Shown: in pieces, positions 1 to 64,000 of the stretch
How positions within the stretch are numbered: position 1 is the stretch's first letter
Layout: each line of letters starts with the position of its first letter
Virus record (IMG/VR): IMGVR_UViG_3300048924_000100
Coordinates: 62,001 to 126,000 of that record
Strand: one strand, 5' to 3'
DNA length: 64,000 bases
Position numbers and translations under genes: made by a program
The notes under the pieces: generated by a model
Database searches by the model: none
Told to the model about the DNA's origin: nothing
What the model saw: the letters and a program-made list of their open reading frames with translations, nothing else

Positions 1-3000
1 CCGATGAGGTCTTTGTTGAGTTCCCGGCTAAATACACCCCGGTGATTGGTAGCGGTCGTGCTGTGGCGATCAATGCTCGTCAAGTCATCCAGGGTTATCG
101 TGGGTCGCACTACAAGTACAACTGGACCAAAGACATTGGCACTGTCTACAACAAGGAGAAGGTACTGGTCGTTAAGAGCTACGGTCTTGCCGATATGCTC
201 TGGCATCCACGTGCTTCCTTGTTCATCAACTTCGAGCGGTATTACAACCACTTCAACCTGTTGATGGAAGGTGCCAACGAGGAAGCGGTTAAGGGGCGAC
301 GCAAGCAGTTCTTCCGTATTGACCTGCCGTTGCACCTGCCATCCTTTTCCGACCTGATGATCGATTATGATCACTACGTCGAAAGTTTCCGTGATGGGTT
401 GCCGCTGCCTAGCAACAAGACTGTACGGACCACCAAGCAGGAGAGTTCTTACTGGTTGATGGACTGGATGGCATTCTTGTTCGGTGACTATCAATACAGC
501 CTGCTTAACAAACTGTCCGATAAGGCGATCGAAGATTTCCACCTGATCTTCGTGTTTAACAGCCGCGCGCTCGTTATCCACCTGGGTACACTGAAAGGGT
601 GGCTGGATGCAGAACTCGATAAGAACGTAGCTATCAAGGAAGAGAAGCTGCCAAAGAGTGATCGAGAAAAACACGGTAAGCGCCTTAACGCGTCTAAGCG
701 TGTCTACCTAGCACTGCTTAACCTTACACGTGGTGGTGTCACGGAAGAGGAAGTGGTTAAAGAGGAAGAGTCTAATGAACGAGAAGGAGAAAAAGCCGAG
801 AAGGCTGAGCGTCTGGCTGCAGAAGAGAAGGGAGCTTCGAAAGGGCAAGGCAAAGCATCCGGTGGATCCGGAGAAGGAACGCTTCCTCGCAAAAATGACG
901 GTGGGCGAACTGCTAGTCATCCTGACCCTCTCCGTGATGCTTTCGGTGGCAGTCAAGAAGCTGACGACGGAGTTCCTGAAGGGACACGACAAGAGGGAGA
1001 CGGAACAGATCTTGCGAGCACTGAAGAGTGGACATCACACGTAGACGACCGACTGCTCGAACAAGAGAAGGTTGTCGCCGAAACGTCCGTCAAGAAAGAT
1101 CCGTTTCCCAAGTTTGAAAGCGGTATCGCTGCTGCTCTGGAAGAGCGTGCTCGTGAAGGCAGCCTGACAGTTGCTGAACAGCAGTTCTTCATGCGCAAGG
1201 GTACTCAGGTTTATCACATCGAAATGGAAAACGGTCAGAGTCTGGCTGAATACATGGAGATCAAGCCTGAGTCCCTGAAAGAGCTTACGAGCGACGCTAA
1301 GATCGAGGGTAACTTCCCCACGATCCTGGATCAATCGATGCTCCAGAGCCGCGCCAAGGTCTTGAAGCAGGGGTACGTGGATAAGTTCTTGCTCAAAGAC
1401 ATGGCACAGATGGCAGTGGCGATTCAGAACGCTGGTTTCGCCCTTAACGACTACAAGCATGAGGTTGTTGAAGGCGTTGAAGGTGCTTACGACGTCATCA
1501 CCATTCAGGTTCACCCGGTTGATGGCGAACAGTCGACTCACCCGATCCGTTTCCCACGGGTCAGTAACGACGATGCTTCCTTTACCGTCGATGGTGTGAA
1601 GTCTCACCTGCAACTGCAACGCATGGAGTTACCGATTCGCAAGATCGATTCGGGCACCGTGCTGTTGACCAGTCACTATGACCGCCAGTTGATGGTGACT
1701 CGTAGCAAGAAGGTGGTTGATGACTTGGGCGTGTGGCTGAAGAAGCAGATCCTGCTCCGTGCTATGGCTAATAAGGACATTACGCTGAGTCGTGGTAACG
1801 GTCGTAACCGTGACTACACAGGTCCGCGTATCTACACCATCCTGGCCAGTCGCTTTCAGTGGATCAATGTGGGCGGCTACATGCTGGACTTCCGCATCGA
1901 GAAGCTGTTGGAAGATCACCCTGAGTTCAAGAAGTTCACCAAGCCGGATATGTTCCTGGTGGGCGTCAAGGACAAGAAGCCAATCACGATCGACAGCTAC
2001 GGCAACCTCTACCTGGACGGTGTTGAGTTTAACACCTTTGAAGGGTTGATGGGGATCAACTTCAGCAAAGCACCTAACGAACATGCCGTGGTTAACATCA
2101 GCGGCTTCCTGTTCCCACTGGGTGTGGTGCTGTGCTACTACTTCGGGATTGATGAGCTGTTGAAAGTCATCAAGGCTACTACCCGGACAGTGCCTATGGG
2201 TACCCGCCCTAAACTGGCAGAAGACGAGTACGCCATTCAGTTCAACGACGAGTACCTGATCTTCAACCGTCGTGAGAAGCTCACCACCCTGATCTTTGGT
2301 GGGATGCCTAAGTTGAACAACATCAGTAACTTCAGCCGAAGTGACCTGAACAACAAAGGTATCTGGGGTCCACTGATGGGAGACCCGAAGGTTCGTCCTA
2401 CTCAGTTCCTTGAGATGAACCTGCTTTACAAAATGTTCGTCGACCCGATCACCAAGAAAGAACTGCACCGCATGGGTTACAGTGAGTCGTTCCATCACTT
2501 GCTCATCGATGCGGCTAAGTTGCTGGAAACCGACTACACCCCTCACGAGGTGGAATTGGAAGAACAGCGGATCGTCGGCTACGAACGTTTTGCGGGTCAC
2601 TTCTACAAGGTCATGGTGGGCGCACAGCGTCAGTACTTCAACAAGGGCAAGGGTCGTAAGCAGAAGCTTGAGATCAACCCTGAAGCGGCGATCATGAGCA
2701 TCCTCAAGGACACCTCGGTTAACCGAGTCGAGGAAGTAAACCCGATCCACCAACTGAAGGATCAAGAGGAACTGACCTTTGGTGGTACCGGTGGGCGTAG
2801 TGAGATCACTGTAGTTAAGCGAGCGCGTGTGCAGCTCAAGAGCTACAAGGGCAAGGTCTCTGAGGCGAACAAGGACAGCGGTAAGGTAGGCTTCGTAACC
2901 TACACCACCTCTGACCCACTGGTCCTCGACTACCGTGGCAATATCGACACCAAGAGCAAGCCGTCGCCGACTTCGCTGTATTCGGTAACGGGTAACTTGG

Positions 3001-4139
3001 CGTTTGGTATGAACAAGGATGACACCAAGCGAGGCATGTTTACCTCGACTCAGGCGTCTCAAGCTGTCAGTGCCCAAAACTACACCATGCCGATCACCCG
3101 CACAGGCTATGACAACATCATTGCTCAGCGGACCTCCGAACTCTACAGCAAGGTTGCTAAAGATGCAGGCAAGGTAACGGCAGTCGTAGAGGACCATCTG
3201 GAAATCACCTATAACGACGGGACTGTTGAAAAGTATCCGTTGGGCTTGGTTATCGGTGAAGCCAGTGGTGAGTACCATCGCCACACCCGCGTTACCGATC
3301 TGAAAGTTGGTGACAAGTTTACTAAGGGTGAGGTTCTGGGTTGGGACCAGCAGTGGTTTGCACGGGACCCTTTCTGCCCAGGTCAAGTAGTCTGGAAGAG
3401 CGGTCGTCAAGTTCGCATTGCGTTGGTAGAAGACCAAGACACCTACGAGGACTCCATTGCGGTTTCGAAAGAGATCATGGCTGAATCGATTACCCCGTTC
3501 CTCACGAAGAACTCTTTCGCGGTGGATGTGGATAAGGTTGTGACCTTTAAGGTTAAACAAGGTGACCAAATCGACTACGACGCGATTTTATGCGAAATTG
3601 AAGAGAGCCACCTAGCGGGGGCTGGAGAGGAGACCACTCAGGTTGACGAGATCAACCGCTTGGGTATCAAACAGATCCGCTCCAAGTACCACGGCGAGGT
3701 GGTGAAGATCGAGGTGACTTACAACTCACCTGTGGAAAAGATGTCTGACAGTGTGCGTAAACTGATCGCTACCTCGGATAAAGAACGCAAGCGCATGTCC
3801 TCTATTGACGGCAGTTTTCCAACAGGTAGCGTGGGTAACAACCTTAACGTTGCTAAACCTGTTTTGTCGCCAGGCAAGGTATTGTTTACTGTATACGTCG
3901 AATCCATGGATGGTTCCACCACCTCGGACAAATACGTTATCGGTAACCAGATGAAGGGTACAGTCAACGGTGTAATGAAGAAGCCGTTGATGACTCAGGA
4001 CGGTCGAGTGGTTGACGTCAAGTGTAGCTTTAAAGGCGGCTTCAACCGCATGGTACTGAGCTTACGGGACCGTCTGGGCACAAGTGAACTGGCGGTTGGA
4101 GTTACCAAACAGGCTATTGCCATTTACAGAGGTAAGTAA
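1..4139 (+). CDS. Virion RNA polymerase beta subunit (phiKZ gp178-like), 5'-truncated
   Basis: The frame is open from base 3, so the true start lies before the window. RpoB-like motifs: SEANKDSGKVG, STQASQAV (MQRQA-like), TYEDSIAVS, DKYVIGNQMKGTV. Confidence 0.9.
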   Translation, partial: DEVFVEFPAKYTPVIGSGRAVAINARQVIQGYRGSHYKYNWTKDIGTVYNKEKVLVVKSYGLADMLWHPRASLFINFERYYNHFNLLMEGANEEAVKGRRKQFFRIDLPLHLPSFSDLMIDYDHYVESFRDGLPLPSNKTVRTTKQESSYWLMDWMAFLFGDYQYSLLNKLSDKAIEDFHLIFVFNSRALVIHLGTLKGWLDAELDKNVAIKEEKLPKSDREKHGKRLNASKRVYLALLNLTRGGVTEEEVVKEEESNEREGEKAEKAERLAAEEKGASKGQGKASGGSGEGTLPRKNDGGRTASHPDPLRDAFGGSQEADDGVPEGTRQEGDGTDLASTEEWTSHVDDRLLEQEKVVAETSVKKDPFPKFESGIAAALEERAREGSLTVAEQQFFMRKGTQVYHIEMENGQSLAEYMEIKPESLKELTSDAKIEGNFPTILDQSMLQSRAKVLKQGYVDKFLLKDMAQMAVAIQNAGFALNDYKHEVVEGVEGAYDVITIQVHPVDGEQSTHPIRFPRVSNDDASFTVDGVKSHLQLQRMELPIRKIDSGTVLLTSHYDRQLMVTRSKKVVDDLGVWLKKQILLRAMANKDITLSRGNGRNRDYTGPRIYTILASRFQWINVGGYMLDFRIEKLLEDHPEFKKFTKPDMFLVGVKDKKPITIDSYGNLYLDGVEFNTFEGLMGINFSKAPNEHAVVNISGFLFPLGVVLCYYFGIDELLKVIKATTRTVPMGTRPKLAEDEYAIQFNDEYLIFNRREKLTTLIFGGMPKLNNISNFSRSDLNNKGIWGPLMGDPKVRPTQFLEMNLLYKMFVDPITKKELHRMGYSESFHHLLIDAAKLLETDYTPHEVELEEQRIVGYERFAGHFYKVMVGAQRQYFNKGKGRKQKLEINPEAAIMSILKDTSVNRVEEVNPIHQLKDQEELTFGGTGGRSEITVVKRARVQLKSYKGKVSEANKDSGKVGFVTYTTSDPLVLDYRGNIDTKSKPSPTSLYSVTGNLAFGMNKDDTKRGMFTSTQASQAVSAQNYTMPITRTGYDNIIAQRTSELYSKVAKDAGKVTAVVEDHLEITYNDGTVEKYPLGLVIGEASGEYHRHTRVTDLKVGDKFTKGEVLGWDQQWFARDPFCPGQVVWKSGRQVRIALVEDQDTYEDSIAVSKEIMAESITPFLTKNSFAVDVDKVVTFKVKQGDQIDYDAILCEIEESHLAGAGEETTQVDEINRLGIKQIRSKYHGEVVKIEVTYNSPVEKMSDSVRKLIATSDKERKRMSSIDGSFPTGSVGNNLNVAKPVLSPGKVLFTVYVESMDGSTTSDKYVIGNQMKGTVNGVMKKPLMTQDGRVVDVKCSFKGGFNRMVLSLRDRLGTSELAVGVTKQAIAIYRGK

Positions 4140-4141
4140 AG

Positions 4142-5068
4142 ATGAGCTTCCAGACAGTCAACGGGGTTAAAGACATTCAAGTGGTCCTCCAAGAGGGTCA
4201 GGTCTACTCCGGCGGTATTGACGGTGTCTGGGGTGCTGGTTCAGCGAATGGGGTCCTGACGCTTCTTCAGGACTACCATTTGTTTCTGAATGGGGGGCGC
4301 TCTGTGCCCCTCCCAGTTACCTCGGCTAAGGGTTTCGACGCTGCCGTTCAGGGTGTCAAGGATATTCAGAGCAACCTGAAACTGGTGGGTCTCTACACTG
4401 GTGCAGTCGACGGCATTACAGGTGCTGGTAGCCTGGGTGGTTTGCGTCAGGCATTGTTCAGCTACAGCAAGCGCAAGCAACTGCCGTTCTACGACCTGGG
4501 TTGGAGTACTCGTGTTCCTGCGGCCTTCACCATGAAGGTTCGTAACTGGTGCACCAAGCAAAACATGTTCCCGGGCGCAGCCTCTGCACTGATGGCCTGC
4601 ATGTGCTTCGAATCGGGCGGTACCTTCCGTCCTGATAAACAGAACAACGGTGGCAGTAACTACTTCGGTCTGATTCAGTTCGGTACTGCGGCAGTGGAAG
4701 ACCTGGCCAAGACGTACGGGTTGAAGATCACCCTGAACGACGTCAAGGCGATGAGTCAGCTTGACCAGCTCGACCTGGTGTTCAAGTATTTCGAGATGTG
4801 GCAGAAGCGCGGTAAGGTTTACAAACGTCTCGAGGATTTCTACCTGACGATCTTCTATCCTGCTGCGGTAGGTAAGGGTCCAGACGAAGTCCTGTTCACC
4901 AAGGATTCACCGGTGCCTATCAATGCCAAGTCTTACCTGCAAAACAGCGGGTTCGATGTGGACAAAGATGGCGACATCACCGTCGGCGAGATCTGTACTC
5001 GGCTCTACGACATGTATTACCAAGGCATGGCGGTTGCAAACCGTACCAGCAGTCCTTCTCCACTCTAA
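4142..5068 (+). CDS. Modular endolysin: peptidoglycan-binding repeats plus lysozyme/SLT-like catalytic domain
   Basis: Two PG-binding-like repeats (IQVVL..YSGGIDGVWG; IQSNL..YTGAVDGITG), catalytic-like segment MCFESGG...YFGLIQF, and a C-terminal EF-hand-like loop. Confidence 0.85.
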   Translation: MSFQTVNGVKDIQVVLQEGQVYSGGIDGVWGAGSANGVLTLLQDYHLFLNGGRSVPLPVTSAKGFDAAVQGVKDIQSNLKLVGLYTGAVDGITGAGSLGGLRQALFSYSKRKQLPFYDLGWSTRVPAAFTMKVRNWCTKQNMFPGAASALMACMCFESGGTFRPDKQNNGGSNYFGLIQFGTAAVEDLAKTYGLKITLNDVKAMSQLDQLDLVFKYFEMWQKRGKVYKRLEDFYLTIFYPAAVGKGPDEVLFTKDSPVPINAKSYLQNSGFDVDKDGDITVGEICTRLYDMYYQGMAVANRTSSPSPL

Positions 5069-5092
5069 CCCCCCTACCAGGAGATCGGTCCG

Positions 5093-5269
5093 ATGACTGA
5101 TAAAGAGCAACTCATCACCAACATTGTCACGGTAGCCAATACCGTGGAAGTGGTTAAAAAGACCCTCGCCAAAGTAGGGTTGCAATACCTGGCTCCGCTG
5201 GGCGAATCCGTCATGGACGAGAAGATCAGCAAGGCCATCGTCGCCCGTGTTAAAGGAGTATCGAAATGA
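5093..5269 (+). CDS. Small hypothetical protein (58 aa), absent from the ORF track
   Basis: CAGGAG RBS, then ATG at 5093 (MTDKEQLITNIV...). The TGA overlaps the next ATG (ATGA). Confidence 0.65.
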   Translation: MTDKEQLITNIVTVANTVEVVKKTLAKVGLQYLAPLGESVMDEKISKAIVARVKGVSK

Positions 5270-6801
5270 TTCGTGAATCCAGCGTTGCACTTGCTGAGCT
5301 GATCGTGGTCGGCGGCGGTAACTTCCGCCCAAGTCAAGTGATTGCCGGTCTGAACGGTGAGTCCGGTGGTGCCATGGCCTTTACTGACAATTTCCGTGAG
5401 GAGATTCTCCAGGCCAGCCAAGGTAACATGCACACCGAAACTGTCGAGGGTGCTTCTGAGCGTCTGGGCGAGATCATCCGTGACTCGCTGACGAACATCC
5501 GTACCTACGGTGTGCCTATGGCCCGTCGTGTGTTGAAAGACACCCGTCTGCTGTACTCCCGTAAACAACTGAAAGACCTGACCGAGCAGTTGATTGACGT
5601 TCAGTACGTTAACGTCGACAACGGTTTCTTCGAGTCCCCGCTGTACCCGACTGAAGTGCGTGACAAGTCGATCACCTACACCGGTGTTGACCTGGGCATG
5701 GCCAAGTCGCTGAAATGGAGCTGGCCTGATCGCAAGGAAATCCTCGACTTCATCGGGGCTAACCACGCTGACCTGCTGGCTATCCTCGACGACGAAGACG
5801 AGTGCATCAGCCAGGCGGCCAACTTCATCTCCGAGCTGGATGAGTTGAGCAGTCTGTTCGTCAACAAAGATGGCATCTACGATTTCTCGCAGATCAAGTC
5901 TGTGCGCTTTGTGCTGCTGTTGAAGATGTACGTCCTGTTGACCAAGATGTACTTCTCCGAAGATCCTGCACCGTGGTTGAAGACCGGCGAGCTGGCTACT
6001 TATCGCAGCTACGTCAGCCAACTGTGGAACGGCATGACCCTGTACCTTATCAAGCTGAAGCAAGTGGTACTGACCTACCGCGCGCGTCAACTGGTGATCG
6101 TGGCCGAGAAACAACCTGTTCTGACCGCTCACAACCAGGCTCAGTACGGCGACACTCGCTTCATGCAGGCCAAGCTGAAGGTGTTCTACACCAACGGTAT
6201 CCTGGACAAGATCCAGGCGGCCAACGTTGGCTTCACTGAAGCGATCATGGGTTACTACTGGGGTGCCTTGACTGGTAGCCCGATGACCATCCTCGAGTTC
6301 ATCGCTGACGTGAGCAAAGGTCAGAACCTGGCCAAGGCGTACTACAGCCATATCCACGAGAAGCTGTCGACTCAATCGAACCAGCTGTTCATCAAGAGCG
6401 GTATCAAGGCGATCAACGATTTCATCAATGAAAGCCCTGTGCTGCTCGATCGTGTAAACGGTCTGCGTGGCGACAACCAGATGTTGATCAGCTGGGTGCA
6501 GGAGAAGTTCGCCGGCGAGCTGGAGAAGGCACACTACATCCTGGCCGATCGTCACAACTGCGATGACGTTGCTGGTGAGATCGTGGGTGGCGCTGATGAC
6601 GGTGGTGACCCTCGTCTGGACACTCTGCTGGAAACCCGTCTGATCCCGTCGTTCCTGCGTGCTTGCGGTGCCTCGTTGACTGCTGACATCATCGAATCCA
6701 CTTTCGTGGACACGAGCAAAGAAGACAACGTCATGGACAAGCGTGAGCGTCTTACCGTTGCGGTCATCACTGAACTCGTGAACCGCCTGCTCGAGGCATA
6801 A
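5266..6801 (+). CDS. Conserved phiKZ-like virion/hypothetical protein (gp177-like)
   Basis: 511 aa ORF with AAGGAG RBS and phage codon bias, located between the vRNAP beta and prohead protease genes. Confidence 0.65.
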   Translation: MIRESSVALAELIVVGGGNFRPSQVIAGLNGESGGAMAFTDNFREEILQASQGNMHTETVEGASERLGEIIRDSLTNIRTYGVPMARRVLKDTRLLYSRKQLKDLTEQLIDVQYVNVDNGFFESPLYPTEVRDKSITYTGVDLGMAKSLKWSWPDRKEILDFIGANHADLLAILDDEDECISQAANFISELDELSSLFVNKDGIYDFSQIKSVRFVLLLKMYVLLTKMYFSEDPAPWLKTGELATYRSYVSQLWNGMTLYLIKLKQVVLTYRARQLVIVAEKQPVLTAHNQAQYGDTRFMQAKLKVFYTNGILDKIQAANVGFTEAIMGYYWGALTGSPMTILEFIADVSKGQNLAKAYYSHIHEKLSTQSNQLFIKSGIKAINDFINESPVLLDRVNGLRGDNQMLISWVQEKFAGELEKAHYILADRHNCDDVAGEIVGGADDGGDPRLDTLLETRLIPSFLRACGASLTADIIESTFVDTSKEDNVMDKRERLTVAVITELVNRLLEA

Positions 6802-6804
6802 TCG

Positions 6805-7530
6805 ATGGACGTCGGCAATCTCAAGCACGACCCCAAGATTGCAGACCGTCTGTTTACTGAATTGGAGGATGGCTCCGTTATTGCTAAACGCGATTTCGAA
6901 GTCCATCTTCCAAAGCGGTTTGTTGACAGCGGTATGGCAGAGGTAGGGGAAACAGTCACAACGCCTGCGGTGCTTGGGTTGGTGATACCGGGGGATAGTT
7001 ACGCTCCCCTGATGTCATTGATGAACATTACCCTCGTGCCGTTGAGCATTCGTGAAGTTGCAATCAAGGGCACTCAGTACCTGGTGTTGGAGTTTACCAA
7101 AGGCGACACGGTAATCGAGAACACCAACGTGCTGCAAGAGCCCAACCAACCGTACGCGTATTACATGGAGTTCCTCTACTACGCCAAACGTCCTTGGTAT
7201 GTCACCGAGAATGCGCTGTCGTCGATGTTTGACTTGGCGGCGACTCAAAGTGGCGATCCGGTCGGTAGCAGTCCCCAGGTAATGCGTGTTTACATGTCAT
7301 TAATGTTCCGTGATCCAGACAACCTGGAGAAGCCGTACCGGTACAGTAAGGCGATGTTGGAAGGACGACCTCCAGTTATTGTGGGTCTTAACAACAGTGG
7401 GCTCTTGATCGACGGTACTTTCCCGAAAATCATGGGTGGTTACCAACGCGACAACACGGTAGCGGCTATTGTGAACCCTGATGACCGTGTTACTGACCTG
7501 GAGAAGATTATTAAAGGGGTCCCAGTATGA
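6805..7530 (+). CDS. Conserved hypothetical protein (gp176-like)
   Basis: 241 aa ORF in the same operon, immediately upstream of the protease. Confidence 0.6.
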   Translation: MDVGNLKHDPKIADRLFTELEDGSVIAKRDFEVHLPKRFVDSGMAEVGETVTTPAVLGLVIPGDSYAPLMSLMNITLVPLSIREVAIKGTQYLVLEFTKGDTVIENTNVLQEPNQPYAYYMEFLYYAKRPWYVTENALSSMFDLAATQSGDPVGSSPQVMRVYMSLMFRDPDNLEKPYRYSKAMLEGRPPVIVGLNNSGLLIDGTFPKIMGGYQRDNTVAAIVNPDDRVTDLEKIIKGVPV

Positions 7531-8387
7531 GCCAGATACTTACATTTGGTAGCACGGTGTTGGAAGGTAGTGGTAAACGGGGCATCCTCAAACCGATGGA
7601 GCCCGGTGGTAATTACTACCTGATGAACTCGGGTGGTTTCAACATCCAGAATCGTGGTGGCGTCGGTTATCGCTTCAACGATTACATCAAAGAGTGCATG
7701 CACCCTGACAGCGACCTCAACCGTCGTGCAGCGGAAAACCAGCTCTGGTGTGAGTTGGGGCATCCTCCGCAATACTTCTGGACTCGTGAGGGCGGTCGCA
7801 TCATTCAAACGCCTATCACGGATCTGTATCAGTGGATTCACCGTTTGCGTACAGTGTTGGAACCCAACGTCTGTGCAGCGATCCGGAAGATTCACTGGAT
7901 CATGACTGGCGGCGATAAAGACCCGGTACACAACAAAGTAGAGATCCGTTCTTTCGGTCCTCTCAAAGATGTGTTCCAGGACAGCATCGACGATCCAGAC
8001 ATGAACACCGCGATCTCCATCCGCACGGTGACCAAGCCGCAGCAGATGGGCGACCGTAACCGTGAGGTGGAATACTTCACTGGTTATGACGTAGTGATGG
8101 AGCAGGGCATGTTGAACGCCTGTAAACATCGCTCCGCTGGTCTGGAGGACTTCTTGTCTTCTGCGCTCTACGACTCGACGCCAGCTGAAGTAGTGGCAAC
8201 GGTTGACGAGTTCCTGTTCATGTGCAAGCAGACAGTAAACAACGAAGCAGCTAAGGCCCGCTTTGCTGGTACTGAAAGCCTGGAACGGGTTTCCTCGATG
8301 ATCCGTGAAGTAGAACAGCGTCTTCGTGGTCAGCATGACAAGAAGATTCAGATTGTTCGCAGCAGCTCTTTGTCTGTTTTCAAATAA
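7527..8387 (+). CDS. Prohead maturation protease (phiKZ gp175 / T4 gp21-like)
   Basis: ELGHP His motif, AISIR Ser motif and YDVV Asp motif. A C-terminal GLE fits the S/A/G-X-E autocleavage consensus. Confidence 0.85.
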   Translation: MSQILTFGSTVLEGSGKRGILKPMEPGGNYYLMNSGGFNIQNRGGVGYRFNDYIKECMHPDSDLNRRAAENQLWCELGHPPQYFWTREGGRIIQTPITDLYQWIHRLRTVLEPNVCAAIRKIHWIMTGGDKDPVHNKVEIRSFGPLKDVFQDSIDDPDMNTAISIRTVTKPQQMGDRNREVEYFTGYDVVMEQGMLNACKHRSAGLEDFLSSALYDSTPAEVVATVDEFLFMCKQTVNNEAAKARFAGTESLERVSSMIREVEQRLRGQHDKKIQIVRSSSLSVFK

Positions 8388-8395
8388 GACGCCAT

Positions 8396-8436
8396 TAACC
8401 CCTACCGGCCCTCAAGCTGGTAGGGGTTATATTTAT
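8396..8436 (+). terminator. Intrinsic terminator
   Basis: Stem TAACCCCTACCGGC / GCTGGTAGGGGTTA followed by a T-rich tail. Confidence 0.75.
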
Positions 8437-8498
8437 TAACGGGTTAACCATACCTATAGCCATTAGTGCATTTTGCCATAAACCAAGAGGAAGAAGTA

Positions 8499-9458
8499 AT
8501 GGATACTCAATCTCGTGCAGCTACCCAGCTGTTGGAAACACTGTCGTTCGTCAACACGCTGCGCGAAACCACCGGCGGTGTTAACGTTCTTCACGCTTTG
8601 CTGGAAACGTCGTCTAAGGAGTGGGAGAACTCCAAGGATGCTAACACCGACACTCACCTGATTAAGGGTGTGCACGTTAACAGCAAGAAGACCGACGCGA
8701 TCCACGTTTACATCGCTAAGCTGGTGGCTCAGCACATGCGCTCTGTGGGCAATCGTCTGACGGCCTGGACCAAGGCTACCATTGCCTCCGAAAACCACAC
8801 CAACGTCGCTGTGTCCAACCGTGTGGCCACTGCTGACTTCGACAACCACCAGCAACTGTTCAAAATGGTCGCCGGTCGTCTGATGGGCTACGACGATGCA
8901 GTAATCGACATCGCTCTGGCTGACGGTCCACGCGCTCGGGCTGAAGCACTGGTCGCCTATCTGGCTACGCGCTTTGATCTGGCAGAAGACCGCAACGCCG
9001 CACTGGAAGGTTACGCCAGCGCAGTTGAAATGTTCGAAGTTATGTTCGACGGCACCGGTTTCACACCTGAGTACTTCCTGAAAACCATCGGTCAAGTGAT
9101 CGCCTACTATAAGGCTCCGGTGACTGAGGGTACGATCCTGCTAGACAACCCGCTCGATCTGTTGGACGCGCTGGCCACTGACAGCCAGTACGACAACCTG
9201 CTCAGCTGCGCTGATGCACTGTTGGGTGTTAGTGTTCACACTGTTATCCTCGATAAGGATGACGCAGATCCAGTCGGTACTATCGCAGAAGTCCGCAAGA
9301 TCTTCGGCGAGAACGTGAAGATCGTCACCCCGAGTGGCGAACTGGATCTGGGTGTAGCGGGTGAGCTGGCGCTTCAATCCGGTGGTACGGTTGAAACCAA
9401 AGTTAAGGGTGTCGACGAAATCATCCCTGCCGGTATCCGCAGCACATTGATTGGTTAA
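8499..9458 (+). CDS. Conserved hypothetical/virion protein (gp174-like)
   Basis: GAGG RBS before ATG 8499; strong codon bias. Confidence 0.65.
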   Translation: MDTQSRAATQLLETLSFVNTLRETTGGVNVLHALLETSSKEWENSKDANTDTHLIKGVHVNSKKTDAIHVYIAKLVAQHMRSVGNRLTAWTKATIASENHTNVAVSNRVATADFDNHQQLFKMVAGRLMGYDDAVIDIALADGPRARAEALVAYLATRFDLAEDRNAALEGYASAVEMFEVMFDGTGFTPEYFLKTIGQVIAYYKAPVTEGTILLDNPLDLLDALATDSQYDNLLSCADALLGVSVHTVILDKDDADPVGTIAEVRKIFGENVKIVTPSGELDLGVAGELALQSGGTVETKVKGVDEIIPAGIRSTLIG

Positions 9459-9493
9459 GTAGGTGCTGTCAGGTCTGTTGCTCAAGCAAGAAT

Positions 9494-9511
9494 ATTTGAA
9501 GTCTATATTAC
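9494..9511 (+). promoter_or_regulatory. Early (virion RNAP) promoter
   Basis: ATTTGAAGTCTATATTAC contains the phiKZ early consensus TATATTAC; 7 related copies occur in the window. Confidence 0.75.
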
Positions 9512-9605
9512 TAGATTGAGCAACAGACTTACCGTCTGGGGGGACGTGGACACCACCTCTTCTTGCTTCCTAATTTCTCACACACCTGTACTCACGAGGT
9601 TTACA

Positions 9606-10046
9606 ATGAGCTTGAATAAAGAATACTTTGCAGCACAAGACGCAGCCGTTAAAGAACTGGTGGAAAACGTCACTTACAACAAGGCCACCAACCACGCTAC
9701 GTTCGATGCTGCGAAACTGGATCTGCCGGAAGACATCACCCCGGAATCGATGCAGGCTCACGTGTCCTTCATCAATCAGCTGTCTGGCCAGGTTGAAGTT
9801 GCTACCGCACAAGTAGCGCGGGATCAATTCGCTGACAACAACAAACTGACCACCATCGACGGTACCCTGGACTTCGGCGGTTTCACCATCAACTCCCAGC
9901 ACCACCTGCAACAGCAAGTGGGCGACGATCACCTGTACGGCGTATCGACCACTGTGGTTGATTACTACCACGCCGAAGAACAAACCGACTGGCTGCAAGA
10001 ACACCGCGACCAGCACATCACCATGGCTACCAAGCTGTTCGGCTAA
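9606..10046 (+). CDS. Hypothetical early protein
   Basis: GAGG RBS and ATG 9606, flanked by an early promoter and a terminator. Confidence 0.75.
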   Translation: MSLNKEYFAAQDAAVKELVENVTYNKATNHATFDAAKLDLPEDITPESMQAHVSFINQLSGQVEVATAQVARDQFADNNKLTTIDGTLDFGGFTINSQHHLQQQVGDDHLYGVSTTVVDYYHAEEQTDWLQEHRDQHITMATKLFG

Positions 10047-10053
10047 TACCACA

Positions 10054-10114
10054 GTAGTACGGATGGCTAGGGAGAGATCCTTAGTCATCCACTATTACGC
10101 ATTTTCCTTTTTTT
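10054..10114 (+). terminator. Intrinsic terminator
   Basis: GGATGGCTAGGG / CCTTAGTCATCC stem plus T tract. Confidence 0.7.
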
Positions 10115-10129
10115 ATTTGGGTCACTGTC

Positions 10130-10465
10130 ATGAGCCATGACTACAAGAAGCTTCATGCAGCGCTAAGGGAGGTGGGGTTCTTTACCGATCTTAAATGCGA
10201 GGCGGTAATAAACGGTTTCCGTATTGATCGTAATTTCACCTTTGGTATGGTACCTCATGGCATTCATGTCACCTGCGCGATTCCTGGTTATAACCGTAGC
10301 AAGGGAAAGACCACCATTCCCAATGTACGTGTTGTCGAGTTCTACTCTGATGGCACTGCATGGATTGCTCAACCTGGTAAGCTAGATGGTGCTGTACAGG
10401 CTATTGAAGGTCTTATCGAACAACGCAAGGTAAGAGTTAATAATGGACACGTATCAACTGGTTGA
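10130..10465 (+). CDS. Hypothetical protein
   Basis: 111 aa ORF filling the gap; it overlaps the next ORF. Confidence 0.55.
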   Translation: MSHDYKKLHAALREVGFFTDLKCEAVINGFRIDRNFTFGMVPHGIHVTCAIPGYNRSKGKTTIPNVRVVEFYSDGTAWIAQPGKLDGAVQAIEGLIEQRKVRVNNGHVSTG

Positions 10466-11420
10466 ATTGCTTGTCAAAATGGGTGTCTTCTTTGGCCGCA
10501 AGGACAGGTTTGTAATAAAGGACTACCTGGTAACACTGTTTACTGTACCGGACTTCGATGGGAACCGTTTGGAAGTGTCCGAGCGTCATCCGGTACTTAC
10601 TGGTGGTTTTATTCCCTGGTACAGCTACGACCATGGTGAGCACAAAGGCCATTGCTTCCACACTCAGGTGCTTAACGCCCAGGTCCTGCGGCAGGTGTTA
10701 TCCGCAGCTATCATCAAGTGGTACAGTGCTACAGCCGTGGACATGGTGACTAAACCTGGTACCTACCTGGAGCTTATCGACAAGGCCTTAACCCTGGATC
10801 CTGATTTCAAAGGTCACATCAGGACAGTAGAAGTTGATCCTCGTATGGAAGCCCTCTCGAGGCTGTTACCGTACGGTGAACTACGAAAAATTGTGGACGA
10901 GCACTTACTCAAACTTCCTTTCGAGGAAGCCCATTCTTGGGGTATGCCGTTAACCCCTTATTCTGGAGGGATCCATGTGAACGCTAAACTCAATAAGGCA
11001 GATACCAAAATGCCACCTAAAAGCTATGAAGAATGTCTCGAGGGGCTGGACGATCGTGAACGGCTCCGCATAGACAACAACCACTACAATCCGACCAAGG
11101 GTGAGCCTAGTCCTTTTGGCGAAGCTCCTCTTGATTGTGAGCATCCATGGACTGCTTGGCGCCGTAATCACTTCTCCACCCCGGTGGGTCTTAAGGGTGA
11201 TGAGTTGCGCAAGCAGCTGTGTGCAGTATTGGAAGCTGAACCGTATCGCCCTCTGACTATCGTCAGCCTGATCAACGACCACGGGCTGGAATGTGACGGT
11301 CATCTTACACTGGGCTGGGTTATCTCTATGTACTACAACTTCGGTCGTAAGTCCTGGGAAGAGATTCACCAGGTAGGCCTTGAACGCATCAAATACTATC
11401 GTCGTAAACAGGAGCAATAA
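10443..11420 (+). CDS. Hypothetical protein
   Basis: 325 aa ORF in the operon; no recognised motif. Confidence 0.65.
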   Translation: MDTYQLVELLVKMGVFFGRKDRFVIKDYLVTLFTVPDFDGNRLEVSERHPVLTGGFIPWYSYDHGEHKGHCFHTQVLNAQVLRQVLSAAIIKWYSATAVDMVTKPGTYLELIDKALTLDPDFKGHIRTVEVDPRMEALSRLLPYGELRKIVDEHLLKLPFEEAHSWGMPLTPYSGGIHVNAKLNKADTKMPPKSYEECLEGLDDRERLRIDNNHYNPTKGEPSPFGEAPLDCEHPWTAWRRNHFSTPVGLKGDELRKQLCAVLEAEPYRPLTIVSLINDHGLECDGHLTLGWVISMYYNFGRKSWEEIHQVGLERIKYYRRKQEQ

Positions 11421-11423
11421 AAC

Positions 11424-12224
11424 ATGCTGTTGAAGTCTATCCCTAAAGGCGCTGAATTCACTTACGGTGTTCACGGTCCATCGCTGGCCACCATCGTTCC
11501 TGACAACGCGTTCACGCTGGTTCCGCAAGACGAGCTCCACACCTACCTGCGTGAAATCGACGCCTTTGTCATGGGCTCTGTACGCGCGCTGAACACCAAG
11601 TTCGAACTGTTGCGTCAAGGCATCGGTTACACCCTGTTCTACCGCATCGTTCTCGACGGTGCAGGCAAGAAGTCGGTCCAGTTCCTGGTCTACCGTCGTA
11701 ACAAGTCCAACGGCGAAGGTCGTCTGGCTTCCAAGCTCAGTCTGGGTGCCGGTGGTCATATCGAAGGCATCGACGTTTCGTATCACCAGGAAATTCTGGG
11801 CGAGCTGCTGTGTTCGACTGCGCTGATCGACATGCTCGAAACCACCGACGACTCCGTCGAGCGTGAAGGCTGTGAAGAAGTTCGTCTGTATGCAAAAGAC
11901 GGTACCGACATCACTGATGAAATCATCGTCGATTCTAAAGAAGCCCTCTTCCAGAAAGTCGGTTTCGTCATGGACAGCAAACCAGAAGCTGGTTACGTCG
12001 GCAACATCCACTACGGTGTGGTGTACGCCATCGACGCCAGCGCTGCGCACAGCTTTGACATGGCTGAGCCGCAGAACGACGCCGTGGCATGGGCGTCTGC
12101 TGAAGACCTGCGTTCCAACCTGGGTGTCTTTGGCGATAAGGACGTTCCTTTCGAACCTTGGTCGCAAATGATCGTTGATCAGATCGACGCACTCGAAGCG
12201 TACATCCTGAAGAACTTCGACTAA
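11424..12224 (+). CDS. NUDIX-family hydrolase (phosphoesterase type)
   Basis: SLGAGGHIE...REGCEEV is a Nudix-box variant; also has VGNIHYGVVY and FEPWSQ. Confidence 0.75.
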   Translation: MLLKSIPKGAEFTYGVHGPSLATIVPDNAFTLVPQDELHTYLREIDAFVMGSVRALNTKFELLRQGIGYTLFYRIVLDGAGKKSVQFLVYRRNKSNGEGRLASKLSLGAGGHIEGIDVSYHQEILGELLCSTALIDMLETTDDSVEREGCEEVRLYAKDGTDITDEIIVDSKEALFQKVGFVMDSKPEAGYVGNIHYGVVYAIDASAAHSFDMAEPQNDAVAWASAEDLRSNLGVFGDKDVPFEPWSQMIVDQIDALEAYILKNFD

Positions 12225-12239
12225 GCAACATAGTGCAAC

Positions 12240-12275
12240 ACACTGCCCTCTTCGGAGGGTGGTGTTTATTTTTTT
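12240..12275 (+). terminator. Intrinsic terminator
   Basis: ACACTGCCCTC-TTCG-GAGGGTGGTGT followed by a T tract. Confidence 0.85.
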
Positions 12276-12295
12276 GTCCTAAGGGGGGTTTATTA

Positions 12296-13258
12296 ATGTC
12301 ACAGGTTAACATTGCGTTCAGCTCGGGTATTGATTCTACTGCTTTGCTTATGCTTGCATTACGCAGAGGGTTCGATGTAAACCTGCACATGATCAACGTG
12401 TCGGGTATCCCTGAAACCATGATGTACGAGATGTACACGATGGGGCGTATTGTAGAAGAGGTCAAGAAGATAACCTTTAAGACGGGCTGCATCAACACTG
12501 TTTCTTACGCCATGGCGACGCCCTTCCCAGCCCGTATGAAAAGCGGTAGTTCCGATAACCCAATCTGCAACTCCATCACTCAGCAGCTGGCAACTGTGTT
12601 CGGCATGGCTGATATTCGTCGTATGAACTATGACGATTGCCCTGGAACCTGGATTGGTTGGAACAGAGCCGATGCTTCTGAGTCGTCGCTTATTGAGTGG
12701 GACCATTCCGAACAGGATTACCACGACCTGTGCAATCTGGTACCGAGTGTGATCGGTCGTCTAGGTAATGCGGACAATCTGGAAACTCCTTTCCGCATGC
12801 CTTTGTGGGACATGGAGAAGAAAGAAATCTACGCCATGCTGCCACAAGCGTTAAAGGACCTGGTGTTGGTAAACGGCAAGGCCCATGTGTACGCCCATGA
12901 GAACAAGGCTGTGTATAACGCCTATCCGCACAAGCTCAAGGAACTCTCCCATCAGTTGGACATGGAGATGCCTGAGCATTGGGAAGTAAAGCTGACGGAT
13001 ATTCCTGCACACATTCGCATCATGTGTGGTTACGGGCTGCCATCTGATGTGGGTCTTCCAGATGAAGCGAACCACTTGGTACTCGAATTGAGTAAGTTGT
13101 TCTCTTGGAAGTACGACGTCACTTTCGATAAATGGGAACGTAACAACGTTTCTAACTTTAAACTTTTCGTGGAAGATCACATCAAGATGGTCGGGGAACT
13201 CTCGACCTGGAAATGGGTGGCTGAAGCGGAAAAACTTAACGGGGAAGTAGTTGCATGA
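12296..13258 (+). CDS. PP-loop ATPase, QueC-like
   Basis: N-terminal IAFSSGIDSTALL (SxGxDS PP-loop) and PLWDMEKKEI. The real start is probably ATG 12296, after a GGGGGG RBS. Confidence 0.65.
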   Translation: MSQVNIAFSSGIDSTALLMLALRRGFDVNLHMINVSGIPETMMYEMYTMGRIVEEVKKITFKTGCINTVSYAMATPFPARMKSGSSDNPICNSITQQLATVFGMADIRRMNYDDCPGTWIGWNRADASESSLIEWDHSEQDYHDLCNLVPSVIGRLGNADNLETPFRMPLWDMEKKEIYAMLPQALKDLVLVNGKAHVYAHENKAVYNAYPHKLKELSHQLDMEMPEHWEVKLTDIPAHIRIMCGYGLPSDVGLPDEANHLVLELSKLFSWKYDVTFDKWERNNVSNFKLFVEDHIKMVGELSTWKWVAEAEKLNGEVVA

Positions 13259-13914
13259 AAGGGGAATTCTGGGTAGTAGACGGTCTTGACGGTTCTGGCA
13301 AGACCGGGTTGATGGACAGGATAAAGACGTTTCTTACCGTCCACCGTATTCCATTTATCTGGTCACGCGAACCCGGCGGTACTCCGTTTGCGGAGATGTT
13401 GCGTGACGGCCTGAAGTTCGGTTTCCACGGGTTGGGGGATTACGAACTGTCGCCCATGACACAGACCATGCTGTTTAACGCAGCGCGTGTGGATCACATC
13501 GAAAAGGTGATCAAGCCGCACATGGCTCAAGGCAAGATCGTATTGTGTGATCGCTACAAGGATTCCACCTTTGCGTACCAGGGTGGTGCTGGCGGCATCA
13601 ACGCGTCCAAGCTTACAACGATCCATGACTTGGTCTGTGGATTCAACCCTGACATGGTCTTCATGATGGACGGCGATCCAAAGGTATTCGCTGAGCGCAT
13701 GGTAGGTCGTGGACAACCGGATAAACTGGATAAGCTCCAGTTGGAAAAGGCTGATGAGATGCGCGACGTTTACCAGTATCGGGCCAGCCTTGAGCCGGAC
13801 GTATACCGGGTGATTGACGCGACTCAGAGCGAAGAACAGGTCTGGGCTCAGGTTCTCCCCCATCTGATGGAGCGACTCAATCAGTTAAAGCAACGGCCTA
13901 AAGCTGAGGCCTGA
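13255..13914 (+). CDS. tmk: Thymidylate kinase
   Basis: DGLDGSGKT P-loop, REPGGT and LCDRYKDSTFAYQG. Confidence 0.95.
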   Translation: MKGEFWVVDGLDGSGKTGLMDRIKTFLTVHRIPFIWSREPGGTPFAEMLRDGLKFGFHGLGDYELSPMTQTMLFNAARVDHIEKVIKPHMAQGKIVLCDRYKDSTFAYQGGAGGINASKLTTIHDLVCGFNPDMVFMMDGDPKVFAERMVGRGQPDKLDKLQLEKADEMRDVYQYRASLEPDVYRVIDATQSEEQVWAQVLPHLMERLNQLKQRPKAEA

Positions 13915-13953
13915 CGGGCCGGATGTTATAGTCCAACACAAGAGATTAGGATT

Positions 13954-14142
13954 ATGACACCTGATGACGAAATGCGCCAACGGCTACACCTGGATGCTCT
14001 GGGGAAGGTCTATTCGACTGTACCACCAGAGCGTCAACCTTGGAGTCCTCAGGGGCTTAAGGAAGATCCAAACTTCGTAAAGCGTGCTGAACCGCCTAAG
14101 CAGTTTGGTTACGGCATGGAACTGAACCTACCGAAGAAATAG
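13954..14142 (+). CDS. Small hypothetical protein
   Basis: AGGA RBS; 62 aa. Confidence 0.5.
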   Translation: MTPDDEMRQRLHLDALGKVYSTVPPERQPWSPQGLKEDPNFVKRAEPPKQFGYGMELNLPKK

Positions 14143-14150
14143 GGAACGGT

Positions 14151-14762
14151 ATGAAACTCTACCATTACTCCGATAAGCATTACGATCAGCTACAAAGTCG
14201 TCGCGTGTCGGGGCTCCCAGTTCCTGAGGGCGTTCGGGTTTCTGATGACTACCTCGATCACATTTCGTTCTTCTTCGATCCGATCCCTTCCAAGCTGATG
14301 CCTCAGATCTTTGATAAGGGGCACCCGTTCTGGTACAAGGGTCACAAGCTTTACGAGTATGTGATCGACGTTGATGATCTGGAAGATGAGTTCAACTTCC
14401 GTGTCGTAGAAAGTGAACGTAAGACTGCGTTGCTGGATGAGTTCTCCAAAGAGCATGATTGGGAAAGTCACGACCCAAAGAAGCTTGCTCTGTGGAAAGC
14501 AGAACTGTTCAAGATGCAGAAGAAGCACGGTGAGATCGGTTTCAATAAAGCTGCCTTCAAGGCATTTCTGAAAACCCTGCCGCGTGACACTACACGATAC
14601 GGTTACCTGACTGCCAAGGCTAGGGATGATTTCGATTGGGGATACAACAAGTATGCAGCGAATGTCCCGCATGTCATGCTGTATCCGTCTACGGGCATCA
14701 TCCCGGTTAAAGAAGTGTTTGAGTTGACCATTGGTAGTGAACACCGCAAGAAAGTTGTTTAG
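14151..14762 (+). CDS. Hypothetical protein
   Basis: 203 aa ORF followed by a terminator. Confidence 0.7.
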   Translation: MKLYHYSDKHYDQLQSRRVSGLPVPEGVRVSDDYLDHISFFFDPIPSKLMPQIFDKGHPFWYKGHKLYEYVIDVDDLEDEFNFRVVESERKTALLDEFSKEHDWESHDPKKLALWKAELFKMQKKHGEIGFNKAAFKAFLKTLPRDTTRYGYLTAKARDDFDWGYNKYAANVPHVMLYPSTGIIPVKEVFELTIGSEHRKKVV

Positions 14763-14769
14763 ACGTCAC

Positions 14770-14812
14770 TATAACCCCTCCTAGCCTGTTTGGGCTAGGA
14801 GGGGTTATATTT
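14770..14812 (+). terminator. Intrinsic terminator
   Basis: TATAACCCCTCCTAGCC / GGCTAGGAGGGGTTATA inverted repeat. Confidence 0.8.
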
Positions 14813-14825
14813 AAGATACATCGCG

Positions 14826-14842
14826 TTTCAAGTCTATATTAC
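14826..14842 (+). promoter_or_regulatory. Early promoter
   Basis: TTTCAAGTCTATATTAC. Confidence 0.75.
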
Positions 14843-14888
14843 TCATGTGATTAAGACAATTAAGTCTTTCATACTCCGGAGTAATACC

Positions 14889-15251
14889 ATGTCTCATTTC
14901 AACGCTGGCCAGTTCGACGAAATCGTAGAAGTTGTTAAAGCTAACAACGGCGTGATAGGTGACGACCACAACTGCGGTACCCGCACCATGACCATTGCTG
15001 GTCTGGGTATCTTCCGTAAGCCAGGTGTACAGAAAGGTATTGTGGTTCCTCTGTGCAGCAGCAAGGTGGGTTTCTGTCTGAACCACATGTACCTGGAAAA
15101 CGGTGAAGTTCGTGTCTCCCGCAACTCGGTGGGTGGCCTGATCGAAACCGGTAAACACGCCAACCTGCAAGCCGCAGTGGAAGCGTTCAACGCCGACCAA
15201 GAACACAACCAATGGTCCATGGGTGTTCTGGAACGTGTTGTATATCTGTAA
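14889..15251 (+). CDS. Hypothetical early protein
   Basis: GGAG RBS and ATG 14889; monocistronic between a promoter and a terminator. Confidence 0.7.
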   Translation: MSHFNAGQFDEIVEVVKANNGVIGDDHNCGTRTMTIAGLGIFRKPGVQKGIVVPLCSSKVGFCLNHMYLENGEVRVSRNSVGGLIETGKHANLQAAVEAFNADQEHNQWSMGVLERVVYL

Positions 15252-15263
15252 GTAACCATCGTG

Positions 15264-15299
15264 AAAGACAGGGGGTAATTCCTCTGTCTTTTATTTTTT
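15264..15299 (+). terminator. Intrinsic terminator
   Basis: AAAGACAGGGG / CCTCTGTCTTT plus T tract. Confidence 0.75.
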
Positions 15300-15339
15300 G
15301 GGGGATTAGGAATATTCCCCTTTATCAAAGGAGTTAGCT

Positions 15340-15816
15340 ATGCGCGTGTTTACTGCACTGTTATTGGCGGTGTTTGCTTCGGTTGGTTGTGCTGCTGCCA
15401 ATGCAGATATCATGGCTGGGATACCAAAGGACAAACAAGAAGAAGTTCTGTTGAGTTGTGACACAGAGGCTGGCAAGAGTCTGCTTGTTCTGCGTGATGC
15501 CGCAACAGATACCTTCACGATCCTGTACGGTAAGGATTTGATCCAGCCTGAACACGTCATTGCCAAACTGGGTAATGACATGGGTACCTCCTACCACCAC
15601 TCCGCGTCGGAAGCAACCGACACTCGAGAGATCTACTCGGCGGATGGTCAAGAGTTCACTACCGTGGGCTACATGGATAAGGCAGGCGTCATCTCGGCGT
15701 ATTACAAGTTACAGTCGGGTGTGACGGTAATAATCTCTGACAAGTGTACTGCCCGCAGTGTGAGCAGTGCATTTGATTTCTCTGAGAAGTTCGCAAACAT
15801 GACCGAAGTTGATTAA
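15340..15816 (+). CDS. Secreted/periplasmic (possibly lipo-) protein
   Basis: Signal peptide MRVFTALLLAVFASVGCAAANA; AAGGAG RBS. Confidence 0.7.
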   Translation: MRVFTALLLAVFASVGCAAANADIMAGIPKDKQEEVLLSCDTEAGKSLLVLRDAATDTFTILYGKDLIQPEHVIAKLGNDMGTSYHHSASEATDTREIYSADGQEFTTVGYMDKAGVISAYYKLQSGVTVIISDKCTARSVSSAFDFSEKFANMTEVD

Positions 15817-15817
15817 G

Positions 15818-15863
15818 GCAGGGGGAGGGTTTCCTCCCCCTTGCTCTTTCTTTATTTTTTTTT
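15818..15863 (+). terminator. Intrinsic terminator
   Basis: GCAGGGGGAGG / CCTCCCCCTTGC plus T tract. Confidence 0.75.
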
Positions 15864-15884
15864 GCCATAAAACAGGGGTAGACT

Positions 15885-16619
15885 ATGAACCGCTTCCGTG
15901 CGGCGGACCGACAGAACTTTGAACTCTTCCAGGGGACTCTTAACGTTGTAGGTAACTACCTACCTTTAGACTTTATCTTCCGTGTTTTCAACCACATTAA
16001 GAAGAACCCAGAAGGTTACGACCATGCATGGCTCTACAACGCGCTGCGGGCTACCAAGGACCTCTCGCAGCTGCATTCCCTACCTGAGGGTGCTCTTCAC
16101 GTAATGTACGCTGTAACGATGCTCATGGAGGCTGGTAGGACCTATGACGGTTCTACACCCACAGACGCGGCGGGGGCGTTTGCTGTAGTCTTTCTGAGTG
16201 AGCACGCTGGTGGCTTCTTCAGTCACGATGAGTTACAAACTATTTACCGGGTGAGTCGCAGGGTTAGTGTCATGAACCTGCGTCCGTCGGTTGATACCAC
16301 CATTGCTGTAATTGCCAACGAAGTCAGGTTGTTAACGGATGTCCTATATCCTGACCCTACAAAGATGGTGGTGGAACTCGTTAGAAACAATTCTACGCCT
16401 AATCTTGCCCCCATGGAACCAGATGAATGGTGTCAGGCTTTGGCGCATAGTTTTGCCGAACGCTTTGGCCGACGTGGAACGGCGTGGAAAACGCTGCCCG
16501 TTATGGTCCTCAACAACAAGCAGGAGCAGTTAAGAAACTTCCAATTACTTGCTGATGACGAGAATTACATTGGCGAGCTTGTGAAGAACAACTATAACCG
16601 CATTTTTGCTCACAGGTAA
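15885..16619 (+). CDS. Hypothetical protein (possibly a degenerate HD-like fold)
   Basis: 244 aa helical ORF; the function is not established. Confidence 0.55.
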   Translation: MNRFRAADRQNFELFQGTLNVVGNYLPLDFIFRVFNHIKKNPEGYDHAWLYNALRATKDLSQLHSLPEGALHVMYAVTMLMEAGRTYDGSTPTDAAGAFAVVFLSEHAGGFFSHDELQTIYRVSRRVSVMNLRPSVDTTIAVIANEVRLLTDVLYPDPTKMVVELVRNNSTPNLAPMEPDEWCQALAHSFAERFGRRGTAWKTLPVMVLNNKQEQLRNFQLLADDENYIGELVKNNYNRIFAHR

Positions 16620-16625
16620 AAAAGT

Positions 16626-17054
16626 ATGTCACACTTAATCGAAGATTTAGTGGTGACGCTGGTCTGGTTGGTTGCCATTGTCTTACTGGTAGTCAGGCAC
16701 AAGGAACTCCGTGGATTACTCTACGGTTTGACTCTAACCGATGACGGTTTGACGTTCTGGTATCGATTGGGAATCTATGCTGGTACGGTAACAATGATTC
16801 GTGATATGGACGTAAAGGAACCTCAGCTGACCGGAAATGTATTAGGTTGGCGTTGTCGGTTCCCTGTCCGTTATACGAACAAAGAGATGTGCACCTACAT
16901 TCGGGAGTACGCCCCTCAGTGTTCGGATAAGCAACCGCACTCTAAGGACCTCTGGATCTTTAATGAGGTGGTTAATCGAAACAACAATGCCTTAATCAGC
17001 ATTAATTGTCAGATTTTTGCATTCGACAATAGCGACGGTAAAGGCTTTTATTGA
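16626..17054 (+). CDS. Membrane-anchored hypothetical protein
   Basis: N-terminal hydrophobic helix LVVTLVWLVAIVLLVV. Confidence 0.6.
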   Translation: MSHLIEDLVVTLVWLVAIVLLVVRHKELRGLLYGLTLTDDGLTFWYRLGIYAGTVTMIRDMDVKEPQLTGNVLGWRCRFPVRYTNKEMCTYIREYAPQCSDKQPHSKDLWIFNEVVNRNNNALISINCQIFAFDNSDGKGFY

Positions 17055-17062
17055 AAAGCAGC

Positions 17063-17105
17063 TATAAGCCCCTCTACCCCGCAAAGGGTAGAGGGGCTTA
17101 TATTT
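17063..17105. terminator. Bidirectional terminator between convergent genes
   Basis: TATAAGCCCCTCTACCC / GGGTAGAGGGGCTTATA perfect stem. Confidence 0.85.
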
Positions 17106-17116
17106 ACGCCTGGTGT

Positions 17117-18025
17117 TTAACCCAGGTAGTCCCCGTTCTCGGCAGCAACCGTAGCCTTGGCCATGGTCATGCGTTCGATGGTACCAGCGGCGGCCAGGTT
17201 TTCCAGAACCGAAGTACGTTCCTGGAAGCCCGCCGGCGCAGTTACCGCGTCAGGGTTGAACAGTGGAAGCAGTTGCAGCATTTTGCGAGCGATCTGTTTC
17301 ACCGCGAGGGTGTCCATTTCGATCACGCCGGTGAATTCCATTTCGATAGAACGGATTTGGTTTTCGTCGGCTTTGTTGCGCTTGATCTCGATCGGAACGG
17401 TCGTGGTCGGCTGACCAGCAACAAGGATCGCGGCGTGAGCTACGTCCTTCATGTTGCGGGTTGGCTCGAAGTAGATCGCCGAGTACGAGGTGTCGTCGAG
17501 CAACATGTCTCCTGGATCGTCCAGAATCACCATTTTGGCGTTCAGGATTTCAGGGTCCATTACACCCCAACGCGACCAGGTCTTCAACATGTGAGTGAAT
17601 ACTTCACCTTCCACGTCGTAGGCCTTGTGGGTCACGCTACCCAGAGAACGGGTAGCACCTGTTGCCACGGACATTTTGTGACCTGTCCACTCCATCGAAC
17701 CGAAGTTGATTTCTGTGGAGTCACGGATGCCGCTCCATTCCTGCGAACGGTTCTCGAAGAACGCCTTGCACAGGGAATGGAGTTTGTTGCCGCCTGGGAG
17801 GCGGGAGAAGAACGCAGGGGTGCTCAGAACAATACACCAGCCCTGTTGAGACACATGAGGCTGAGCCGACATGTACTCGAAGATGTTGCCTGCCCAGCCG
17901 TACATGCCACCGGCGTCGCCATCGATGACGGGGCGGTTGCCAAGGTCCAAGGCCTCGACAAACGGGTCACTCGCTGGCATCAGCGTCGTGTCTGTACGGT
18001 GCGGGTAGTTAGTATCAGAAGCCAT
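17117..18025 (-). CDS. Tail tube protein (phiKZ gp30-like)
   Basis: 302 aa, directly downstream of the sheath gene, as in the phiKZ gp29-gp30 arrangement. Confidence 0.75.
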   Translation of the reverse strand: MASDTNYPHRTDTTLMPASDPFVEALDLGNRPVIDGDAGGMYGWAGNIFEYMSAQPHVSQQGWCIVLSTPAFFSRLPGGNKLHSLCKAFFENRSQEWSGIRDSTEINFGSMEWTGHKMSVATGATRSLGSVTHKAYDVEGEVFTHMLKTWSRWGVMDPEILNAKMVILDDPGDMLLDDTSYSAIYFEPTRNMKDVAHAAILVAGQPTTTVPIEIKRNKADENQIRSIEMEFTGVIEMDTLAVKQIARKMLQLLPLFNPDAVTAPAGFQERTSVLENLAAAGTIERMTMAKATVAAENGDYLG

Positions 18026-18038
18026 AACTACTTACTCC

Positions 18039-20213
18039 TTACGAGTTGGTGGCCAGATCTTCTTCGTTGTAGGCGAAGAGGTCCAGGTTCATCATGTACT
18101 TACCCTTGTTGAAGTAAGCATGGGCGATTGTGTTCATCACAGCACGACCACCCGGTTGGGTTTCGTCGTAGCTTGGTACGAACGTGATGGACTTGCACAG
18201 GCCACCGAGGCGATCGCGGCATTTGCGTTCCGCGCCGTCTTTGAAGTTCGCCACGTAGTCGGAAGCCGACAGCGAGGTGTCACCGCAGACGTTGTTCCAC
18301 TCGTCTTGTGCAATCTTTTCGATGCACACGCAGAGGAAGTTGGTCACCAGGTCCTTCAGCACGGAATCCGCGTTCGGGTACAGGGTGATCAGGGACGGAC
18401 GGAACAGGGTTTCAACGTTGCGCGGACGCAGCGTGATACCACCGTTGGTGAAGTTATCACCGGCTACGAAGTCTTCCTCGAACTCGATGTTAGGCGAGTG
18501 CATGGTACGCAGGTTACGGTTGTCTTTGCTGTCCGGGCTGAAAGCAGCGCGGATAACGCCAGACGAGTTACCGGCGAACAGAGCAAACGCGTAAGCCAGG
18601 TCGAGGTTACCCGACATTGCTTCGCCACTTGCTTCATCGATAACGTAAGCTTCGATGAGGTTGATCGACGAACGGCAGGACGGAGTGCCCCAGTAGGTCG
18701 ATTCCGGGAACAGCTTGGCTTGTGCGGACAGCGAAGTGAATCGCGAGTACACGTCTGCCAGCTTGTTGGTTTGCCCTGGTACAAAGACGGTCGCATCAGG
18801 AATCACGATGATGTCTTTACGGCTAGCCAGCAACTGCACCGCGAGGTCTTTCACTTCTTGGGAGAAACCAACGTCCCAGTAGAAGGATTGACGGTTCTTG
18901 GTGTAGTTCTTGGTTTCGGTGCCCGCGAGGTACTCGGTCATGTCCAAAGCCATCAGCTTGTTGTTCACTTGCCAGGCTTGTTCGGTCGTGATCGGGAACT
19001 TGGCGTTAGCCAAAACGTTGAACGGGTCATCGACCACAGGAACGTCGACGTACTCAGGCAGTTCGCCGTCGGCCGTCAGGAATGGCGAAACGCCGCCCTT
19101 GGCTTTAACCGAACCAGTCATGTCCCAGGACACAGCGCCGGAGTTAACCAGAGCGTAGTACGGAGCACCCGTGTGGTTCTGGCAGGTGAACGGGTTCATC
19201 TGCTGATACGGGAACTGGCTTGCGTCAACCAGGGTGGTGTTGTTCGGTTCTTCAACCGCGTACATCGCCTGGCACAGTGCAGTGATCGACTCTTCGTAGA
19301 TATGCACCGAGTTGAACGGCTGCTGAATCGGAACAACCTTACGGTTGAGATTCGTGCCGGTGAATTGACCGAAGGCGTCTTTGATGCCGTACTTGGTCTT
19401 GTTCAGTTCAGTCTTGAACAAGGTGTAGGAAACGGTTTCGAGACGTTTAGGCGTCTTGGCGTAGGAACGCGCGCCGACTTCGCTTTCGGTGAACATCTTC
19501 AGGTCGAACGGGAACACGCCCGTAGCCGTCACGAAGTCCGAGATTTGACGCCAGTTGACTTGGCTATCCAGAACGCCAGTGACCAGGCCACCTTTGTTGT
19601 AGGCATCGCCCACGCCGGCTACCGCTTCGTAAAGCGGGTAAACGATGATCTCAGGCACAGCCGGGGTCGGACCGTTGGCTGGAATAGCAGCGATGGTACG
19701 GCGTTGCAGTGCACCGACAGCCACGCCTTTCTTCGCTTCAGGATCAGGTTTGATCTCGATGCTCAGTGCAGTGGTGAAGGTATCGCCGGTTGGGATTTTC
19801 GCACCCTGGGCGTCACGCTTGAATTTGCCGGCCAGGTCACGCTCGTAGTCTGGCAGTTCTACCAGCTGAACGAACGCAGAGATCGCCACACGGGCAATTT
19901 CTTTGTTGGCAGACAAACGACGCACACCAATAGCCGCTTGCTGGCCGTTGTTGAGAGCGGTGATCAGCGCAGCGTTCGGATTGTAGAACGGCGTGGTGTG
20001 ATCGAAAACGTTACCGAACTTCTTAGCGAAGTCGGCTGTGGCGATCCACTGAGTACCTTTGTCGTCAGCCAGATCACCCACGGGGGTCACCATGGAAATC
20101 ACTGGAAGGTGCAGCGGATATGTCGGCTCGGAGACGGTGTAATCGGGGATCGACTTGTCGTTGATACCACGATTATTCACTTTCCCCGGAATGATGCTGT
20201 TAAGAACAGTCAT
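18039..20213 (-). CDS. Contractile tail sheath protein (phiKZ gp29-like)
   Basis: 724 aa with N-terminal RGINDKS..PLHLP; divergent from the gp28-gp25 block as in phiKZ. Confidence 0.8.
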   Translation of the reverse strand: MTVLNSIIPGKVNNRGINDKSIPDYTVSEPTYPLHLPVISMVTPVGDLADDKGTQWIATADFAKKFGNVFDHTTPFYNPNAALITALNNGQQAAIGVRRLSANKEIARVAISAFVQLVELPDYERDLAGKFKRDAQGAKIPTGDTFTTALSIEIKPDPEAKKGVAVGALQRRTIAAIPANGPTPAVPEIIVYPLYEAVAGVGDAYNKGGLVTGVLDSQVNWRQISDFVTATGVFPFDLKMFTESEVGARSYAKTPKRLETVSYTLFKTELNKTKYGIKDAFGQFTGTNLNRKVVPIQQPFNSVHIYEESITALCQAMYAVEEPNNTTLVDASQFPYQQMNPFTCQNHTGAPYYALVNSGAVSWDMTGSVKAKGGVSPFLTADGELPEYVDVPVVDDPFNVLANAKFPITTEQAWQVNNKLMALDMTEYLAGTETKNYTKNRQSFYWDVGFSQEVKDLAVQLLASRKDIIVIPDATVFVPGQTNKLADVYSRFTSLSAQAKLFPESTYWGTPSCRSSINLIEAYVIDEASGEAMSGNLDLAYAFALFAGNSSGVIRAAFSPDSKDNRNLRTMHSPNIEFEEDFVAGDNFTNGGITLRPRNVETLFRPSLITLYPNADSVLKDLVTNFLCVCIEKIAQDEWNNVCGDTSLSASDYVANFKDGAERKCRDRLGGLCKSITFVPSYDETQPGGRAVMNTIAHAYFNKGKYMMNLDLFAYNEEDLATNS

Positions 20214-20331
20214 GGAGAACCTCGTAGATGTCCTGTTTGTGGGTCCTAAAACAATCGTATGCTAGCCATTTCTGGGCCGTACAGTGTGTTATACCACTGG
20301 CACATAACATGTTATTTTTAGAGGCAACCCC

Positions 20332-21210
20332 ATGCTGATCAACGCCTATGACACCACGGTCGGGAAACCTTTCAGGGCTTCTGACAAGGTCGAGAGTACT
20401 ATCAAGACCCTTCACGTCACCCGTAACCTGACTCCGACAAAGAAGCCGGGAGTGTTCGTGGTAACCCATGAAACCGACCTCCCCATCCCTATTTTCGCCT
20501 TTCCTATCACCATGGAAGGGTTCAATCGTCAACTGATCACCGTCTATGACGAACGTCCGTTCCGTAACAAAAGTAACGCGATCGTTAACCAGAACGAAAT
20601 CACCATCATGCGTCTCGCTGCGTTCCTGCAACATGACGTAGCTGAAGGCGATGTAGTGCCATTAAAGAGTTGCAGACTGATGGCAACCAAGGCATTTGCT
20701 GAAGCTTTTGGTAGTCGTTTGTCTCGTCGTGCTGGTCTGGACCTTAACGCTGGCATGACCCTCAAGGTACTGTTGGCCTACTTCATGATCTGCACTCAAG
20801 AAGAAGTGACTGCTGATCTGGAGTTGTTGTCGTTGAACGTTATTCGTTCGATCTACGGCAGCGAGAAAGGTTACATCCTGGGTATCGTGGAAGGGCTGCC
20901 TAAGTTGGCTACTCTGCAAGACCTGTTCGATGCCATCCGCGCCAACCCTGTGTTGTATCAACTGAAGGGTGTCGAGTTCAAGGACTTCATGGCCTTGCTG
21001 GGTGGTATCACCTTCATGGCGCTGGGTAGCAAGGTGATCATTGCCGCTGCTGAAGCGCCAGCCCTGTTTACTGCATTGGTGTATGGTGCAGCTCGTTACA
21101 AACTGTACGCTAAGACCCCGTTGGGGATGGCGTTGGATCCTAAATACAACAAGGGTGTATTGGAGTCGTTTACTAAACACATCGACTACACCTACGACCT
21201 CAACGGGTAA
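20332..21210 (+). CDS. Virion structural protein (gp28-like)
   Basis: GAGG RBS; synteny with the sheath and terminase genes. Confidence 0.6.
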   Translation: MLINAYDTTVGKPFRASDKVESTIKTLHVTRNLTPTKKPGVFVVTHETDLPIPIFAFPITMEGFNRQLITVYDERPFRNKSNAIVNQNEITIMRLAAFLQHDVAEGDVVPLKSCRLMATKAFAEAFGSRLSRRAGLDLNAGMTLKVLLAYFMICTQEEVTADLELLSLNVIRSIYGSEKGYILGIVEGLPKLATLQDLFDAIRANPVLYQLKGVEFKDFMALLGGITFMALGSKVIIAAAEAPALFTALVYGAARYKLYAKTPLGMALDPKYNKGVLESFTKHIDYTYDLNG

Positions 21211-21215
21211 ACATC

Positions 21216-23885
21216 ATGGGTATTCGTGGACCGGAAGACAATACGCCGCTGGTTCGATACACGGACGATCATCTCTGGTCTAATCCGGAAGAGAACCAGC
21301 AGTACCAGGTAAAGCTTAATCGCATTACCGAAGAGTACGGTTACAGTTCCAATTTCAGTTACATGAACAAGTGGCGAGCCCTGCCGAAGAAGGATACCTT
21401 CTTCCACGTGTTCTCGGTAGGGGGTCTGCATCCTGGGTTCTGGAACTTCAAGAACAACACCCTGCGTCGCAATCCACTGGATCGTTGGGTTAACTTGGGC
21501 TTGTTGTGTAAAGCCCGTGGTTTGCTGACCGACGTGTATTCGAACAAGGGTTACATGCAGAGCCGTAGCCATTGCTGGATCATGGTCACCTACGACGGCC
21601 TGGTGTTGCTGGCTATTCAGAAGCTGGCGGAAACTCCGGTCATGGATGGCGACGACATGCACTTCCGTTGCTACACGCCTTCGGTGCTGGTGGACAAGAG
21701 TCGTGCGGTTATCAACGAAGTCGGTAACCCGTTCATCTTCGAAACGTGTGTGTACGAGAACCCGAGTGAGTACGCCTCGTTCCTGGGTCGTTACAACACC
21801 GTAAAGGCGCGTCCTGGTTATACCGGGTTGTACCATAACGGTGTAGCGGTTAACGGCGGGCCTGTTGATGTCAATCCGATTGCTCCGGGTGATGTCATTG
21901 AGTTCTGGCACGACCCTACCGTGTTGCGCACCGAGCTGTATGCGTACAACACGCTCCAGTCGTTCTACTCGGAGATGGACCAGAAGCACAAGGTCATCGT
22001 TCACCCACCGAAGATCAAAGGCGATTTCACCATTCGCTACTTCGATGACAATGATTACTTCCTGATCGGACTTAATCGTCATGGGTTGTACTTCCCTCGT
22101 AACAACGAGACCGCGGTTCGTCAGCTGACTCATGCGGACGTGGCCATCGCCGATGACATGATCCAGGCTGCGAGCAACTACCATCCTGAAATGTCTGATC
22201 CATTGGACATAAAGATCCTGGTGTTGATTCGCGAGACGGCGTGGGAGTTCCAGTGGCCTCATGAACATCAACGTATCCGTTACCTGTACCGGATGCCTGA
22301 TATCGACATCATGCGAGCCATGGTGGATGCACGGGCTAACATGCCTGAGTGGACGGCCAAGGAACTGGAACAAGGTCCGGTGATGTCGTTGCTGCGTAAG
22401 CAGTGGAAGACTGTCAAGCGTGATGATGCGATCATGTCGGTAGGCTACAACGCCGCCACACGCGTTCTAAGCGAGACACCGCTCCGAGCCACCTACTTGC
22501 TGGGCAGTCGGGGTATCGAGGTCCCAGTGACCTACCAGGAGGCTTGTACTGCCTGGGAACACGATGCCGACGGCAAGCTGTTGGAATGGCGCAACATGAC
22601 GGGTATCCTGTACTACTCGCCTAACAACCCGGCCTGTGCCATGGTGGAGTTTACCATGGGCGAGACTGGTCGTGAGTTGGACATGCTCATCACCAACCAG
22701 GACGTACCGGTCAGCAAGGATTGGGACTACCAGGTCTACACCGTTAGTTGGAACATCAACATCCAGGATATCGTAGGCCCTTGGGTCAACGTCACTGGCG
22801 ATGCGACCAAGTACCGGATCGAAGACGGTGTGTTGATCTGGACTGGATTGGACCGTATCAACAAGCGCGGCATCCTGATCAGTAACAAGAAGATCCTGGG
22901 CTACCAATTCCAATTGGAGCACCTTGATCACAGCTTGGCCTTTGCTATCACGGATATCTATCCTGACGGCGGGCATCTGACCGGGTTGACGTGGGCACAG
23001 ATCGACATCTGGATAAACGGCCATCCGTTGATTGACAAGGTAGATTGGATCTATGACGAGCAGTACTGCTACATCAACAACAAAGAGTTCCTCGTCGACG
23101 GCCCGCAAGACATTGTTGTACGGGCGATGGGTCTTGATAAAACTGTGGTGCTACCGAACTCTGACACCGAACTCGGATTTGTGGATGGCGGGGTTATTGG
23201 CCGCGTCGATCGCTACAATCTGCGCGGGGATCGAGTTACTCGTACGGTTATTAATGGGGGCCTTTACCTGACCGATGAAGTTCCACGGGCAGAGCGAGAC
23301 GTTCCAGACGATCAGGCTAACCCCCTGAACGGCAGACCGTACATGGTCAAGCACACCTGGTGTCCAATTCGATTTGTGGAGGACTACGATGAACTCCCTT
23401 ATCGTCAACGCAGTCGCGATGTGGATCAACGGGTAAGTGATTACCTCACCGTGTGGTTGCCTAAGCCGCAAACCAACGACGAAGAGATTCACTGGGAGAA
23501 TGGGGATCCTCACCGCCCAGACGGTTCCGGTTCGGCGGTTATCGCAAACCTGCAAGACAAGTACCGGTTGTACAGTCCGTTCATGAACGTCGTGGTAAAC
23601 GGTGTGCTGAATGGTTTGATTGCACTGCCTCCCAAGGCAGATGGGGAAACCTACTACAGTGACCAGGACATTCGGGATGCGGTACAACCCTACGTTTGGT
23701 GGCTGCGGTATGACCCAATCGTTCGTAACTATGATCGTCGTTACTTTGCGATCACCCCGTTTGCTAACTTCGGTAAGCTGACCGTCTCGGACAAACAACT
23801 CATTTTCTTCAAACAGGTTAACGATCTCTACCTGAGTTCGGTTACTGTGATTGAGGGCTATTTCGAGGTAACCCCTAATGTTTGA
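21216..23885 (+). CDS. Virion structural protein (gp27-like, probably baseplate)
   Basis: 889 aa ORF; synteny. Confidence 0.65.
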   Translation: MGIRGPEDNTPLVRYTDDHLWSNPEENQQYQVKLNRITEEYGYSSNFSYMNKWRALPKKDTFFHVFSVGGLHPGFWNFKNNTLRRNPLDRWVNLGLLCKARGLLTDVYSNKGYMQSRSHCWIMVTYDGLVLLAIQKLAETPVMDGDDMHFRCYTPSVLVDKSRAVINEVGNPFIFETCVYENPSEYASFLGRYNTVKARPGYTGLYHNGVAVNGGPVDVNPIAPGDVIEFWHDPTVLRTELYAYNTLQSFYSEMDQKHKVIVHPPKIKGDFTIRYFDDNDYFLIGLNRHGLYFPRNNETAVRQLTHADVAIADDMIQAASNYHPEMSDPLDIKILVLIRETAWEFQWPHEHQRIRYLYRMPDIDIMRAMVDARANMPEWTAKELEQGPVMSLLRKQWKTVKRDDAIMSVGYNAATRVLSETPLRATYLLGSRGIEVPVTYQEACTAWEHDADGKLLEWRNMTGILYYSPNNPACAMVEFTMGETGRELDMLITNQDVPVSKDWDYQVYTVSWNINIQDIVGPWVNVTGDATKYRIEDGVLIWTGLDRINKRGILISNKKILGYQFQLEHLDHSLAFAITDIYPDGGHLTGLTWAQIDIWINGHPLIDKVDWIYDEQYCYINNKEFLVDGPQDIVVRAMGLDKTVVLPNSDTELGFVDGGVIGRVDRYNLRGDRVTRTVINGGLYLTDEVPRAERDVPDDQANPLNGRPYMVKHTWCPIRFVEDYDELPYRQRSRDVDQRVSDYLTVWLPKPQTNDEEIHWENGDPHRPDGSGSAVIANLQDKYRLYSPFMNVVVNGVLNGLIALPPKADGETYYSDQDIRDAVQPYVWWLRYDPIVRNYDRRYFAITPFANFGKLTVSDKQLIFFKQVNDLYLSSVTVIEGYFEVTPNV

Positions 23886-25596
23886 CCAATCACCGTTGTC
23901 TAACGCGGTTGCTGCTGTGGCGGGGACGAACATCAGTCCTCTCAACACCGGTGAACGCAAGAACTTCCACTACATTGAAAACGTCTACGATCCGGATATC
24001 CATCCGCCTAGTGACCTGACGAAGTACGTGGTTCCTCAGGAAGGGGAGTTGGTATTCGACACCCCTAACGGCATGATCTACTATGTGGCTAAAGTGGATT
24101 GGCAGGCTACCCTGAAGTCGACTCTGGTACCATGGCGTCTCCAGAACGCTGACGAAGGCACTACCAGTGACCAGGACTACATCTACGGTCTCCGTGGTGG
24201 TCCGATGGCGGGTGAGGCCCTGCTGTCTATCGACTACTCGGTACGTCCGAACGTAGCGCGCGTGGATTCCACCATCATGCGTCCGGGTGCAACCCATGCA
24301 TTCGTGTACCTGGGTAGTGCGGCAGTTGAGGGTAACATCATCTCGGCTCAGTACGACCAATCGATGAACATGATCAGCAAGACCGTTCCGGTTAAGCTGG
24401 CCTTGATCAACGAGTACTCGAACAAGTCGATCATGACCACCGGTCCGTTCAGTGTTACCAAGAACGAACTGGCGTTGCCTGATGGCACTCGTGCCTGGTT
24501 GGTGTTCTTCGAGGGTGATAACTTCATCCCGCCTGCTCAGCCGTTGATGGTTCAGCATTCGGCGTACATGAAAGACCACAACATCGGCGTCAAGTATGTC
24601 ACTGGTGTTGAGCTGTTGTCTCCATGGTTCACCCACATCAGTGATCGTGATCGTCTGATCATTCCGGTTAACGTTCAGCTGTCGGCAGTCGAGTTGCGTG
24701 CAATTACGCATTACTCTGACGGTTCGACTTCTGATCCAGAGCCGGTTAACGGTGGCGAGTACAGCCTGTTTGGTGTTAACGAGTACCGTCCTAAGTTCCC
24801 TGGTCAAACCGCTGATGTGGTATTGGTCAAGAAGCTGGCGGTGAACGAACAACACTACGAGGCTCAGCCGGGTAACCCGAACTTCGTGCGTCACTCGTAT
24901 ACCTTCGAGGCCGGTGCGTCCAAGGGTGCTTACAGCCCACGGATCTTCACCTACCCTCAATGGGATGCGTCGCTCAACGGTTATCGTCTGCAGCACTTCC
25001 TGTACGACCTGGACCGCAGAACGTTCGTCGACGTCACTGCCGTTGTTACTTACAACGACAAGAGCCCAGCCTACAAGCCGTCCTCGTACGGCCTGTCGCA
25101 GTCGCTCATCTTCAACATCAACCTCAAGGACGTCGCTCCGACGTACGAAAGTGTGCCGTTCATTCAGCATACTGAGATTGTGTTGCTGAAGGATGTCAAC
25201 GGTCCGGGCAATCGCTGGAGTGTGAACTACACCTACGGCAAGCCTACTTACACTGCGAAGAATGTCGTGGCGGCTAACAACGGGGTTAACACCCGGTTCA
25301 GTCTCGTCAACGGTCAGGATGCGCTGGACGAGTGGCTGGATGTGATGTACTGGTCGATCTACCCGAGCTACGACGTCTTCAACGAAGACAAAGCTCCAAC
25401 CCCAACGCACTTCGATCTGATGCATGAAGATGGCCGCAAGTGGCGCTTCCCGGTTACCGCCTGGAATCAAAACAACGCGATCACCATTGCCATGCAGAAG
25501 GGCAAGACCTGGTACATCAACTGGGTCAACAAAGACGTGGCTGGCGTTGAGCTGCAACTCGGCATGACCGGCGTTACGGTGGAAGTGGCACCTTAA
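23878..25596 (+). CDS. Virion structural protein (gp26-like)
   Basis: 572 aa beta-rich ORF overlapping the previous gene; synteny. Confidence 0.65.
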   Translation: MFDQSPLSNAVAAVAGTNISPLNTGERKNFHYIENVYDPDIHPPSDLTKYVVPQEGELVFDTPNGMIYYVAKVDWQATLKSTLVPWRLQNADEGTTSDQDYIYGLRGGPMAGEALLSIDYSVRPNVARVDSTIMRPGATHAFVYLGSAAVEGNIISAQYDQSMNMISKTVPVKLALINEYSNKSIMTTGPFSVTKNELALPDGTRAWLVFFEGDNFIPPAQPLMVQHSAYMKDHNIGVKYVTGVELLSPWFTHISDRDRLIIPVNVQLSAVELRAITHYSDGSTSDPEPVNGGEYSLFGVNEYRPKFPGQTADVVLVKKLAVNEQHYEAQPGNPNFVRHSYTFEAGASKGAYSPRIFTYPQWDASLNGYRLQHFLYDLDRRTFVDVTAVVTYNDKSPAYKPSSYGLSQSLIFNINLKDVAPTYESVPFIQHTEIVLLKDVNGPGNRWSVNYTYGKPTYTAKNVVAANNGVNTRFSLVNGQDALDEWLDVMYWSIYPSYDVFNEDKAPTPTHFDLMHEDGRKWRFPVTAWNQNNAITIAMQKGKTWYINWVNKDVAGVELQLGMTGVTVEVAP

Positions 25597-25629
25597 TGTT
25601 ATACACGTAATCCCTCATCGGAGAAATGT

Positions 25630-25824
25630 ATGACCTCGCAAGTTAAAGTGTCGGCTCATTGTGCTGCTAACAAGGAAGTTGTCGCTCGTGTTGTTAACGT
25701 GGTGACCAACGAACAGCTGGAAGAAGTGGTTCTGCAAGACGGCGAAAGTCGTGACTTGCTGATCTACGACGACCGTGCGGTAATCACGCATGAGCGTGTT
25801 AAAGAAGTCGCTGTAGCCGAGTAA
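25630..25824 (+). CDS. Small hypothetical protein
   Basis: GGAG RBS; 64 aa; followed by a terminator. Confidence 0.65.
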   Translation: MTSQVKVSAHCAANKEVVARVVNVVTNEQLEEVVLQDGESRDLLIYDDRAVITHERVKEVAVAE

Positions 25825-25835
25825 CGCCGTTACAA

Positions 25836-25873
25836 CAGGCCTGGGGGTAACACCCTGGGCCTGCTTTATTCTT
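25836..25873 (+). terminator. Intrinsic terminator
   Basis: CAGGCCTGGGG / CCCTGGGCCTG plus T-rich tail. Confidence 0.7.
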
Positions 25874-25917
25874 AATGCGTTATATTTATTTTTTGATATG
25901 TGTAATGGGAACTTATC

Positions 25918-28900
25918 ATGGAAACAGTTGACAGTGACAACACGGCAAAAGACAGTACGTTAAAGTTTGCAAAAGAGTTGATGAACTACCTGGGTGCACA
26001 GAACCTCCCCAAGGAACTTATCGACGACCGCAAGAAACGAGTGGACTGGGAGAAGCGCACTGATGATGAGTTGGTCATGGCGCACTTCGACGAAGACAGC
26101 TTGTCCAAGATCAAGACGGTTCGTTTCCTCAAGGACTTTGCCCGCTACAAAGCACAGCCTGACCGTACTACCAAGAACACCAGCTTCTTGCGGACAGCAG
26201 AGATCTTCCGTCAGCAGGGGATCAAGAACTACTACTTCCTCCTGCAACTGAACAACCCGGCTTTGATCGGGGTAGACCCGTATGACGAGAACTTGACCAA
26301 CGAACAGAAGGTCATGATCATGCACGAATCGGAGACCAACTTCTGGTACTTCCTTCGTGAGGTGTGTAAGCTCCGGGCTGACCGTCAGTTCTTAGCGAAC
26401 CGGGGTAACATCAGTTTCATCTGGAACTACCTGAACCACATTACCCAGTACATGATCATGCCTCGTCAGCAGGGCAAGTATCAGGATGACAACAACAAGG
26501 TTCGTATCGCTACGGCTAACGGTAAGGTGAACGAGCCTAAGGACGCCTGGGTACGTATTGGTGACCTTAAAGCGGGTGATGAGGTTATCGACCGTTATGG
26601 CAAGAAGTGTACAGTTATCGGTATCCATCCTCAGGGTATCAAACGACTGTACCGGGTTTACGCCAGCGATGGTCGTTATGTGGACGCGGGCCCTGAGCAC
26701 CTCTGGACGCTGGCTGACCACAGCCGTAAGGTGAACGATGATCCGATCTGGGATGACTACACCACTGCAGAGATGATTGACAAGCTCAAGTCTGATGTGA
26801 TCCTTGAGTTTCCGTTGATCGAAGCCGAACAAGGGGTTGCTAAAACCCTGGCGATTGATCCGTATGTGATGGGTACCTTGATTGGTGGCCAACGTATCGG
26901 TGGGTTCATTCTGATCAAGAAGGTTTCTGAAGCGGCTGATGCTTGGATTGAAGAGAACCTGCCTGAAGGTCTTGAGCTGGTTAAGAAGGGCAATCGTCGT
27001 GAGATCCATTCGACAGACGAGAATGTCAAGATTACCTTCGATCCAGACATGGGTGTGCCGTCGCACTACCTGGAAGGTGCTCTGTCAGATCGCCTGGCGC
27101 TCCTACAAGCGTTTCTGGACCAAGGAGCCATCGGTGAGGAGGGTGTGGTCTACAACACCACTAGCAGGCTTGTAGGCGGTCATGTTCAATACCTGGCGCG
27201 TGGCTTGGGTGGTACTGCTTCCAAATCGAGTAACAAGATCACCGTAACCCTGCCGCATTCGATGGCGTTGTTTAAGTACAAGCATGTCGAGGACGAGTTC
27301 GTTTATCAGAACCAACTGTTTGTGGAACGCATCGAGTATCAGGGCGAAGCACCTTGCACCTGCATCGAGGTCGACAACGAGGATCACCTCTACGTCACTG
27401 ATGACTTCCTGGTCACTCACAACACCGTGTCGGTACAGGTTATTGCTTTCTGGCTGACGTACATCATGGGTCGGGGCTACAAGTCTCACCTGGTAACGCT
27501 GAAGTCGGATAACCGGGCTCAGTTCATTGACGCAATCAAGAAGATCCGAACGTGTCTGCCGAAGTACCTGGTTAACCCAACTTGGAAGGACAAGGATGCG
27601 GGTAACTACCTGACGTATAAAGCGTTTGGGGAGGAGCACGTGAACACCCTGACCATCTCAGTACCCCAGATGGGCGAAGACGCCGCAGGCGACCTTGGAC
27701 GGGGTCTCACGGTAGGTACCACGAACTACGACGAGCCAGGTTACATCAACTGGATCGAGGCGATCATCAACGGATGCTCTCCTTCTGCTTTGACAGAGAT
27801 GGAGATTTGTCGTGACAGCGGCATTCCTTACGGGATCAGTTATATCACGACACCGAATACGACCCTGCATCCAAGTGGTGCATTCATGTTCGAGAAGTTG
27901 ATGACATCGACCGAGTGGCGTGAGAAGTTCTTCGACTCGTACAGCGAAAGTCATCTGAAGATGCGCTTGCTTAAAGCCTCTCCGAAGAAGACCACCTCGC
28001 CTTCTGTGGCCCTTGTGTATAACTACCTGCAACTGGGTAAAGACAAGGCCTGGGTACGGGAGACTATCGACAGCCTCAACCTCAGCCTTGCTAAGGCGAA
28101 GATCGACTTGCTCCTCATGTGGGTTGAAGACGGTGAGAACCGTGTGTTCGACGACGTGACGCGTGAAGCGATTAACAACGTTAAGCGGGATAAGGTTTGG
28201 AGTAAGGAGTATCGTGACACGGGTCTGTTTATCGACTTCTTTGTCACGCAGCAAGAACTGCTAGAGATGGCGAAGAAGAGTTATAATGACTTCTTCCTCA
28301 TTGGGGTGGATACCTCGTCGGCTATCAACAAGGATGCCTGTACGCTGATCATCCGCAGTATCAAGACCGGTAAGGTCATTGGGGTGGGTCGTTATCAGTT
28401 GGCGTTCCTGGATGACGTGACGGGCATTATCGTCGACATGCTGACTACCTTCGAGAACAGCCTGTTGGTGATTGAGCGCAACTATGCTCACCACATGATC
28501 GACAACCTGCTGGTGATGCTGCCAGCTAAAGGGATGGATCCATTCACTCGAATCTACAACACGGTCTTCCAAGATCCTGTTAACCATTCGAAGGAATATG
28601 AGGCAGTTCAGAACACCAAGTTTGCTCACCGCAGTAAAAGCTTCTACCTGAAGTACAAACAGTTCTTCGGGTTCGTCACCACCCAGACATCGCGTCAAGT
28701 GCTGTACGGGCTGATTCAGGAAGCTGTGGGTAACACGGGGTATGGTCTGAACTACGACAGGCTTGCTGACGAGCTTATCAACCTCAAGACGCGGGGCGAT
28801 CGAATCGACCACGATAGCAAACAGCACGATGACTTGGTTATCGCCTGGTTGTTGACTTACTGGTTTATCAAGCTGGGGCAGAACAAGCCGATGTACGGGA

Positions 28901-29211
28901 TTCCTACCGGGATTGCGTTGTCGGAAACTCGTAACCTGCTGGACGCTGGTAAGAACCGCAATGCTCCTGAAGTCGATCCAAGTATTGTCTCGTTTATGGA
29001 CAACATCAGGAAGCGTGTACAGAAGCTTACAGATGAGTTGTTGAACACCAACGACAACATCCTGGCCATGCGACTGGAAGCCGAGATCAACAAGCTCAGC
29101 AAACTGCTTCCGGTTGAGACGGCTAAACTTCTTACCGTGGATACCTTAATCGAAACAGCTAAGCTTGAGCGTGCCAAGCGGATGCTCAGAGAACGTAAAC
29201 GTGCTGCGTAA
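25918..29211 (+). CDS. terL: Terminase large subunit (gp25-like) with intein
   Basis: Walker A PRQQGK|T split by an intein, Walker B NYDE, coupling motif ITTP, and nuclease motifs IGVDTS and HDDLVIAW. Confidence 0.9.
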   Translation: METVDSDNTAKDSTLKFAKELMNYLGAQNLPKELIDDRKKRVDWEKRTDDELVMAHFDEDSLSKIKTVRFLKDFARYKAQPDRTTKNTSFLRTAEIFRQQGIKNYYFLLQLNNPALIGVDPYDENLTNEQKVMIMHESETNFWYFLREVCKLRADRQFLANRGNISFIWNYLNHITQYMIMPRQQGKYQDDNNKVRIATANGKVNEPKDAWVRIGDLKAGDEVIDRYGKKCTVIGIHPQGIKRLYRVYASDGRYVDAGPEHLWTLADHSRKVNDDPIWDDYTTAEMIDKLKSDVILEFPLIEAEQGVAKTLAIDPYVMGTLIGGQRIGGFILIKKVSEAADAWIEENLPEGLELVKKGNRREIHSTDENVKITFDPDMGVPSHYLEGALSDRLALLQAFLDQGAIGEEGVVYNTTSRLVGGHVQYLARGLGGTASKSSNKITVTLPHSMALFKYKHVEDEFVYQNQLFVERIEYQGEAPCTCIEVDNEDHLYVTDDFLVTHNTVSVQVIAFWLTYIMGRGYKSHLVTLKSDNRAQFIDAIKKIRTCLPKYLVNPTWKDKDAGNYLTYKAFGEEHVNTLTISVPQMGEDAAGDLGRGLTVGTTNYDEPGYINWIEAIINGCSPSALTEMEICRDSGIPYGISYITTPNTTLHPSGAFMFEKLMTSTEWREKFFDSYSESHLKMRLLKASPKKTTSPSVALVYNYLQLGKDKAWVRETIDSLNLSLAKAKIDLLLMWVEDGENRVFDDVTREAINNVKRDKVWSKEYRDTGLFIDFFVTQQELLEMAKKSYNDFFLIGVDTSSAINKDACTLIIRSIKTGKVIGVGRYQLAFLDDVTGIIVDMLTTFENSLLVIERNYAHHMIDNLLVMLPAKGMDPFTRIYNTVFQDPVNHSKEYEAVQNTKFAHRSKSFYLKYKQFFGFVTTQTSRQVLYGLIQEAVGNTGYGLNYDRLADELINLKTRGDRIDHDSKQHDDLVIAWLLTYWFIKLGQNKPMYGIPTGIALSETRNLLDAGKNRNAPEVDPSIVSFMDNIRKRVQKLTDELLNTNDNILAMRLEAEINKLSKLLPVETAKLLTVDTLIETAKLERAKRMLRERKRAA
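26479..27423 (+). mobile_element. Class 3 intein (315 aa) with LAGLIDADG-like endonuclease remnant in terL
   Basis: Inserted at GK|T. Block B GPEHLW, block F CTCIEV, and C-terminus LVTHN followed by Thr+1. Confidence 0.9.
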
Positions 29212-29231
29212 CCCAACTCCCTGGAGAAACC

Positions 29232-29912
29232 ATGTCTGTTGACATCACCAAGTTCCTCATTGCTACACCACTGCCCGTTTCGGATACCAATCCGGTGGCA
29301 CTTGAACTCATGGGCGATTTGGCTCTAATTCAGTGTCCGGAAGTTATCTCGTTACTGGAAGGTGGCGCTGTGAGGTTTACCGCTCCTACCCAAGGAGCTT
29401 CCAGCAAAAGCACCAAACGCACTCGCTGTGAATGGAAGGAACCTGAGTACTGGGCTCTGGCTAGTGCTGCGCGACATTGGAGTCGTCAAGAGATTACACT
29501 TGAGAAAGTCAACTCAGCGCAGAAGGTAGTTATCGGGCAGATCCATGTCAAAGACGCTACCACTCCTCCGCTGAAGGTGTTCTGGAACAAGGGCAAGATC
29601 ACCATCGGGTTTCGTCGTAGCTTTGCCAGCCCTGATATCGTCAACACTGTGATCCATAACAGCGTACCTTTGGGTGCTACGTTTAAACTCAGTATTGGCG
29701 TGACCTCTAACGGGTCGGTATCGATCAACGTCCTGTGCAATGGCGTGCCGTCGATCAAGCTGTCCTGGAAACTGGATGACACTTGGCAAGATCAGGTGCT
29801 TCAGTTCCATGGCGGCTTGTACAACCAGATCGATTATGCCGATGATACTCCAGCAGAAGACGGATCAGTGACTGTGATCTCTGAACTGACGGTTACCCAC
29901 GGCGCTGTGTAA
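29232..29912 (+). CDS. Polysaccharide lyase family 7 (alginate lyase-like)
   Basis: The three PL7 motifs are present: RTRCEW (RxEL-like), QIH and FHGGLYNQ (FKAGxYxQ-like). Confidence 0.8.
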   Translation: MSVDITKFLIATPLPVSDTNPVALELMGDLALIQCPEVISLLEGGAVRFTAPTQGASSKSTKRTRCEWKEPEYWALASAARHWSRQEITLEKVNSAQKVVIGQIHVKDATTPPLKVFWNKGKITIGFRRSFASPDIVNTVIHNSVPLGATFKLSIGVTSNGSVSINVLCNGVPSIKLSWKLDDTWQDQVLQFHGGLYNQIDYADDTPAEDGSVTVISELTVTHGAV

Positions 29913-29926
29913 TTCCCCATCAACCG

Positions 29927-29970
29927 ACCATAACCCTACCCTGGCCTTACGGCTGGGGTAGGGGTGGTTT
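29927..29970. terminator. Terminator between convergent genes
   Basis: CCCTACCCTGGCC-TTAC-GGCTGGGGTAGGG hairpin. Confidence 0.7.
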
Positions 29971-29988
29971 AAAGAGATTTACATAAAA

Positions 29989-30420
29989 TTAAAACCACTC
30001 AGTGCGCTCAGTGATCACATTGAGTGTTGCTTCCATACAGGACAGTTGGGTTACCATCAGCTGTATTTCCCATTCAGTGACGTGGAACGGCTCCAGGTCA
30101 TTGATCTCTTGTTTCAGTGTCGCGATGTCATTCTCCAGTTGAACCTTCTTGGCGAAGACCCGTTGTTGCTCTGGAGTGTACTTACCCATGTTGCCCATTT
30201 TTAGGTAAGCATTTTCGTGCTGTTCTTTTGGCGCCCAGGAGATGTACCCCTGATGGTCCGGATGGTTTGGTTTCCCGCCATCCAAGTATTCGACCAAATA
30301 GCCCTGATCGCCGCCATCTTCGTCAGCGGGGAGTTCCCATCCCCGATAGCTAATGTACTCTTGGCGAGTCATAGCCTTTGACTTGACGATTTTCGTTCCT
30401 ACGAAGTGATGAAGAACCAT
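29989..30420 (-). CDS. Two-domain phage protein (GYLVEY..GYISW domain plus helical crAss001_48-like domain)
   Basis: GTKIVK..MTR..Y..YRGW..GYLVEYLDGG..GYISWAPKE motif; C-terminal QQRV..QL..ME..L..I.ER. Confidence 0.7.
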   Translation of the reverse strand: MVLHHFVGTKIVKSKAMTRQEYISYRGWELPADEDGGDQGYLVEYLDGGKPNHPDHQGYISWAPKEQHENAYLKMGNMGKYTPEQQRVFAKKVQLENDIATLKQEINDLEPFHVTEWEIQLMVTQLSCMEATLNVITERTEWF

Positions 30421-30435
30421 AACTGGTCTCCGGTG

Positions 30436-31002
30436 TTATGAGTTAAGTAATGGGGTTACCTCCCAACCTTGGGTGTCACCCAGCGTGTAGTGCAGACATT
30501 TGAAACGCGACATGGCGTCACCCATGCGACATGCACGTTCAGAAAACCGTTCAGCGTAATCTTCAACGATGCAGTCCTCCCCAAGCTTATCGGCCAGGAT
30601 AACTCCGGCAGGATAAGCGACTCCGCCCAGGGATTGCAACATCTCGAGATTTTCCTTCAGCACTGTTTGAAACGAATCGATCTGGTAATCCATCCACCGC
30701 ATATCGTGGATGATCCCTCCCCGGACCAAAACGATCTCGTACTCTCCCAGTGCAGGAAGGAGTATCTCTTTGTAGAACTTTGAACGTGCATCAAGCAACG
30801 CTGCAATTTTTGCCTCGTTGCTTTTCTCAGGATGAGTAAGGACCAACCAGAGTTCCCGGTTGTCCAACAATGCATTTTCTCCGACGCCGACGTCAGAACA
30901 GATCCCGACCTTCTTACCTTGCAGGGTGAGTAGATCACTAAGTTTCGAAATACAAGCCGACACAGTTTGGTCTGACTGGCCATCAACGTTGAAGTAGTGC
31001 AT
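30436..31002 (-). CDS. Degenerate dNMP/thymidylate kinase-like protein
   Basis: YFNVDGQSDQTVS at the P-loop position and ILPALGEYEIVLVRG resemble TMK, but GKT and DR are missing. Confidence 0.5.
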   Translation of the reverse strand: MHYFNVDGQSDQTVSACISKLSDLLTLQGKKVGICSDVGVGENALLDNRELWLVLTHPEKSNEAKIAALLDARSKFYKEILLPALGEYEIVLVRGGIIHDMRWMDYQIDSFQTVLKENLEMLQSLGGVAYPAGVILADKLGEDCIVEDYAERFSERACRMGDAMSRFKCLHYTLGDTQGWEVTPLLNS

Positions 31003-31011
31003 CGTTCCTCC

Positions 31012-32394
31012 TTACTCAAAGTAGTCCTTGCTCAGGATACGCAGCACGATGTAGAGACACAGTGCCGTGCGTACCAGTTGCACGGTTTGCTGGGTTTTTA
31101 CCCCAGTTTGTTCTTTGACGATTTCGTCACCAAGGGTTCGAATAACCTTGACGGTATCGTTCTTGCTTCGAGGGGCGCCGTAGGCGCCGCGCATCTTGAT
31201 CAAGACGTCGTACACGTTAGTTTTCTTAATACCATTGGTGTGCAGGTATTCAAACATGTGCTGGAGAACGGCATCCGCAAACTGTTTGTATTCCGGCTTC
31301 TTCGGGTTGTTGTACAGCTTCGGAAACTGCTGAATCACGTACGCCAACTTGTCACGGGGAGTACCCTCTAGGGCATCCGCTGAGTACTTGATCAGCTCGT
31401 CTTTGTAGAACGAGGTGTCCTCGGTGAGGATGCGATCAAGGTAGAGACCATACTGGGTGATCTCTTTGGTCTGAGACTTCAGCGCCAACTCATCGCCAAG
31501 GTTAACCTTTGCACCGTCGATACGCACGATGTTGGTTTTGTTCTTGACGTCGTGAAAGACTTTGTTGATGTCGTTAATCGCCCGACGCAAACGGTTCTGG
31601 ATATCCCCGACCATGTAGACGATTTTCTTGTCGTCATCCATTTTGCTGAAAGCGTCGTAGTGGATACCCGTCTTCGGGTTGATGATGAACTCAGCCCGAG
31701 CCTCGATCAGCATCCGCCAGCTACCGTAACGCTTGATGTCGTATTTCAGACTCAGGCGGTTGTAGGTTTCCAGCACCACTTCTTTCCGTGCCATAAACGG
31801 ATAGTCGTTGTGGATGATCGAAGTCAAACACTTGTAGTGGTACATCGACAGGATATCGATCAGGGCCTGGTGTTTGGTATCCTTGCTCAGGCTTGAACGG
31901 TTAACCCGGTACAGCAGGTAGGGAATGGTCAGGTTGAAGGTATCGCCCACAACACTCCATTCCTTGTTCACCGCTTTGGCTGCGTGCAGGTTTTCCTTGA
32001 GTTCCTCTTCGTCAACGTCGAAGATCTCAGAGAACCACTGGTTACGGTCAGCCGTGGTGAAGGTGATCTTGTGCAAACCGAGATACGGAGAACCAAAGAA
32101 CTCCATATGGCTGACCACGCCCACACTTCGAGTTACGAACGAGTAGACGTAGCGACGCAGCACCTTGGCCCACTTCTCATCAACAACCAGGAAGTCACCA
32201 AACTTGTTGCAGATGTCCAGGATGGCGTGGTTACTGTCGAAGTCAATGCCCGACAGCAACGCCTCAGTACCCGTAACCGATTGGATCTCATGCGGATCCA
32301 TCGGAAACAGATACAGCCCATCTTTGGCCAGGATTGAGTGATCTTCCATGCCTTCAAACAAACTGAAGATCGACGGTTCAAGAAACGATGTCAT
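31012..32394 (-). CDS. Conserved phiKZ-like protein (probable virion component)
   Basis: 460 aa; N-terminal GME and GTE fit the S/A/G-X-E prohead-protease sites. Confidence 0.6.
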   Translation of the reverse strand: MTSFLEPSIFSLFEGMEDHSILAKDGLYLFPMDPHEIQSVTGTEALLSGIDFDSNHAILDICNKFGDFLVVDEKWAKVLRRYVYSFVTRSVGVVSHMEFFGSPYLGLHKITFTTADRNQWFSEIFDVDEEELKENLHAAKAVNKEWSVVGDTFNLTIPYLLYRVNRSSLSKDTKHQALIDILSMYHYKCLTSIIHNDYPFMARKEVVLETYNRLSLKYDIKRYGSWRMLIEARAEFIINPKTGIHYDAFSKMDDDKKIVYMVGDIQNRLRRAINDINKVFHDVKNKTNIVRIDGAKVNLGDELALKSQTKEITQYGLYLDRILTEDTSFYKDELIKYSADALEGTPRDKLAYVIQQFPKLYNNPKKPEYKQFADAVLQHMFEYLHTNGIKKTNVYDVLIKMRGAYGAPRSKNDTVKVIRTLGDEIVKEQTGVKTQQTVQLVRTALCLYIVLRILSKDYFE

Positions 32395-33239
32395 CAGAAT
32401 CTCCTTGGTACGGAACGACGAACGGCGTCGGTTACCCGCTGACGGTCACTGTAGGCCATCCGCTTGGTCCATTCACCGGTGAGGTATTCGTGGTAATCTT
32501 TCCAGGCATCACGATACTCCATGATGTCATCCTTGATGTCGCTCAAGGAAACACCGCTACGGATAATCGCTTCCTGGGTAGGGCGACGGCAGGAACGGTA
32601 GATGTATGCCTTGACTGCCAGTTCTACCAGATGAGCAAAGTGTTCGTGTTGGCGCGTCGAAATACTGCTCAGGCCTTCATCGAACTCCAGGATCATCTTG
32701 GCTGACATCGAGTAAGTACCCGAGTTCAAACCAAAGATCACAAAGCAGTTGTTACCCGTCATGTGGATGTTGTTGTAGGTCACCGGCATCTGACGGTTAG
32801 AACTGAGGCTGTCGATCAGCGCCTCGGTCATGTCCGTGATAGAACCCTGACCACACATGTCGTTGGTGTTGGTACTCATCCCCAACATACCCGTCGACGA
32901 AGTCATCGAACCCAGGTAGATCTCGGTTACCGAAATGATCTTGCGACCACCGGTGACGATATCGGGTACGTTCACTTCAATGCAGGCGTTACCCAAGTCG
33001 CGGATACGCGCTCCGCTCAGATCGATCAACTCGGTCTTACCGCCGTTGGCATTACAAGCCGGCAGTACCGTACGGTGAATCACTTTTTCGCGAATGCCTT
33101 GTTCCACTGTGGTGTGGTTAACGAGGTTGTACCAGTTGCCTGCGAAGTTACCGTTGGGTGATTCGAAAGCCAACTTCAAGAGGTAATCGTCGATGTCACA
33201 ATTGGTGACCCGATTGATGGCGTAATCCACCGCGTTCAT
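32394..33239 (-). CDS. Conserved phiKZ-like virion/hypothetical protein
   Basis: 281 aa; GGAG RBS; translationally coupled to the next gene. Confidence 0.65.
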   Translation of the reverse strand: MNAVDYAINRVTNCDIDDYLLKLAFESPNGNFAGNWYNLVNHTTVEQGIREKVIHRTVLPACNANGGKTELIDLSGARIRDLGNACIEVNVPDIVTGGRKIISVTEIYLGSMTSSTGMLGMSTNTNDMCGQGSITDMTEALIDSLSSNRQMPVTYNNIHMTGNNCFVIFGLNSGTYSMSAKMILEFDEGLSSISTRQHEHFAHLVELAVKAYIYRSCRRPTQEAIIRSGVSLSDIKDDIMEYRDAWKDYHEYLTGEWTKRMAYSDRQRVTDAVRRSVPRRF

Positions 33240-33630
33240 AATCTGGTACTCCTGAGAGACGGTGTAAATAAATTGGGTTAAGAGGGGTCATAGCATCCTG
33301 CTTCGACCTTCTGAGTCGAAAGGTACCGACCCTCTAAAAACGTCTCAGAGAAACGGTTCTCCAAAACTAGTACCGTAGGGTACCTGACATACAGAAAACC
33401 GCTAGGATCGTTTCCTAGACAGCTTAGAACGGATCCTGAGAGGGGTGATTGAGGTGAATAGAAACCCTCACTCAGACTCTCATAATTAAATTGCATTCTA
33501 CCTATATATTCTATTTGAGATCTGCCGCCGGGCCGGGAGCGGGGTGTTTAAATTTCTTGTTTTTAAAGTTCCTTCGGAAACTCTGTTAAGTTTTTTGTTT
33601 TTCCAATTGGCTAATTTCAAGAAAAACTAT

Positions 33631-33774
33631 TCCCTTCTGTTTACCTCGCGCACACGCGCTCCGTGCGCTAAAGAACCTAATATATATTTATATATATTTA
33701 TTCTTTATTGCTCTTTTAAAGCTTTTAAAAGCAAAGAAACGCCTGCACGCACACGCACGAGGTATACAGAGGGA
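33631..33774. repeat. Imperfect inverted repeat enclosing an AT-rich core and palindromes
   Basis: TCCCTTCTGTTTACCTCG ... CGAGGTATACAGAGGGA enclosing CGCACACGC x2, (TATATATTTA)x2 and GCTTTTAAAAGC. Confidence 0.7.
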
Positions 33775-33780
33775 TGGAGT

Positions 33781-33801
33781 ATTTCAAACCTAAATTATTA
33801 C
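33781..33801 (+). promoter_or_regulatory. Early promoter variant
   Basis: ATTTCAAACCTAAATTATTAC resembles the other six copies. Confidence 0.6.
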
Positions 33802-33865
33802 TTTGTCACCTAGGAAACCATATTCTAGAAAAACGAATTGCGAAACACATGAGGAGTTAAGATCC

Positions 33866-34429
33866 ATGACGACTGTAGCCTGGAACGGCAAGAAACTGGT
33901 AACGGATTCGCAAGTGTCGCTGGGGACGACGGCGAACCCTGGACCGGTCAAAAAGATTTTCGAACCTGAGGAAGGTGAGTATTGGGAGTGCTACGGCACC
34001 AAGGTCGTGGCATTCGGCATCTCGGGGGATGGCAAAGCAATTGGCTTCATGCGCGATCGACTGCGGGAAGGGATTAGCCACCGTACGCGTTTCGATGACA
34101 TCGAGGAAGTATCGTTCGGCGCGCTGGTGATTACCGAGGACGGCAACTGCTACCGCTGGCAGACCAACAAACGGAATGGCCGGCCACAGCACCAAGACCT
34201 GTTGCAACTCATGCCACCTTGCACCGTCGGTTCTGGTCACGCCTATGCCTTGGGGGTCATGTGGATTGGCAAGGACATCGAGACTGCTGTGAAGGCTGCG
34301 ATCAAACTGGACAAGTGGTCAGGTGGAGACTTACAAATCTGGGAACTTCCACCTAAGCCGGACGTCAAGTCTGTTCGTCCCGTCGCACCAACCGCACAAA
34401 CACAAGTGGCCGAAACACCAGCCGCCTAA
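33866..34429 (+). CDS. HslV/proteasome-beta-like Ntn hydrolase, copy 1
   Basis: GAGGAG RBS puts the start at M-TTVAWNG (N-terminal Thr). Also has TDSQ, KKIF, GISG, GSG and D..SGG. Confidence 0.8.
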   Translation: MTTVAWNGKKLVTDSQVSLGTTANPGPVKKIFEPEEGEYWECYGTKVVAFGISGDGKAIGFMRDRLREGISHRTRFDDIEEVSFGALVITEDGNCYRWQTNKRNGRPQHQDLLQLMPPCTVGSGHAYALGVMWIGKDIETAVKAAIKLDKWSGGDLQIWELPPKPDVKSVRPVAPTAQTQVAETPAA

Positions 34430-34443
34430 CCTGGAATAAATCT

Positions 34444-35040
34444 ATGAGCACCATAGCGTTCGACGGAAAACAACTGGTCACGGACTCGTCGGTTTCGATT
34501 GACGAGACGATCAGCCAAACCCAGTTCCGCAAGATCTTTACACCGATTGACGATAACGAGTACTGGGAGATCAACGGTGTACGGGCGTTGGCGTTCGCAG
34601 CTTTCTCGCTACCGATCATCAACCTGGAACTTCGCAAAGCTTTGCAGAAGGGATTGAACGAAGGGGACGACTCAAGCTGCTTCAGCGAAAACTTTGACGC
34701 GATCGTTATCGACGAGACAGGTCTGGCTTACCAGATTGTGGCGGTTTGGGTGGCGTATGGGGACGATCGAAAGCTTCGCATCAGCTTCATCCCGACTACT
34801 GGCATCGTCGCAATTGGGACGGGTGATCAATACGCACTGGCAGTGATGGCTGTGGGTAAATCTGCTCGGTCGGCGATCAAGGCAGCAATTGCCCTGAACG
34901 TTGATTCGGCCGGTAACCTGCAAAGCTTCGAAGTTCCACCGAAACCTGAAACACCATCGAAGCGCCCTCCGGCGGACACCACTACTGAAGCTGGCAAGTG
35001 GATCGACGTCGGTCAGCTGGATCCGGTTGTCAAGTTGTAA
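34444..35040 (+). CDS. HslV/proteasome-beta-like paralog, copy 2 (degenerate)
   Basis: M-STIAFDG, TDSS, RKIF, GTG and N..SAG; clearly homologous to copy 1. Confidence 0.75.
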   Translation: MSTIAFDGKQLVTDSSVSIDETISQTQFRKIFTPIDDNEYWEINGVRALAFAAFSLPIINLELRKALQKGLNEGDDSSCFSENFDAIVIDETGLAYQIVAVWVAYGDDRKLRISFIPTTGIVAIGTGDQYALAVMAVGKSARSAIKAAIALNVDSAGNLQSFEVPPKPETPSKRPPADTTTEAGKWIDVGQLDPVVKL

Positions 35041-35054
35041 ATCTCCTATGCTAT

Positions 35055-35280
35055 GTGAACTCGTGAGTTTGCTCCTGCTTGAAGATAGTTAGCCCTGGCG
35101 TCCCCGTGGGAATAGTTTGGAGTCCCTACCCACATCAGTCAGTCGTCCCCCATTAACGATTGGCTGTCCCGGCAAAGCATCGCTGGGAAAAGCTCCACCT
35201 GCCAACTTAGTCTCATCGTGTCCGGACATCCCACTGTGGTGTCCGGATGCGGTGGGATTATTTCGCATTTTGTTTTTTGT
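35055..35280 (+). ncRNA. Candidate structured non-coding RNA
   Basis: No credible ORF. It starts at a TATG late-promoter-like motif and ends in a ~23-bp G-U-rich hairpin plus T tract. Confidence 0.4.
35208..35280 (+). terminator. Long-stem terminator
   Basis: 35208-35230 pairs with 35238-35260 using several G-U pairs, followed by T tracts. Confidence 0.7.
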
Positions 35281-35424
35281 TACCGGATGGATATATTTTA
35301 TACTTGCACACGTCTTTCGGTTTTTCTCATAGCTGGGTTTTCCGATGATGTGGATTGGAGGTGGGTCCTACTGTCCTTCGGTTAGCAGGTGCTTCTCTCA
35401 CAGGTGCAGCCTTTCTGAGGACAT

Positions 35425-35484
35425 CCCCTGTTGCGGAGTTTCTTGGGCATGCCAAGCACTCTACTTGCGACAGGGGTTATTTTT
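35425..35484 (+). terminator. Intrinsic terminator
   Basis: CCCCTGTTGC ... GCGACAGGGG plus TTATTTTT. Confidence 0.65.
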
Positions 35485-35540
35485 CATCTGTGGATAGATT
35501 CTTGGGCGATGTAGGCAATGGGTTGAAGTCATGTAAAAAG

Positions 35541-35558
35541 ATTTCAAGCCTACATTAC
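35541..35558 (+). promoter_or_regulatory. Early promoter of phuZ
   Basis: ATTTCAAGCCTACATTAC. Confidence 0.7.
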
Positions 35559-35622
35559 TAACACGTTGACCCAATTGGTCTAACGAATTCTTTCAACTGG
35601 TAACTCAAAGAGAACATTTCAC

Positions 35623-36621
35623 ATGAATGCAAATACTTCGGATCTGGCATACTTCCTCTGCGGTGGTACCGGTATTAACATCGGCGTGGCTCTGAAAAAG
35701 GGTACTCACACCGACAACAACAAAAACGCTTTCTTCGTCGGTCTGGATTCCTCGGATCGTAACAGCTCCGGCGACTTGTTCGAAGTTGTGCAGATGGCCG
35801 TTGCCAACGACCCTGACCAGAAGGCCAAGGGTTCGGGTAAAGTCAAAGCAACCAACTACCCACAAGCTGAACAGTTCATCAACCAGTTCCTGACCAAGCA
35901 CAAGCCACGTGATTACAACATCATCGTCTGCTCCACCGGCGGTGGTACTGGTTCGATGCTGGCTTTCGTTCTGGCGCGCATGCTGTTCGAACGCGATCAA
36001 CTGGTCGTGCTGTGCTTCATCAACGACAAGACCTCGCAGGTTGAAGAGATCAACGTCGTGAACAGCTACCGTTCGTACGCGTCGCTGACCACTCCTGGTT
36101 CGCTGAACCGCGTGGTTCCGTACATGGAGTTCGACAACACCCTGACCAACACTCGTGGTGAAGTCAACCAAATGGTCATCGACAAGCTCGATGTGGCCAG
36201 CCTGTTCCTGAGCAACGTCAACAAGGAACAAGACCACACTGACATGAAGAACCTGCTGAACTTCAGCAAGCACTACGGCGTTCCACCGTCCATGTCGCGT
36301 ATTCGCTTCTACGACGAGAAAGGTGTTGCAGACTTCAAGGGCAAGGTGCCGGTTGCAGTCTCTTCCCTGTTCGAAAGCAGCGATGCAGTCATCCCACGTT
36401 TCAACGGCACCGTGATCCGTTCCACCGGCGTGTTCGCTGACGGCGTTAAGCGTCCAAGCAACGCCCAGGAACTGCACATGGTCCTGGACCACGGCGAAGC
36501 TCTGAAAGAGCTGGAGAAACACATCGAAGCAATGGAAACCCGCAAGGTTGAAACTTCGTCGACCTTCACCCAGCAGAAAGATCTCTCTGCCGGTGCGGAT
36601 GACAAAGGCTTCTTCATGTAA
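35623..36621 (+). CDS. phuZ: Phage tubulin PhuZ
   Basis: CGGTGINIG and the GGGTGS tubulin signature; D..D..N T7 loop; acidic C-terminal tail (ADDKGFFM). Confidence 0.95.
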   Translation: MNANTSDLAYFLCGGTGINIGVALKKGTHTDNNKNAFFVGLDSSDRNSSGDLFEVVQMAVANDPDQKAKGSGKVKATNYPQAEQFINQFLTKHKPRDYNIIVCSTGGGTGSMLAFVLARMLFERDQLVVLCFINDKTSQVEEINVVNSYRSYASLTTPGSLNRVVPYMEFDNTLTNTRGEVNQMVIDKLDVASLFLSNVNKEQDHTDMKNLLNFSKHYGVPPSMSRIRFYDEKGVADFKGKVPVAVSSLFESSDAVIPRFNGTVIRSTGVFADGVKRPSNAQELHMVLDHGEALKELEKHIEAMETRKVETSSTFTQQKDLSAGADDKGFFM

Positions 36622-36629
36622 GTCCGCTT

Positions 36630-36689
36630 AGCTAGTGTAGGGTACCGGGGAGTGATCCTCGGTACCTTATAGCTGCTATATTGTTTTTT
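36630..36689 (+). terminator. Intrinsic terminator
   Basis: AGGGTACCGGGG / CCTCGGTACCTT plus T tract. Confidence 0.7.
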
Positions 36690-36753
36690 GATATCTTTTT
36701 CTACCGGCATCCTCATTACTATGAGGCATGGTTTTTATAAAGGGGTCAAGAAG

Positions 36754-37050
36754 GTGTCTAGAAGCTTCTCTCTGGATTTAAAATCCTATACCCTGGACGT
36801 ACCATTGGGTGCAGAACCAACGGTCTTAAATCGGACCGTAACCACGCTTGATCTGCATGCAATGCTCGTTGATGAAGGGTTTAATTCATTCGAGGTCCCC
36901 AGAGGGTATCACCGTCTTTGGGGAAATGACATTAACGCGTTAAGGGATCAGGTAGCTAGTAAGCTGTTGGGGGTACCTAGAGACGCTGTAGTCTGCATAA
37001 AGACTTTTGGGAAACTTCGGCAGCAAGTACTGGTTACACTGAAATACTAA
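36754..37050 (+). CDS. Hypothetical protein
   Basis: ORF in the conserved post-phuZ cluster; the start codon is uncertain. Confidence 0.5.
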   Translation: MSRSFSLDLKSYTLDVPLGAEPTVLNRTVTTLDLHAMLVDEGFNSFEVPRGYHRLWGNDINALRDQVASKLLGVPRDAVVCIKTFGKLRQQVLVTLKY

Positions 37051-37063
37051 GAAGGGGCGAGCA

Positions 37064-37615
37064 GTGATCAGATATGACGTCATGAACTTGGCTAATAGCT
37101 TTGTCATGGAAGTGGAAGACATTCCAGCAGTCAGGGAGTCAATCGCTGTACGGATGCTCGAAGCTGCCGTGGAGATTATTAATTATCCATCGCGTGAAGA
37201 CAGCATCCTTGATCAATTGGGGAGAGTGTACGAAGATCATTACGAGATGCTGACACCGGATCTTGTAATCATCAAGGTTAAAGAAGCACTGCAAAAGGAA
37301 ATGAAGCGGCGGTCGTGGGATAAGCGACTCCATGTTCAGATCCGTTTTAACAAGGTCTCCCACGCGTTTCATCAGGCCCTTATTGACATGGACCTGGATG
37401 CTACGTTGAGAGCTGCAGCTAAGCCTAAGCCAGTTCAGCGCATTACACGGGCTAAGGTAACAGGCGACACTATCAACGACAATCCAAGTCAGGAGGCCCT
37501 CAATGAATTCCTTGAAACTGTTGAGCGTCGGAGTCTTCGGCGAACTCCGCAGCTTTCAGATCGACAACCGACAGTTGTTAGAGAACCTTTTGAGCGAGAT
37601 CTCAGAAATTACTAA
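37064..37615 (+). CDS. Hypothetical protein
   Basis: GTG start after AAGGGG; 183 aa. Confidence 0.6.
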   Translation: MIRYDVMNLANSFVMEVEDIPAVRESIAVRMLEAAVEIINYPSREDSILDQLGRVYEDHYEMLTPDLVIIKVKEALQKEMKRRSWDKRLHVQIRFNKVSHAFHQALIDMDLDATLRAAAKPKPVQRITRAKVTGDTINDNPSQEALNEFLETVERRSLRRTPQLSDRQPTVVREPFERDLRNY

Positions 37616-38000
37616 CGATTACGTTCCCCATCTACATCGGGAAATGGCCTGGGGTTTGCTTGAGATGGGTGTTGAACAGCTCACGTATTCCAAAGGTGTT
37701 AATCGTAACGACTGTCATTACAATCAGAAAGCCGCTCGTTGCTACACGTACAAAGATGAGAGAGACGATATCCTTGCCACCATTATCTCTCACCTATCGA
37801 CACAGATAGGCAACGCGACCAATAGAACGTCACTGGATCATCCTTTTTTATACCAGATCCTTGCAAACGGGGACGTAATGGTTAGTGTGGATGTCCGGGA
37901 CCTAGAGCCCCTGGCAGACGATTTCATCAGTCAGGAGGAAAGCGGTTATGAGCAAGATTCTTGGCATACCACTGGGGTGCATACCGATAGCCTTTGGTGA
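37503..38000 (+). CDS. Hypothetical protein
   Basis: GGAGG RBS before ATG 37503; overlaps both neighbours. Confidence 0.55.
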   Translation: MNSLKLLSVGVFGELRSFQIDNRQLLENLLSEISEITNDYVPHLHREMAWGLLEMGVEQLTYSKGVNRNDCHYNQKAARCYTYKDERDDILATIISHLSTQIGNATNRTSLDHPFLYQILANGDVMVSVDVRDLEPLADDFISQEESGYEQDSWHTTGVHTDSLW

Positions 38001-38310
38001 ACGCGGTTTCCACCCAGCAGAAATAACAAACCTGATCACATTGTTAATGGGAGTGTGCAGGTATAATGAGGTGGAGTACATCCCCTCGGTGATTGCGGAG
38101 TATATCCGTACGGAGATGGATCTGGATCCACTGCATGCCCAGATCCTGATCCTGGATGCTTTGCCCATGTTACTCGACGTGGGTACACAGTTTAGAAGGA
38201 TGGCCGCTACAGGCTGTCTGCAACGTTATGTTGTGCATAGCCACATCATTTTACTGGAAGTAGACGATGACTACCAAGACCATTACGCATACAGTGATGC
38301 TGCCCCCTAA
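37948..38310 (+). CDS. Hypothetical protein
   Basis: GGAGG RBS; 120 aa. Confidence 0.6.
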   Translation: MSKILGIPLGCIPIAFGERGFHPAEITNLITLLMGVCRYNEVEYIPSVIAEYIRTEMDLDPLHAQILILDALPMLLDVGTQFRRMAATGCLQRYVVHSHIILLEVDDDYQDHYAYSDAAP

Positions 38311-38578
38311 CACTGACGTAACACAATTCATCGGGGTTCACCGCAACCTTATGGAGTCAATGCAAATCCCGCACACGCTGGATTTCTTTGAGAATGTGGA
38401 TGGATTTACTCATCCTATTCCAGAATGTCAGGAGCAGCTAAAGGTGGGTTTCTTCGAATTCTTCCGCCAGCTGCAAGACCTCAAAATGATGTACGGTTCG
38501 GTACAGTGCATTAACGCCACAGTGGGTAACAGCACCGTGACGTTTGTCTTTACCTATCAAGATTTGTCCTCTGCATAA
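38267..38578 (+). CDS. Hypothetical protein
   Basis: 103 aa; GGAAG RBS. Confidence 0.55.
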   Translation: MTTKTITHTVMLPPNTDVTQFIGVHRNLMESMQIPHTLDFFENVDGFTHPIPECQEQLKVGFFEFFRQLQDLKMMYGSVQCINATVGNSTVTFVFTYQDLSSA

Positions 38579-38588
38579 AGAGACCATC

Positions 38589-38948
38589 ATGTGGAAACGC
38601 ATCCTACCAATTGACTACGAAGAGCTGGCCGACCACTTGTTGGCGGTGTATGCAATGGATTGCAGCGACATGCCAGCCGAGCCATTTGATTTTCAGATGG
38701 CGAAGAATGTTTTGATCGATCAAGTGGAAGCCATCATGGAAGACGGCGAGTGCTGCGAAGACACCCACCTGACGGACCTGTTGTTTAAGCATCACATTTA
38801 TGGGTCGGTTAAATCCATGCACGTAACGAGTCTTCCAGGTACGGTCGTGTTTCGAGACGGACATCCTTTGAAGCTTCCGTTGGTTATTATCGAACTCGAT
38901 TCGCAAGGAGAACTCCCGTATGGCAACCCTGAATCCTTCACGTGGTGA
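38589..38948 (+). CDS. Hypothetical protein
   Basis: Probable start is ATG 38589 (MWKRILP), after AAGAGA. Confidence 0.55.
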   Translation: MWKRILPIDYEELADHLLAVYAMDCSDMPAEPFDFQMAKNVLIDQVEAIMEDGECCEDTHLTDLLFKHHIYGSVKSMHVTSLPGTVVFRDGHPLKLPLVIIELDSQGELPYGNPESFTW

Positions 38949-39333
38949 CATCGTTTCATTTCAGCTGGTGAAGAACGGCATCAACGGTGGAGACCGTATT
39001 GACGTAAAAGTCGACGGTATCCTCCAGTATGCAACGGCTCGAATGATTGACCCACAGTTGGCCATCAAGCACAAAAACCTTTTCCCGTACTTCCAGGATA
39101 AGGTAGGCAACGTCGACGATCCAAACACCTACGGGTATTTGGCGTTGCTGGGTCGTAATGACAAACTGGAGATCATCGGGATTCCATGGATCAATGATTC
39201 GACCTTCCAGCTTATCGATGGGCGTAACGCCAACCTCGTGGTTACGAACTGGCGTGAAGATTTCCGTTCCCCGCTGGCTACATTCATGCAGAGCATCGGG
39301 GCGTCTTACACCCTCACGGTTTTTGACAAGTAA
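38920..39333 (+). CDS. Conserved hypothetical protein (gp49-like)
   Basis: AAGGAG RBS; immediately upstream of the DNA polymerase gene as in phiKZ. Confidence 0.65.
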   Translation: MATLNPSRGDIVSFQLVKNGINGGDRIDVKVDGILQYATARMIDPQLAIKHKNLFPYFQDKVGNVDDPNTYGYLALLGRNDKLEIIGIPWINDSTFQLIDGRNANLVVTNWREDFRSPLATFMQSIGASYTLTVFDK

Positions 39334-39342
39334 GGGTAAACT

Positions 39343-39392
39343 GTCACTACATTCCTCATTCATAGGGGAGTGTAGTGACTATTTTCTTTTTT
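39343..39392 (+). terminator. Intrinsic terminator
   Basis: GTCACTACATTCC / GGAGTGTAGTGAC plus T tract. Confidence 0.75.
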
Positions 39393-39446
39393 GCAATCTG
39401 ATTTTTATTTCTTAATTAATTTGCTTATTCTGAGAGTGTTAACCTG

Positions 39447-41531
39447 ATGACTGCCGCAGCTAAACACACATCTCCTTTCCTAGCAGAGGAGTATATACCC
39501 AATCGTAACTTGCTCCAGAACTACCACTACATGGCCGCCGCTTATTTGACGGCTCTTTACAAGTGGGACTACAACACAGTACTGGAGTTGGTAGAGAAAG
39601 TATTTGTACCCAACCAGAACGGCTTTAAGGAAGCCAAGTTCAGAGTCTTTAAGAAGAACAAGTACGGCGACCGTGTTCCTGACATCATGCCGGCTCGTGA
39701 GTTCTTCCAGACAGTTCAGGATAATAACTGGCACCTGTCTCCGTCGTTTGTGGCTTACACGCACACCAACCAAGAACAGTCGATCAACTCGATTGGTACT
39801 GAAACCTTTATCGAATTCCGTCGCCTTTATAAAGGCAAGATGAAAGAAGCTATTTCGTCTGGCGATAAAGAAGCTGCACAAGCGTTTGATGAAATCCAGA
39901 AGGCCCTGAAGATCTTTAACAACGCCCAGTCTGGTGCGATGTCGTCTTCCGGTACTCCGCTGATGAACAAGTCGGGTCACACTACTCTGACCTCTATCTG
40001 CCGTTCCCTGACCTCCGTCGCCAACCTGATGAACGAGCGACTGATTACGGGTAACCGGTTGCTACTCAGTTACAACAAGTCCATGGAACTGTTTATCAGT
40101 ACCCTGGCGTTTGCTAAGCGGGACAAGATCCAGGCGGTAATCGACAAGTACGAAATGAGTTACGCCACCGTAGACCAGGTCATGGACATGGTGAAACGTT
40201 GCGCGTCGTACTACTGGAGCAACCCGACCCAGATCGCAGCTATCCGTACCTTTATGGAAATGCTGTCACCTCTGGAGCTGACAATCATCCTCTGCACCAT
40301 GGACCTCCGTGGGCTGTACACCACCAACCAAGCACTGATCAAACGGTTCTTCGATGAATGGTGCAAAGTTCCTGAGATGCCAACGTCGTTTGAAAACGTT
40401 ACTACCATCAAGGCAGCTAACGACGACTACAAGACACTCTGCACTACCAAGCTGGGCAAAGGGGCGACGGCAGATCAGACCGCGTATCTCAACGCTTACC
40501 ACGTCAGCCTGGAAGTTAAATGGCGAGACTTCATTGAAGCTTTCTTGAAAGCCGATATCCCGCCGTCTGGTGTATTCAGCGTTAAGGAGTTGGTACGTGA
40601 GAACGTTGTAACCTCCGACACTGACTCGATGATCTATTCGGTAGACGCCATCATTGATGACTACATTACCGATAAGAAAGACGAGCTGGCATTTAACGGG
40701 GTACTGACGTACTTCATTCGTTGCATTGCCGTAGACCAGCATGCGCGTCTTAGCACCAACATGAACGTGGCTAAGAAGTTCCGTTATCGTCTGAACATGA
40801 AGAACGAATACCTCTTCAGTTCGTACGTGACTACTTCGATGTCCAAGCACTACTATGCGTTGCAGTTGATGCTGGAGGGTATTCTCTACGATAACCCTAA
40901 ACTGGAACTCAAGGGCGTGCACCTCAGGGGGATCAAGATCGCACTCAAGGTCCGGGAGTTCACGAACAAGCTGATGCGCGATGTGTTGAATGCCATTTAC
41001 ACCAACCAGCAACTGGATGCTCCAGAGTTGTTAAAAGGTGTGGGTGATTTGGAACGCGCTCTGTTTGAAGAACTGGAGAAGGGTGGTTGGAGCTGGTTGA
41101 CCAAGAACGGAATCAAAGAAGAGACGGCCTACAGCAACGCTGATTCGTCGATCTACTTCTACCACGAGATGTGGAAGCAGGTGTTCGCCGATACCTATGG
41201 CGACGCACCAGAGCTGCCGTACCGTGCGTATAAGGTCAACGTTACACTGGACAACAAGACCAAGGTCAAGAAGTTTACTGAGACCTACGGGGAAAGCGAT
41301 GTGGTCAAGAAGATGATGGCTTACATTGAGGCGCGTGGATCGCTAACCTCCGTGTATGTTCCGATTGACATGATCGAATCGATTGGTGGTATCCCGAAAG
41401 AGATCCTACCGATTGTGGATACACGCTTGCTTATTGCACAGAACTTCAAGTCCATCTACGCCATTCTGGAATCCTTGGGCTTGTACATCATGAACAGCAA
41501 GGTAACTCGTCTGGTATCTGACGAGCATTAA
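39447..41531 (+). CDS. Family B DNA polymerase, polymerase subunit (phiKZ gp50-like)
   Basis: Motif B QKALKIFNNAQSG, motif C SDTDSMIY, plus KHYY and ELKGV. Confidence 0.85.
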   Translation: MTAAAKHTSPFLAEEYIPNRNLLQNYHYMAAAYLTALYKWDYNTVLELVEKVFVPNQNGFKEAKFRVFKKNKYGDRVPDIMPAREFFQTVQDNNWHLSPSFVAYTHTNQEQSINSIGTETFIEFRRLYKGKMKEAISSGDKEAAQAFDEIQKALKIFNNAQSGAMSSSGTPLMNKSGHTTLTSICRSLTSVANLMNERLITGNRLLLSYNKSMELFISTLAFAKRDKIQAVIDKYEMSYATVDQVMDMVKRCASYYWSNPTQIAAIRTFMEMLSPLELTIILCTMDLRGLYTTNQALIKRFFDEWCKVPEMPTSFENVTTIKAANDDYKTLCTTKLGKGATADQTAYLNAYHVSLEVKWRDFIEAFLKADIPPSGVFSVKELVRENVVTSDTDSMIYSVDAIIDDYITDKKDELAFNGVLTYFIRCIAVDQHARLSTNMNVAKKFRYRLNMKNEYLFSSYVTTSMSKHYYALQLMLEGILYDNPKLELKGVHLRGIKIALKVREFTNKLMRDVLNAIYTNQQLDAPELLKGVGDLERALFEELEKGGWSWLTKNGIKEETAYSNADSSIYFYHEMWKQVFADTYGDAPELPYRAYKVNVTLDNKTKVKKFTETYGESDVVKKMMAYIEARGSLTSVYVPIDMIESIGGIPKEILPIVDTRLLIAQNFKSIYAILESLGLYIMNSKVTRLVSDEH

Positions 41532-41541
41532 GGAGCACGTA

Positions 41542-41913
41542 ATGACTAAATTGACCAAGGCTGATAACTTCATGTTTTTCAAGGATAGTGCCACTGGTTT
41601 GGTATTTGCAGGGGAGGGGGCTTTCCTGTATCCGGAAAATATGAAGATCATGGTTCAGCCAACGGTGACTGTCGCCATGACCGACGAGATGCATGTCGAA
41701 AAGGGCGTGTACGTTACCTTCAACTATTGTGACCACGATCACGCCTTCTACGTGGGTAAACCAGAAGAAGTCCCTAAGCTGTTGAAAGCACTGTGGGAAG
41801 GTCGTGAATCCAAGATCGTGGTAGAACCTGACTACTACAGCTACCTGATGGATGTCAAGCATCAGGCGCATCTGGATTCCTGGTCGCGTTCTCCTGATCG
41901 GATGGGGAGTTAA
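41542..41913 (+). CDS. Hypothetical protein
   Basis: AAGGAG RBS; 123 aa. Confidence 0.65.
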   Translation: MTKLTKADNFMFFKDSATGLVFAGEGAFLYPENMKIMVQPTVTVAMTDEMHVEKGVYVTFNYCDHDHAFYVGKPEEVPKLLKALWEGRESKIVVEPDYYSYLMDVKHQAHLDSWSRSPDRMGS

Positions 41914-41918
41914 TCATC

Positions 41919-42236
41919 GTGGGTACAGTACATTACTTACCCACTTCCCGGAACAAGGAACACCTTGAACAAGTACTCAGTGAACGTCAGTTCCGAACGG
42001 TAGTACTGGGTAGCCGTCTGGGTAGTTACACTGACGCTACAGCCAGCATGATAAAAGCTCGGGATGAGTTGGACAAGTGGTATGGGTTCTTTGGGCCTGT
42101 CCTGCGTTTCTTAAATCCGATGCAGCACATGTTGGCGGTAGAAACGTTTGCCAGGGCCGAACACAAACAACGGGAAGCTTACAGGGAGTTCATGAGGGCT
42201 AAGAACAAGCTACAAGAGCAGTGGCACCTGAAGTAA
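41919..42236 (+). CDS. Hypothetical protein
   Basis: GGGGAG RBS, GTG start. Confidence 0.55.
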   Translation: MGTVHYLPTSRNKEHLEQVLSERQFRTVVLGSRLGSYTDATASMIKARDELDKWYGFFGPVLRFLNPMQHMLAVETFARAEHKQREAYREFMRAKNKLQEQWHLK

Positions 42237-42250
42237 CAACCAGCCATAAA

Positions 42251-42294
42251 CCTATAACTCCTACTACTCCTTGCGGAGTAGTAGGAGTATAAGG
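42251..42294. terminator. Bidirectional terminator
   Basis: ACTCCTACTACTCC-TTGC-GGAGTAGTAGGAGT between convergent genes. Confidence 0.8.
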
Positions 42295-42351
42295 AAATCA
42301 ATCTTTTTAAATTTTTATATTAAATATGGGATCACTTCGTCGGATTAACCG

Positions 42352-43485
42352 TTAAGTCTGTTCCCGTATAATGAAAACACCCTTCGAATTGAGATCATTC
42401 AACACTTTTACTTCTTCGAGCAGATTACCCAGATGTTCTCTGAAGTACGCTTCAGGGATATTCTTTTGACGATTGGCAATCTGACGATACAGACGGTCGA
42501 ACTCAACGTTGATGTCCGGGCACTTGTACTTCATGCGGTTAGCAATCGACAAGTAGATGGCACAGACCTTCAGCATACCAGGCTCAAAAGCCCAACCGGT
42601 CTGAGCAAACAACGCCTGGTCATGCGGATCGATGTAGTTGGTATAAGGATAACCCCGATACAAACTGTCGATCTGTTTCAGCATCATCGACACATCCTGC
42701 AGACGACGCCCCGTCAGCACATCTATAAGGAAGAACATGTACTGCTTAAAAAGCTTCTCCTCATTCAACGTGGTGAAGGTAACCGACTCAGTAATGATCA
42801 GGTCGTTGAGGTCTTTCTCCTTAACGAAGAACTCGTAGAGGACGTTGATGACCGACAACTGGTTCTGGTAGAAGGTCGCCTGATAGAGCGGGTACTGACA
42901 GACATACGAGGCAATCCCCGTGCTGACTTCCCGCTTCTCACGCATGAACATCCACCAGCCTACCGCCAAGGCTACCAGGTCCAAACCAATGATGGCCACG
43001 TCTGTGATCACATTGTTAGCACCCGGTTTCTTCTCAACAGTATGTTTGTACCCACGATCCAATACTGTTGAATAGAGGGGGATGACCGAACGCAAATCTT
43101 CCAGTTTCAGCTTATCCACATCAAACGTCTGGAAAGAATCGAGGAGTACCCAGTGCTCTCTGACGTTACGGCGGTAGAAGCCATCCGGCTCTGCATTGCC
43201 AATCCGGTTGATAGATGTGATGTGATAAATCGTGCACAGTGAATTAGCACGGAAGCGAGTATTATCTACAACCTCCTGCAAGCTCCACTCAGGGTCGATC
43301 GCCAGATGGCGAAGAATCCCTACCAGCTTGTGTTGGTCTTCGAGGTGGAAAGGCGTACGGTCTACGTAGGCCCGATAGTCTCGGCGGTTGAACTCTGTTA
43401 CACGGAGTAGGTTCCCCAAGTCACCGAAGTTGCTGCGGGGATACTTCCGGCTGATATCCTCAGCGGGATAGGTAAAGATGGGCAT
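42352..43485 (-). CDS. Conserved virion protein (gp52-like)
   Basis: Probable start MPIFTYP at 43485; on the opposite strand just upstream of chmA, as in phiKZ. Confidence 0.6.
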   Translation of the reverse strand: MPIFTYPAEDISRKYPRSNFGDLGNLLRVTEFNRRDYRAYVDRTPFHLEDQHKLVGILRHLAIDPEWSLQEVVDNTRFRANSLCTIYHITSINRIGNAEPDGFYRRNVREHWVLLDSFQTFDVDKLKLEDLRSVIPLYSTVLDRGYKHTVEKKPGANNVITDVAIIGLDLVALAVGWWMFMREKREVSTGIASYVCQYPLYQATFYQNQLSVINVLYEFFVKEKDLNDLIITESVTFTTLNEEKLFKQYMFFLIDVLTGRRLQDVSMMLKQIDSLYRGYPYTNYIDPHDQALFAQTGWAFEPGMLKVCAIYLSIANRMKYKCPDINVEFDRLYRQIANRQKNIPEAYFREHLGNLLEEVKVLNDLNSKGVFIIREQT

Positions 43486-43685
43486 AGTAGTTATCCGAAA
43501 CAAATGATGGGGATGTAAGAATAAAGTATTACTGCAATCTCCTATCTTATGTGAACAAGTCACATCAGAGGAAGTGTCCTCTACTGGGGACCATTGCGCA
43601 ATTCGAGAATTAGTGATATGATTAGAAGTTGATTACTCTATATCATCCCTGCTGAAAAGTAGGGTGATTTCAGTGGGGTAAGAAA

Positions 43686-43703
43686 ATTTCAAACCCATAT
43701 TAC
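43686..43703 (+). promoter_or_regulatory. Early promoter of chmA
   Basis: ATTTCAAACCCATATTAC. Confidence 0.7.
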
Positions 43704-43789
43704 CAATGTGATTAGTAATACAGATGTTCCACATCGGTAAAGATAATCACGCTATAGCAAACTATCTTCGTACACAAGGAAAACAACTC

Positions 43790-45808
43790 ATGAGTCTGAA
43801 TAACGGTTCCGAAAGCACCTCCTGGAACGAAAACAACGAAAAGCCGAACTCCAATCAGGCTCCAGGCGCCTCGGGCACCATGGCTCCTCTGGACGGTCTG
43901 GCTGGTCTGCTGCGTCTGCCGTCGATGACGAGCGATAACCGCAACCTGAAAGAGGTTAGCGAAACCATCGAGAAACTCGAGGCGATCTACGAGAACGCCA
44001 AGAAATCCACCACCAACGAACTCCAGCGCAAAATCGTTCCGACGGTTGAAATGCTGACTCCGTCCATCTCGGCTCAACTGCCAGGTGTCGGCCTGTACGT
44101 CGTCTTCGACGGCACCATGTACGTGATGGCTGCTCTGTTCTACAACCGCACGCTGAGCATCGGCGTAGAGCGCATCACCGTCAACACCAACAACATCGTC
44201 CAGCAGATGTCCGCGCCACTGACTCCAGCTCAGTACCCGAACAGCCTGTTCCTGGAAAAGCTGACCTCGCACTACACCAAGGTTGCCGAAGCCCTGGGCG
44301 TGAAGAACGTCAGCGTGATCAACATGATCGTTTGCGATCTGGAAATGCTGCACCACGCAGAAGCCGGCGATCCGAAAGACTACGCCCACCGTCAGGCGAA
44401 CTACATCGCCTCCGAGTGGGAAGAAGCGATCATGGTCAAGACCGTGCGCGAAATCGTGGGCAAGGGCTACCAAGTTCCGGTTCCGTTCGCTACTCCTGAT
44501 CAGCCGTACGGCAAAGATGGCTGCGCCGAAGCTCGCGTTAACGCAATCGCTTTCCGCACCAGCAAGGCCGGCACTCTGACTCCGGACAACATGGAAGTTA
44601 TTGTTAGCACCATCAACAATAACAACCAGAACACCGGCAACTTCCAGGCCAACTCGAAAGAGCTGATCCGGGTTACTGGTGCGGTCAGCCTGAACGGCGT
44701 GTCGTGGGAAGATCACCAGCGTTTCATGATGTCGCACCGCTCGCAAGAGCAAATGAACTCGCTGCAACAGTTCCTCGGCAACAGCATGGGCATGGGCGCA
44801 TACCCACAAGGCTTCAAGCCACTGCGTCCAGTTATCACCATCGGCACCGTGCAAGCTGGTGAGCAACTGTGCAACAACGGCGGCCTGTTCCCGTTCTTCA
44901 GCGGCCTGTACGCGCTGATGGCGACGAACAACCAGTACGTCTGGTCTGAAGCTCTGCGTCGTCACTCGGTAGGTGCTCGTGGTAACCTGGCCGACCTGGA
45001 AACTCGTGTTGATCAAATGGTCAGCCAGATCCCAGGCGGTTTCCAGAACCCACAACGCATCCGCCTCGACGAGAAGAAGATGTCGGACACCGAGCTGGTT
45101 AACAACTGGATTCGCCAGAACGTTAGCCCGCACGCAACCTTCCAGATCAACCTGATCCCGGCAGGTCCGAACGCGTCCATCAACAACTTCTTCTTCCAGC
45201 TGGCCAAGGTCGGTCAGAACGCCGCTGAAATCAAGGTAGTCATCGCTCTGATCGACTCCATGACCAAAGGCGCGTTCTCGGAAGTGATCCGCGGCAACGT
45301 TACCTCGCAACAAGGTTGGGTGCCTTCCAAGCCAGTGCTGATCCCGACTGGCATGATCGCAGTCAACGGCATGGCTGAATACGCCGGCAAGAAGTTCAAC
45401 ACCCAGGAACTGGACGAGATGATGATCTCGCACATCAAGGGCCCGAAAGGTCAGCTCGCAGCCGAAAGCCTGCTGTCGACCATGTACGGCACCATCCCGG
45501 GTGAGGAATTTAAACAGCGGGCACAAAAGCTGCGCGTGGAAACCTCGTCGTCGCTGTTCGACGGTCAGGTTCACATCAACGGCTGGGCTCAGCCTCACAT
45601 CTGGGCGCCTGACTTCATGGCCGCCATGTCGAAAGCCATGGACACCATCGGTCAGCTGAACGTTGCCAACAACCTGGGCAGCTGGCGCAACACCAGCCTG
45701 GCTTCGACGCCTGGCATCGGTCTGGCTACCCTCGTGGGCGCTGGTTCGAACAACGCGACCGGCAACGGTCTCGGTGTTGCATACAACATGAACATGCCAT
45801 TCATGTAA
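43790..45808 (+). CDS. chmA: Chimallin, major phage nuclear shell protein
   Basis: 672 aa with extreme codon bias, its own early promoter and terminator, and flexible termini. It lies directly upstream of nvRNAP beta'N, the phiKZ gp54 position. Confidence 0.85.
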   Translation: MSLNNGSESTSWNENNEKPNSNQAPGASGTMAPLDGLAGLLRLPSMTSDNRNLKEVSETIEKLEAIYENAKKSTTNELQRKIVPTVEMLTPSISAQLPGVGLYVVFDGTMYVMAALFYNRTLSIGVERITVNTNNIVQQMSAPLTPAQYPNSLFLEKLTSHYTKVAEALGVKNVSVINMIVCDLEMLHHAEAGDPKDYAHRQANYIASEWEEAIMVKTVREIVGKGYQVPVPFATPDQPYGKDGCAEARVNAIAFRTSKAGTLTPDNMEVIVSTINNNNQNTGNFQANSKELIRVTGAVSLNGVSWEDHQRFMMSHRSQEQMNSLQQFLGNSMGMGAYPQGFKPLRPVITIGTVQAGEQLCNNGGLFPFFSGLYALMATNNQYVWSEALRRHSVGARGNLADLETRVDQMVSQIPGGFQNPQRIRLDEKKMSDTELVNNWIRQNVSPHATFQINLIPAGPNASINNFFFQLAKVGQNAAEIKVVIALIDSMTKGAFSEVIRGNVTSQQGWVPSKPVLIPTGMIAVNGMAEYAGKKFNTQELDEMMISHIKGPKGQLAAESLLSTMYGTIPGEEFKQRAQKLRVETSSSLFDGQVHINGWAQPHIWAPDFMAAMSKAMDTIGQLNVANNLGSWRNTSLASTPGIGLATLVGAGSNNATGNGLGVAYNMNMPFM

Positions 45809-45827
45809 TTGTTGTAGCCTGCAATGG

Positions 45828-45875
45828 ATTGGTGGGCGAGGGGGTTAACACCCTCTCGCTCGCTGGTTCTTTTTT
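45828..45875 (+). terminator. Intrinsic terminator after chmA
   Basis: GGCGAGGGGG / CCCTCTCGCT plus T tract. Confidence 0.8.
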
Positions 45876-45901
45876 CTGTTTTCTCTTTTTTGGAGCCGGC
45901 T

Positions 45902-47539
45902 ATGGGCAATATGTATCTACCGGAACTCACTCCGTCAAATGAGCTAGCTATTAAGAAGCTCACGCAGTACAGCGAAGCAAACCTGGATCCAATGCCGTTC
46001 TTTAATCGCTATGCGGCAGCCTTTGGCAAATCGTTGGAAGATGATCCTCGTTATTCGGAACCGCTGTACTGGGACTTCGAAGATTACGACTACCTGCACG
46101 ACACCAGTCGATTCAAGCCAATCTACCTGAACGAGTTCGACTTCAACATTCAGGAAGACCGTGAGGCTATCGAGCGCTTAACGCGTATGGAGTTCGTCGG
46201 TAACTCATTCGACACGGTGGCAAGCTGTAACCCAGCGTGTGGCTACTATCGTGGTAACTACCGCCTGAAGCAGGGTAAAGCCTGTCCTAAGTGCGGTGAA
46301 GTGCCAGAGCTGTTTCTCGATCGGGGTGAAGACACCCGGTTGTGGCTGAAGCTACCGGAAGGGGTAAAGGGTTTTGTTAACTTGGGTTTCTTTTCGACCT
46401 TCTTTAACAAGATCGGTATCGGTAGTCCAAAGGTCTGTGTACCTCGATACTTTATCGACCCGATCTATCGGGCGCAGATCAACAAGCAGAAGAACACAAC
46501 GGTTAACCTGATCCGCAACATGTTGGAAGAGCTTCAGATTACTGAAGTCAACATGAACGGCTTCCAGGATCGTTGTGACGACATCATGCACTGGATGCTG
46601 GTAGGTAATGGCAAACGTCATTGCACCACCTCGCACGAAGGTGTGGTGTTGATGGAAGTGTACCAGAAGAACAAGCACATCGCGTTCTCCAAGTACATGA
46701 AGGTACCGAATCGCTATGCAACCATTCTGGAGAAGTCGGGCAAAGATACATACGCCTATCCTCACCAGCCAGTGACTGCACAGCTGTACACCGCGATTGC
46801 TGATACCAAACGCTCCAACCCTGTGGTTAAGCTTAACGCTGCTGACAAGCGCCGTAACGTGGACATCGTGGGCAAGAACCTGGTTAAGCTGGCCGACCAA
46901 TACCGTAAGGTGAACAACCCGAAAGCGTTGTTTGGTAAACCGGCGATCAACCGTAAACACGTGGCCTCTGGTGCAGTTCCGTTTACCGGTCGTTCCGTAG
47001 TGACGTCGGTAACAGGTATCCTGAACCCGGACGAGTGGATGGTTCCGTGGAAGATGTGTCTGGCTATTCTGGACTACCACATCACGGGCTTCCTGTATCG
47101 TCGTGGGCATACACCGTATCAGGCCATTCAGCGTATCAGTCGAGCTGCTTATTGGATCGACCCGCTGATTGATGAATTCTTCCGCGACATGGAAGACAAC
47201 AACAAGGCCATCATCCAGAGTGGGCGTAACCCGTCGATTGAGTTCCTCAGTCTGCGTAGTGCGTTCCTGCGGGTTAACCGCGATCTCCGCGATGAAAGTA
47301 TCCGGGTACCGATTCTGGCTGTTAGTGAATCGAACACCGACTTTGACGGCGACAACCATTATATCGTCCTTATGGCTGATAACGAGTCGAAAGCAAAAGC
47401 TTACGGCGCATGGGGTCACCACCAGACGTTGGACCGCAACATTCCGTTTACAGTGGGCGACTACGCCGGTCAGGCGGCTACTAACCTCATGAACCTTAAC
47501 ACGCTCATGGCGCAGACCGTCATCATCGACGCAGCCTAA
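45902..47539 (+). CDS. Non-virion RNAP beta' N-terminal subunit (gp55/56.1-like)
   Basis: Zn-finger Cys (CNPAC..CPKC), GRSVV, GRNPS and the catalytic NTDFDGD. Confidence 0.9.
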   Translation: MGNMYLPELTPSNELAIKKLTQYSEANLDPMPFFNRYAAAFGKSLEDDPRYSEPLYWDFEDYDYLHDTSRFKPIYLNEFDFNIQEDREAIERLTRMEFVGNSFDTVASCNPACGYYRGNYRLKQGKACPKCGEVPELFLDRGEDTRLWLKLPEGVKGFVNLGFFSTFFNKIGIGSPKVCVPRYFIDPIYRAQINKQKNTTVNLIRNMLEELQITEVNMNGFQDRCDDIMHWMLVGNGKRHCTTSHEGVVLMEVYQKNKHIAFSKYMKVPNRYATILEKSGKDTYAYPHQPVTAQLYTAIADTKRSNPVVKLNAADKRRNVDIVGKNLVKLADQYRKVNNPKALFGKPAINRKHVASGAVPFTGRSVVTSVTGILNPDEWMVPWKMCLAILDYHITGFLYRRGHTPYQAIQRISRAAYWIDPLIDEFFRDMEDNNKAIIQSGRNPSIEFLSLRSAFLRVNRDLRDESIRVPILAVSESNTDFDGDNHYIVLMADNESKAKAYGAWGHHQTLDRNIPFTVGDYAGQAATNLMNLNTLMAQTVIIDAA

Positions 47540-47561
47540 CACAGGCTAAGAGGTAAACACG

Positions 47562-48203
47562 ATGAACAGTGCTCAGGCATTTAGCTATGCGGTCTCGGGT
47601 AGTTATACCGAGAATCAGATGCAGAAGTACGCCGAGTATGTGAACAACTCCACTCAGGCGTTTCAACAAGCCGGTGGGTGGTTAGCACAACAAGCTACAA
47701 ACGCGATGGAAGGGTTTAACAACTACCTGACATCTCGTGCCTGGGAAATGGGTAAACGACTGCTGGGTAAGTCTGACGGCGATTACGTTGGACGGTTCGA
47801 AGTTGGTTACCTGGGTTCTGTGGCAGGTCTTCAAGGTGCACAAGGTTTCATGCGTGATTACATCATGGCGCATGAAGGACTGCATCAGGATTACCTGGAC
47901 GAGAAGATCCATGGTTACGATGGTGTGTTCAGTCCGCTCAACACAGGCATTGGCGAGGAGAACATTTTCTGGCGTCGTGCAATGAACGGCGTGTTGCAGA
48001 TGGAAACCAAAGACGACCTGACTCGGTTGAAGCATGCTCACTATCTGGAAAGTTCAGGTGGTGGTCTGTCATTCCGCGAACGTGTCGATATCCAGAAAAC
48101 TTGGAACGCTATTGGTCTTCATCGGACAAAGAACCTGTTCGACATCACCAGTGAAACGAACCAGGCCTTGAAGGGTGCTGAGAAGCCTCCAGAGGCCGAA
48201 TAG
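47562..48203 (+). CDS. Conserved hypothetical protein
   Basis: GAGG RBS; part of the chimallivirus core block. Confidence 0.7.
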   Translation: MNSAQAFSYAVSGSYTENQMQKYAEYVNNSTQAFQQAGGWLAQQATNAMEGFNNYLTSRAWEMGKRLLGKSDGDYVGRFEVGYLGSVAGLQGAQGFMRDYIMAHEGLHQDYLDEKIHGYDGVFSPLNTGIGEENIFWRRAMNGVLQMETKDDLTRLKHAHYLESSGGGLSFRERVDIQKTWNAIGLHRTKNLFDITSETNQALKGAEKPPEAE

Positions 48204-48218
48204 TGCCACGTAGATAAA

Positions 48219-48254
48219 CAGGAGGGGGTAACACCCTTCCTGCTTTATTTTTTT
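48219..48254 (+). terminator. Intrinsic terminator
   Basis: CAGGAGGGG / CCCTTCCTG plus T tract. Confidence 0.75.
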
Positions 48255-48326
48255 GCTATACGCTATCTTACAGCGCTGTCTGTAAATCTATTCTTATAGA
48301 GGTTATTTCTATAAAGGGAAAGCGAT

Positions 48327-48734
48327 ATGGCAACTTTTTGTGTGGCTAGTATGTCAACTCGCAATGGCTGGGAGATCAAATCCCCCCAAGAAGCGATGGC
48401 ACTGCATTTCATGTATTGGTTTACCTCCCGTCGTGACCAGGGCAAGGTTATCGGTCAAGTACCCAGTTTTTATTTTCTCTGGGCAACCCATGGTACGACG
48501 CCAGAAACCATGGTTGAAAGAACGCAACAAGAATTCGACTCCTACATGAAAGAACTGTTCCCACAGTCCGAAGTGTTGGTGCAGAAACAAGTGGTGCAGG
48601 GCGAAATAAATAACTACCATCTACTGATCTCGGCAAGAGCAATCGTTGATGGTGTGTCTTACGATCTGTCCGAAGTGGTAGTAGTTACGGGCAGCAAATA
48701 TGAAGTGTTGGATAAGGCGAGGTTGGGTAAATGA
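48327..48734 (+). CDS. Conserved hypothetical protein
   Basis: 135 aa; AGGGA RBS. Confidence 0.6.
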   Translation: MATFCVASMSTRNGWEIKSPQEAMALHFMYWFTSRRDQGKVIGQVPSFYFLWATHGTTPETMVERTQQEFDSYMKELFPQSEVLVQKQVVQGEINNYHLLISARAIVDGVSYDLSEVVVVTGSKYEVLDKARLGK

Positions 48735-49519
48735 GTCAGATGACAAAGCAGGATCGCGAAGATATTCTCCAGGAAGACTTTGCCTTTCTTCAAACCGTTA
48801 AAGTACAAGACGTCAACGGCAAGTTGATGATGAGTGACGGCGAAGTTCCATTCAACGTGGAAACCGTCCTCTACGAGAAAGAATTCGTACGCGACTGGCT
48901 GATGCCTTTCGCCATCGGTAATGATCTGGGCAAGAACTACTTCAAAGTCAACGAGTGGTTCCAGATCTCCGGTAACGGTACCCGTGCTGTCATGGTAGTG
49001 GATGACGACCACAAGCCAGTGCTGATCATTGCACCGATGATCAACCACAACCTGACCGAACGCGAATACCGCATGATGGAACAGGCCAGCCGGATGATCC
49101 ACAGTCACAGCGCCGACACCATGAAGAAGAACGATCCCAACGCCAACCTTAGTCTGGCCAAGGCACTGACAGCGGCGCTGGACAAGAAGAAGCGCGTTAC
49201 GCTTACTGAAATGATCGCGCCTGAGTTCTACGCCAAGCACGGCGTTATCCCTGAAGCTGAAAAGCAGATCTACTACATCAAGGATAACCTGAACAACAAC
49301 AGCCGCGACATCAAGGACATCAATGCGATTCGTCCTACGCTCTATGCAAACCATCGCAAAGAGCCGGTAACCCAGGAACAGGTCGAACAGGTTAACGCCT
49401 TGATGACCGGTAACACCGAGTTCCACTTCAACGAAGAATCCATCAAAGACGCCAAGAAAAGTGTCAGTGTTCGTCGCTCCGATGACCGGGAAGTTCCGTC
49501 CGACCCGCTGGAGTGCTAA
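48731..49519 (+). CDS. Conserved hypothetical protein
   Basis: 262 aa; coupled to the previous gene by an ATGA overlap. Confidence 0.7.
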   Translation: MSQMTKQDREDILQEDFAFLQTVKVQDVNGKLMMSDGEVPFNVETVLYEKEFVRDWLMPFAIGNDLGKNYFKVNEWFQISGNGTRAVMVVDDDHKPVLIIAPMINHNLTEREYRMMEQASRMIHSHSADTMKKNDPNANLSLAKALTAALDKKKRVTLTEMIAPEFYAKHGVIPEAEKQIYYIKDNLNNNSRDIKDINAIRPTLYANHRKEPVTQEQVEQVNALMTGNTEFHFNEESIKDAKKSVSVRRSDDREVPSDPLEC

Positions 49520-49540
49520 TTACCATTAGGGGATTTATAA

Positions 49541-50662
49541 GTGCGTTTTCTCTGGAGCTCTGATCAACACACGCTGCACCAAGTAACACCCACGCCGCAT
49601 ATCCTAAGTAACCTGACTACCTTTCTCCAGAAAGAAAATGATCTGGCTAAAGTAGACTTGGTAGGGTTTGGTGGCGACTTCATGGAACGCATGGTTGAGT
49701 CCCCTAACGCTGACATGTTTAAAGTCAAAGACTGGGGGCGTGACTTCCTCCATGATGCCTTTGATGCTAACCCCAAGATTACAGTGATCTGGTTAGCGGG
49801 CACTGAATCTCACGACGCAGGTCAACCCCGACACTTTGTAAACCTCGCACCCCGAGGCATGGATGTCCGGTACATTGACACGTTGTCGATTGAGGTGCTC
49901 CCACACCTAGATAACTTGTCCATTATGTTTGTTCCAGACAACATGGGCAGTATGTCGCCAGATGAGATCTGGGAGCGGGCACTCCAGGTCTTAAAGGCAA
50001 ACGACATGGACAAGGTCGATATGATCTGGTTCCATGGCGGGTTTACTTTTCAGTTACACGCCGCAGCCCAAAAGCACGCACACCTGTTGGAGCGGTGGGA
50101 AACTATCGTTCACTTCGGTATCTTTGCAGGCCATATTCACAAGCCGGTGCAAAAGGGGAAACTCTATACGTCCGGTTCGTTTGACCGTACTGCTCATGGC
50201 GAAGAACATCCCAAGGGCGGCTATGTGGTGGACCTGGATAAGAAGAAGAACACCTTCTTACCAACGTTCTGGGAAAACAAGAATGCTTTGCCGTTCCTCA
50301 CAATGCACGTGGCTTCCGATATCACGCCTGAAAAGCTGATCACGGATTTCCACACCTTTGTTGCAGCCCGTAGACTTCCTCCCTTTTCGCAAGTGCGTAT
50401 TAAAGGAGGCAAGGCTGAGATCGTTAACCCGATCGTTGAAGTCATGAAAAAAGACTACCCCATGTTTGGGATCAAGGCAGAGAACGAAGTCGAGAAGGGC
50501 GTCAGTATTGACGAGACTTTGTTTGATGCTAAGGCCTATGAGGGGGTTTCATTAACTAAAGATAACTTAAACGACTCGCTTCGACCTGAAGTCGAAGATC
50601 GGTTCCTGGAGTTGGGGATTGATTTAGAAGAGGCGTTTGAGGTGCTTGAGGAGTTCAAATGA
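49541..50662 (+). CDS. sbcD: SbcD/Mre11-like metallophosphoesterase nuclease
   Basis: SDQH, GGDF, GTESHD, FHG and GHIH motifs. Confidence 0.85.
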   Translation: MRFLWSSDQHTLHQVTPTPHILSNLTTFLQKENDLAKVDLVGFGGDFMERMVESPNADMFKVKDWGRDFLHDAFDANPKITVIWLAGTESHDAGQPRHFVNLAPRGMDVRYIDTLSIEVLPHLDNLSIMFVPDNMGSMSPDEIWERALQVLKANDMDKVDMIWFHGGFTFQLHAAAQKHAHLLERWETIVHFGIFAGHIHKPVQKGKLYTSGSFDRTAHGEEHPKGGYVVDLDKKKNTFLPTFWENKNALPFLTMHVASDITPEKLITDFHTFVAARRLPPFSQVRIKGGKAEIVNPIVEVMKKDYPMFGIKAENEVEKGVSIDETLFDAKAYEGVSLTKDNLNDSLRPEVEDRFLELGIDLEEAFEVLEEFK

Positions 50663-51453
50663 GAGCACTGGGTGCGTTAGGCATGTCGGTGGGGACTTCA
50701 CTGGCATTAGAACTCGGCGGGGATGCTATTCGTTCTGCGGATACCCTGCTGTTCAATCTCAGGACATTAATACGTAACGCCCAAGCGGCTTACGAGAAAG
50801 ATGATGCTGGTTCGGATGACGTTAATACGTTGACCAAAGATGTTGAAGAAGACCTCGTCAAGTTAGGCCAGTATCTCGAAGGGCTGCGTAAAGGTAAGCC
50901 TATCGCGATGGTGGTCTACTATCCGTCGTATAAGGGGTTGAAAAGCCGGTACAAGTACGCCGAGCTGACCGACTTCCTTAATAACGGTACGGAGAAGCAG
51001 AAGAAGTTTGCACGCCTTACCAAAGACGTTGCGTCCGCTCTAATGAGCAAGCACGCTAAGATCCTCACGGCTACTGATATTGGTATGCCTGATTTTAAGG
51101 GGAACGGCGTTGTCATGACGCACCACGTGGTCGACCTTGCAGAAGCACCAGGGTACGGCCGTCTCTTCCTCTTGGAATCTTACACCGGGGTATTAAAACC
51201 ATTCACGGGGTGGTACACCAAGTTGACGGGTGGTGAGGATTTGCACTACATGCCGTTCAACCGTCTCACTATTCAAATCTTTGGTGATCGCTCAACCAAC
51301 TTTAAATCTTCCTCTAAGGCGATTAAAGACCTGGTTAAGAAGACGGCCATTGATGGCAAATGGACTTCAGCCACATCGTTGAGTCGGGTGAGGAACACTA
51401 TCATGAACTTAGACAACCAAGTCGACAAGGCTGGACTCTTGATGATGCTGTAA
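50659..51453 (+). CDS. Conserved hypothetical protein (gp66-like)
   Basis: 264 aa; coupled to sbcD; synteny. Confidence 0.65.
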   Translation: MRALGALGMSVGTSLALELGGDAIRSADTLLFNLRTLIRNAQAAYEKDDAGSDDVNTLTKDVEEDLVKLGQYLEGLRKGKPIAMVVYYPSYKGLKSRYKYAELTDFLNNGTEKQKKFARLTKDVASALMSKHAKILTATDIGMPDFKGNGVVMTHHVVDLAEAPGYGRLFLLESYTGVLKPFTGWYTKLTGGEDLHYMPFNRLTIQIFGDRSTNFKSSSKAIKDLVKKTAIDGKWTSATSLSRVRNTIMNLDNQVDKAGLLMML

Positions 51454-51550
51454 GGACCAGAATACGTGGTAAGTTAACATTCCACTGCACCACCATTCAT
51501 ATAGACTAAACCACCAATTTCCCCCAGTTTGAAAAAGAAGGTAAACTGCT

Positions 51551-52276
51551 ATGAACGGACAACGCCCTCAAGGTGCTCCAAATGGTCAGAAGCGTAAAAA
51601 GACGTTCCTGAACGACTACCGCCAGGCGCATCCTGCAACGGACGCTCCTATCAACGGTGGTAAATACCCCGCTCAACTGATGTTCGAGCAAAAGATCACC
51701 GGCCAAATCGTGCTGAAGATCAACGACGGCGTGTTCTCCGAAGGCAAGTCGACACACAAAGAAGTCGAACTCGATGCCTACGACCGCGGTCAGTTGTTCG
51801 AAGCACTGAAAGACGCCGCTGACCTTACCGGCAACCCGAACTTCAAAGCTGCCAAGGTTATCCCGGCTAAGCACCAGTTCGTGTTCCAAGGCGGTTCGGG
51901 TCGCATGTCCGACAAGCCAGTCGTGCAGTGCAACTTCACCATCACCCGTGAAGACAACGGCGAGATCACCCTGGGCTACAGCAAGGGCGACTACAAAGCA
52001 CTGATCCGCTTCAAAGGTCCTCGCAGCATGACCGTAATGATGCGTACTCCGTCGGGCGAAGTGGTCGACGACAAAGGCATCATGTCCCGCTGGGCTGTGC
52101 GTCACTGGGTGGGCTTCATGAAGCCGGTTCTGGAACGTATGGAACTCGAAGGTTGGGAACCACCTAAGCCTCGTAACACCGACGGCGGTAACGGCGGTGG
52201 TGGCGGTGGTCGTAACAACAACGACAGCAACAGTTCCTCTGGCAGTGCCACTGACGACTTCGACGACGAATTCTAA
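51551..52276 (+). CDS. chmC: ChmC-like nucleic-acid-binding protein (gp67-like)
   Basis: Position upstream of the gp68-like gene; Gly/Asn-rich disordered tail ending in acidic DDFDDEF. Confidence 0.55.
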   Translation: MNGQRPQGAPNGQKRKKTFLNDYRQAHPATDAPINGGKYPAQLMFEQKITGQIVLKINDGVFSEGKSTHKEVELDAYDRGQLFEALKDAADLTGNPNFKAAKVIPAKHQFVFQGGSGRMSDKPVVQCNFTITREDNGEITLGYSKGDYKALIRFKGPRSMTVMMRTPSGEVVDDKGIMSRWAVRHWVGFMKPVLERMELEGWEPPKPRNTDGGNGGGGGGRNNNDSNSSSGSATDDFDDEF

Positions 52277-52357
52277 TCGTCCAAATGCTGATAAGAGCGG
52301 AGGGCGTTCCTCCGTTCTACCAAACCCTATGGCTGATAACTGATTATCGGAGGCTTT

Positions 52358-52789
52358 ATGGCTCGTCCCGAAAACCTTGCTATTAACCGAGCTGCCTGGG
52401 ACGCGCTACCGCCTACCCAAACTCTCGACATGATAATACCAGGACTAGACCCATTTACTGTCAGACTGGTCCGCCCTGACCTTAAGCAAGATCTCGGAGA
52501 ATGGAATACCTGCTACATCATTTATTTCGAGGGTAAACCACCGCTTGGTTATGATAAGCGATACGACAAGTTGGGGTGTATCATTTTAATAAACAAGAAT
52601 GGGACATCGGATACGGAGTTCTACATCACCATTGAAGAGCCAGAAATCTCTACGGGGAAATCTTGGGGTACTCCAGTGGATCTGCGTTACAATCCTTTCC
52701 GTGCAAACCCTCAAGCATTTACTGACCAAGTTCTGGACTATCTGTACGCTAAGGCGAGTGAGCTGGGCAAGCTCAGAGTGGTTAGCTAA
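52358..52789 (+). CDS. Hypothetical protein
   Basis: GGAGG RBS; 143 aa; more AT-rich than its neighbours. Confidence 0.6.
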   Translation: MARPENLAINRAAWDALPPTQTLDMIIPGLDPFTVRLVRPDLKQDLGEWNTCYIIYFEGKPPLGYDKRYDKLGCIILINKNGTSDTEFYITIEEPEISTGKSWGTPVDLRYNPFRANPQAFTDQVLDYLYAKASELGKLRVVS

Positions 52790-52793
52790 AAAG

Positions 52794-52811
52794 ATTTAAA
52801 ACCTACATTAT
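52794..52811 (+). promoter_or_regulatory. Early promoter variant
   Basis: ATTTAAAACCTACATTAT. Confidence 0.55.
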
Positions 52812-52848
52812 TTGCCTGTAGACGCTATTACTGTTTGGAGTTAGCATC

Positions 52849-54408
52849 ATGCTTGAGTTCGCTATACGTCGCACATCCAGCAAGAAGTTCGAAGGGATCC
52901 TGATCACGTTCAACGATCAGATTATTAAGTTCAATGGCGAGGCAGCCATCAAGCTGGAACGCACAATCAAGGATCGCAGCGACGCCACCTACAATCTGTT
53001 CGACTGCCTTAACGATTACATCGCAGGCACGATGGACCACGAGCAGCAGAAAGAGCTGTTCAACCTGTACAACAAAGCTCACGTGATTGTTGACAGCGGC
53101 AAGTTCCAGGATTACAACGATGACCTGGCTCAGCTGAAACCGATTACTGATGAGATCCTCGATTTCATTAACGTACCTAAGTACTGCTCGTTCATCCATT
53201 ACTCCAAGTACATGAAGATCCCCAAAGATCTGAGTGAAGCGGCGAGTAAAGGCGACTACCCAGAACAAACCACCATCCGCGACCACGACTACGTCGAGCA
53301 GGTTAAGTTGGCGTTTGTTGCTCGGGTTATCTATCCGATCGTCTTCGGCTTGCAAGCACGATTCGAAGTGGTCATGGGCAGCGGTGGTTTCAGTGATCTG
53401 GCCTGCGGTAACCTGATCAAGGACAACCCATGGATCATCAACTTGCCGGGTTGGCACAAGCTGGTTGGCTATGTCAAGTTCGCATTTGACAAGCGCGGTA
53501 TTCCTACCCAGCCTGACAGCGTCACCAGTGTTGAGAACTTTGTTGATAAAGTACTTTTTAACACGGTGTTCAATCGTTTATGTTGTGCGGCTATTCCTGA
53601 AACGGAAGAAGGCAAGAACATTGCCACTGCTATCAACGCCTCGGTTAAGCAGCACGAGTCTTTGGGCGGTAACTTCACGCAACGGGATTACCCAAGCGAG
53701 TCGGACGATGACAAACGTTCGATGCTGGACAAACACCAGATCAGTGAAGAAGTGCGTTCAACTGACGATACAGTAGCGGCTGAGTTCTTCAGCTTCACAC
53801 TGTTCGACGAAGAAGACAATCCTCGTTATAAGGATCGCTTCAAGTATACCTGCCAAGCGCTGGGTATTCAGAACGTTGAGTTGGTGGAAAAGATCTACGA
53901 CAACCTGTCGCCTCATTGGGACTTCGAGTTGGAAGATCATATCCTCAAACTCCTGCAACTGGTCTTTGCATTTGAGGTCTCGCCGTTTGCTTTTGAAGCA
54001 GCCGGTTATGATCAGTTAATGGCGGCTATCTGTGTGGCACAGGTACGACTGCACGAGCAGGGCTACAAATACCTGCCGTCAGTGATTGGCGCGATCAAGG
54101 ATCCTAACGGTGAATTGTCGTTGCCAGATGGATTCAGCTTGAGCGAAGAAGATCGTCAGTTCATGGCATCTATCTGCGAGATCCAGAGCCGTAACAATGA
54201 AGGCCGCTCGTTTAACGAAGCGGTACAAGCCGCGCAATCGTTCCTTGATAAGTTCGGTCGCGGCATCTGGCAGTCCAACTTGGAATATGGGGTGTTGGAC
54301 ACACCAGAGACTTACGCACTCGTGCGCCCAGGCAAACTCTTTGCCCTGGAAATCAGTGTTGAAGTTAAGAACGAATTCATGGCGTTGAACCGTAAAGTAA
54401 ACGCCTGA
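52849..54408 (+). CDS. Non-virion RNAP promoter-specificity (sigma-like) subunit, gp68-like
   Basis: 519 aa; size and position in the nvRNAP block match phiKZ gp68. Confidence 0.7.
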   Translation: MLEFAIRRTSSKKFEGILITFNDQIIKFNGEAAIKLERTIKDRSDATYNLFDCLNDYIAGTMDHEQQKELFNLYNKAHVIVDSGKFQDYNDDLAQLKPITDEILDFINVPKYCSFIHYSKYMKIPKDLSEAASKGDYPEQTTIRDHDYVEQVKLAFVARVIYPIVFGLQARFEVVMGSGGFSDLACGNLIKDNPWIINLPGWHKLVGYVKFAFDKRGIPTQPDSVTSVENFVDKVLFNTVFNRLCCAAIPETEEGKNIATAINASVKQHESLGGNFTQRDYPSESDDDKRSMLDKHQISEEVRSTDDTVAAEFFSFTLFDEEDNPRYKDRFKYTCQALGIQNVELVEKIYDNLSPHWDFELEDHILKLLQLVFAFEVSPFAFEAAGYDQLMAAICVAQVRLHEQGYKYLPSVIGAIKDPNGELSLPDGFSLSEEDRQFMASICEIQSRNNEGRSFNEAVQAAQSFLDKFGRGIWQSNLEYGVLDTPETYALVRPGKLFALEISVEVKNEFMALNRKVNA

Positions 54409-54443
54409 GCAATTAAAGCAAGACTATCTTCGAGGTTAGCAAC

Positions 54444-55877
54444 ATGGCTGAAATTACATTGATCAAAGCCGTATTCGGCATGGGCAACAAGAACCACGAC
54501 CATGTTCATCGGCACAACATCCTGGACATGTCCACTTACAACATCGACACCGTGAAGATGGAACAGCACCAGGGTGGCGTAACTGCTAACACCCTGAACT
54601 CCATTGCAGCACAGTCGGGTGGTTTGACCACGAAGCCATTGGGTTACGTCAACATCGAAGACGGGTTCAACACTCGCCGTGGTCTCGGCATGCTTAGCTT
54701 CCTCATTACCAACAACTCGATCGAAACAGCTGAGTTAGCCGTACTGGGTTACATGACAGGCGGTCAGGCCAGTCACGAAGGTATTGAACCGCAGACCATG
54801 TTTGTACCGGTTCGCTGCTGGGATACACGTACTACCCAGAAGTTCGACAACATGGGTATGCCGATGGCGTCGACTGTTATTACTGGTTCGCACCAGTTCT
54901 TGATGGGTGACCCAACTGGTCGTGATGAACTTAAGTCGGTTCGTCCTATCGACATGGCTCAGGAAGTACTGGGTTACATGGCCAGTACTGCAGACGGCAT
55001 GGATGATGGCTTCGATGGCATCTTGGCAGCTGACCTGCGTAACAACGTAGTGATGTCCAAGACCGACAACCTCAACCCAACTCACCACGCTCGTGAGCTG
55101 TTGAAGATTGCCGCGGCCACTACGACTGAAGGCCAGTACACCGGTATTGCGAATGCTATCGGCGATGCAATGATTGGTCCTGGCATTGGTGAAGAAGCGC
55201 TGACGTCTAACGAGTTCTTCAAGACCATGATGTCGGCTGGTGGTAGCTTCTCCATGGCTAACTTCATGGGCTGGAGCATGGCTGAGATCCACTCGGTCTT
55301 CACCAACCTGCCAGACGTGATGAACATCACCCTGCTGGATCCAAACGCTACTGTGGGCGTAGACCACACGTTGGACTCCACTGAGTATGGTGGCGCTAAC
55401 AGCTTCGAGACAATCGCCTCCGAGCTGGCTTACCTGACTGTGCACATGCTGATCAAGTGCGGTCTGACTCACCTGGTGTTCAGTGCCACCAACAACCCAC
55501 ATCACTTCAGCGGCCTGGAAGGTTCTGATACGGGTGTGGAAGTGGTAACCGGTACATTCGGTTCGGTGCTCGATCACGATGACACCGCTATCAACCGTGT
55601 TGAACGTTTCAAGGATCTGCTGCGGTCGTTGTTCTTCAGCAAGTACTCGACTCAGTTCGTACACACCTCCACGCTGTTGAGTGTGCAGGTTAGCTGTCAC
55701 CTGTTCGGTGAAACCGACGTCACTGTGTTCTTCAACGGTGAAGAAAACAAACAGCGTAAGTACGTTAATGCTACGTACAACGTTAACCGGACCAGTACAA
55801 ACATCACCAGCAGCCAAGCTGGTCTGAATGAAGCGCAAAACTTCATGCAGAACATCACCGACTACTTTACGAAATAA
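54444..55877 (+). CDS. picA: Phage-nucleus protein import factor PicA/Imp1 (gp69-like)
   Basis: 477 aa; immediately downstream of the gp68-like gene; assigned by synteny only. Confidence 0.6.
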   Translation: MAEITLIKAVFGMGNKNHDHVHRHNILDMSTYNIDTVKMEQHQGGVTANTLNSIAAQSGGLTTKPLGYVNIEDGFNTRRGLGMLSFLITNNSIETAELAVLGYMTGGQASHEGIEPQTMFVPVRCWDTRTTQKFDNMGMPMASTVITGSHQFLMGDPTGRDELKSVRPIDMAQEVLGYMASTADGMDDGFDGILAADLRNNVVMSKTDNLNPTHHARELLKIAAATTTEGQYTGIANAIGDAMIGPGIGEEALTSNEFFKTMMSAGGSFSMANFMGWSMAEIHSVFTNLPDVMNITLLDPNATVGVDHTLDSTEYGGANSFETIASELAYLTVHMLIKCGLTHLVFSATNNPHHFSGLEGSDTGVEVVTGTFGSVLDHDDTAINRVERFKDLLRSLFFSKYSTQFVHTSTLLSVQVSCHLFGETDVTVFFNGEENKQRKYVNATYNVNRTSTNITSSQAGLNEAQNFMQNITDYFTK

Positions 55878-55886
55878 GGATCCGTC

Positions 55887-57353
55887 ATGAATGAATTGAA
55901 CAAGTTGTATAAAGCCATGCTAATGTCGTGGGGCTCCGTGATCAAGGATGACGCACGCATCGTGGTCTCCATCAACGGTGACGAGATCCCTGTTCGTATC
56001 GACGACATGGACCTGTACCTGCCGCAGTCCGAAGTACTGGACGGCAACTGCATCGACAAGGTGTTCTTCCACCCGGCCTGTGAGAACGTCACCTCCAAGG
56101 AAACTGAAGTCTTCAAGGTGATCCGTCGCCTGTCGACCCTCAAGCTCCTGACCACGTTCTCCGAATACGTACCGATCATGTTCGGTGTGGCCAGCAAGAA
56201 CACCAAGCAAGCCTGGCGCCAGAACATCCTCGACATGCTCGAGCCTCTGAAGTCGGCGAAGCGTGTCTACCGTGATGAGTTGAAGAAACTCTTCCAGCAG
56301 ATGCAGGTAGAAGTCAACGACAACGGTGTGGACAACCGGTTCATTCACATCAAGGTCACCAAAGGCGGTGGTCGTGGCAAGACTGGTGAGAAGGTCTACT
56401 ACAAAGCCAAGCCGGTGTTCCCGTTCTACAACGAGATCGTCAAGCGCCTGGCTCGCTCTGAAGGCCAGTCCGAGAACCAGACCGTTGAACTGAACGGCTA
56501 CAGCGTATCCATCGGTGCTCTAAAGCTGGCGGCTCACCTGTTCAAGGAAATCCTGCCAATCGTAGAAACCCCGGACGATCTCGAAGTCGAGGCAACCAGT
56601 CAAGTGGCTGCGCGTCTGTGTGCTTACCTGGGTTGCTACTACGAACTGGCTGAACAGCTGAATCGTATCCAGAACACTTTCCGTGCTGACTTCGACAAGG
56701 CCGGTGTCTACCCAATCGACACCAACTGGTACGAACACCTGGACGAGCTGCCAGAAATCTATCGTCAGGTGCCTACGCTTGATTATAATAGCCACAACAC
56801 CCAAGACGAAGAAGTTCAGCAGAGCACTACCCAACGCAACAACCAAAACCTGTTCTCGGTCAGCGGTAGCGGCAATCGCAACCAGAACAATAACAACAAC
56901 CAAAACAACAACCAGGGTAACAACAATAACAACAACAAAGGCGGCAATAACCAGGCCAATGTTGTTGGTGGTAATGATGGTAGCTACGACACCACTGTTC
57001 CAGCAATGGAATACGGCGACAACTATGTCAAGACCGAGATCGACTACATGGCCGGTCACGTCAACCACTACGCCATGAACAACAATGGCAACCAGGTCAT
57101 CTATCAGTGCACTCGTCACGGTAACGTGCTGCGTCGTATCGAAAGCAGCATGAACAACATGATGGGTGGGATGAACAACATGATGGGCGGCATGGGTGGC
57201 ATGATGGGTGGTGGCCAGCAATTGGCTAACGGCATGATCCTGCTTCCTAACGGCATGACGGTAATGCCACAGCAACTGCAACAAATGATGCGTCCATCGA
57301 CAGCTGCCAGTGCACCAGGCGGTTCTGTTGATTACTCGGCCACGACTTTCTAA
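55887..57353 (+). CDS. Conserved protein (gp70-like) with N/Q- and M/G-rich low-complexity tail
   Basis: FFHPACEN motif, synteny and a prion-like C-terminus. Confidence 0.7.
   Translation: MNELNKLYKAMLMSWGSVIKDDARIVVSINGDEIPVRIDDMDLYLPQSEVLDGNCIDKVFFHPACENVTSKETEVFKVIRRLSTLKLLTTFSEYVPIMFGVASKNTKQAWRQNILDMLEPLKSAKRVYRDELKKLFQQMQVEVNDNGVDNRFIHIKVTKGGGRGKTGEKVYYKAKPVFPFYNEIVKRLARSEGQSENQTVELNGYSVSIGALKLAAHLFKEILPIVETPDDLEVEATSQVAARLCAYLGCYYELAEQLNRIQNTFRADFDKAGVYPIDTNWYEHLDELPEIYRQVPTLDYNSHNTQDEEVQQSTTQRNNQNLFSVSGSGNRNQNNNNNQNNNQGNNNNNNKGGNNQANVVGGNDGSYDTTVPAMEYGDNYVKTEIDYMAGHVNHYAMNNNGNQVIYQCTRHGNVLRRIESSMNNMMGGMNNMMGGMGGMMGGGQQLANGMILLPNGMTVMPQQLQQMMRPSTAASAPGGSVDYSATTF
57150..57215 (+). repeat. 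Coding tandem repeat (MNNMMGG)x2 + MGG/MMGG
   Basis: ATGAACAACATGATGGGYGGS repeated. Confidence 0.8.
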
Positions 57354-57369
57354 AGCGGCCATAAGGCTA

Positions 57370-57411
57370 GCGGGCTGGGGATATCCCCAGCCCGCAATAC
57401 CCTTTCTTTTT
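57370..57411. terminator. Terminator between convergent genes
   Basis: GCGGGCTGGGG-ATAT-CCCCAGCCCGC. Confidence 0.8.
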
Positions 57412-57751
57412 AAGCTTTTACTGTATTGGCTCTGGCTATGGCTTTGTTCAGATCGCTCTCGTTGATCAACTGAAACGAGTGAAGGTTGGACACATCCTGA
57501 TTGGGATCAATGATGTCGTTAATATACGCTGTGGCCCAACGCAGATGCGCAGGAACATTCATCGACCGCATTACCCGATAGAAGTCAGTGCGGAAGGCAA
57601 ACAGCATCGCACGGTCTACGATTGGGATGGTCTGAGAACCACGCAGCAGTATTTCTTTTTCAGAGCGTACTAGAATCTTGAAGGCATCGGTATAGAACAG
57701 CTCTTTACCGTTGTCAGCTTCATTGTTTGGAATTGGCATGGTCCTCTCCAA
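57410..57751 (-). CDS. Hypothetical protein
   Basis: ~110 aa with a GGAGAGG RBS; the probable start is ATG 57739. Confidence 0.6.
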   Translation of the reverse strand: MERTMPIPNNEADNGKELFYTDAFKILVRSEKEILLRGSQTIPIVDRAMLFAFRTDFYRVMRSMNVPAHLRWATAYINDIIDPNQDVSNLHSFQLINESDLNKAIARANTVKA

Positions 57752-57813
57752 GCTAAATGTTAACTGGCTGCCCCATCCTTTATTGCTATAAGCGATATGG
57801 CAACCCTAATAAA

Positions 57814-57830
57814 ACTTAAACCTATATCAT
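57814..57830 (+). promoter_or_regulatory. Early promoter variant
   Basis: ACTTAAACCTATATCAT upstream of nvRNAP betaC. Confidence 0.45.
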
Positions 57831-57892
57831 CTTGATGAATGGGTAGTCAGATCTCTTTGTAGATCAAGTTTAAGATAATAGGAGAAAGCATT

Positions 57893-60169
57893 GTGAGTAA
57901 GAAAGAGATAGATTCTCCTGTCGTGGTACCTGAGGTAGGATTGGGAAGATTCAAGAAATGGGCCTACCTCGGCGAAAACCAACTGCACCCAGCGGTAATG
58001 GGTGTTTGTGCAAACTTGGTTGTGTTCCCATGGGTATCGTCACCTACCCGTATTTACATGGTGGGCAACATGATCCCGAAGTCGGTTGTTACTTCGGGTG
58101 CCAGTGAGCGCAAACTCAAAACCGGTAACGAATACCAGTACGCCGAAACAACTCGCTGCATCAAAGCACCATCGAACATGATCATCGAGGAAATCTTCTA
58201 CGCTCAGTCCATCAGTGGCGGGGAAGGTGACACCGATAAATGGGCTCCGGTGTATGTGGTGTTCCGTAACGAGGAAAAGGGCAAGTACGATATCCTGGAA
58301 TTCCCACGGTATAACGTACAGAACTCTTACGTCGGGTTCGAATATGTCTACGACATGAACGTCATGCGCAAACTGCGTAAAGGCGCTGTGTTCGCTAAAG
58401 GTACCATCTTCGCCAAGTCACCTCGCGTCAGTAAAGATGGCGAGTGGATGTTCGGTATGGACCTCAAGGTTGCGCCAGCTTCCTTCCACTATACCGAGGA
58501 GGACGGCATCGGCATCACTGAGACCTGTGCGCGTGAGAAACTGCGTTGCATGTTTGAACATGTGCGTGCTCACGGTTGGAACGAAGACGAGTGGATCCCT
58601 CTGACACTGTACGGAGAGAACCCATTCCCACAGAGTGGCGAACGTATTCGTGAAGACGGTATCGTCATGGGTTTCCGTCGTCGTATCTCTGCTAACGCTC
58701 TGGTGTCGTTGACCAAGAAAGCTTTGACCATCCCTGATGAAACACACGACATCCTGTTCAGGGCGCCGGTGGATTCTGAAGTGATGTCTGTTGAAGTCAT
58801 TTCTGAACGCATGAAGAACAAGGCGAACAACCGTTCGACTGATTACATCAAACAGGCCCACACCAATATGCTGGAGCGTTATGAACGCCGCCAGAATGAC
58901 ATGTGGAACGAGGTGATCCGTTGGCACAGTGGTCGCGTAGCGGCTAACCGTGGTAACGACATTGCCATGACCCGTCCTCTGAATCGGTTCATCCGCTTCG
59001 CTAAGGGCAACTTCACGATCAACCCTAACACCGGTAAGCCTAACCCGCTGTTCCGTGCAGTCAAGCGCGTACGCGTTAAAGACTGGAGTGTTACCATCCG
59101 CCTGCGTGAGATCGTTTCTGGTCGTGCCAAGTTCAAGATGTCCGGCATGAACGGGGACAAAGGTGTAATCGTTCGGATTATTCCAGACGAAGATGCACCG
59201 CGTTATGATGACGGTACTGTGTGTGACGTGGTTGTTAACAACACACCAGCCTTCCGTCGTCAGATCTTCTCGATGCTGATGGAACAGTCGATCAACTTCA
59301 TTAACATTAATATCCACAAAGAAGTGGTGCAATGTCATAAAGAAGGCGACTACGTAACAGCAATGGAAAAGCTGATGCTGTTCTACGAGACTGGGTTCCC
59401 AGAGTTCGCAGAGCTGGTACAGCAGACCATGGTGACCCGCGAGGACATCGTCGAGTACGTCAACGAGATCGTGGCTACTCAGATCAGTGTGCATGTGCGC
59501 AGCGACACCAAGCTGTATGGCGTTGAGATTATCAAAGCCTTGCGTAAGGTCTACAGCTACAAGCCAGAGCACATCACCTTCCGGGATTCCCTCGGTGAGA
59601 TGGTGCGGTCGGTTAACCCGGTACTGATCACCCACCAGCACTTCATGCTGTTGGACAAGTTCGGTACTGACATGTCGGCTCAGTCGCTGCCAATGTCTAA
59701 CCCGTTCGGTATGCCAGCCAAACTTAACGAAGCCAACAAGTACTCCAGTTGGTTGCGGATGGTCTGGAACCGTAACAAGGGTGAAACGGAAGCACGTCTG
59801 TCACTCAGTCAGACTGGGGCAAAGGAAACGGTCAAGCAATTGGCCATGGGTTACGCTCCTGAACTCCGTACGCGGATGGCACAGCGTATTGTTCGGGCTG
59901 ACGATGGGTTTAACATCAACCAGATCATCAAGCCTGAAGAGTATGGGTTGAACCGGGCAGTGCAAATGTCGCAGAGCATGCTCAGTGACTCCGGTTATAC
60001 CTTGCGTCGTGAACTGCCAACGGATCGTTCTGATTATGAGGCGCCTGACGTAATGATCCCGCGTGAACGTATGGACGAACCTTTGGCGGGTGGCAAGACT
60101 GTTAACCCAGCCGGGCTCCGAGCAGATGATGAGTTCGAGAAAGAGTTTTTGCATAAGGAGATTGTGTAA
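57893..60169 (+). CDS. Non-virion RNAP beta C-terminal subunit (gp71-73-like)
   Basis: EEDG, KMSGMNGDKGVI, CDVVVN..AFRR and GETE motifs. Confidence 0.9.
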   Translation: MSKKEIDSPVVVPEVGLGRFKKWAYLGENQLHPAVMGVCANLVVFPWVSSPTRIYMVGNMIPKSVVTSGASERKLKTGNEYQYAETTRCIKAPSNMIIEEIFYAQSISGGEGDTDKWAPVYVVFRNEEKGKYDILEFPRYNVQNSYVGFEYVYDMNVMRKLRKGAVFAKGTIFAKSPRVSKDGEWMFGMDLKVAPASFHYTEEDGIGITETCAREKLRCMFEHVRAHGWNEDEWIPLTLYGENPFPQSGERIREDGIVMGFRRRISANALVSLTKKALTIPDETHDILFRAPVDSEVMSVEVISERMKNKANNRSTDYIKQAHTNMLERYERRQNDMWNEVIRWHSGRVAANRGNDIAMTRPLNRFIRFAKGNFTINPNTGKPNPLFRAVKRVRVKDWSVTIRLREIVSGRAKFKMSGMNGDKGVIVRIIPDEDAPRYDDGTVCDVVVNNTPAFRRQIFSMLMEQSINFININIHKEVVQCHKEGDYVTAMEKLMLFYETGFPEFAELVQQTMVTREDIVEYVNEIVATQISVHVRSDTKLYGVEIIKALRKVYSYKPEHITFRDSLGEMVRSVNPVLITHQHFMLLDKFGTDMSAQSLPMSNPFGMPAKLNEANKYSSWLRMVWNRNKGETEARLSLSQTGAKETVKQLAMGYAPELRTRMAQRIVRADDGFNINQIIKPEEYGLNRAVQMSQSMLSDSGYTLRRELPTDRSDYEAPDVMIPRERMDEPLAGGKTVNPAGLRADDEFEKEFLHKEIV

Positions 60170-62163
60170 TGGCCTTGCAAATTAGTCTACGGGAGTTTGC
60201 CAACCTGCCTGAACACCAGGTACTGCGTTGGCGCGGTTTCCGTATGGCCGTTGAGGTCACGGACGACCACGGTGAGAAAGTAAAGAGTGACACCTATGCC
60301 ATGCTGTTGACTTGGCAAGGTATGATGATCCACCGAGCTTACAACGATGTACCGTACTCGGTGAAAGAGATCATCCCCACCGGCAAGAGCGTCGTGTATA
60401 ACAACAAGACGCTCGCCATTCCAATGAACTGGATCATGGGAGAGATTGGTCCTAACATCCACGATCCAGTGGCGTGGGATGCAATCAAGATGACCATTCA
60501 CATGTGGCAGACCAAGTTGAATAACTTGATCGTAGTCATGAGTGAGACGTCGGTCATCTCTGCCATGGCGGAGTCGGTAGACGACCTGATTGAAGATCCG
60601 GGTATCCGCGAGATCCATCGCAAGGTACTGGATAAGGAAGTCACGATCGACGAAGGTGAGGACTTGTTCTCGGACTACCTCAAGACGTCTGAGACGTTGG
60701 ATTACAACACGGTAGCTCTGTTGGCACGTACTGGTGGCGTGAGTATCAACCAGGCTTATCAGACGGCGATCATTCGAGGGGCAGTATTCGACCTCGATAA
60801 CACCATTATGCCAAACGCTGTAATGGCGCGCTACGCTGATGGTGTAACCAACTTGGCAGATGCCATTGGCGATAACCGTGGTGCAGGTAAGGCACTGAAC
60901 AGTAACGGCCGTGCACTGAAAGACTCGGAATGGTTTCACCGGAAGATTCACTTGTTCACGGCGATCATCCATTCCATCAATCACATGCACGACTGTGGCT
61001 CGCTTGACACCGTGCCTGCGCGCATTGCGTCGACTGAGATGGCCAAGAGCCTGCTCGGCAAGTATCGCGTCCTAGACGACGGTACAGTTGATCTGATCAG
61101 CGTTAGAAACGTTAAGACGATCAAAGCCGGCGATCTGGTTAACCTACGCAGTGTGGCGTTCTGTAACAGTCCTCTGGGTACTCCGTGTGGCGTTTGTTAC
61201 GGATCGATGAAGTCTGCGATCCCGTACAACCGGATGATGAAGAAAGATGCAAACGTTGGTATGTTTGCTGGCACCACGATCTGTAACCCATTGGGTCAGA
61301 AAATGTTGTCAACCAAACACTTCATCCGAAACGCTACCAGTAAGAAGTTCGTACCACACCACCGCGACAAGGAGATCATCAATTCCAACGGTGACCAGAT
61401 CTTCCTTGACAAAGATCTGTGTAAGGAGGGCACGCGACTGATTCTCCGGTCAACCATTGTGAAAGATTTGTCTGACTTGCGTTCCTTGGACATCATGGAC
61501 GAGATCGCGCTCAGCAAGTTGCCTTACTTTGGTGAAGTGACCTTCCAGTATGAGGTGGAAGACATTATGGTGGGCGGTACCACCACGCAGCAACACCCCG
61601 CACAGACCTCGGTATCTTCTCGCCGTGCCCGCTTTTCTATGGGATTTCTCCAGTATATACTGGACCATGGCTGGACCATGCAGGACAAGAAGTTCATCTC
61701 AGTGGACCTCTCCAAGTGGAACAGCAAAGACCCGATGTTCGTGTTGCCCTATGTTCGTGAGGACTTGGACGCACACCGTGCTCGGGTGGAAAACTTCCTT
61801 ACGTTCAACAAACGTAATGCGGCGTGGAAGAAACAGGTCGTTACTCCTAAAGTCTTCGGCGAAGTACTTGCGGAGTTCTGGACGTTGATCGATGCTGAAA
61901 CTAAAGGCATCAACATGATTTACGTCGAGGTCATTCTGGCCTGTGCACTGACCAAGAATCCAGCAGGGCATTCGTACAAGCTGGCAACGGGTCCTGGTGA
62001 GAAATACTTCACCAGCTTTGTAACTTGCGTGGACAACCGTGGTTCGGGAACAACGGCAATCTTTGAACGCCAGCAGAACATCCTGAACCTTCCGAAAACC
62101 TTCGCGGTTAAAGACCGTCAATCAAGTGTACTGGAATGTTTCCTCCAGCATGCGGTGTCATAA
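60169..62163 (+). CDS. Non-virion RNAP beta' C-terminal subunit (gp74-like)
   Basis: Bridge-helix-like DSEWFHRK, HDCGS, RSVAFC..CGVCYG and GQKMLSTKH. Confidence 0.9.
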   Translation: MALQISLREFANLPEHQVLRWRGFRMAVEVTDDHGEKVKSDTYAMLLTWQGMMIHRAYNDVPYSVKEIIPTGKSVVYNNKTLAIPMNWIMGEIGPNIHDPVAWDAIKMTIHMWQTKLNNLIVVMSETSVISAMAESVDDLIEDPGIREIHRKVLDKEVTIDEGEDLFSDYLKTSETLDYNTVALLARTGGVSINQAYQTAIIRGAVFDLDNTIMPNAVMARYADGVTNLADAIGDNRGAGKALNSNGRALKDSEWFHRKIHLFTAIIHSINHMHDCGSLDTVPARIASTEMAKSLLGKYRVLDDGTVDLISVRNVKTIKAGDLVNLRSVAFCNSPLGTPCGVCYGSMKSAIPYNRMMKKDANVGMFAGTTICNPLGQKMLSTKHFIRNATSKKFVPHHRDKEIINSNGDQIFLDKDLCKEGTRLILRSTIVKDLSDLRSLDIMDEIALSKLPYFGEVTFQYEVEDIMVGGTTTQQHPAQTSVSSRRARFSMGFLQYILDHGWTMQDKKFISVDLSKWNSKDPMFVLPYVREDLDAHRARVENFLTFNKRNAAWKKQVVTPKVFGEVLAEFWTLIDAETKGINMIYVEVILACALTKNPAGHSYKLATGPGEKYFTSFVTCVDNRGSGTTAIFERQQNILNLPKTFAVKDRQSSVLECFLQHAVS

Positions 62164-62223
62164 CTCGAAGTCCTCCTTAGGGGGGACTTCGGTCCCCCTT
62201 TAATGTTTTTGAGGCTTTTTGGT

Positions 62224-64000
62224 ATGAGGCATTCCGCCACTTTATCCTCAGGTCACACCTACCTGCGTATCTTTGGGTATTACGGCGATTTCTGTGCAAA
62301 GGTTATTATTCCTTTCTGCCGTGCTCATTTGTACAAGACTGGTAAGGTTCCATTGCCGGGCACCAATAAACAGGTGTGGAAAGTGACTCACGTGTTCGCT
62401 CAGTCTAACCACGACAAAACTGAGTACCGAATTCCTGTTAGTTTAATGAAAGAGTTCCTGGAGTTTGCACAGTACCGGGGCTACAATACTGCTCGTATTG
62501 CTATTGAAACAGAACCTGAGATCGAAGGCGTAGACTGCGAGTTCGAGTTACGTCCCGAAATGTCCACACCTCTGGCTGAACAAGAGGAATGGATTGAGTA
62601 CCAGTTAGCAGAAGGTGCGATCAAGATCAACAACGCCCCTACAGGCGGTGGTAAGGCTCTGGCTAACGATACACCGGTTAGAACTGTACACGGCTGGCGC
62701 CCTATTGGTCAGATCAAGGTTAACGATCTGGTCATGGCTCCTGACGGCTCCCACACGTACGTTACAGGCGTTTTCCCACAAGGCAAGACCAAGACCTTCC
62801 GTCTGACGTTTGAAGACGGCAGGAACGTTGTAGCGTGCCCTGAGCATCAATGGGAAGTGCGTGCTGAAGGCGAGACCGAATGGCAGGTATTGACAACACA
62901 GCAGTTAGTGGACAGTCAGAAGAATTGGCAGATTCCGCTGACCGCCAGTGAACGCAATGTCGATCGTGGTGATATCATCGATTCTTACTTAATCGGTAAG
63001 ACAGATCGTATCCTGGGTGAGAAGTATCTAGAAGGTTCCCATTCACAACGGATGGGGTTAATACGCGGCTTACTGGATAACACCGGTGAACCACAGCCTG
63101 ATGGATCGATCATCTTCCGGACTGAATACGGTATAACAGCCAAGATGGTTCGTGATCTGGTCCGCAGTATCGGTGGTATCGCCAAGGCAAAGTTTGAAAA
63201 CTTCAACAACGTGGTCTGGATTAAACACCGAACTCCAGAGATCCTGTTTACTGATGAGGACAAGGTAGACAAGCTGTGTGGGAGTGAGAACCGTGACCTG
63301 GGACTGAAGATCTCGGCTATTGTACCTGCCCTGCCCACACATACCACTTGCATCGCTGTAGAACACCCGTCACACTGTTTTGTGATCAAGGACTACCTGG
63401 TCACCCACAACACCTACATGAGCCTCTATACTGCCGTTAAGCTCGGTAAGCGGATCCTCATTACAGTGCAGCCACGTTACATCACCACCTGGATCAACGA
63501 CATCGAGAAAACGTTGATCGTCAAACCAGGCGATATCGTGGTGTGGGAGAACACGTCATTGCCATTACTGGGAGAGAACATCGAGAAGGGACTCATTAAT
63601 CCCAAGATCGTTATCGTTCCGTTCTCCCGGATCTCGGGGTACTTGCGCAATAGTCGTAAGGATCCAACCGCAGTACCGCTTGGCAAGATCTTTGAACAGA
63701 TCAACCCGGGTCTCCGTATTGTGGACGAGGGACATGAATCGTTCCACGAGATCTGTCTGTCACTGTTCCATGGCAACGTTAAGAAGTTGATTACCAACTC
63801 GGCTACATTGAGTGGTGATGATCCATTCATGAACCGGATGTACAACTTGATGCTGCCAATCAGTCTCAGGCTTAAAGAACCTGATCCTGAGAACTACATT
63901 GACATTGTCGCTTACATGTATCACTTGTGTCAGCGCAAGTTCTTCTTGAAGACAATGCAGTTCGGCAGCTACAACGACATGGCGTTGGAGGCGTCCATTC
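62224..64000 (+). CDS. SF2 (DExH) helicase, gp75-like, with intein; 3'-truncated and absent from the ORF track
   Basis: Hand translation from ATG 62224: Walker A APTGGGK|T split by an intein, then IVDEGHE and SAT motifs. The frame is open to the end of the window. Confidence 0.88.
   Translation, partial: MRHSATLSSGHTYLRIFGYYGDFCAKVIIPFCRAHLYKTGKVPLPGTNKQVWKVTHVFAQSNHDKTEYRIPVSLMKEFLEFAQYRGYNTARIAIETEPEIEGVDCEFELRPEMSTPLAEQEEWIEYQLAEGAIKINNAPTGGGKALANDTPVRTVHGWRPIGQIKVNDLVMAPDGSHTYVTGVFPQGKTKTFRLTFEDGRNVVACPEHQWEVRAEGETEWQVLTTQQLVDSQKNWQIPLTASERNVDRGDIIDSYLIGKTDRILGEKYLEGSHSQRMGLIRGLLDNTGEPQPDGSIIFRTEYGITAKMVRDLVRSIGGIAKAKFENFNNVVWIKHRTPEILFTDEDKVDKLCGSENRDLGLKISAIVPALPTHTTCIAVEHPSHCFVIKDYLVTHNTYMSLYTAVKLGKRILITVQPRYITTWINDIEKTLIVKPGDIVVWENTSLPLLGENIEKGLINPKIVIVPFSRISGYLRNSRKDPTAVPLGKIFEQINPGLRIVDEGHESFHEICLSLFHGNVKKLITNSATLSGDDPFMNRMYNLMLPISLRLKEPDPENYIDIVAYMYHLCQRKFFLKTMQFGSYNDMALEASI
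62656..63411 (+). mobile_element. Class 3 intein (252 aa) in the helicase P-loop
   Basis: Starts ALANDTPV; block B CPEHQW; block F TTCIAV; ends LVTHN followed by Thr+1; a partial LAGLIDADG (RGLLDNTG) remains. Confidence 0.9.

What the first reader, a model, noticed from the sequence alone, without database searches (positions are those of the whole stretch)
33545..33780. Candidate replication origin or DNA-unwinding element
Seen: the most AT-rich part of the window, between divergent transcription units. An imperfect inverted repeat (TCCCTTCTGTTTACCTCG / CGAGGTATACAGAGGGA) brackets two CGCACACGC direct repeats, a (TATATATTTA)x2 core and the palindrome GCTTTTAAAAGC. Known: binding sites flanking an AT-rich core is the usual origin layout; I know of no defined origin for phiKZ-like phages. 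Inference: an origin, a packaging site or a shell-anchoring site.
Basis: partly seen in the sequence, partly recalled or inferred. Interest (0 to 1): 0.6.

Follow-up and report, generated by a model that had tools for sequence, protein, structure and literature searches.

The report
Candidate replication origin, jumbo phage
A single-copy, conserved, hairpin-prone AT-rich DNA element lies at the easiest-to-melt spot of a nucleus-forming jumbo phage genome, right beside an early promoter; it is a credible but unproven candidate for the unknown replication start site of these phages.

Summary
The window is part of a 214-kb EL-like chimallivirus that encodes PhuZ and the ChmA shell protein. The element (33631-33774) lies in a 626-bp gap between a leftward structural operon and a rightward operon of two HslV-like genes and PhuZ.

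- **Composition:** its core has the lowest GC in the whole genome at 60, 200 and 300 bp. It is also the least stable 50-bp duplex.
- **Copy number and conservation:** it is single copy and occurs in 8 distinct variants in relatives. Invariant blocks persist where the neighbouring protein is only 67% identical.
- **Structure:** the AT palindrome keeps perfect symmetry through three different arm versions. In the most distant variant the core is replaced by other palindromes.
- **Promoter:** a canonical early-promoter motif (33781-33800) starts 6 bp after the right arm and points away from the element.
- **Synteny:** in five complete genomes of the clade the same gap holds a genome-wide GC minimum, although the cores are not homologous.

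I found no iterons, no initiator gene, no skew switch and no promoter pointing into the core. A close complete relative lacks the element. Read data could not be obtained.

Best reading, at about 0.35: a supercoil-driven DNA-unwinding element and candidate origin. The main rivals are promoter-upstream regulation and a structured RNA.

The parts
33286..33298 (-). Candidate late promoter box of the leftward operon. It reads GGATGCTATGACC on the minus strand and contains TATG, about 50 nt upstream of the DUF7484 start codon.
   Evidence: The block is conserved in all three gap types, including phage EL. TATG is the phiKZ late-promoter core (PMC7598289). Genome-wide TATG enrichment upstream of genes is not strand-specific, so this is tentative.
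33300..33500 (.). Conserved non-coding stretch with several hairpins. It may be a structured RNA or leader; the strand is unknown.
   Evidence: RNAalifold finds hairpins on either strand, and 8 pairs keep pairing through double changes. The 72-aa ORF here changes frame in relatives.
33501..33519 (+). Block CCTATATATTCTATTTGAG. It lies where type-B relatives carry a canonical early promoter, but it does not fit the promoter matrix.
   Evidence: Near-invariant in six of the seven aligned type-A variants (identical in five, three differences in L009) and absent in L016/L027. The matrix score is only 1.5. It is unique in the genome. The type-B promoter is seen.
33524..33544 (+). G+C-rich hairpin-prone box containing G runs, followed by a T-rich tract.
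   Evidence: Read from the sequence. Relatives carry a GGGGGTAA-type box at the corresponding place in all gap types.
33546..33630 (+). T-rich spacer with two copies of a T-rich 17-mer (33548-33564 and 33586-33602) and the mini-hairpin TTCCTTCGGAA (33569-33579).
   Evidence: Repeat family D3. The mini-hairpin is conserved in all type-A variants, including L016/L027.
33631..33648 (.). Left arm of the inverted repeat. Its outer part, TTCCCTTC, is conserved in seven of the eight variants, with one change in L023.
   Evidence: Only the outer 6-9 bp stay complementary to the right arm in every variant.
33647..33659 (.). Left alternating purine-pyrimidine (CG/CA) tract, which includes the direct repeat CGCACACGC.
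   Evidence: The tract is 13-23 nt long in the variants and always alternating.
33654..33678 (.). 25-nt block ACGCGCTCCGTGCGCTAAAGAACCT, invariant in all 8 variants. It contains a short GC hairpin.
   Evidence: The motif AAAGAACCTA occurs nowhere else in the genome.
33669..33707 (.). AT core: a nested imperfect palindrome TAAAGAA ... TTCTTTA around the perfect palindrome AATATATAT-TT-ATATATATT (33679-33698).
   Evidence: Three different arm versions occur in relatives and each is perfectly symmetric. This is the genome-wide GC and stability minimum.
33721..33732 (.). Second palindrome, GCTTTTAAAAGC.
   Evidence: Relatives have one extra A, so the sequence is conserved more strictly than the symmetry.
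33744..33759 (.). Right alternating purine-pyrimidine tract, which includes the second CGCACACGC.
   Evidence: It is kept as an alternating tract in the variants aligned, and is much shorter in L016.
33758..33774 (.). Right arm CGAGGTATACAGAGGGA. The consensus across all 8 variants is CGAGGTAWACAGWRGG.
33781..33800 (+). Canonical early-promoter motif (virion RNA polymerase type), ATTTCAAACCTAAATTATTA. It points rightward, 66 nt upstream of the HslV-like start codon.
   Evidence: Matrix score 26.4. It is one of about 21 sites scoring above 21, all on the plus strand and clearly separated from background. The same motif is annotated 'putative phage promoter' in the EL record. It is conserved in all variants.
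33866..34429 (+). First of two HslV-family peptidase-like genes. It opens the rightward operon that leads to PhuZ.
   Evidence: phrog_1040, E = 1.7e-28.
32394..33239 (-). DUF7484 gene, the first gene of the leftward structural operon.
   Evidence: PF24302, E = 8e-82, and phrog_3179.

Best explanation
The element is a single-copy, cis-acting DNA element that works through DNA structure.

**Anatomy.**
- An extremely AT-rich palindromic core is the easiest place in the genome to melt.
- The core is clamped by alternating CG/CA tracts, a conserved 25-nt box and a short terminal inverted repeat.
- The whole sits between a leftward late operon and a rightward early promoter.

**Proposed mechanism (inferred, not shown).**
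1. Transcription leaving in both directions loads the gap with negative supercoils.
2. The AT palindrome melts or extrudes as a hairpin, and the alternating tracts can also absorb torsion.
3. The opened DNA gives the phage replication machinery an entry point. The conserved boxes may be bound by an unidentified phage protein. A transcript may be processed into a primer, since these phages have no primase.

On this reading the element is the candidate replication initiation zone of this subgroup of EL-like chimalliviruses.

**Shown versus inferred.** The anatomy, uniqueness, conservation, structure-forming potential and position are shown. The link to replication is inferred.
For: 1. **Melting.** The core is the unique GC minimum of the 214-kb genome at 60, 200 and 300 bp, and its least stable 50-bp duplex.
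2. **Position across the clade.**
   - In five complete genomes the syntenic DUF7484/HslV gap ranks first for low GC at 200 bp. These are the window's own genome, EL, and one type-B and two type-C metagenomic relatives.
   - It also ranks first at 60 bp in four of the five, although the AT cores are not alignable between gap types.
   - This argues for selection on composition at this position, as expected of an unwinding element and not of an RNA.
3. **Single copy.** The element occurs once in the genome.
4. **Sequence conservation.**
   - There are eight distinct variants.
   - The element is 82% identical to L009, where the adjacent HslV-like protein is 48% identical.
   - Invariant boxes persist in L016/L027, where DUF7484 is 67% and PhuZ 48% identical.
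5. **Structure is selected.**
   - The AT palindrome has three arm versions, each perfectly symmetric.
   - In L016 the core is replaced by three unrelated palindromes while the flanking boxes stay.
   - Folding z-scores are -4.6 to -8.3.
6. **Setting.**
   - The element lies between divergent units, and a canonical early promoter starts 6 bp beyond the right arm and points away. This is the geometry that produces negative supercoiling.
   - The DNA polymerase gene lies 5.7 kb to the right.
7. **Literature.** Chimalliviruses lack a dedicated primase, RNA-DNA hybrids have been proposed as initiation sites, and an RNase H-clamp protein is required for replication (PMC13648698). I found no paper defining an origin.
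Against: - There is no direct evidence of replication.
- There are no iterons. Only two-copy short repeats were found.
- No initiator-like gene lies nearby, and the genome has no herpes-type origin-binding protein.
- Cumulative GC skew and third-codon-position skew show no switch here.
- The only recognisable promoter points away from the core, so a T4-, T7- or ColE1-type primed origin is not demonstrated.
- A complete relative (G001) with 83-97% identical flanking genes lacks the element anywhere in its genome. It has a different, less AT-rich gap with only a simple hairpin. A sole essential origin would not be expected to be swapped so easily.
- EL-type gaps are only weakly structured, with z from -1 to -4.
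- AT-rich minima elsewhere in this genome mostly coincide with early promoters. Proximity to a promoter could therefore explain part of the composition.
- Joad, from another genus, shows no comparable single minimum.
Confidence: 0.35

Rival explanations
1. The element is an upstream regulatory module of the early promoter at 33781-33800, or an insulator for the divergent promoter pair. The conserved boxes would be binding sites for a phage transcription factor or architectural protein. Alternatively, the structure-prone DNA makes promoter output depend on supercoiling, timing expression of the HslV-like/PhuZ operon.
For: - The right arm is always 6-10 bp upstream of the promoter motif.
- Five other early promoters carry a partly similar upstream box, TTTAAGATACA.
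- Most AT-rich minima of this genome coincide with early promoters.
- The gap is replaced as a module in type-B relatives, where the early promoter sits about 270 nt upstream of the gene. That pattern fits an accessory regulatory region.
Against: - None of the other roughly 20 early promoters has such an element.
- The AT core is separated from the promoter by 45-200 bp and by GC-rich hairpins in all gap types. In the other promoters the AT-rich zone overlaps the promoter itself.
- Spacing between the right arm and the promoter varies by 3 nt.
- This reading does not explain why this locus is a GC minimum of the whole genome in every complete genome examined.
Confidence: 0.25
2. The element is transcribed and works as a structured RNA. 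It could be part of a long leader of the HslV-like/PhuZ operon, starting near 33501-33519, or a leftward antisense or non-coding RNA. In either case a long closing stem encloses two or three hairpins.
For: - The fold is very strong and the architecture is conserved in all eight variants, including L016 with its different core.
- The minus-strand fold is more stable than the plus-strand fold in all seven variants folded on both strands, because the alternating tracts pair through G-U (minus-strand folds of all eight).
- A T run follows the closing stem on the minus strand in 7 of 8 variants.
- Type-B relatives keep a simple hairpin at the same place, downstream of their early promoter. Its top is fully compensatory and it has G-U pairs on the plus strand.
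- The neighbouring 33300-33520 stretch also looks like structured RNA.
Against: - No Rfam family matches.
- No promoter of the known class points into the element from either side.
- The strand signals conflict: minus in type A, plus in type B.
- A perfect palindrome with a 2-nt centre and an extreme A+U content is atypical for a stable RNA.
- An RNA role does not predict that non-homologous cores would mark a GC minimum of each genome.
- The variants are too similar for a rigorous covariation test. Only 7 of 46 pairs show a double change.
Confidence: 0.2
3. The element is a packaging recognition site (pac), where the terminase makes its first cut on concatemers.
For: - It is a unique conserved site about 4.4 kb downstream of the large terminase gene (25918-29211).
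- AT-rich, bendable DNA flanked by conserved boxes resembles some pac sites. This comparison rests on my own knowledge of phage SPP1, not on a tool result.
Against: - It is not inside or next to a terminase gene.
- No terminal repeat or end of the assembly maps here.
- A close complete relative whose nearby genes are about 90% identical lacks the element.
- No read-end data could be obtained.
Confidence: 0.06
4. The element has no function of its own. It would be a recombination scar or a self-propagating palindrome in a promoter-rich gap.
For: - The gap is mosaic: whole-gap replacement in type B and core replacement in L016.
- Alternating dinucleotide tracts vary in length as slippage would produce.
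- Palindromes can keep their symmetry by template switching, without selection.
Against: - A 25-nt block and the right arm are invariant across relatives whose proteins are 48-67% identical.
- The element is as conserved as the structural genes and more conserved than the adjacent coding genes.
- The position is conserved as a genome-wide GC minimum.
Confidence: 0.05

Closest known systems
Herpes simplex virus oriS/oriL (palindromic origins). Compared from my own knowledge, not from a tool result.
   Same: An AT-rich palindromic centre is flanked by conserved boxes in inverted orientation. The total size is about 140-150 bp. The element lies between divergently transcribed genes, and the DNA polymerase gene is nearby.
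   Different: No homologue of the UL9 origin-binding protein is present. The arms are only 6-9 bp complementary in all variants. There are no repeated binding boxes, and no replication data exist. This is an analogy of layout, not homology.
Transcription-primed origins: T4 oriF/oriG, the T7 primary origin and ColE1. Compared from my own knowledge; the chimallivirus context comes from PMC13648698.
   Same: A promoter lies next to an AT-rich unwinding region. The phage family lacks a primase and needs an RNase H protein for replication. A conserved, structured non-coding stretch and a G-rich box lie beside the core.
   Different: In those origins the promoter fires into the unwinding region. Here the only recognisable promoter fires away from it. 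No R-loop or primer RNA has been shown.
Initiator and iteron origins (lambda ori, oriC, theta plasmids)
   Same: An AT-rich unwinding element lies in a long intergenic gap.
   Different: There are no iterons, no adjacent initiator gene and no skew switch.
Early promoters of RNA-polymerase-encoding jumbo phages (virion RNA polymerase type; PMC7598289)
   Same: The motif at 33781-33800 is a regular member of this genome's set of about 21 sites. It matches the motif annotated in the EL record.
   Different: The flagged element itself (33631-33774) does not contain the motif; its best matrix score is 2.7 on the plus strand and 6.7 on the minus strand. No other early promoter has such an upstream element.

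Membership tests
Replication origin with initiator binding sites (lambda ori / oriC type) | AT-rich DNA-unwinding element | tested here: met
   The core is the genome-wide GC minimum at 60, 200 and 300 bp, and the least stable 50-bp duplex.
Replication origin with initiator binding sites (lambda ori / oriC type) | Three or more repeated initiator binding sites (iterons or boxes) | tested here: not met
   Only two-copy repeats of 8-17 nt were found in 33200-33900.
Replication origin with initiator binding sites (lambda ori / oriC type) | Initiator gene adjacent to or overlapping the origin | tested here: not met
   The neighbours are DUF7484, phrog_2921, HslV-like genes and PhuZ. No initiator family was hit.
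Replication origin with initiator binding sites (lambda ori / oriC type) | Strand-composition switch at the origin | tested here: not met
   There is no inflection in cumulative GC skew. Third-position skew follows gene strand only. This test is weakly informative for phages.
Replication origin (any type) | Replication actually starts here (copy-number peak, nascent strands, autonomous replication) | not testable with these tools
Transcription-primed origin (T4 oriF/G, T7, ColE1) | Promoter firing into the unwinding region | tested here: inconclusive
   No early-type motif points into the core, and the one adjacent site points away. Middle and late promoters of these phages cannot be predicted from sequence (PMC7598289).
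Herpesvirus-type palindromic origin | AT-rich palindromic centre between inverted boxes, between divergent promoters | tested here: met
   Complementarity of the boxes is limited to 6-9 bp in some variants.
Herpesvirus-type palindromic origin | Origin-binding protein of the UL9 family encoded by the virus | tested here: not met
   PF02399 has no match in the genome.
Described RNA families (Rfam 15) | Match to a covariance model | tested here: not met
   There were no matches at E <= 1 in 32000-36000 on either strand.
Intrinsic terminator of this phage | GC-rich hairpin directly followed by a T run (here typically TTTATTTTTT) | tested here: not met
   The terminator scan finds none within 33545-33780. 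All 12 TTTATTTTTT copies lie elsewhere.
Miniature inverted-repeat mobile element | Multiple copies and target-site duplication | tested here: not met
   The element is single copy in the genome and the sequences flanking the arms are not duplicated. It is absent anywhere in four other complete genomes.
Jumbo-phage early promoter | Match to the genome's conserved AT-rich motif upstream of a plus-strand gene | tested here: not met
   The flagged interval scores at most 6.7. The true site lies just outside it at 33781-33800, with score 26.4.

The most novel reading that the evidence does not exclude
This would be the first identifiable replication origin of a nucleus-forming jumbo phage. It would be an initiator-less (or unknown-initiator) origin with a palindromic layout like that of herpesvirus origins. 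Divergent phage transcription would melt it, and a phage transcript from the adjacent conserved structured region would prime it, trimmed by the RNase H-clamp protein. That would explain how these phages replicate without a primase.
Probability: 0.25. Interest if true: 0.85.

Novelty: new variant of a known kind. Interest (0 to 1): 0.6.

Why it matters
How chimalliviruses start DNA replication inside their protein nucleus is an open question. No origin and no primase are known, and R-loop priming has only been proposed.

This element turns the question into a testable one. It is a single, conserved, structure-prone site at a global stability minimum. Its position is conserved across a clade while its sequence is not. 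It can be deleted or swapped with the Cas13-based engineering already used for these phages. It can also be examined by early-infection copy-number profiling, transcript-end mapping and structural probing.

If it is instead regulatory or an RNA, it would be the first conserved non-coding control element described upstream of the PhuZ operon.

Tried and rejected
- **Skew.** Cumulative GC skew and third-position skew by gene strand show no positional signal.
- **Known RNAs.** There were no tRNA, tmRNA or Rfam hits.
- **Host-type signals.** The sigma-70 and terminator scans found nothing inside the element.
- **Coding.** The 89-, 72- and 40-aa ORFs in the gap shift frame in relatives, and their protein identity is lower than the nucleotide identity.
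- **Extra promoters.** Neither the block at 33501-33519 nor AAAGAACCTA inside the element fits the early-promoter matrix or recurs elsewhere.
- **Shared motif.** A CTTTATTGCT-like motif among AT-rich gaps did not form a family.
- **Late promoters.** The upstream regions of the 19 minus-strand blocks share no clear motif, and TATG enrichment is symmetric between strands.
- **Mobile element.** It is single copy with no target duplication.
- **Identity with Serratia phage PCH45**, which would have brought in published transposon data. I rejected this on genome length and gene order.
- **Herpes-type origin-binding protein.** None is present.
- **Generality beyond the EL-like clade.** Erwinia phage Joad has no single dominant AT minimum, and the gap upstream of its PhuZ has ordinary GC content.
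- **Isolate phages.** No phage in the phage collection shares the element; only the coding flank matches.

Full report
**Where the window comes from.** The window is bases 62001-126000 of a single 214,198-bp virus contig with 51.1% G+C. It encodes a PhuZ tubulin (35623-36621), a nuclear shell protein (43790-45808), a DNA polymerase (39510-41531), a large terminase (25918-29211) and a tail sheath. It is therefore a nucleus-forming jumbo phage (chimallivirus). By DNA its nearest named relatives are Pseudomonas phage EL and Erwinia phages Joad and RisingSun. They match at about 70% identity, and only in coding sequence. It is not Serratia phage PCH45, which differs in length and gene order.

**The observation.**
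The observation check gives exact coordinates.
- The stretch lies in a 626-bp gap (33240-33865). On the left is a four-gene minus-strand block that starts with a DUF7484 gene. On the right is a plus-strand block that opens with two HslV-family peptidase-like genes followed by PhuZ.
- The core has the lowest G+C in the whole genome at window sizes of 60, 200 and 300 bp. It is also the least stable 50-bp duplex.
- As a single strand the element folds far better than dinucleotide shuffles (z = -6.6 with DNA parameters; z = -4.6 to -8.3 with RNA parameters). The fold is a long closing stem around two or three hairpins.
- The perfect palindrome AATATATAT-TT-ATATATATT is the only all-AT palindrome of that size in the genome; the other loci with such palindromes are G+C-rich, mostly terminator hairpins.
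- Two of the genome's 13 alternating purine-pyrimidine runs of 13 nt or more flank the core.
- The element is single copy.

- K-mer enrichment in intergenic DNA gave a motif, TTTCAAACCTAYATTAY.
- A position matrix built from it finds about 21 sites scoring above 21, all on the plus strand and clearly separated from background. They lie upstream of PhuZ, the shell protein gene and other plus-strand genes.
- This is the kind of conserved AT-rich motif that marks early promoters read by the virion RNA polymerase in these phages (PMC7598289). The EL record annotates the same motif as a putative phage promoter.
- One such site, with score 26.4, lies at 33781-33800. It starts 6 bp beyond the right arm and points away from the element.
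- Nothing inside the element fits the matrix.
- A block containing TATG on the minus strand (33286-33298) is conserved in every relative. It may be the late promoter of the leftward operon, but the genome-wide statistics for TATG are not strand-specific.

**Conservation.**
- Thirteen viral contigs keep the DUF7484/HslV arrangement, with gaps of 456-660 bp.
- Pattern scans of viral and metagenomic contigs brought the number of distinct variants of the element to eight.
- Against L009 the element is 82% identical over 174 nt, while the adjacent HslV-like protein is 48% identical. Along the pairwise identity profile the element matches the structural genes and exceeds the genes on its right.
- In L016/L027, DUF7484 is 67% and PhuZ 48% identical. 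The outer left arm, a 25-nt box, the right arm and the promoter are still unchanged there. The AT core, however, is replaced by three unrelated palindromes.
- Within the other variants the AT palindrome exists in three arm versions, each perfectly symmetric.
- The alternating tracts vary in length (13-23 nt on the left, shorter on the right in L016) but stay alternating.
- The ORFs in the gap are not conserved in frame.

**Three gap types.**
- Type A carries the element.
- Type B (L007, L008/L011) has flanks that are 83-99% identical to the window, but the whole stretch 33300-33800 is replaced. The element is absent anywhere in the complete 224-kb type-B genome.
- Where type A has the element, type B has a simple hairpin. 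Its top is fully compensatory between L007 and L008. It lies downstream of a canonical early promoter that sits about 270 nt before the gene.
- Type C (EL, L012/L013, L015) has a hairpin, an AT-rich stretch of 60-170 bp, a second hairpin, a conserved box and then the early promoter. Its sequence is unrelated to type A.

**The key comparative result.** I fetched four further complete genomes: EL, one of type B and two of type C. In all five genomes this syntenic gap ranks first for low G+C at 200 bp. It ranks first at 60 bp in four of them. The cores are not homologous between types, so what is conserved is extreme AT-richness at this position. In Joad, which belongs to another genus and has a different gene order, there is no single dominant minimum.

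**Interpretation.**
- Three findings point to a function carried by DNA structure and composition: position-specific AT-richness, uniqueness, and palindromes kept through compensatory change and even through replacement of the sequence.
- The setting between outward-firing transcription units is one that concentrates negative supercoiling. That would melt or extrude the core.
- These are the expected properties of a DNA-unwinding element. A replication initiation zone is the most economical role for a unique site of this kind.
- This fits a virus family with no known origin and no primase, for which RNA-DNA hybrids have been proposed as initiation sites (PMC13648698). My searches found no paper that defines an origin.
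- The layout resembles herpesvirus palindromic origins, but only as an analogy. No UL9-family protein is encoded.

**Why confidence is only about 0.35.**
- No replication evidence could be obtained.
- There are no iterons and no initiator gene, and no skew signal.
- The only recognisable promoter fires away from the core.
- A close relative lacks the element.

**Rivals.**
- *Promoter-upstream regulation.* This fits the fixed adjacency to the early promoter and the modular replacement of the gap. It does not fit the uniqueness among about 21 promoters, the distance of the core from the promoter, or the global minimum.
- *Structured RNA.* This fits the strong, conserved fold, the G-U-dependent pairing of the alternating tracts on the minus strand and the type-B hairpin. 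However, the strand signals conflict, no promoter is seen, and an RNA does not predict composition conservation across non-homologous cores.
- *Packaging site or non-functional scar.* Both are less likely.

**Verdict.** The origin reading is plausible and has been made sharper, but it is unproven. Whatever its role, the element is a genuine, conserved, previously undescribed cis element. It is a good experimental handle on how these phages start replication or control their early PhuZ operon.

Noticed in passing
window 9494, 14825, 33781, 35541, 43686, 52794, 57813 (and about 14 more in the rest of the genome): There is a set of about 21 sites with the motif TTTCAAACCTAYATTAY, all on the plus strand, 50-100 nt upstream of genes that include PhuZ and the nuclear shell protein. 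This is probably the early-promoter set of this phage. Five of the sites also carry an upstream box, TTTAAGATACA.
   Followed up: yes
window 33300-33520: This conserved non-coding stretch has several hairpins and some compensatory changes. EL-type relatives have a different covarying hairpin flanked by G runs at the same place. It may be a non-coding RNA or a long leader; the strand is unknown.
   Followed up: partly
window 33286-33298: The block GGTCATAGCATCC (TATG on the minus strand) is conserved in all gap types, including EL. It lies about 50 nt upstream of the DUF7484 start codon and is a candidate late promoter.
   Followed up: partly
window 33866-35040: Two tandem paralogous HslV-like genes evolve much faster than all their neighbours. 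They are 50-70% identical at the nucleotide level to relatives whose flanking genes are 85-97% identical.
   Followed up: no
window 35041-35622: The 582-bp 'gap' between the second HslV-like gene and PhuZ is 85-90% conserved in close relatives. It may hold unannotated small genes or an RNA.
   Followed up: no
window 25918-29211: The large terminase ORF is 1097 aa, but terminase family matches cover only roughly the first 520 residues. This suggests an insertion or a fused extra domain.
   Followed up: no
whole genome; in the window e.g. 12265, 15290, 15851, 25885, 48244: The intrinsic terminators are very uniform: a GC-rich hairpin followed by TTTATTTTTT. There are 12 exact copies, all intergenic and all on the plus strand.
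   Followed up: yes
window 14865-14891 and genome 31179-31205: A 27-nt exact repeat that ends in a start codon lies just downstream of two early promoters. The two genes therefore share a leader and translation start.
   Followed up: no
L096 (Erwinia phage Joad record 13734-14388): Joad has a 655-bp divergent gap upstream of its PhuZ gene. Its G+C content is ordinary and it is not an AT minimum, so the AT-minimum rule does not extend to that genus.
   Followed up: partly

What the first reader, a model, noticed from the sequence alone, without database searches (positions are those of the whole stretch)
33781..35040. Tandem proteasome-beta/HslV-like pair: one intact and one degenerate subunit under an early promoter
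Seen: two adjacent paralogs. Copy 1 begins M-T-T and keeps the Ntn-protease residue set (Thr1, Asp-Ser, Lys, GISG, GSG, D..SGG). Copy 2 begins M-S-T and has GISG changed to AAFS and the late Asp changed to Asn. Both end in Pro/Lys-rich tails (PPKP...RP). No AAA+ partner is in the window. Known: 20S proteasomes and HslV use an N-terminal Thr, and proteasomes combine active and inactive paralogous subunits. Inference: this could be a phage-encoded, ATP-independent hetero-oligomeric protease (or deconjugase) made early, next to the PhuZ/nucleus genes, for example to degrade host defence proteins or strip ubiquitin-like tags.
Basis: partly seen in the sequence, partly recalled or inferred. Interest (0 to 1): 0.75.

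Follow-up and report, generated by a model that had tools for sequence, protein, structure and literature searches.

The report
Paired proteasome-like peptidase genes in phage
An uncultivated jumbo phage carries two adjacent, co-transcribed HslV/proteasome-like genes next to its tubulin gene: one has all the catalytic residues and the other has lost some but is still kept by selection, and the pair evolves much faster than its neighbours, which suggests a small virus-made two-subunit protease whose target is unknown.

Summary
The two genes are 33866-34429 (copy 1, 187 aa, starts M-T-T) and 34444-35040 (copy 2, 198 aa, starts M-S-T). They are paralogs (36% identity, E 2e-32). Both models fold like HslV (Z about 17) and both hit PHROG 1040, "peptidase HslV family". 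This is the PPH family of Fuchs et al. 2021, so the family itself is known.

Copy 1 keeps Thr1, Asp17, Lys33, Ser129, Asp166 and Ser169. Copy 2 keeps Ser1, Asp17 and Lys33, but has Asn at 166, Thr at 129 and a hydrophobic loop in place of the glycine loop.

Copy 2 is not a decaying duplicate. Its orthologs sit in the same slot in at least 10 related uncultivated phages, and dN/dS is 0.05-0.28.

Some relatives carry one or three copies. Extra copies with Ser1 or Gly1 arose at least three times, and only on jumbo-phage contigs.

The pair is a divergence island: 52-62% amino-acid identity, against 95-97% for the flanking genes.

Support for a hetero-complex is weak (ipSAE 0.60, best control 0.01). 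No AAA+ unfoldase was found in the 214-kb genome. The promoter motif is real, but its timing is unknown.

The function is unproven. This is a new variant of a known kind.

The parts
33782..33800 (+). Phage-specific promoter-like motif (TTTCAAACCTAAATTATTA) upstream of copy 1
   Evidence: There are 3 matches in the window with up to 3 mismatches, against 0.02 expected. The core AAACCTA[ACT]ATTA[CT]TA occurs 7 times in the 214-kb genome, all on the + strand, with 0 for the reversed control. The same motif is annotated as 'putative phage promoter' before PhuZ and gp33 of phage EL. Timing class is unknown.
33851..33856 (+). Shine-Dalgarno GAGGAG, 9 nt before the copy 1 ATG
   Evidence: Read directly from the sequence. 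It is conserved upstream of copy 1 in relatives.
33866..34429 (+). Copy 1: PPH/HslV-like Ntn peptidase subunit with the full catalytic set (Thr1, Asp17, Lys33, Ser129, Asp166, Ser169 in proteasome numbering = T2, D14, K30, S123, D149, S152 counted from Met)
   Evidence: PHROG 1040, 1.7e-28. AF2 pLDDT 89.4. HslV Z 17.5, rmsd 2.0 A, with model residue 2 aligned on chain residue 1. Profile alignment to beta5. These residues are invariant or nearly so in 30 family members.
34349..34381 (+). Copy 1 C-terminal motif PPKPDVKSVRP (residues 162-172)
   Evidence: P-P-x-P-x3-S-x-R-P is conserved in both paralogs, in EL gp15 and in most of the jumbo-phage branch of the family. Its role is unknown.
34444..35040 (+). 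Copy 2: paralogous subunit with Ser1, Asp17 and Lys33 kept, but Ser129->Thr, Asp166->Asn and the Gly loop GISGDG replaced by AAFSLP
   Evidence: PHROG 1040, 3.1e-20. AF2 pLDDT 85.2. HslV Z 17.1. Ortholog clade and residue pattern. dN/dS 0.05-0.28.
34936..34968 (+). Copy 2 C-terminal motif PPKPETPSKRP (residues 165-175)
   Evidence: F-E-V-P-P-x-P-E-T-P-S-[KV]-R-P is invariant in all 11 copy-2 orthologs aligned, more conserved than most of the domain.
35211..35267 (+). Intrinsic-terminator-like hairpin (20-bp stem) followed by a T-rich run; probable end of the two-gene transcript
   Evidence: Terminator scan. The region is about 0.9 identical to relatives although the genes upstream are only 0.5-0.65 identical.
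35542..35560 (+). Second copy of the promoter-like motif, upstream of PhuZ (context)
35623..36621 (+). PhuZ tubulin (context; downstream boundary of the slot)
   Evidence: tblastn gives 45% identity to the annotated PhuZ of phages EL and RisingSun. It is 79-96% identical in the metagenomic relatives.
32394..33239 (-). DUF7484 / phrog_3179 gene, divergently oriented (context; upstream boundary of the slot)
   Evidence: Pfam tag in relatives. PHROG hit. 93-98% identical in relatives.

Best explanation
The two genes encode two differentiated subunits of one phage-made, HslV-like threonine peptidase of the PPH family.

Shown:
- Both have the HslV/proteasome-beta fold and no propeptide, so removal of the initiator Met would expose residue 2 as the nucleophile.
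- Copy 1 has every catalytic residue.
- Copy 2 keeps Ser1, Asp17 and Lys33, but has lost Asp166 and the glycine loop that normally carries the oxyanion-hole amide.
- Both are under purifying selection and always travel together, 14-15 nt apart, behind one promoter-like motif and before one terminator-like hairpin.

Inferred:
- Copy 1 does the cutting.
- Copy 2 is a weak or silent subunit that co-assembles with copy 1. Contacts are predicted through helices H3/H4, the surface that joins rings in HslV and the 20S proteasome. Copy 2 would tune assembly, access or substrate choice.
- The complex works without a phage unfoldase.
- The exceptional divergence of the cassette reflects interaction with a fast-changing partner, most plausibly host proteins.
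For: - Paralogy.
- Family: PHROG 1040. The model has a single helix (57-68) where HslV has H1 and H2, as described for PPH in PMC8665760.
- Fold.
- Catalytic mapping onto beta5.
- Loss of activity expected from the copy 2 changes: the yeast beta5 T1S mutant loses 40-45% of activity, and D166N loses about 60% or is 'drastically reduced' (PMC4792962).
- Copy 2 orthologs are in the same slot in L004, L010, L013, L015-L021 and L034.
- dN/dS is 0.05-0.28 for copy 2 and 0.05-0.39 for copy 1.
- The divergences of copy 1 and copy 2 track each other pair by pair.
- Extra paralogs with Ser1 or Gly1 arose repeatedly beside a canonical Thr1 copy.
- Predicted complex: ipSAE 0.60/0.59/0.68 against a best control of 0.01. 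The tool's verdict is 'weak support'. The interface is residues 18-25 and 123-151 of copy 1 and 18-25 and 126-156 of copy 2.
- No AAA+ gene was found in the genome.
- One transcription unit.
- Divergence island.
Against: - No biochemical or expression data exist for any member of this phage family that I could find.
- The complex score is in the band the tool calls weak. It may only reflect the likeness of both chains to families with solved rings, and homo-oligomers were not folded for comparison.
- Copy 2 keeps the primary triad in all orthologs, so it could be an active serine-nucleophile enzyme in its own right. The closest ortholog, P0016, even keeps Ser129.
- A host unfoldase (HslU, ClpX) could be the partner.
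- High dS inside the cassette (1.5-2.8, against 0.3-0.8 in the flanks) may mean allele exchange by recombination rather than fast in-place evolution.
Confidence: 0.5

Rival explanations
1. The two genes encode two independent homo-oligomeric peptidases with different specificities. Copy 2 would be an active enzyme that uses Ser1 as its nucleophile, not a silent subunit.
For: Ser1, Asp17 and Lys33 are invariant in all copy-2 orthologs. B. subtilis CodW is reported to be an HslV-like N-terminal serine protease (Kang et al. 2001, as cited in PMC7468587). The beta5 T1S and D166N mutants keep part of their activity. In L044/L045 and L006 both tandem copies are fully canonical.
Against: Positions 129, 166, 169 and 170 vary freely within the copy-2 clade (T/S/P/D, N/C, S/T/C, A/H/G/D), as expected if they no longer serve catalysis. 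The glycine loop is replaced by hydrophobic residues. Other extra paralogs have Gly1 and cannot be nucleophilic. The stem branch of the clade is long (0.62-0.94).
Confidence: 0.22
2. The phage subunits act on or with the host HslUV system. They would either recruit host HslU (or another host unfoldase) to degrade chosen proteins, or poison host HslV rings by mixing into them.
For: The best structural matches of both copies are bacterial HslV. No phage unfoldase was found. The conserved C-terminal proline-rich motif could be a docking element. Fast evolution fits contact with host proteins.
Against: Sequence identity to HslV is only 17-22% and no Pfam Proteasome hit is obtained. Helix H2 is missing. 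The host is unknown, so no host HslU could be tested. Nothing here shows binding.
Confidence: 0.15
3. This is not a protease. It would be a proteasome-fold enzyme with another chemistry, such as a ligase/transpeptidase like connectase or an amidase that removes a protein tag.
For: The proteasome-like superfamily contains non-proteolytic members such as connectase (PMC8665760). PPH has never been assayed.
Against: Copy 1 keeps the complete set of residues used for peptide hydrolysis in HslV and beta5, including Ser129, Asp166 and Ser169. No ubiquitin-like or tag gene was noticed beside it.
Confidence: 0.08
4. Copy 2 is a recent duplicate on its way to being lost.
For: Catalytic second-shell residues are changed.
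Against: The reading frame is intact. Orthologs are found in at least 10 related genomes. dN/dS is 0.05-0.28. The fold model is confident. The tail motif is invariant.
Confidence: 0.01

Closest known systems
[quoted passage not shown]
   Same: Both are compact HslV-like Ntn domains that start M-T-T with no propeptide, lack helix H2 and are phage-borne. EL gp15 sits in the same slot between the DUF7484 gene and PhuZ.
   Different: Described PPH proteins are about 140 aa and no pairing was reported. In all 110 deposited phage records with a match there is a single copy. Here there are two differentiated paralogs of about 165 aa plus a conserved proline-rich tail, evolving as a fast cassette. Direct comparison with the paper's representative sequence was not possible.
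Bacterial HslV (ClpQ) of the HslUV protease
   Same: It is the best structural match (Z 16.9-17.5, rmsd 2.0-2.2 A). Thr1 directly follows Met, and the Asp17, Lys33, Ser, Asp and Gly motifs are in the same places.
   Different: Identity is only 17-22%, with no Pfam Proteasome hit. There is no HslU in the phage genome. One helix is missing and there is an extra C-terminal tail. HslV is a homo-dodecamer.
BPH (bacterial proteasome homolog, Thiobacillus denitrificans; PMC5777263)
   Same: It is an HslV relative with no known unfoldase partner. The structural match is Z 16.1-16.2.
   Different: BPH is a homo-tetradecamer of cellular origin, with no paralog pairing.
20S proteasome beta rings of eukaryotes (active beta1/2/5 plus inactive beta3/4/6/7)
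   Same: Paralogous Ntn subunits have differentiated, and only some keep the full active site. Predicted contacts run through H3/H4, the ring-ring surface (the role of H3/H4 is from my own knowledge of 20S structures).
   Different: There are no alpha subunits and no propeptides. The oligomer state is unknown and co-assembly is only predicted. The copy 2 clade retains the nucleophile position as Ser rather than losing it.
B. subtilis CodW
   Same: It is an HslV-like protein reported to use an N-terminal Ser, as copy 2 might.
   Different: CodW works with the CodX ATPase and is a single-gene homo-oligomer.

Membership tests
Proteasome-like Ntn hydrolase superfamily (HslV / beta subunit fold) | Four-layer alpha-beta-beta-alpha sandwich superimposable on HslV or beta subunits | tested here: met
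   Copy 1: Z 17.5, rmsd 2.0 A over 143 residues to HslV 4hnz. Copy 2: Z 17.1 to E. coli HslV 4g4e. Foldseek probability is 1.00 to beta5.
Proteasome-like Ntn hydrolase superfamily (HslV / beta subunit fold) | Nucleophile (Thr, rarely Ser) at the mature N-terminus | tested here: met
   Copy 1 starts M-T-T and copy 2 starts M-S-T. Model residue 2 aligns with residue 1 of mature HslV. Actual Met removal was not tested.
Proteasome-like Ntn hydrolase superfamily (HslV / beta subunit fold) | Asp17 and Lys33 of the primary triad | tested here: met
   D14 and K30 (counted from Met) align with D17 and K33 of beta5 and are invariant in both paralog clades.
Proteasome-like Ntn hydrolase superfamily (HslV / beta subunit fold) | Second-shell Ser129, Asp166 and Ser169, and the glycine loop around Gly47 | tested here: inconclusive
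   Met for copy 1 (S123, D149, S152; loop G-I-S-G-D-G, with Ser at the position aligned by eye to Gly47). Not met for copy 2 (Thr, Asn, Ser; loop A-A-F-S-L-P).
HslV proper (partner of HslU) | Match to the curated Proteasome/HslV sequence models | tested here: not met
   There is no Pfam hit at E up to 10 for copy 1, and only a chance hit for copy 2. phmmer against PDB finds no HslV. Only a family profile reaches beta5, at E 2e-4.
HslV proper (partner of HslU) | A cognate HslU-type AAA+ unfoldase encoded alongside | tested here: not met
   PF00004, PF07724, TIGR00390, TIGR00382 and RAY gp116 give no match in the 214-kb record, while the controls ring in 14 of 14 genomes. Host-encoded HslU is not testable because the host is unknown.
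PPH (Fuchs et al. 2021) / PHROG 1040 | Sequence membership in the phage cluster | tested here: met
   PHROG 1040 at 1.7e-28 and 3.1e-20. tblastn hits 110 phage records annotated 'peptidase HslV family'. Equating PHROG 1040 with PPH is my inference, because the paper's representative could not be fetched.
PPH (Fuchs et al. 2021) / PHROG 1040 | Compact subunit lacking helix H2, with no propeptide and no C-terminal S12/H5 | tested here: met
   DSSP of both models shows a single helix (57-68 and 57-69) between strands where HslV has H1 and H2. Both start at M-T/S. They differ from the described ~140-aa form by a 20-35-aa tail.
Hetero-oligomeric proteasome-type particle (active plus inactive paralogs in one complex) | Physical co-assembly of the paralogs | tested here: inconclusive
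   ipSAE is 0.60 (runs 0.59-0.68) against a best control of 0.01. The tool's verdict is 'weak support', and in its calibration the mark was reached by 58 of 80 solved complexes and 2 of 110 mismatched pairs. No homo-oligomer comparison was made and there are no experimental data.
Hetero-oligomeric proteasome-type particle (active plus inactive paralogs in one complex) | Ring or double-ring quaternary structure | not testable with these tools
   Coordinates are not returned, and only 6 chains could be folded.

The most novel reading that the evidence does not exclude
Nucleus-forming jumbo phages have repeatedly built their own miniature multi-subunit 'proteasome'. One canonical Thr1 subunit would co-assemble with one or two attenuated or dead paralogs (Ser1 or Gly1), without any phage unfoldase. 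The genes form a fast-evolving cassette under the same promoter type as PhuZ and the phage chaperonin, and the particle would be aimed at variable host proteins such as defence factors. This would be a viral re-run of the subunit differentiation that produced the eukaryotic 20S beta ring.
Probability: 0.3. Interest if true: 0.8.

Novelty: new variant of a known kind. Interest (0 to 1): 0.6.

Why it matters
The phage proteasome homologs (PPH) were catalogued in 2021, but I found no report of their function, assembly or evolution.

This locus suggests that in one branch of nucleus-forming jumbo phages the gene has multiplied into arrays of one, two or three paralogs with graded active sites. The arrays sit at a fixed place next to PhuZ and are the most divergent retained genes in a 20-kb neighbourhood.

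If the subunits co-assemble, this is a simple, tractable model for how mixed active/inactive proteasome rings evolve. It would also be a candidate phage tool against host proteins.

The cultured relative, phage EL, has a single copy (gp15). That gives a direct experimental entry point.

Tried and rejected
- Erwinia phage RAY gp116 ('HslVU protease family', nuclear; bioRxiv 10.1101/2023.02.24.529968). It is an HslU-like ATPase, not an HslV homolog. Its two 179-aa neighbours, gp117 and gp118, are unrelated to the window proteins. No homolog of gp116 is in this genome.
- Pfam gives no usable hit for either protein.
- A single-sequence PDB search gives only chance hits.
- A megablast of the locus against deposited phages gives nothing. 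The nearest cultured relatives are only 37% (copy 1) and 45% (PhuZ) identical.
- Rfam finds nothing in 32000-37000 at E up to 1.
- No RNA sequencing run was listed for the pair, so read laying was not used and transcript ends and timing stay untested. The DNA holders are root, rhizosphere and soil metagenomes.
- The mBio paper on JSS1_004, which co-mentions HslV and jumbo phages, concerns a kinase and the host hslUV genes. It is irrelevant here.
- A broad alignment (A5) was too diverse for the search for related loci. A narrower one (A6) worked.
- A first attempt to translate the chaperonin ORF used a wrong frame. It was corrected.
- The idea that the pair is unique to this genome is rejected.
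- The idea that all tandem arrays descend from one duplication is rejected. The second copies of L007, L069 and L035 belong to a different deep clade.
Full report
**1. What is there**

The window is bases 62001-126000 of a 214,198-bp IMG/VR virus record estimated 93% complete. It encodes a PhuZ tubulin at 35623-36621. The closest cultured relatives are Pseudomonas phage EL and Erwinia phage RisingSun, about 45% identical in PhuZ. It is therefore an uncultivated EL-like, presumably nucleus-forming, jumbo phage. DNA reads holding the locus come from root, rhizosphere and soil metagenomes.

Two + strand ORFs lie between a divergently transcribed DUF7484 gene (32394-33239) and PhuZ:
- Copy 1 is 33866-34429 (187 aa, M-T-T-V...).
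- Copy 2 is 34444-35040 (198 aa, M-S-T-I...).

They are clear paralogs, with 36% identity over 181 residues and E 2e-32. Copy 1 has a GAGGAG ribosome-binding site 9 nt upstream. Copy 2 starts 14 nt after the copy 1 stop and has only an AGGA-like element. This junction is conserved in relatives.

**2. Fold and family**

Pfam gives nothing. Both proteins match PHROG 1040, 'peptidase HslV family', at 1.7e-28 and 3.1e-20.

AlphaFold2 models are confident, with pLDDT 89.4 and 85.2. Both superimpose best on bacterial and trypanosomal HslV (Z 16.9-17.5, rmsd 2.0-2.2 A, about 143 residues). Model residue 2 falls on residue 1 of the mature enzymes. Proteasome beta5 and BPH follow closely.

A profile of the family aligns with human beta5. 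Counted from Met, the copy 1 equivalences are:

| Copy 1 residue | beta5 residue |
|---|---|
| D14 | Asp17 |
| K30 | Lys33 |
| G122-S123-G124 | Gly128-Ser129-Gly130 |
| D149 | Asp166 |
| S152 | Ser169 |

These residues, plus T2, are invariant or nearly so in 30 canonical family members.

The models have one helix (57-68) where HslV has H1 and H2. [quoted passage not shown] I therefore file both proteins under PPH. They are not HslV proper: there is no HslV model hit and no HslU.

The family is large. A profile search found 6,670 representatives at E up to 1e-3 and 872 at 1e-10. Almost all of the best 150 begin M-T-T or a close variant.

**3. Is copy 2 degenerate?**

Only in part. Its changes relative to the catalytic set are:

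| Position (proteasome numbering) | Copy 2 in the window |
|---|---|
| Thr1 | Ser |
| Asp17, Lys33 | kept |
| Ser129 | Thr |
| Asp166 | Asn |
| Ser169 | kept |
| Glycine loop G-I-S-G-D-G | A-A-F-S-L-P |

In its orthologs Ser1, Asp17 and Lys33 are invariant. Positions 129 (T/S/P/D), 166 (N/C), 169 (S/T/C) and 170 (A/H/G/D) drift.

In yeast beta5, T1S costs 40-45% of activity. D166N costs about 60% of activity, or activity is 'drastically reduced' (PMC4792962). An N-terminal Ser nucleophile has a reported precedent in B. subtilis CodW.

The sequence therefore points to an attenuated, perhaps silent, active site. It does not prove a dead one.

**4. Is copy 2 a decaying or private duplicate?**

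No. The same order (DUF7484, copy 1 type, copy 2 type, PhuZ) is found in metagenomic contigs L004, L010 and L013, in L011, L012 and L014 (cut), and in seven IMG/VR records of up to 228 kb (L015-L021 = L037-L043).

NG86 dN/dS between orthologs is 0.05-0.28 for copy 2 and 0.05-0.39 for copy 1. dS is near saturation for the distant pairs.

In maximum-likelihood trees the copy-2 clade is well supported (100/97-100) and sits on a long stem (0.62-0.94). Its sister is the second, still canonical, copy of the L044 pair (98/85). The degeneration therefore followed an older duplication.

**5. The wider pattern**

All 110 deposited phage records with a match have one copy. So do all of the roughly 43 small-phage IMG/VR contigs surveyed.

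Arrays occur only on jumbo-phage contigs. Of 14 jumbo-type IMG/VR loci, 10 have pairs:
- Seven have Thr1 plus Ser1 (L037-L043).
- Two have Thr1 plus Thr1 (L044, L045).
- One has Thr1 plus Ser1 from another lineage (L069).

Two contigs carry three tandem copies:
- L034 has a Gly1 copy that has also lost Lys33, then a Thr1 copy, then a Ser1 copy.
- L035 has Thr1, Thr1 and Gly1 copies.

L036 and phage EL have one copy in the same slot.

The extra copies of L007, L069 and L035 belong to a different deep clade from copy 2. Nucleophile-substituted extra paralogs beside a canonical one therefore arose at least three times. A subunit that cannot cut, yet is retained under selection next to one that can, is most simply explained by co-assembly. 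That is an inference.

**6. Co-assembly test**

Three chains of copy 1 (1-166) and three of copy 2 (1-167) were folded together. ipSAE was 0.60, 0.59 and 0.68, against 0.00-0.01 for three controls. The tool's own verdict is 'weak support'. In its calibration the mark was reached by 58 of 80 solved complexes and 2 of 110 mismatched pairs, but scores at or below 0.60 were rare among true complexes.

The confident contacts are residues 18-25 and 123-151 of copy 1 and 18-25 and 126-156 of copy 2. That is the H3/H4 helices (125-133 and 138-148 in the model) plus a hairpin. From my knowledge of 20S and HslV structures, H3/H4 is the ring-to-ring surface. It is also the most conserved stretch between the paralogs.

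The result may reflect family likeness only. Homo-oligomers were not folded.

**7. Partner and regulation**

No AAA+ unfoldase was found in the whole record with PF00004, PF07724, hslU or clpX models, or with the HslU-like RAY gp116. A host unfoldase cannot be excluded.

The motif at 33782-33800 is not chance. It has 3 sites in the window against 0.02 expected. Its core has 7 sites in the genome, all on the + strand, and none for the reversed control. It matches the 'putative phage promoter' annotated before PhuZ and gp33 of EL.

The seven sites precede a GroEL-like chaperonin (phrog_5725), the pair, PhuZ and four genes of unknown function. Three of these were matched to phrog_15064, phrog_3209 and phrog_27591; the gene after the seventh site was not searched.

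A 20-bp hairpin with a T-run at 35211-35267 follows copy 2.

The pair therefore looks like one transcription unit within a small regulon. Whether that regulon is early is not shown, and no RNA runs were listed.

**8. A divergence island**

Against seven relatives:

| Gene | Amino-acid identity | dN | dS |
|---|---|---|---|
| DUF7484 | 93-98% | 0.02-0.04 | 0.5-0.9 |
| PhuZ (five closest relatives) | 92-96% | 0.02-0.05 | 0.3-0.4 |
| PhuZ (L013, L017) | 79-80% | 0.13-0.15 | 0.5-0.8 |
| Copy 1 | 59-77% | 0.14-0.34 | 1.6-2.2 |
| Copy 2 | 49-64% | 0.29-0.44 | 1.5-2.8 |

Sliding nucleotide identity falls from about 0.9 to 0.5-0.65 exactly over the two ORFs and recovers at the terminator. The promoter region stays at 0.88-0.92 against L018.

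In a 20-kb comparison with one complete relative, the median 300-nt identity is 0.84. The four bins of the pair (0.57-0.67) are among the lowest, and only an apparent replacement at 41400-42300 is lower. Copy 2 (52%) and copy 1 (62%) are the least conserved of the full-length syntenic genes; the next is 67%.

The divergences of the two copies track each other, so they move as a cassette. This fits diversifying pressure or exchange of old alleles by recombination. The raised dS favours at least some of the latter.

**9. An unexplained conserved feature**

The tail motif W/F-E-x-P-P-x-P-x3-S-x-R-P is present in both paralogs, in EL gp15 and in most of the jumbo-phage branch. It is absent from the short small-phage members. 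In the copy-2 clade F-E-V-P-P-x-P-E-T-P-S-[KV]-R-P is invariant. In the monomer models the PP-x-P start of the motif has pLDDT of about 91-94 and the rest drops to 63-72. It may be a latch between subunits or a docking site. I could not test this.

**10. Verdict**

The family assignment (an HslV-like Ntn peptidase, specifically the known PPH family) is secure.

The new elements are:
- the differentiated, selected, co-inherited paralog arrays at a fixed slot in EL-like jumbo phages;
- the repeated evolution of such arrays;
- their exceptional divergence.

I found no publication describing these.

A two-subunit peptidase with one strong and one weak or silent subunit is the best-supported mechanism, at about 0.5. 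The target and biological role remain open.

Noticed in passing
window 33900-35000 compared with L015-L021, L004, L013, L094: The two peptidase genes form a sharp divergence island. Nucleotide identity is 0.5-0.65, against about 0.9 in the promoter, the terminator and the flanking genes. Both dN and dS are several-fold higher than in DUF7484 and PhuZ.
   Followed up: yes
L034:910-2655 and L035:1272-3250: Two related contigs carry three tandem PPH paralogs in the same slot before the tubulin gene. Each array includes a copy that starts M-G (no nucleophile), and one of these has also lost Lys33.
   Followed up: partly
G000:C1:10393, 47568, 95786, 97546, 114799, 165452, 198385 (window 33786, 35546, 52799): A seven-member promoter-like motif family, AAACCTA[ACT]ATTA[CT]TA, lies entirely on the + strand and is shared with phage EL. 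It precedes a GroEL-like chaperonin, the peptidase pair, PhuZ and four unknown genes. The chaperonin and the proteasome-like genes may therefore be co-regulated.
   Followed up: partly
window 34349-34381 and 34936-34968: A proline-rich C-terminal motif, P-P-x-P-x3-S-x-R-P, is conserved across both paralogs and across the jumbo-phage branch of the family. It is invariant in the copy-2 clade. Its function is unknown.
   Followed up: partly
window 33240-33865 and 35041-35622: Two unusually long non-coding spacers (about 625 and 580 bp) flank the pair, as in phage EL. Parts are highly conserved among relatives (33600-33900; 35250-35400, which includes a 20-bp hairpin at 35211-35257). There is no Rfam match.
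   Followed up: partly
window 41400-42300 compared with L094: This stretch has only 0.39-0.64 nucleotide identity to an otherwise ~84% identical relative. It is probably a replaced or inserted gene.
   Followed up: no
L009:1353-4164 (Erwinia phage RAY gp116-gp118): RAY's nuclear-localised HslU-like ATPase gp116 is followed by two 179-aa genes (phrog_6870, phrog_10877). These are not detectably related to HslV or PPH by BLASTP or PHROG. The partner of that ATPase stays unidentified.
   Followed up: partly
window 30436-31002 (-) and 37503-38000 (+): After the pair, these two are the next most divergent syntenic genes in the 20-kb comparison, at 67% and 70% amino-acid identity. Their function is unknown.
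   Followed up: no

What the first reader, a model, noticed from the sequence alone, without database searches (positions are those of the whole stretch)
35040..35490. Candidate structured ncRNA locus upstream of phuZ, starting at a 21-nt motif shared with the chmA upstream region
Seen: about 580 bp without a credible gene in an otherwise dense genome. It opens with AATCTCCTATGCTATGTGAAC (35040-35060), which matches AATCTCCTATCTTATGTGAAC (43536-43556) at 19/21 positions. It contains a ~23-bp stem held by about 6 G-U pairs (which works as + strand RNA only), a second terminator-like hairpin, and short long-range complementarities (CCACATCA/TGATGTGG; CACCTGC/GCAGGTG). Known: phiKZ late promoters have a TATG core at the start site. 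Inference: one or two nvRNAP-transcribed small RNAs starting GUGAAC.
Basis: partly seen in the sequence, partly recalled or inferred. Interest (0 to 1): 0.65.

Follow-up and report, generated by a model that had tools for sequence, protein, structure and literature searches.

The report
Two conserved jumbo-phage small RNAs
The 580-base gap in front of the phage tubulin gene phuZ holds two back-to-back genes for folded, non-coding RNAs, one of them pseudoknotted, which are conserved across EL-like nucleus-forming jumbo phages, match no catalogued RNA family and have no known function.

Summary
Window 35041-35622 has no gene. The 21-nt motif recurs at 43536-43556 (19/21, none expected by chance). 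The 23-bp stem with six G-U pairs and the second terminator hairpin are both real.

The gap is more conserved than the end of the neighbouring gene. A homologous locus lies upstream of phuZ in at least eight phage clades, down to 38% PhuZ identity, including Pseudomonas phage EL.

It holds two units, not one.
- **RNA1** (about 35055-35281) starts at a TATnnTATG motif. That 9-mer occurs only five times in the 214-kb genome, always outside genes, and one copy precedes the major head gene. RNA1 has a 5' hairpin, an H-type pseudoknot with clear covariation, and a strong terminator.
- **RNA2** (about 35302-35485) starts at TATnnTATAC and ends at the second terminator.
- phuZ has its own early-type promoter at 35541-35558.

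Nothing in Rfam matches, and there is no coding signal. No RNA data exist, so expression, ends and function are inferred. My best guess is stable late small RNAs acting in trans. The main rival is a cis leader or attenuator for late phuZ expression.

The parts
35040..35060 (+). Its core 35047-35055 (TATGCTATG) is a predicted late-type promoter, with the start predicted at G35055.
   Evidence: 19/21 match to 43536-43556 with none expected. TATnnTATG occurs 5 times in 214 kb, all outside genes, including upstream of the major head protein. The motif sits at the start of the conserved block in all clades. The phiKZ late promoter is T-3ATG+1 (PMC7598289).
35055..35072 (+). RNA1 5'-terminal hairpin (7 bp, CGUG loop).
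   Evidence: Fold. L045 and L046 keep the hairpin with changes on both sides. All five TATnnTATG sites are followed by a hairpin within about 25 nt.
35106..35133 (+). RNA1 hairpin P2 (GUGGG/CCCAC). Its loop, 35111-35128, carries the 5' strand of the pseudoknot (UGGAGU, 35118-35123).
   Evidence: The stem covaries: U-A, U-G and C-G at one pair, G-C to A-U at another. The loop motif (A/U)GGUUAGGAG-like is shared with EL and other clades.
35136..35187 (+). RNA1 hairpins P3 (35136-35166, loop CCCCCAUUA) and P4 (35168-35187). They form the roughly 50-nt insert between P2 and the 3' strand of the pseudoknot.
   Evidence: Compensatory changes in both helices. The insert is 46-53 nt in every clade although its sequence and number of hairpins differ.
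35188..35197 (+). A-run (35188-35191) plus the 3' strand of the pseudoknot (GCUCCA, 35192-35197).
   Evidence: Loop and 3' strand covary across 8 clades. Examples: GGAGU:GCUCC, GGAGU:ACUCC, GGAGGC:GCCUCC, GGAAGU:ACUUCC, GGGAGGUU:AACCUCCC, GGGGAGUU:AACUCCCC. Partner-swap test: cognate -13.7 kcal/mol, 0 of 20000 permutations as good.
35208..35281 (+). Terminator T1. A 23-bp stem (35208-35260, 6 G-U pairs) with a U-rich tail. It is the predicted 3' end of RNA1 and the first terminator after the HslV-like genes.
   Evidence: 13 of 19 pairs change on both sides. The tail is of the same type as a gene-end terminator at 39340-39400.
35294..35303 (+). TATTTTATAC, the predicted promoter of RNA2 (late-type variant, start predicted at A35302).
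   Evidence: This is the block best conserved between distant clades: TAT(n)nTTATAC in 7 clades and TACTATG in L047. TATnnTATA occurs only twice in the genome, and the other copy lies inside a gene.
35302..35390 (+). RNA2 core, a three-way junction: closing helix 35302-35307 with 35385-35390, long hairpin 35309-35352, and hairpin 35353-35383 containing GGAGGUGGG.
   Evidence: Folds. The closing helix keeps pairing through U-G to U-A changes. A hairpin at the same place, with a conserved loop (GCCAUGGUUC), occurs in EL-type clades.
35425..35485 (+). Terminator T2 (stem 35425-35476, then UUAUUUUUC). It is the predicted 3' end of RNA2. Three clade members carry a 25-nt insert in its loop.
   Evidence: -29.7 kcal/mol, z -4.0. 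Compensatory pairs. A terminator sits at the same place in all clades.
35541..35558 (+). phuZ's own early-type promoter (ATTTCAAGCCTACATTAC). 35559-35622 is the phuZ 5'UTR. This part is not an ncRNA.
   Evidence: 16 copies of this motif in the genome, 15 on the + strand, including upstream of chmA. The EL counterpart is annotated as a putative phage promoter.
43543..43675 (+). Related element upstream of chmA. TATCTTATG promoter (43543-43551), 5' hairpin, conserved structured leader ('RNA3') and a weak terminator-like hairpin. The chmA early promoter follows at 43686-43703.
   Evidence: Conserved in 7 relatives, with compensatory changes in the hairpin at 43566-43584.

Best explanation
The gap holds two tandem small-RNA genes on the + strand.

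**RNA1** is about 215-225 nt.
- It is transcribed from a strong late-type promoter, TATnnTATG. The same 9-mer stands in front of the major head gene.
- By analogy with phiKZ, the phage's non-virion RNA polymerase would use this promoter and start at G35055.
- The RNA folds into a 5'-terminal hairpin and a compact H-type pseudoknot: the P2 loop pairs with an A-run/CUCC motif about 50 nt downstream, and P3/P4 lie in between.
- It ends at a 23-bp intrinsic terminator. That terminator also ends the early HslV-like operon.

**RNA2** is about 185 nt. It starts at a variant promoter (TATnnTATAC, A35302), folds into a three-way junction and ends at a second terminator.

phuZ is then transcribed from its own early promoter.

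**Proposed function.** I take both RNAs to be stable, abundant late-phase RNAs that act in trans by binding a protein or another RNA. Their terminators would also shield the phuZ promoter from upstream transcription.

**Shown:** sequence conservation, base-pair covariation, strand specificity, lack of coding signal, motif distribution.

**Inferred:** transcription, the polymerase, the RNA ends, stability, and action in trans.
For: - **Conservation.** The gap is more conserved than the 3' end of the upstream gene in 8 close relatives.
- **Deep homologues.** Homologous loci lie upstream of phuZ in clades with 66%, 48%, 45% (EL), 44%, 40%, 39% and 38% PhuZ identity.
- **Model search.** A covariance model built from the window clade finds EL, L046 and L047 at E of about 1e-5 to 1e-4. 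It finds nothing else in 688 kb of unrelated viral DNA.
- **RNA1 covariation.** 43 of 66 pairs change on both sides, against 14.3 +/- 2.7 in shuffles and 9-13 in slid controls.
- **Pseudoknot.** The partner-swap test gave 0 of 20000 permutations as good.
- **Strand.** The + strand is favoured through G-U pairs.
- **Not coding.** Variable sites fall 38/37/37 by position modulo 3, against 54/49/163 by codon position (1st/2nd/3rd) in phuZ. Indels are mostly 1-2 nt.
- **Promoter motif.** It stands only outside genes and in front of the major head gene. The same motif stands in front of two orthologous genes in EL.
- **Terminators.**. phuZ early promoter family.
- **Precedent.** Short promoter-to-terminator RNAs upstream of genes are documented in 201phi2-1 and phiKZ (PMC11512511).
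Against: - No transcript data exist. No RNA run holds the sequence, and the runs I laid were DNA contigs.
- RNA2 covariation in the close group is weak: 4 pairs against 0.8 in shuffles.
- The RNA2 model does not find the EL-type RNA2s. Their homology rests on position, promoter block and hairpin architecture.
- Only 5 TATnnTATG sites exist, so its class (late or middle) is inferred from one head gene and from phiKZ.
- Nothing shows action in trans. No conserved target or partner was found.
- The same layout (distal late promoter, structured RNA, terminator, early promoter, early gene) recurs at chmA. That fits a cis role equally well.
Confidence: 0.6

Rival explanations
1. The locus is a cis-acting leader or attenuator. 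It would be a long structured 5' leader of a late phuZ mRNA. The pseudoknotted domain and the two terminators would set, through a ligand, a protein or the polymerase itself, how much late transcription reads through into phuZ. This resembles a riboswitch or a put-like antiterminator RNA. The short RNAs would then be by-products.
For: - The order is late promoter, pseudoknot domain, terminator, gene. That is the classic layout of transcriptional riboswitches and of HK022 put sites (my own knowledge).
- chmA, another early gene needed in bulk, has the same distal TATnnTATG promoter, a conserved structured leader and a hairpin before its early promoter.
- phiKZ chmA (PHIKZ054) has an early and a middle start site (PMC8244752).
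- In 201phi2-1, 8 of 11 sRNAs come from premature termination in 5'UTRs.
- In L047 the 3' strand of the pseudoknot overlaps the terminator stem by about 2 nt.
Against: - No terminator/antiterminator alternative pairing is conserved across clades. The spacing from pseudoknot to terminator varies from overlap to 13 nt.
- RNA2 has its own conserved promoter-like block, and phuZ has its own promoter, so RNA1 is two units away from the gene.
- T1 is very strong (23 bp, -36 kcal/mol) and of the same type as gene-end terminators.
- No known riboswitch or leader family matches.
- RNA1 and the chmA leader share no fold.
Confidence: 0.27
2. The locus is one long non-coding RNA of about 430-570 nt. T1 would be an internal structural hairpin, and long-range pairs would join the two halves.
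For: The whole gap folds well as one molecule (z -5.5). In this genome, CCACATCA/TGATGTGG and CACCTGC/GCAGGTG can pair. A joint consensus fold draws some long-range pairs.
Against: - The long-range pairs are not kept in relatives.
- T1 carries a full U-rich tail, like genuine terminators.
- A conserved promoter-like block follows T1 in every clade.
- Each half folds on its own with closed ends.
Confidence: 0.07
3. The gap encodes small proteins (the 71-aa and 68-aa ORFs here; 136-145-aa ORFs in L006 and L007). Some EL-like GenBank records annotate it this way.
For: ORFs exist. Four EL-like records list hypothetical proteins over the locus.
Against: There is no codon periodicity. Indels of 1-2 nt are frequent. 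The ORFs are not conserved between close relatives. Paired columns covary as RNA helices.
Confidence: 0.02
4. The locus acts as DNA. It could be a replication origin primed by promoter transcripts, or a centromere-like site for the PhuZ tubulin, as tubC is for TubZ systems.
For: It lies next to phuZ and a few kb from the DNA polymerase gene. There is a T-rich stretch at 35260-35300 (AT skew -0.45). Promoters in an origin are known from T4 and T7 (my own knowledge).
Against: Compensatory changes and strand-specific G-U pairs point to selection on a + strand RNA. I saw no iterated repeats when reading and aligning the gap, though I ran no repeat search. FishSpeaker has HslV abutting phuZ with no such region.
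Confidence: 0.04

Closest known systems
Short sRNAs of giant phages 201phi2-1 and phiKZ (e.g. sRNA005 upstream of gp277, sRNAgp182), found by ONT-cappable-seq (PMC11512511)
   Same: Chimallivirus RNAs under 250 nt, defined by a start site followed closely by a terminator. They lie in intergenic or 5'UTR positions, are conserved by position across genera including EL, and have unknown function.
   Different: A different locus (tail gene against phuZ). I did not test sequence relation. Here there are two tandem units, a covarying pseudoknot and a much deeper comparative data set, but no transcript evidence.
phiKZ late promoters, T-3ATG+1, used by the non-virion RNA polymerase (PMC7598289)
   Same: TATG core at the predicted start. 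The motif stands in front of the major head gene. The tetramer is depleted genome-wide (712 seen, about 1595 expected).
   Different: Here an extended TATnnTAT(G/A) form marks a small subset of sites. An A at +1 (RNA2) would not work in phiKZ, where all four bases are required in vitro. The polymerase is untested.
Dual early plus middle start sites of phiKZ chmA, PHIKZ054 (PMC8244752)
   Same: A nuclear-shell or cytoskeleton gene with an early promoter and a second, later promoter further upstream. This is seen here for chmA and, formally, for phuZ.
   Different: Here structured RNAs and terminators lie between the two promoters.
Transcriptional riboswitches with H-type pseudoknots (preQ1, SAM-II, fluoride) and HK022 put antiterminator RNAs (my own knowledge)
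   Same: A hairpin loop pairs with a downstream strand preceded by an A-run. The domain lies just after a promoter and just before an intrinsic terminator.
   Different: No Rfam match. No conserved competing antiterminator helix. No ORF in the same unit. A 50-nt insert with one or two hairpins lies inside the pseudoknot.

Membership tests
phiKZ-type late promoter (T-3ATG+1) | TATG tetramer at the transcription start | tested here: met
   TATG at 35052-35055 marks the start of the conserved block. It is kept in all clades upstream of RNA1.
phiKZ-type late promoter (T-3ATG+1) | The same element precedes late (virion) genes of the same genome | tested here: met
   TATTTTATG lies 60 nt upstream of the major head protein gene (phrog_3231, E 8.5e-176). 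All 5 TATnnTATG sites lie outside genes.
phiKZ-type late promoter (T-3ATG+1) | Initiation at the G by the non-virion RNA polymerase, late in infection | not testable with these tools
   No RNA run holds the sequence.
Intrinsic (factor-independent) terminator | G+C-rich stem-loop directly followed by a U-run | tested here: met
   T1 at 35208-35260 plus tail; T2 at 35425-35476 plus UUAUUUUUC. T1 resembles the gene-end terminator at 39340-39400.
Chimallivirus promoter-to-terminator sRNAs (201phi2-1 / phiKZ type) | Start site and terminator less than 250 nt apart, upstream of a gene | tested here: met
   Predicted units are about 220 and 185 nt. The boundaries are predictions only.
Chimallivirus promoter-to-terminator sRNAs (201phi2-1 / phiKZ type) | Enriched short primary transcripts in infected cells | not testable with these tools
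   No RNA data. I found no EL transcriptome in the paper library.
Any Rfam 15 family (riboswitches, ribozymes, tmRNA, RNase P, 6S, known sRNAs) | Match to the family covariance model | tested here: not met
   No hit in the gap at E up to 10 beyond chance-level miRNA matches. No gathering-score hit in the window. No hit in the homologous loci of 7 other clades. ARAGORN found no tRNA or tmRNA.
Transcriptional riboswitch / attenuator | Conserved, mutually exclusive terminator and antiterminator pairings | tested here: inconclusive
   Candidate competitors exist in some clades (window, L044, L047), but none is consistent across clades.
H-type RNA pseudoknot | A hairpin loop pairs with a downstream single strand, with compensatory changes | tested here: met
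   6-8 bp in each of 8 clades, with covarying positions. Partner-swap test gave 0 of 20000.
Protein-coding gene | Conserved open frame and third-position bias of substitutions | tested here: not met
   Variable sites 38/37/37 by position modulo 3, against 54/49/163 by codon position in phuZ. ORFs differ between relatives.

The most novel reading that the evidence does not exclude
RNA1 could be a new sensor or polymerase-modifying RNA of nucleus-forming phages. Its pseudoknot would bind a metabolite, a phage protein or the non-virion polymerase itself. That binding would decide whether late transcription stops at T1/T2 or runs on into the tubulin gene. Together with the chmA leader, this would be a previously unseen RNA-based switch from early to late supply of the nucleus and spindle proteins.
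Probability: 0.12. Interest if true: 0.85.

Novelty: new variant of a known kind. Interest (0 to 1): 0.6.

Why it matters
Non-coding RNAs of nucleus-forming jumbo phages are barely charted. A 2026 review says only that phiKZ expresses some (PMC13282480).

Here is a pair of RNAs with a well-supported fold. They are kept at one genomic position from soil and rhizosphere phages to the cultivable P. aeruginosa phage EL. They are absent from Rfam and are annotated in some EL-like records as hypothetical proteins.

The locus can be tested directly in EL. It also gives a sequence signature, TATnnTAT(G/A) followed by a 5' hairpin, for a strong promoter class outside phiKZ. It may bear on how phuZ and chmA, both early genes, are supplied late in infection.

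Tried and rejected
- **blastn** of the gap against 50,697 phage records found nothing. Relatives were reached through PhuZ instead.
- **Exact 15-mer and 22-mer scans** of IMG/VR returned only the known relatives plus four chance hits.
- **A gapped 16-base pattern** returned 120 or more chance hits. The model found only EL among the 80 listed loci I fetched.
- **MAFFT across distant clades** put the helices out of register. Cross-clade covariation was therefore scored by a partner-swap script.
- **The RNA2 model** does not reach EL-type clades.
- **My swap test for the RNA2 hairpin** is biased, because the arms were taken from each sequence's own fold. I do not count it as evidence.
- **The only other TATnnTATA in the genome** (G000 149876) looked like another RNA locus but lies inside an open frame.
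- **Seed searches** for targets of the CCCCCAUUA loop and the CUCCACC motif gave nothing convincing.
- **The antiterminator search** was inconsistent across clades.
- **Sequencing runs:** all 18 listed are DNA. The 4 I laid (X2-X5) showed relatives in root, soil and freshwater-sediment samples, carrying the same compensatory changes.
- **Model hits** at 39288-39412 and in Vibrio phage phiKT1019 are terminators only.

Full report
**Setting.** The window is bases 62001-126000 of a 214,198-bp IMG/VR virus record. Its PhuZ is 45% identical to those of Pseudomonas phage EL and Erwinia phage RisingSun. It also encodes chimallin. It is therefore a nucleus-forming jumbo phage of the wider EL lineage. 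The best DNA holders are root metagenomes.

**The observation.** The gap 35041-35622 lies between the second of two tandem HslV-family peptidase genes and phuZ.
- The 21-mer at 35040-35060 recurs at 43536-43556 with 2 mismatches. None is expected by chance, and there is no further copy in the genome.
- The + strand of the gap folds far better than shuffles (z -5.5) and better than the - strand (z -2.7).
- The large stem is 23 bp with six G-U pairs. It scores -36.4 kcal/mol on the + strand and -19.7 on the - strand.
- Rfam gives nothing, and ARAGORN gives nothing.

**Conservation.** Seven IMG/VR contigs with PhuZ 79-96% identical carry the same gap. In their alignment the gap is almost invariant from the TATG onward. 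The end of the upstream gene is not.

Searching with a PhuZ alignment reached more distant phages. These have 66% (L030/L034/L042), 48% (L044), 45% (EL), 44% (L045), 40% (L046), 39% (L032) and 38% (L047) PhuZ identity. All have a recognisably homologous region between an HslV-like gene and phuZ.

Ten EL-like isolates are 97-100% identical over it, and four of these records annotate hypothetical proteins there.

The locus is missing elsewhere:
- In Shewanella phage FishSpeaker, HslV abuts phuZ.
- In phiKZ, gp38 abuts gp39.
- The RNA1 model finds no match anywhere in RisingSun, AVP1 or phiKT1019 beyond terminators.

Each RNA is single-copy in its own genome.

**Not coding.** Variable sites in 35055-35490 fall 38/37/37 by position modulo 3. 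In phuZ they fall 54/49/163 by codon position (1st/2nd/3rd). Gap runs are mostly 1-2 nt. ORFs in the gap differ from relative to relative.

**Two units, with promoters.** The conserved block opens with TATGCTATG. TATnnTATG occurs only five times in the genome.

All five copies lie outside real genes. The crude gene table flags the chmA copy as coding only because of an overlapping minus-strand ORF call. The five sites are:
- RNA1.
- The chmA upstream region.
- 60 nt before the major head protein gene.
- Before two further genes.

EL also has five sites, all intergenic. Two stand before the orthologues of those two further genes. The published phiKZ late promoter is T-3ATG+1, read by the non-virion polymerase (PMC7598289). 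Every one of the five sites is followed by a hairpin within about 25 nt.

After the first terminator comes TATTTTATAC. This is the block best conserved between distant clades, and it reads TACTATG in L047. I read it as a second promoter of the same type, with A at +1.

The last 130 nt of the gap contain ATTTCAAGCCTACATTAC. This motif belongs to a 16-copy family, almost all on the + strand, that also precedes chmA. Its EL counterpart is annotated as a putative promoter. It resembles the AT-rich early promoters of these phages. So phuZ has its own early promoter, and this part of the gap is not ncRNA.

**RNA1 structure.** The consensus fold of the ten closest sequences has 66 pairs, 15 of them with changes on both sides.

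On a model-fitted alignment that adds EL, L046 and L047:
- 93.9% of cells pair.
- 43 of 66 pairs change on both sides.
- The controls give 14.3 +/- 2.7 in shuffles and 9-13 when partners are slid. Such an alignment leans towards the model.

The elements are:
- A 5' hairpin.
- P2 (35106-35133).
- P3 and P4 (35136-35187). EL-type clades have a single longer hairpin here, but the insert is always 46-53 nt.
- An A-run and a CU-rich strand (35188-35197).
- Terminator T1.

The P2 loop pairs with the CU-rich strand, and the two sides covary in all eight clades. Both segments were defined independently of the pairing. When they are swapped between clades, the mean duplex energy falls from -13.7 to about -10 kcal/mol, and none of 20000 permutations does as well.

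This is an H-type pseudoknot with the A-run placed where it could dock on P2. An alternative pairing of the same strand with GUGAGUUU near the 5' end is less well supported.

**RNA2 structure.** In the window clade and in L030, a closing helix (ACUUGC/GCAGGU) holds a long hairpin and a second hairpin containing GGAGGUGGG. T2 follows.

Sequence is so conserved that covariation is thin: 4 pairs against 0.8 in shuffles. EL-type clades have a long hairpin at the same place, with a conserved loop, then a small hairpin and a terminator. The RNA2 model does not detect them, however. Homology of RNA2 across the deep split is therefore probable, not shown.

CCACATCA/TGATGTGG and CACCTGC/GCAGGTG are complementary here. 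The relatives change one side only, and GCAGGU is used by the RNA2 closing helix. One long fold is therefore unlikely.

**The chmA motif.** The shared 21-mer reflects the same promoter type plus a 5' hairpin starting UGUGAAC. Downstream of it, the chmA region carries its own conserved structured leader, with compensatory changes and a weak terminator-like hairpin, before the chmA early promoter. It does not resemble RNA1. In phiKZ, chmA also has an early and a later start site (PMC8244752).

**What it does.** Nothing here tests function. The layout matches the promoter-to-terminator sRNAs seen by long-read RNA-seq in 201phi2-1 and phiKZ (PMC11512511).

I favour two stable late RNAs acting in trans (0.6 for the package as stated). 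T1 would double as terminator of the early HslV-like operon, since only 6 nt separate that operon's stop codon from the promoter motif.

The main rival (0.27) is a cis leader that meters late read-through into phuZ. The parallel at chmA supports it. The second promoter, the strength of T1 and the lack of a conserved antiterminator weaken it.

**Limits.** No RNA-seq exists for this phage or for EL. The runs I laid were DNA contigs of relatives, and they show the same compensatory substitutions. E-values from the models are rough.

Noticed in passing
window 9494, 14825, 33781, 35541, 43686, 52794 (and 10 more in G000): A 16-copy promoter-like family, ATTT(C/A)AAnCCTAnATTA(C/T), with 15 copies on the + strand. 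It is probably the early (virion polymerase) promoter set of this phage. The copy at 33781 precedes the HslV-like gene pair.
   Followed up: partly
window 33803-34429 and 34444-35040: Two tandem paralogous HslV-family peptidase genes (phrog_1040) with no HslU partner nearby. HslV-phuZ synteny is kept from EL to FishSpeaker.
   Followed up: partly
window 43551-43675: A third conserved structured RNA or leader between a TATCTTATG promoter and the chmA early promoter. It shows compensatory changes in 7 relatives and has an invariant GGGGACCAUUGCGCAA block.
   Followed up: partly
G000 whole genome: The tetramer TATG is strongly depleted (712 seen, about 1595 expected from base composition). 15% of copies lie in the 6% of the genome outside crude gene calls. 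This fits selection against stray late promoters.
   Followed up: no
window 39340-39400; L067 1530-1600 (Vibrio phage phiKT1019): Terminators in this phage and in a distant Vibrio chimallivirus share a tail of the form U-run, GCA, UUnUG, U-run after the stem. An early-type promoter often follows.
   Followed up: no
L010 2342-2997 (Erwinia phage RisingSun): A 657-nt gene-free stretch upstream of phuZ that is not homologous to this locus. It folds moderately well (z -2.5), ends in a terminator and has no Rfam match. It may be an analogous RNA locus.
   Followed up: partly
EL-like GenBank records PQ516283, PQ287649, PV472050, PQ287644 (hits H43-H46): Hypothetical proteins are annotated across the RNA1/RNA2 locus. 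L006 and L007 have chance ORFs of 136 and 145 aa there. These are probably mis-annotations.
   Followed up: partly
L035 (G000 163039-163107), L036, L037: All TATnnTATG sites are followed within about 25 nt by a small hairpin. This suggests 5'-terminal stem-loops are a regular feature of these transcripts.
   Followed up: partly
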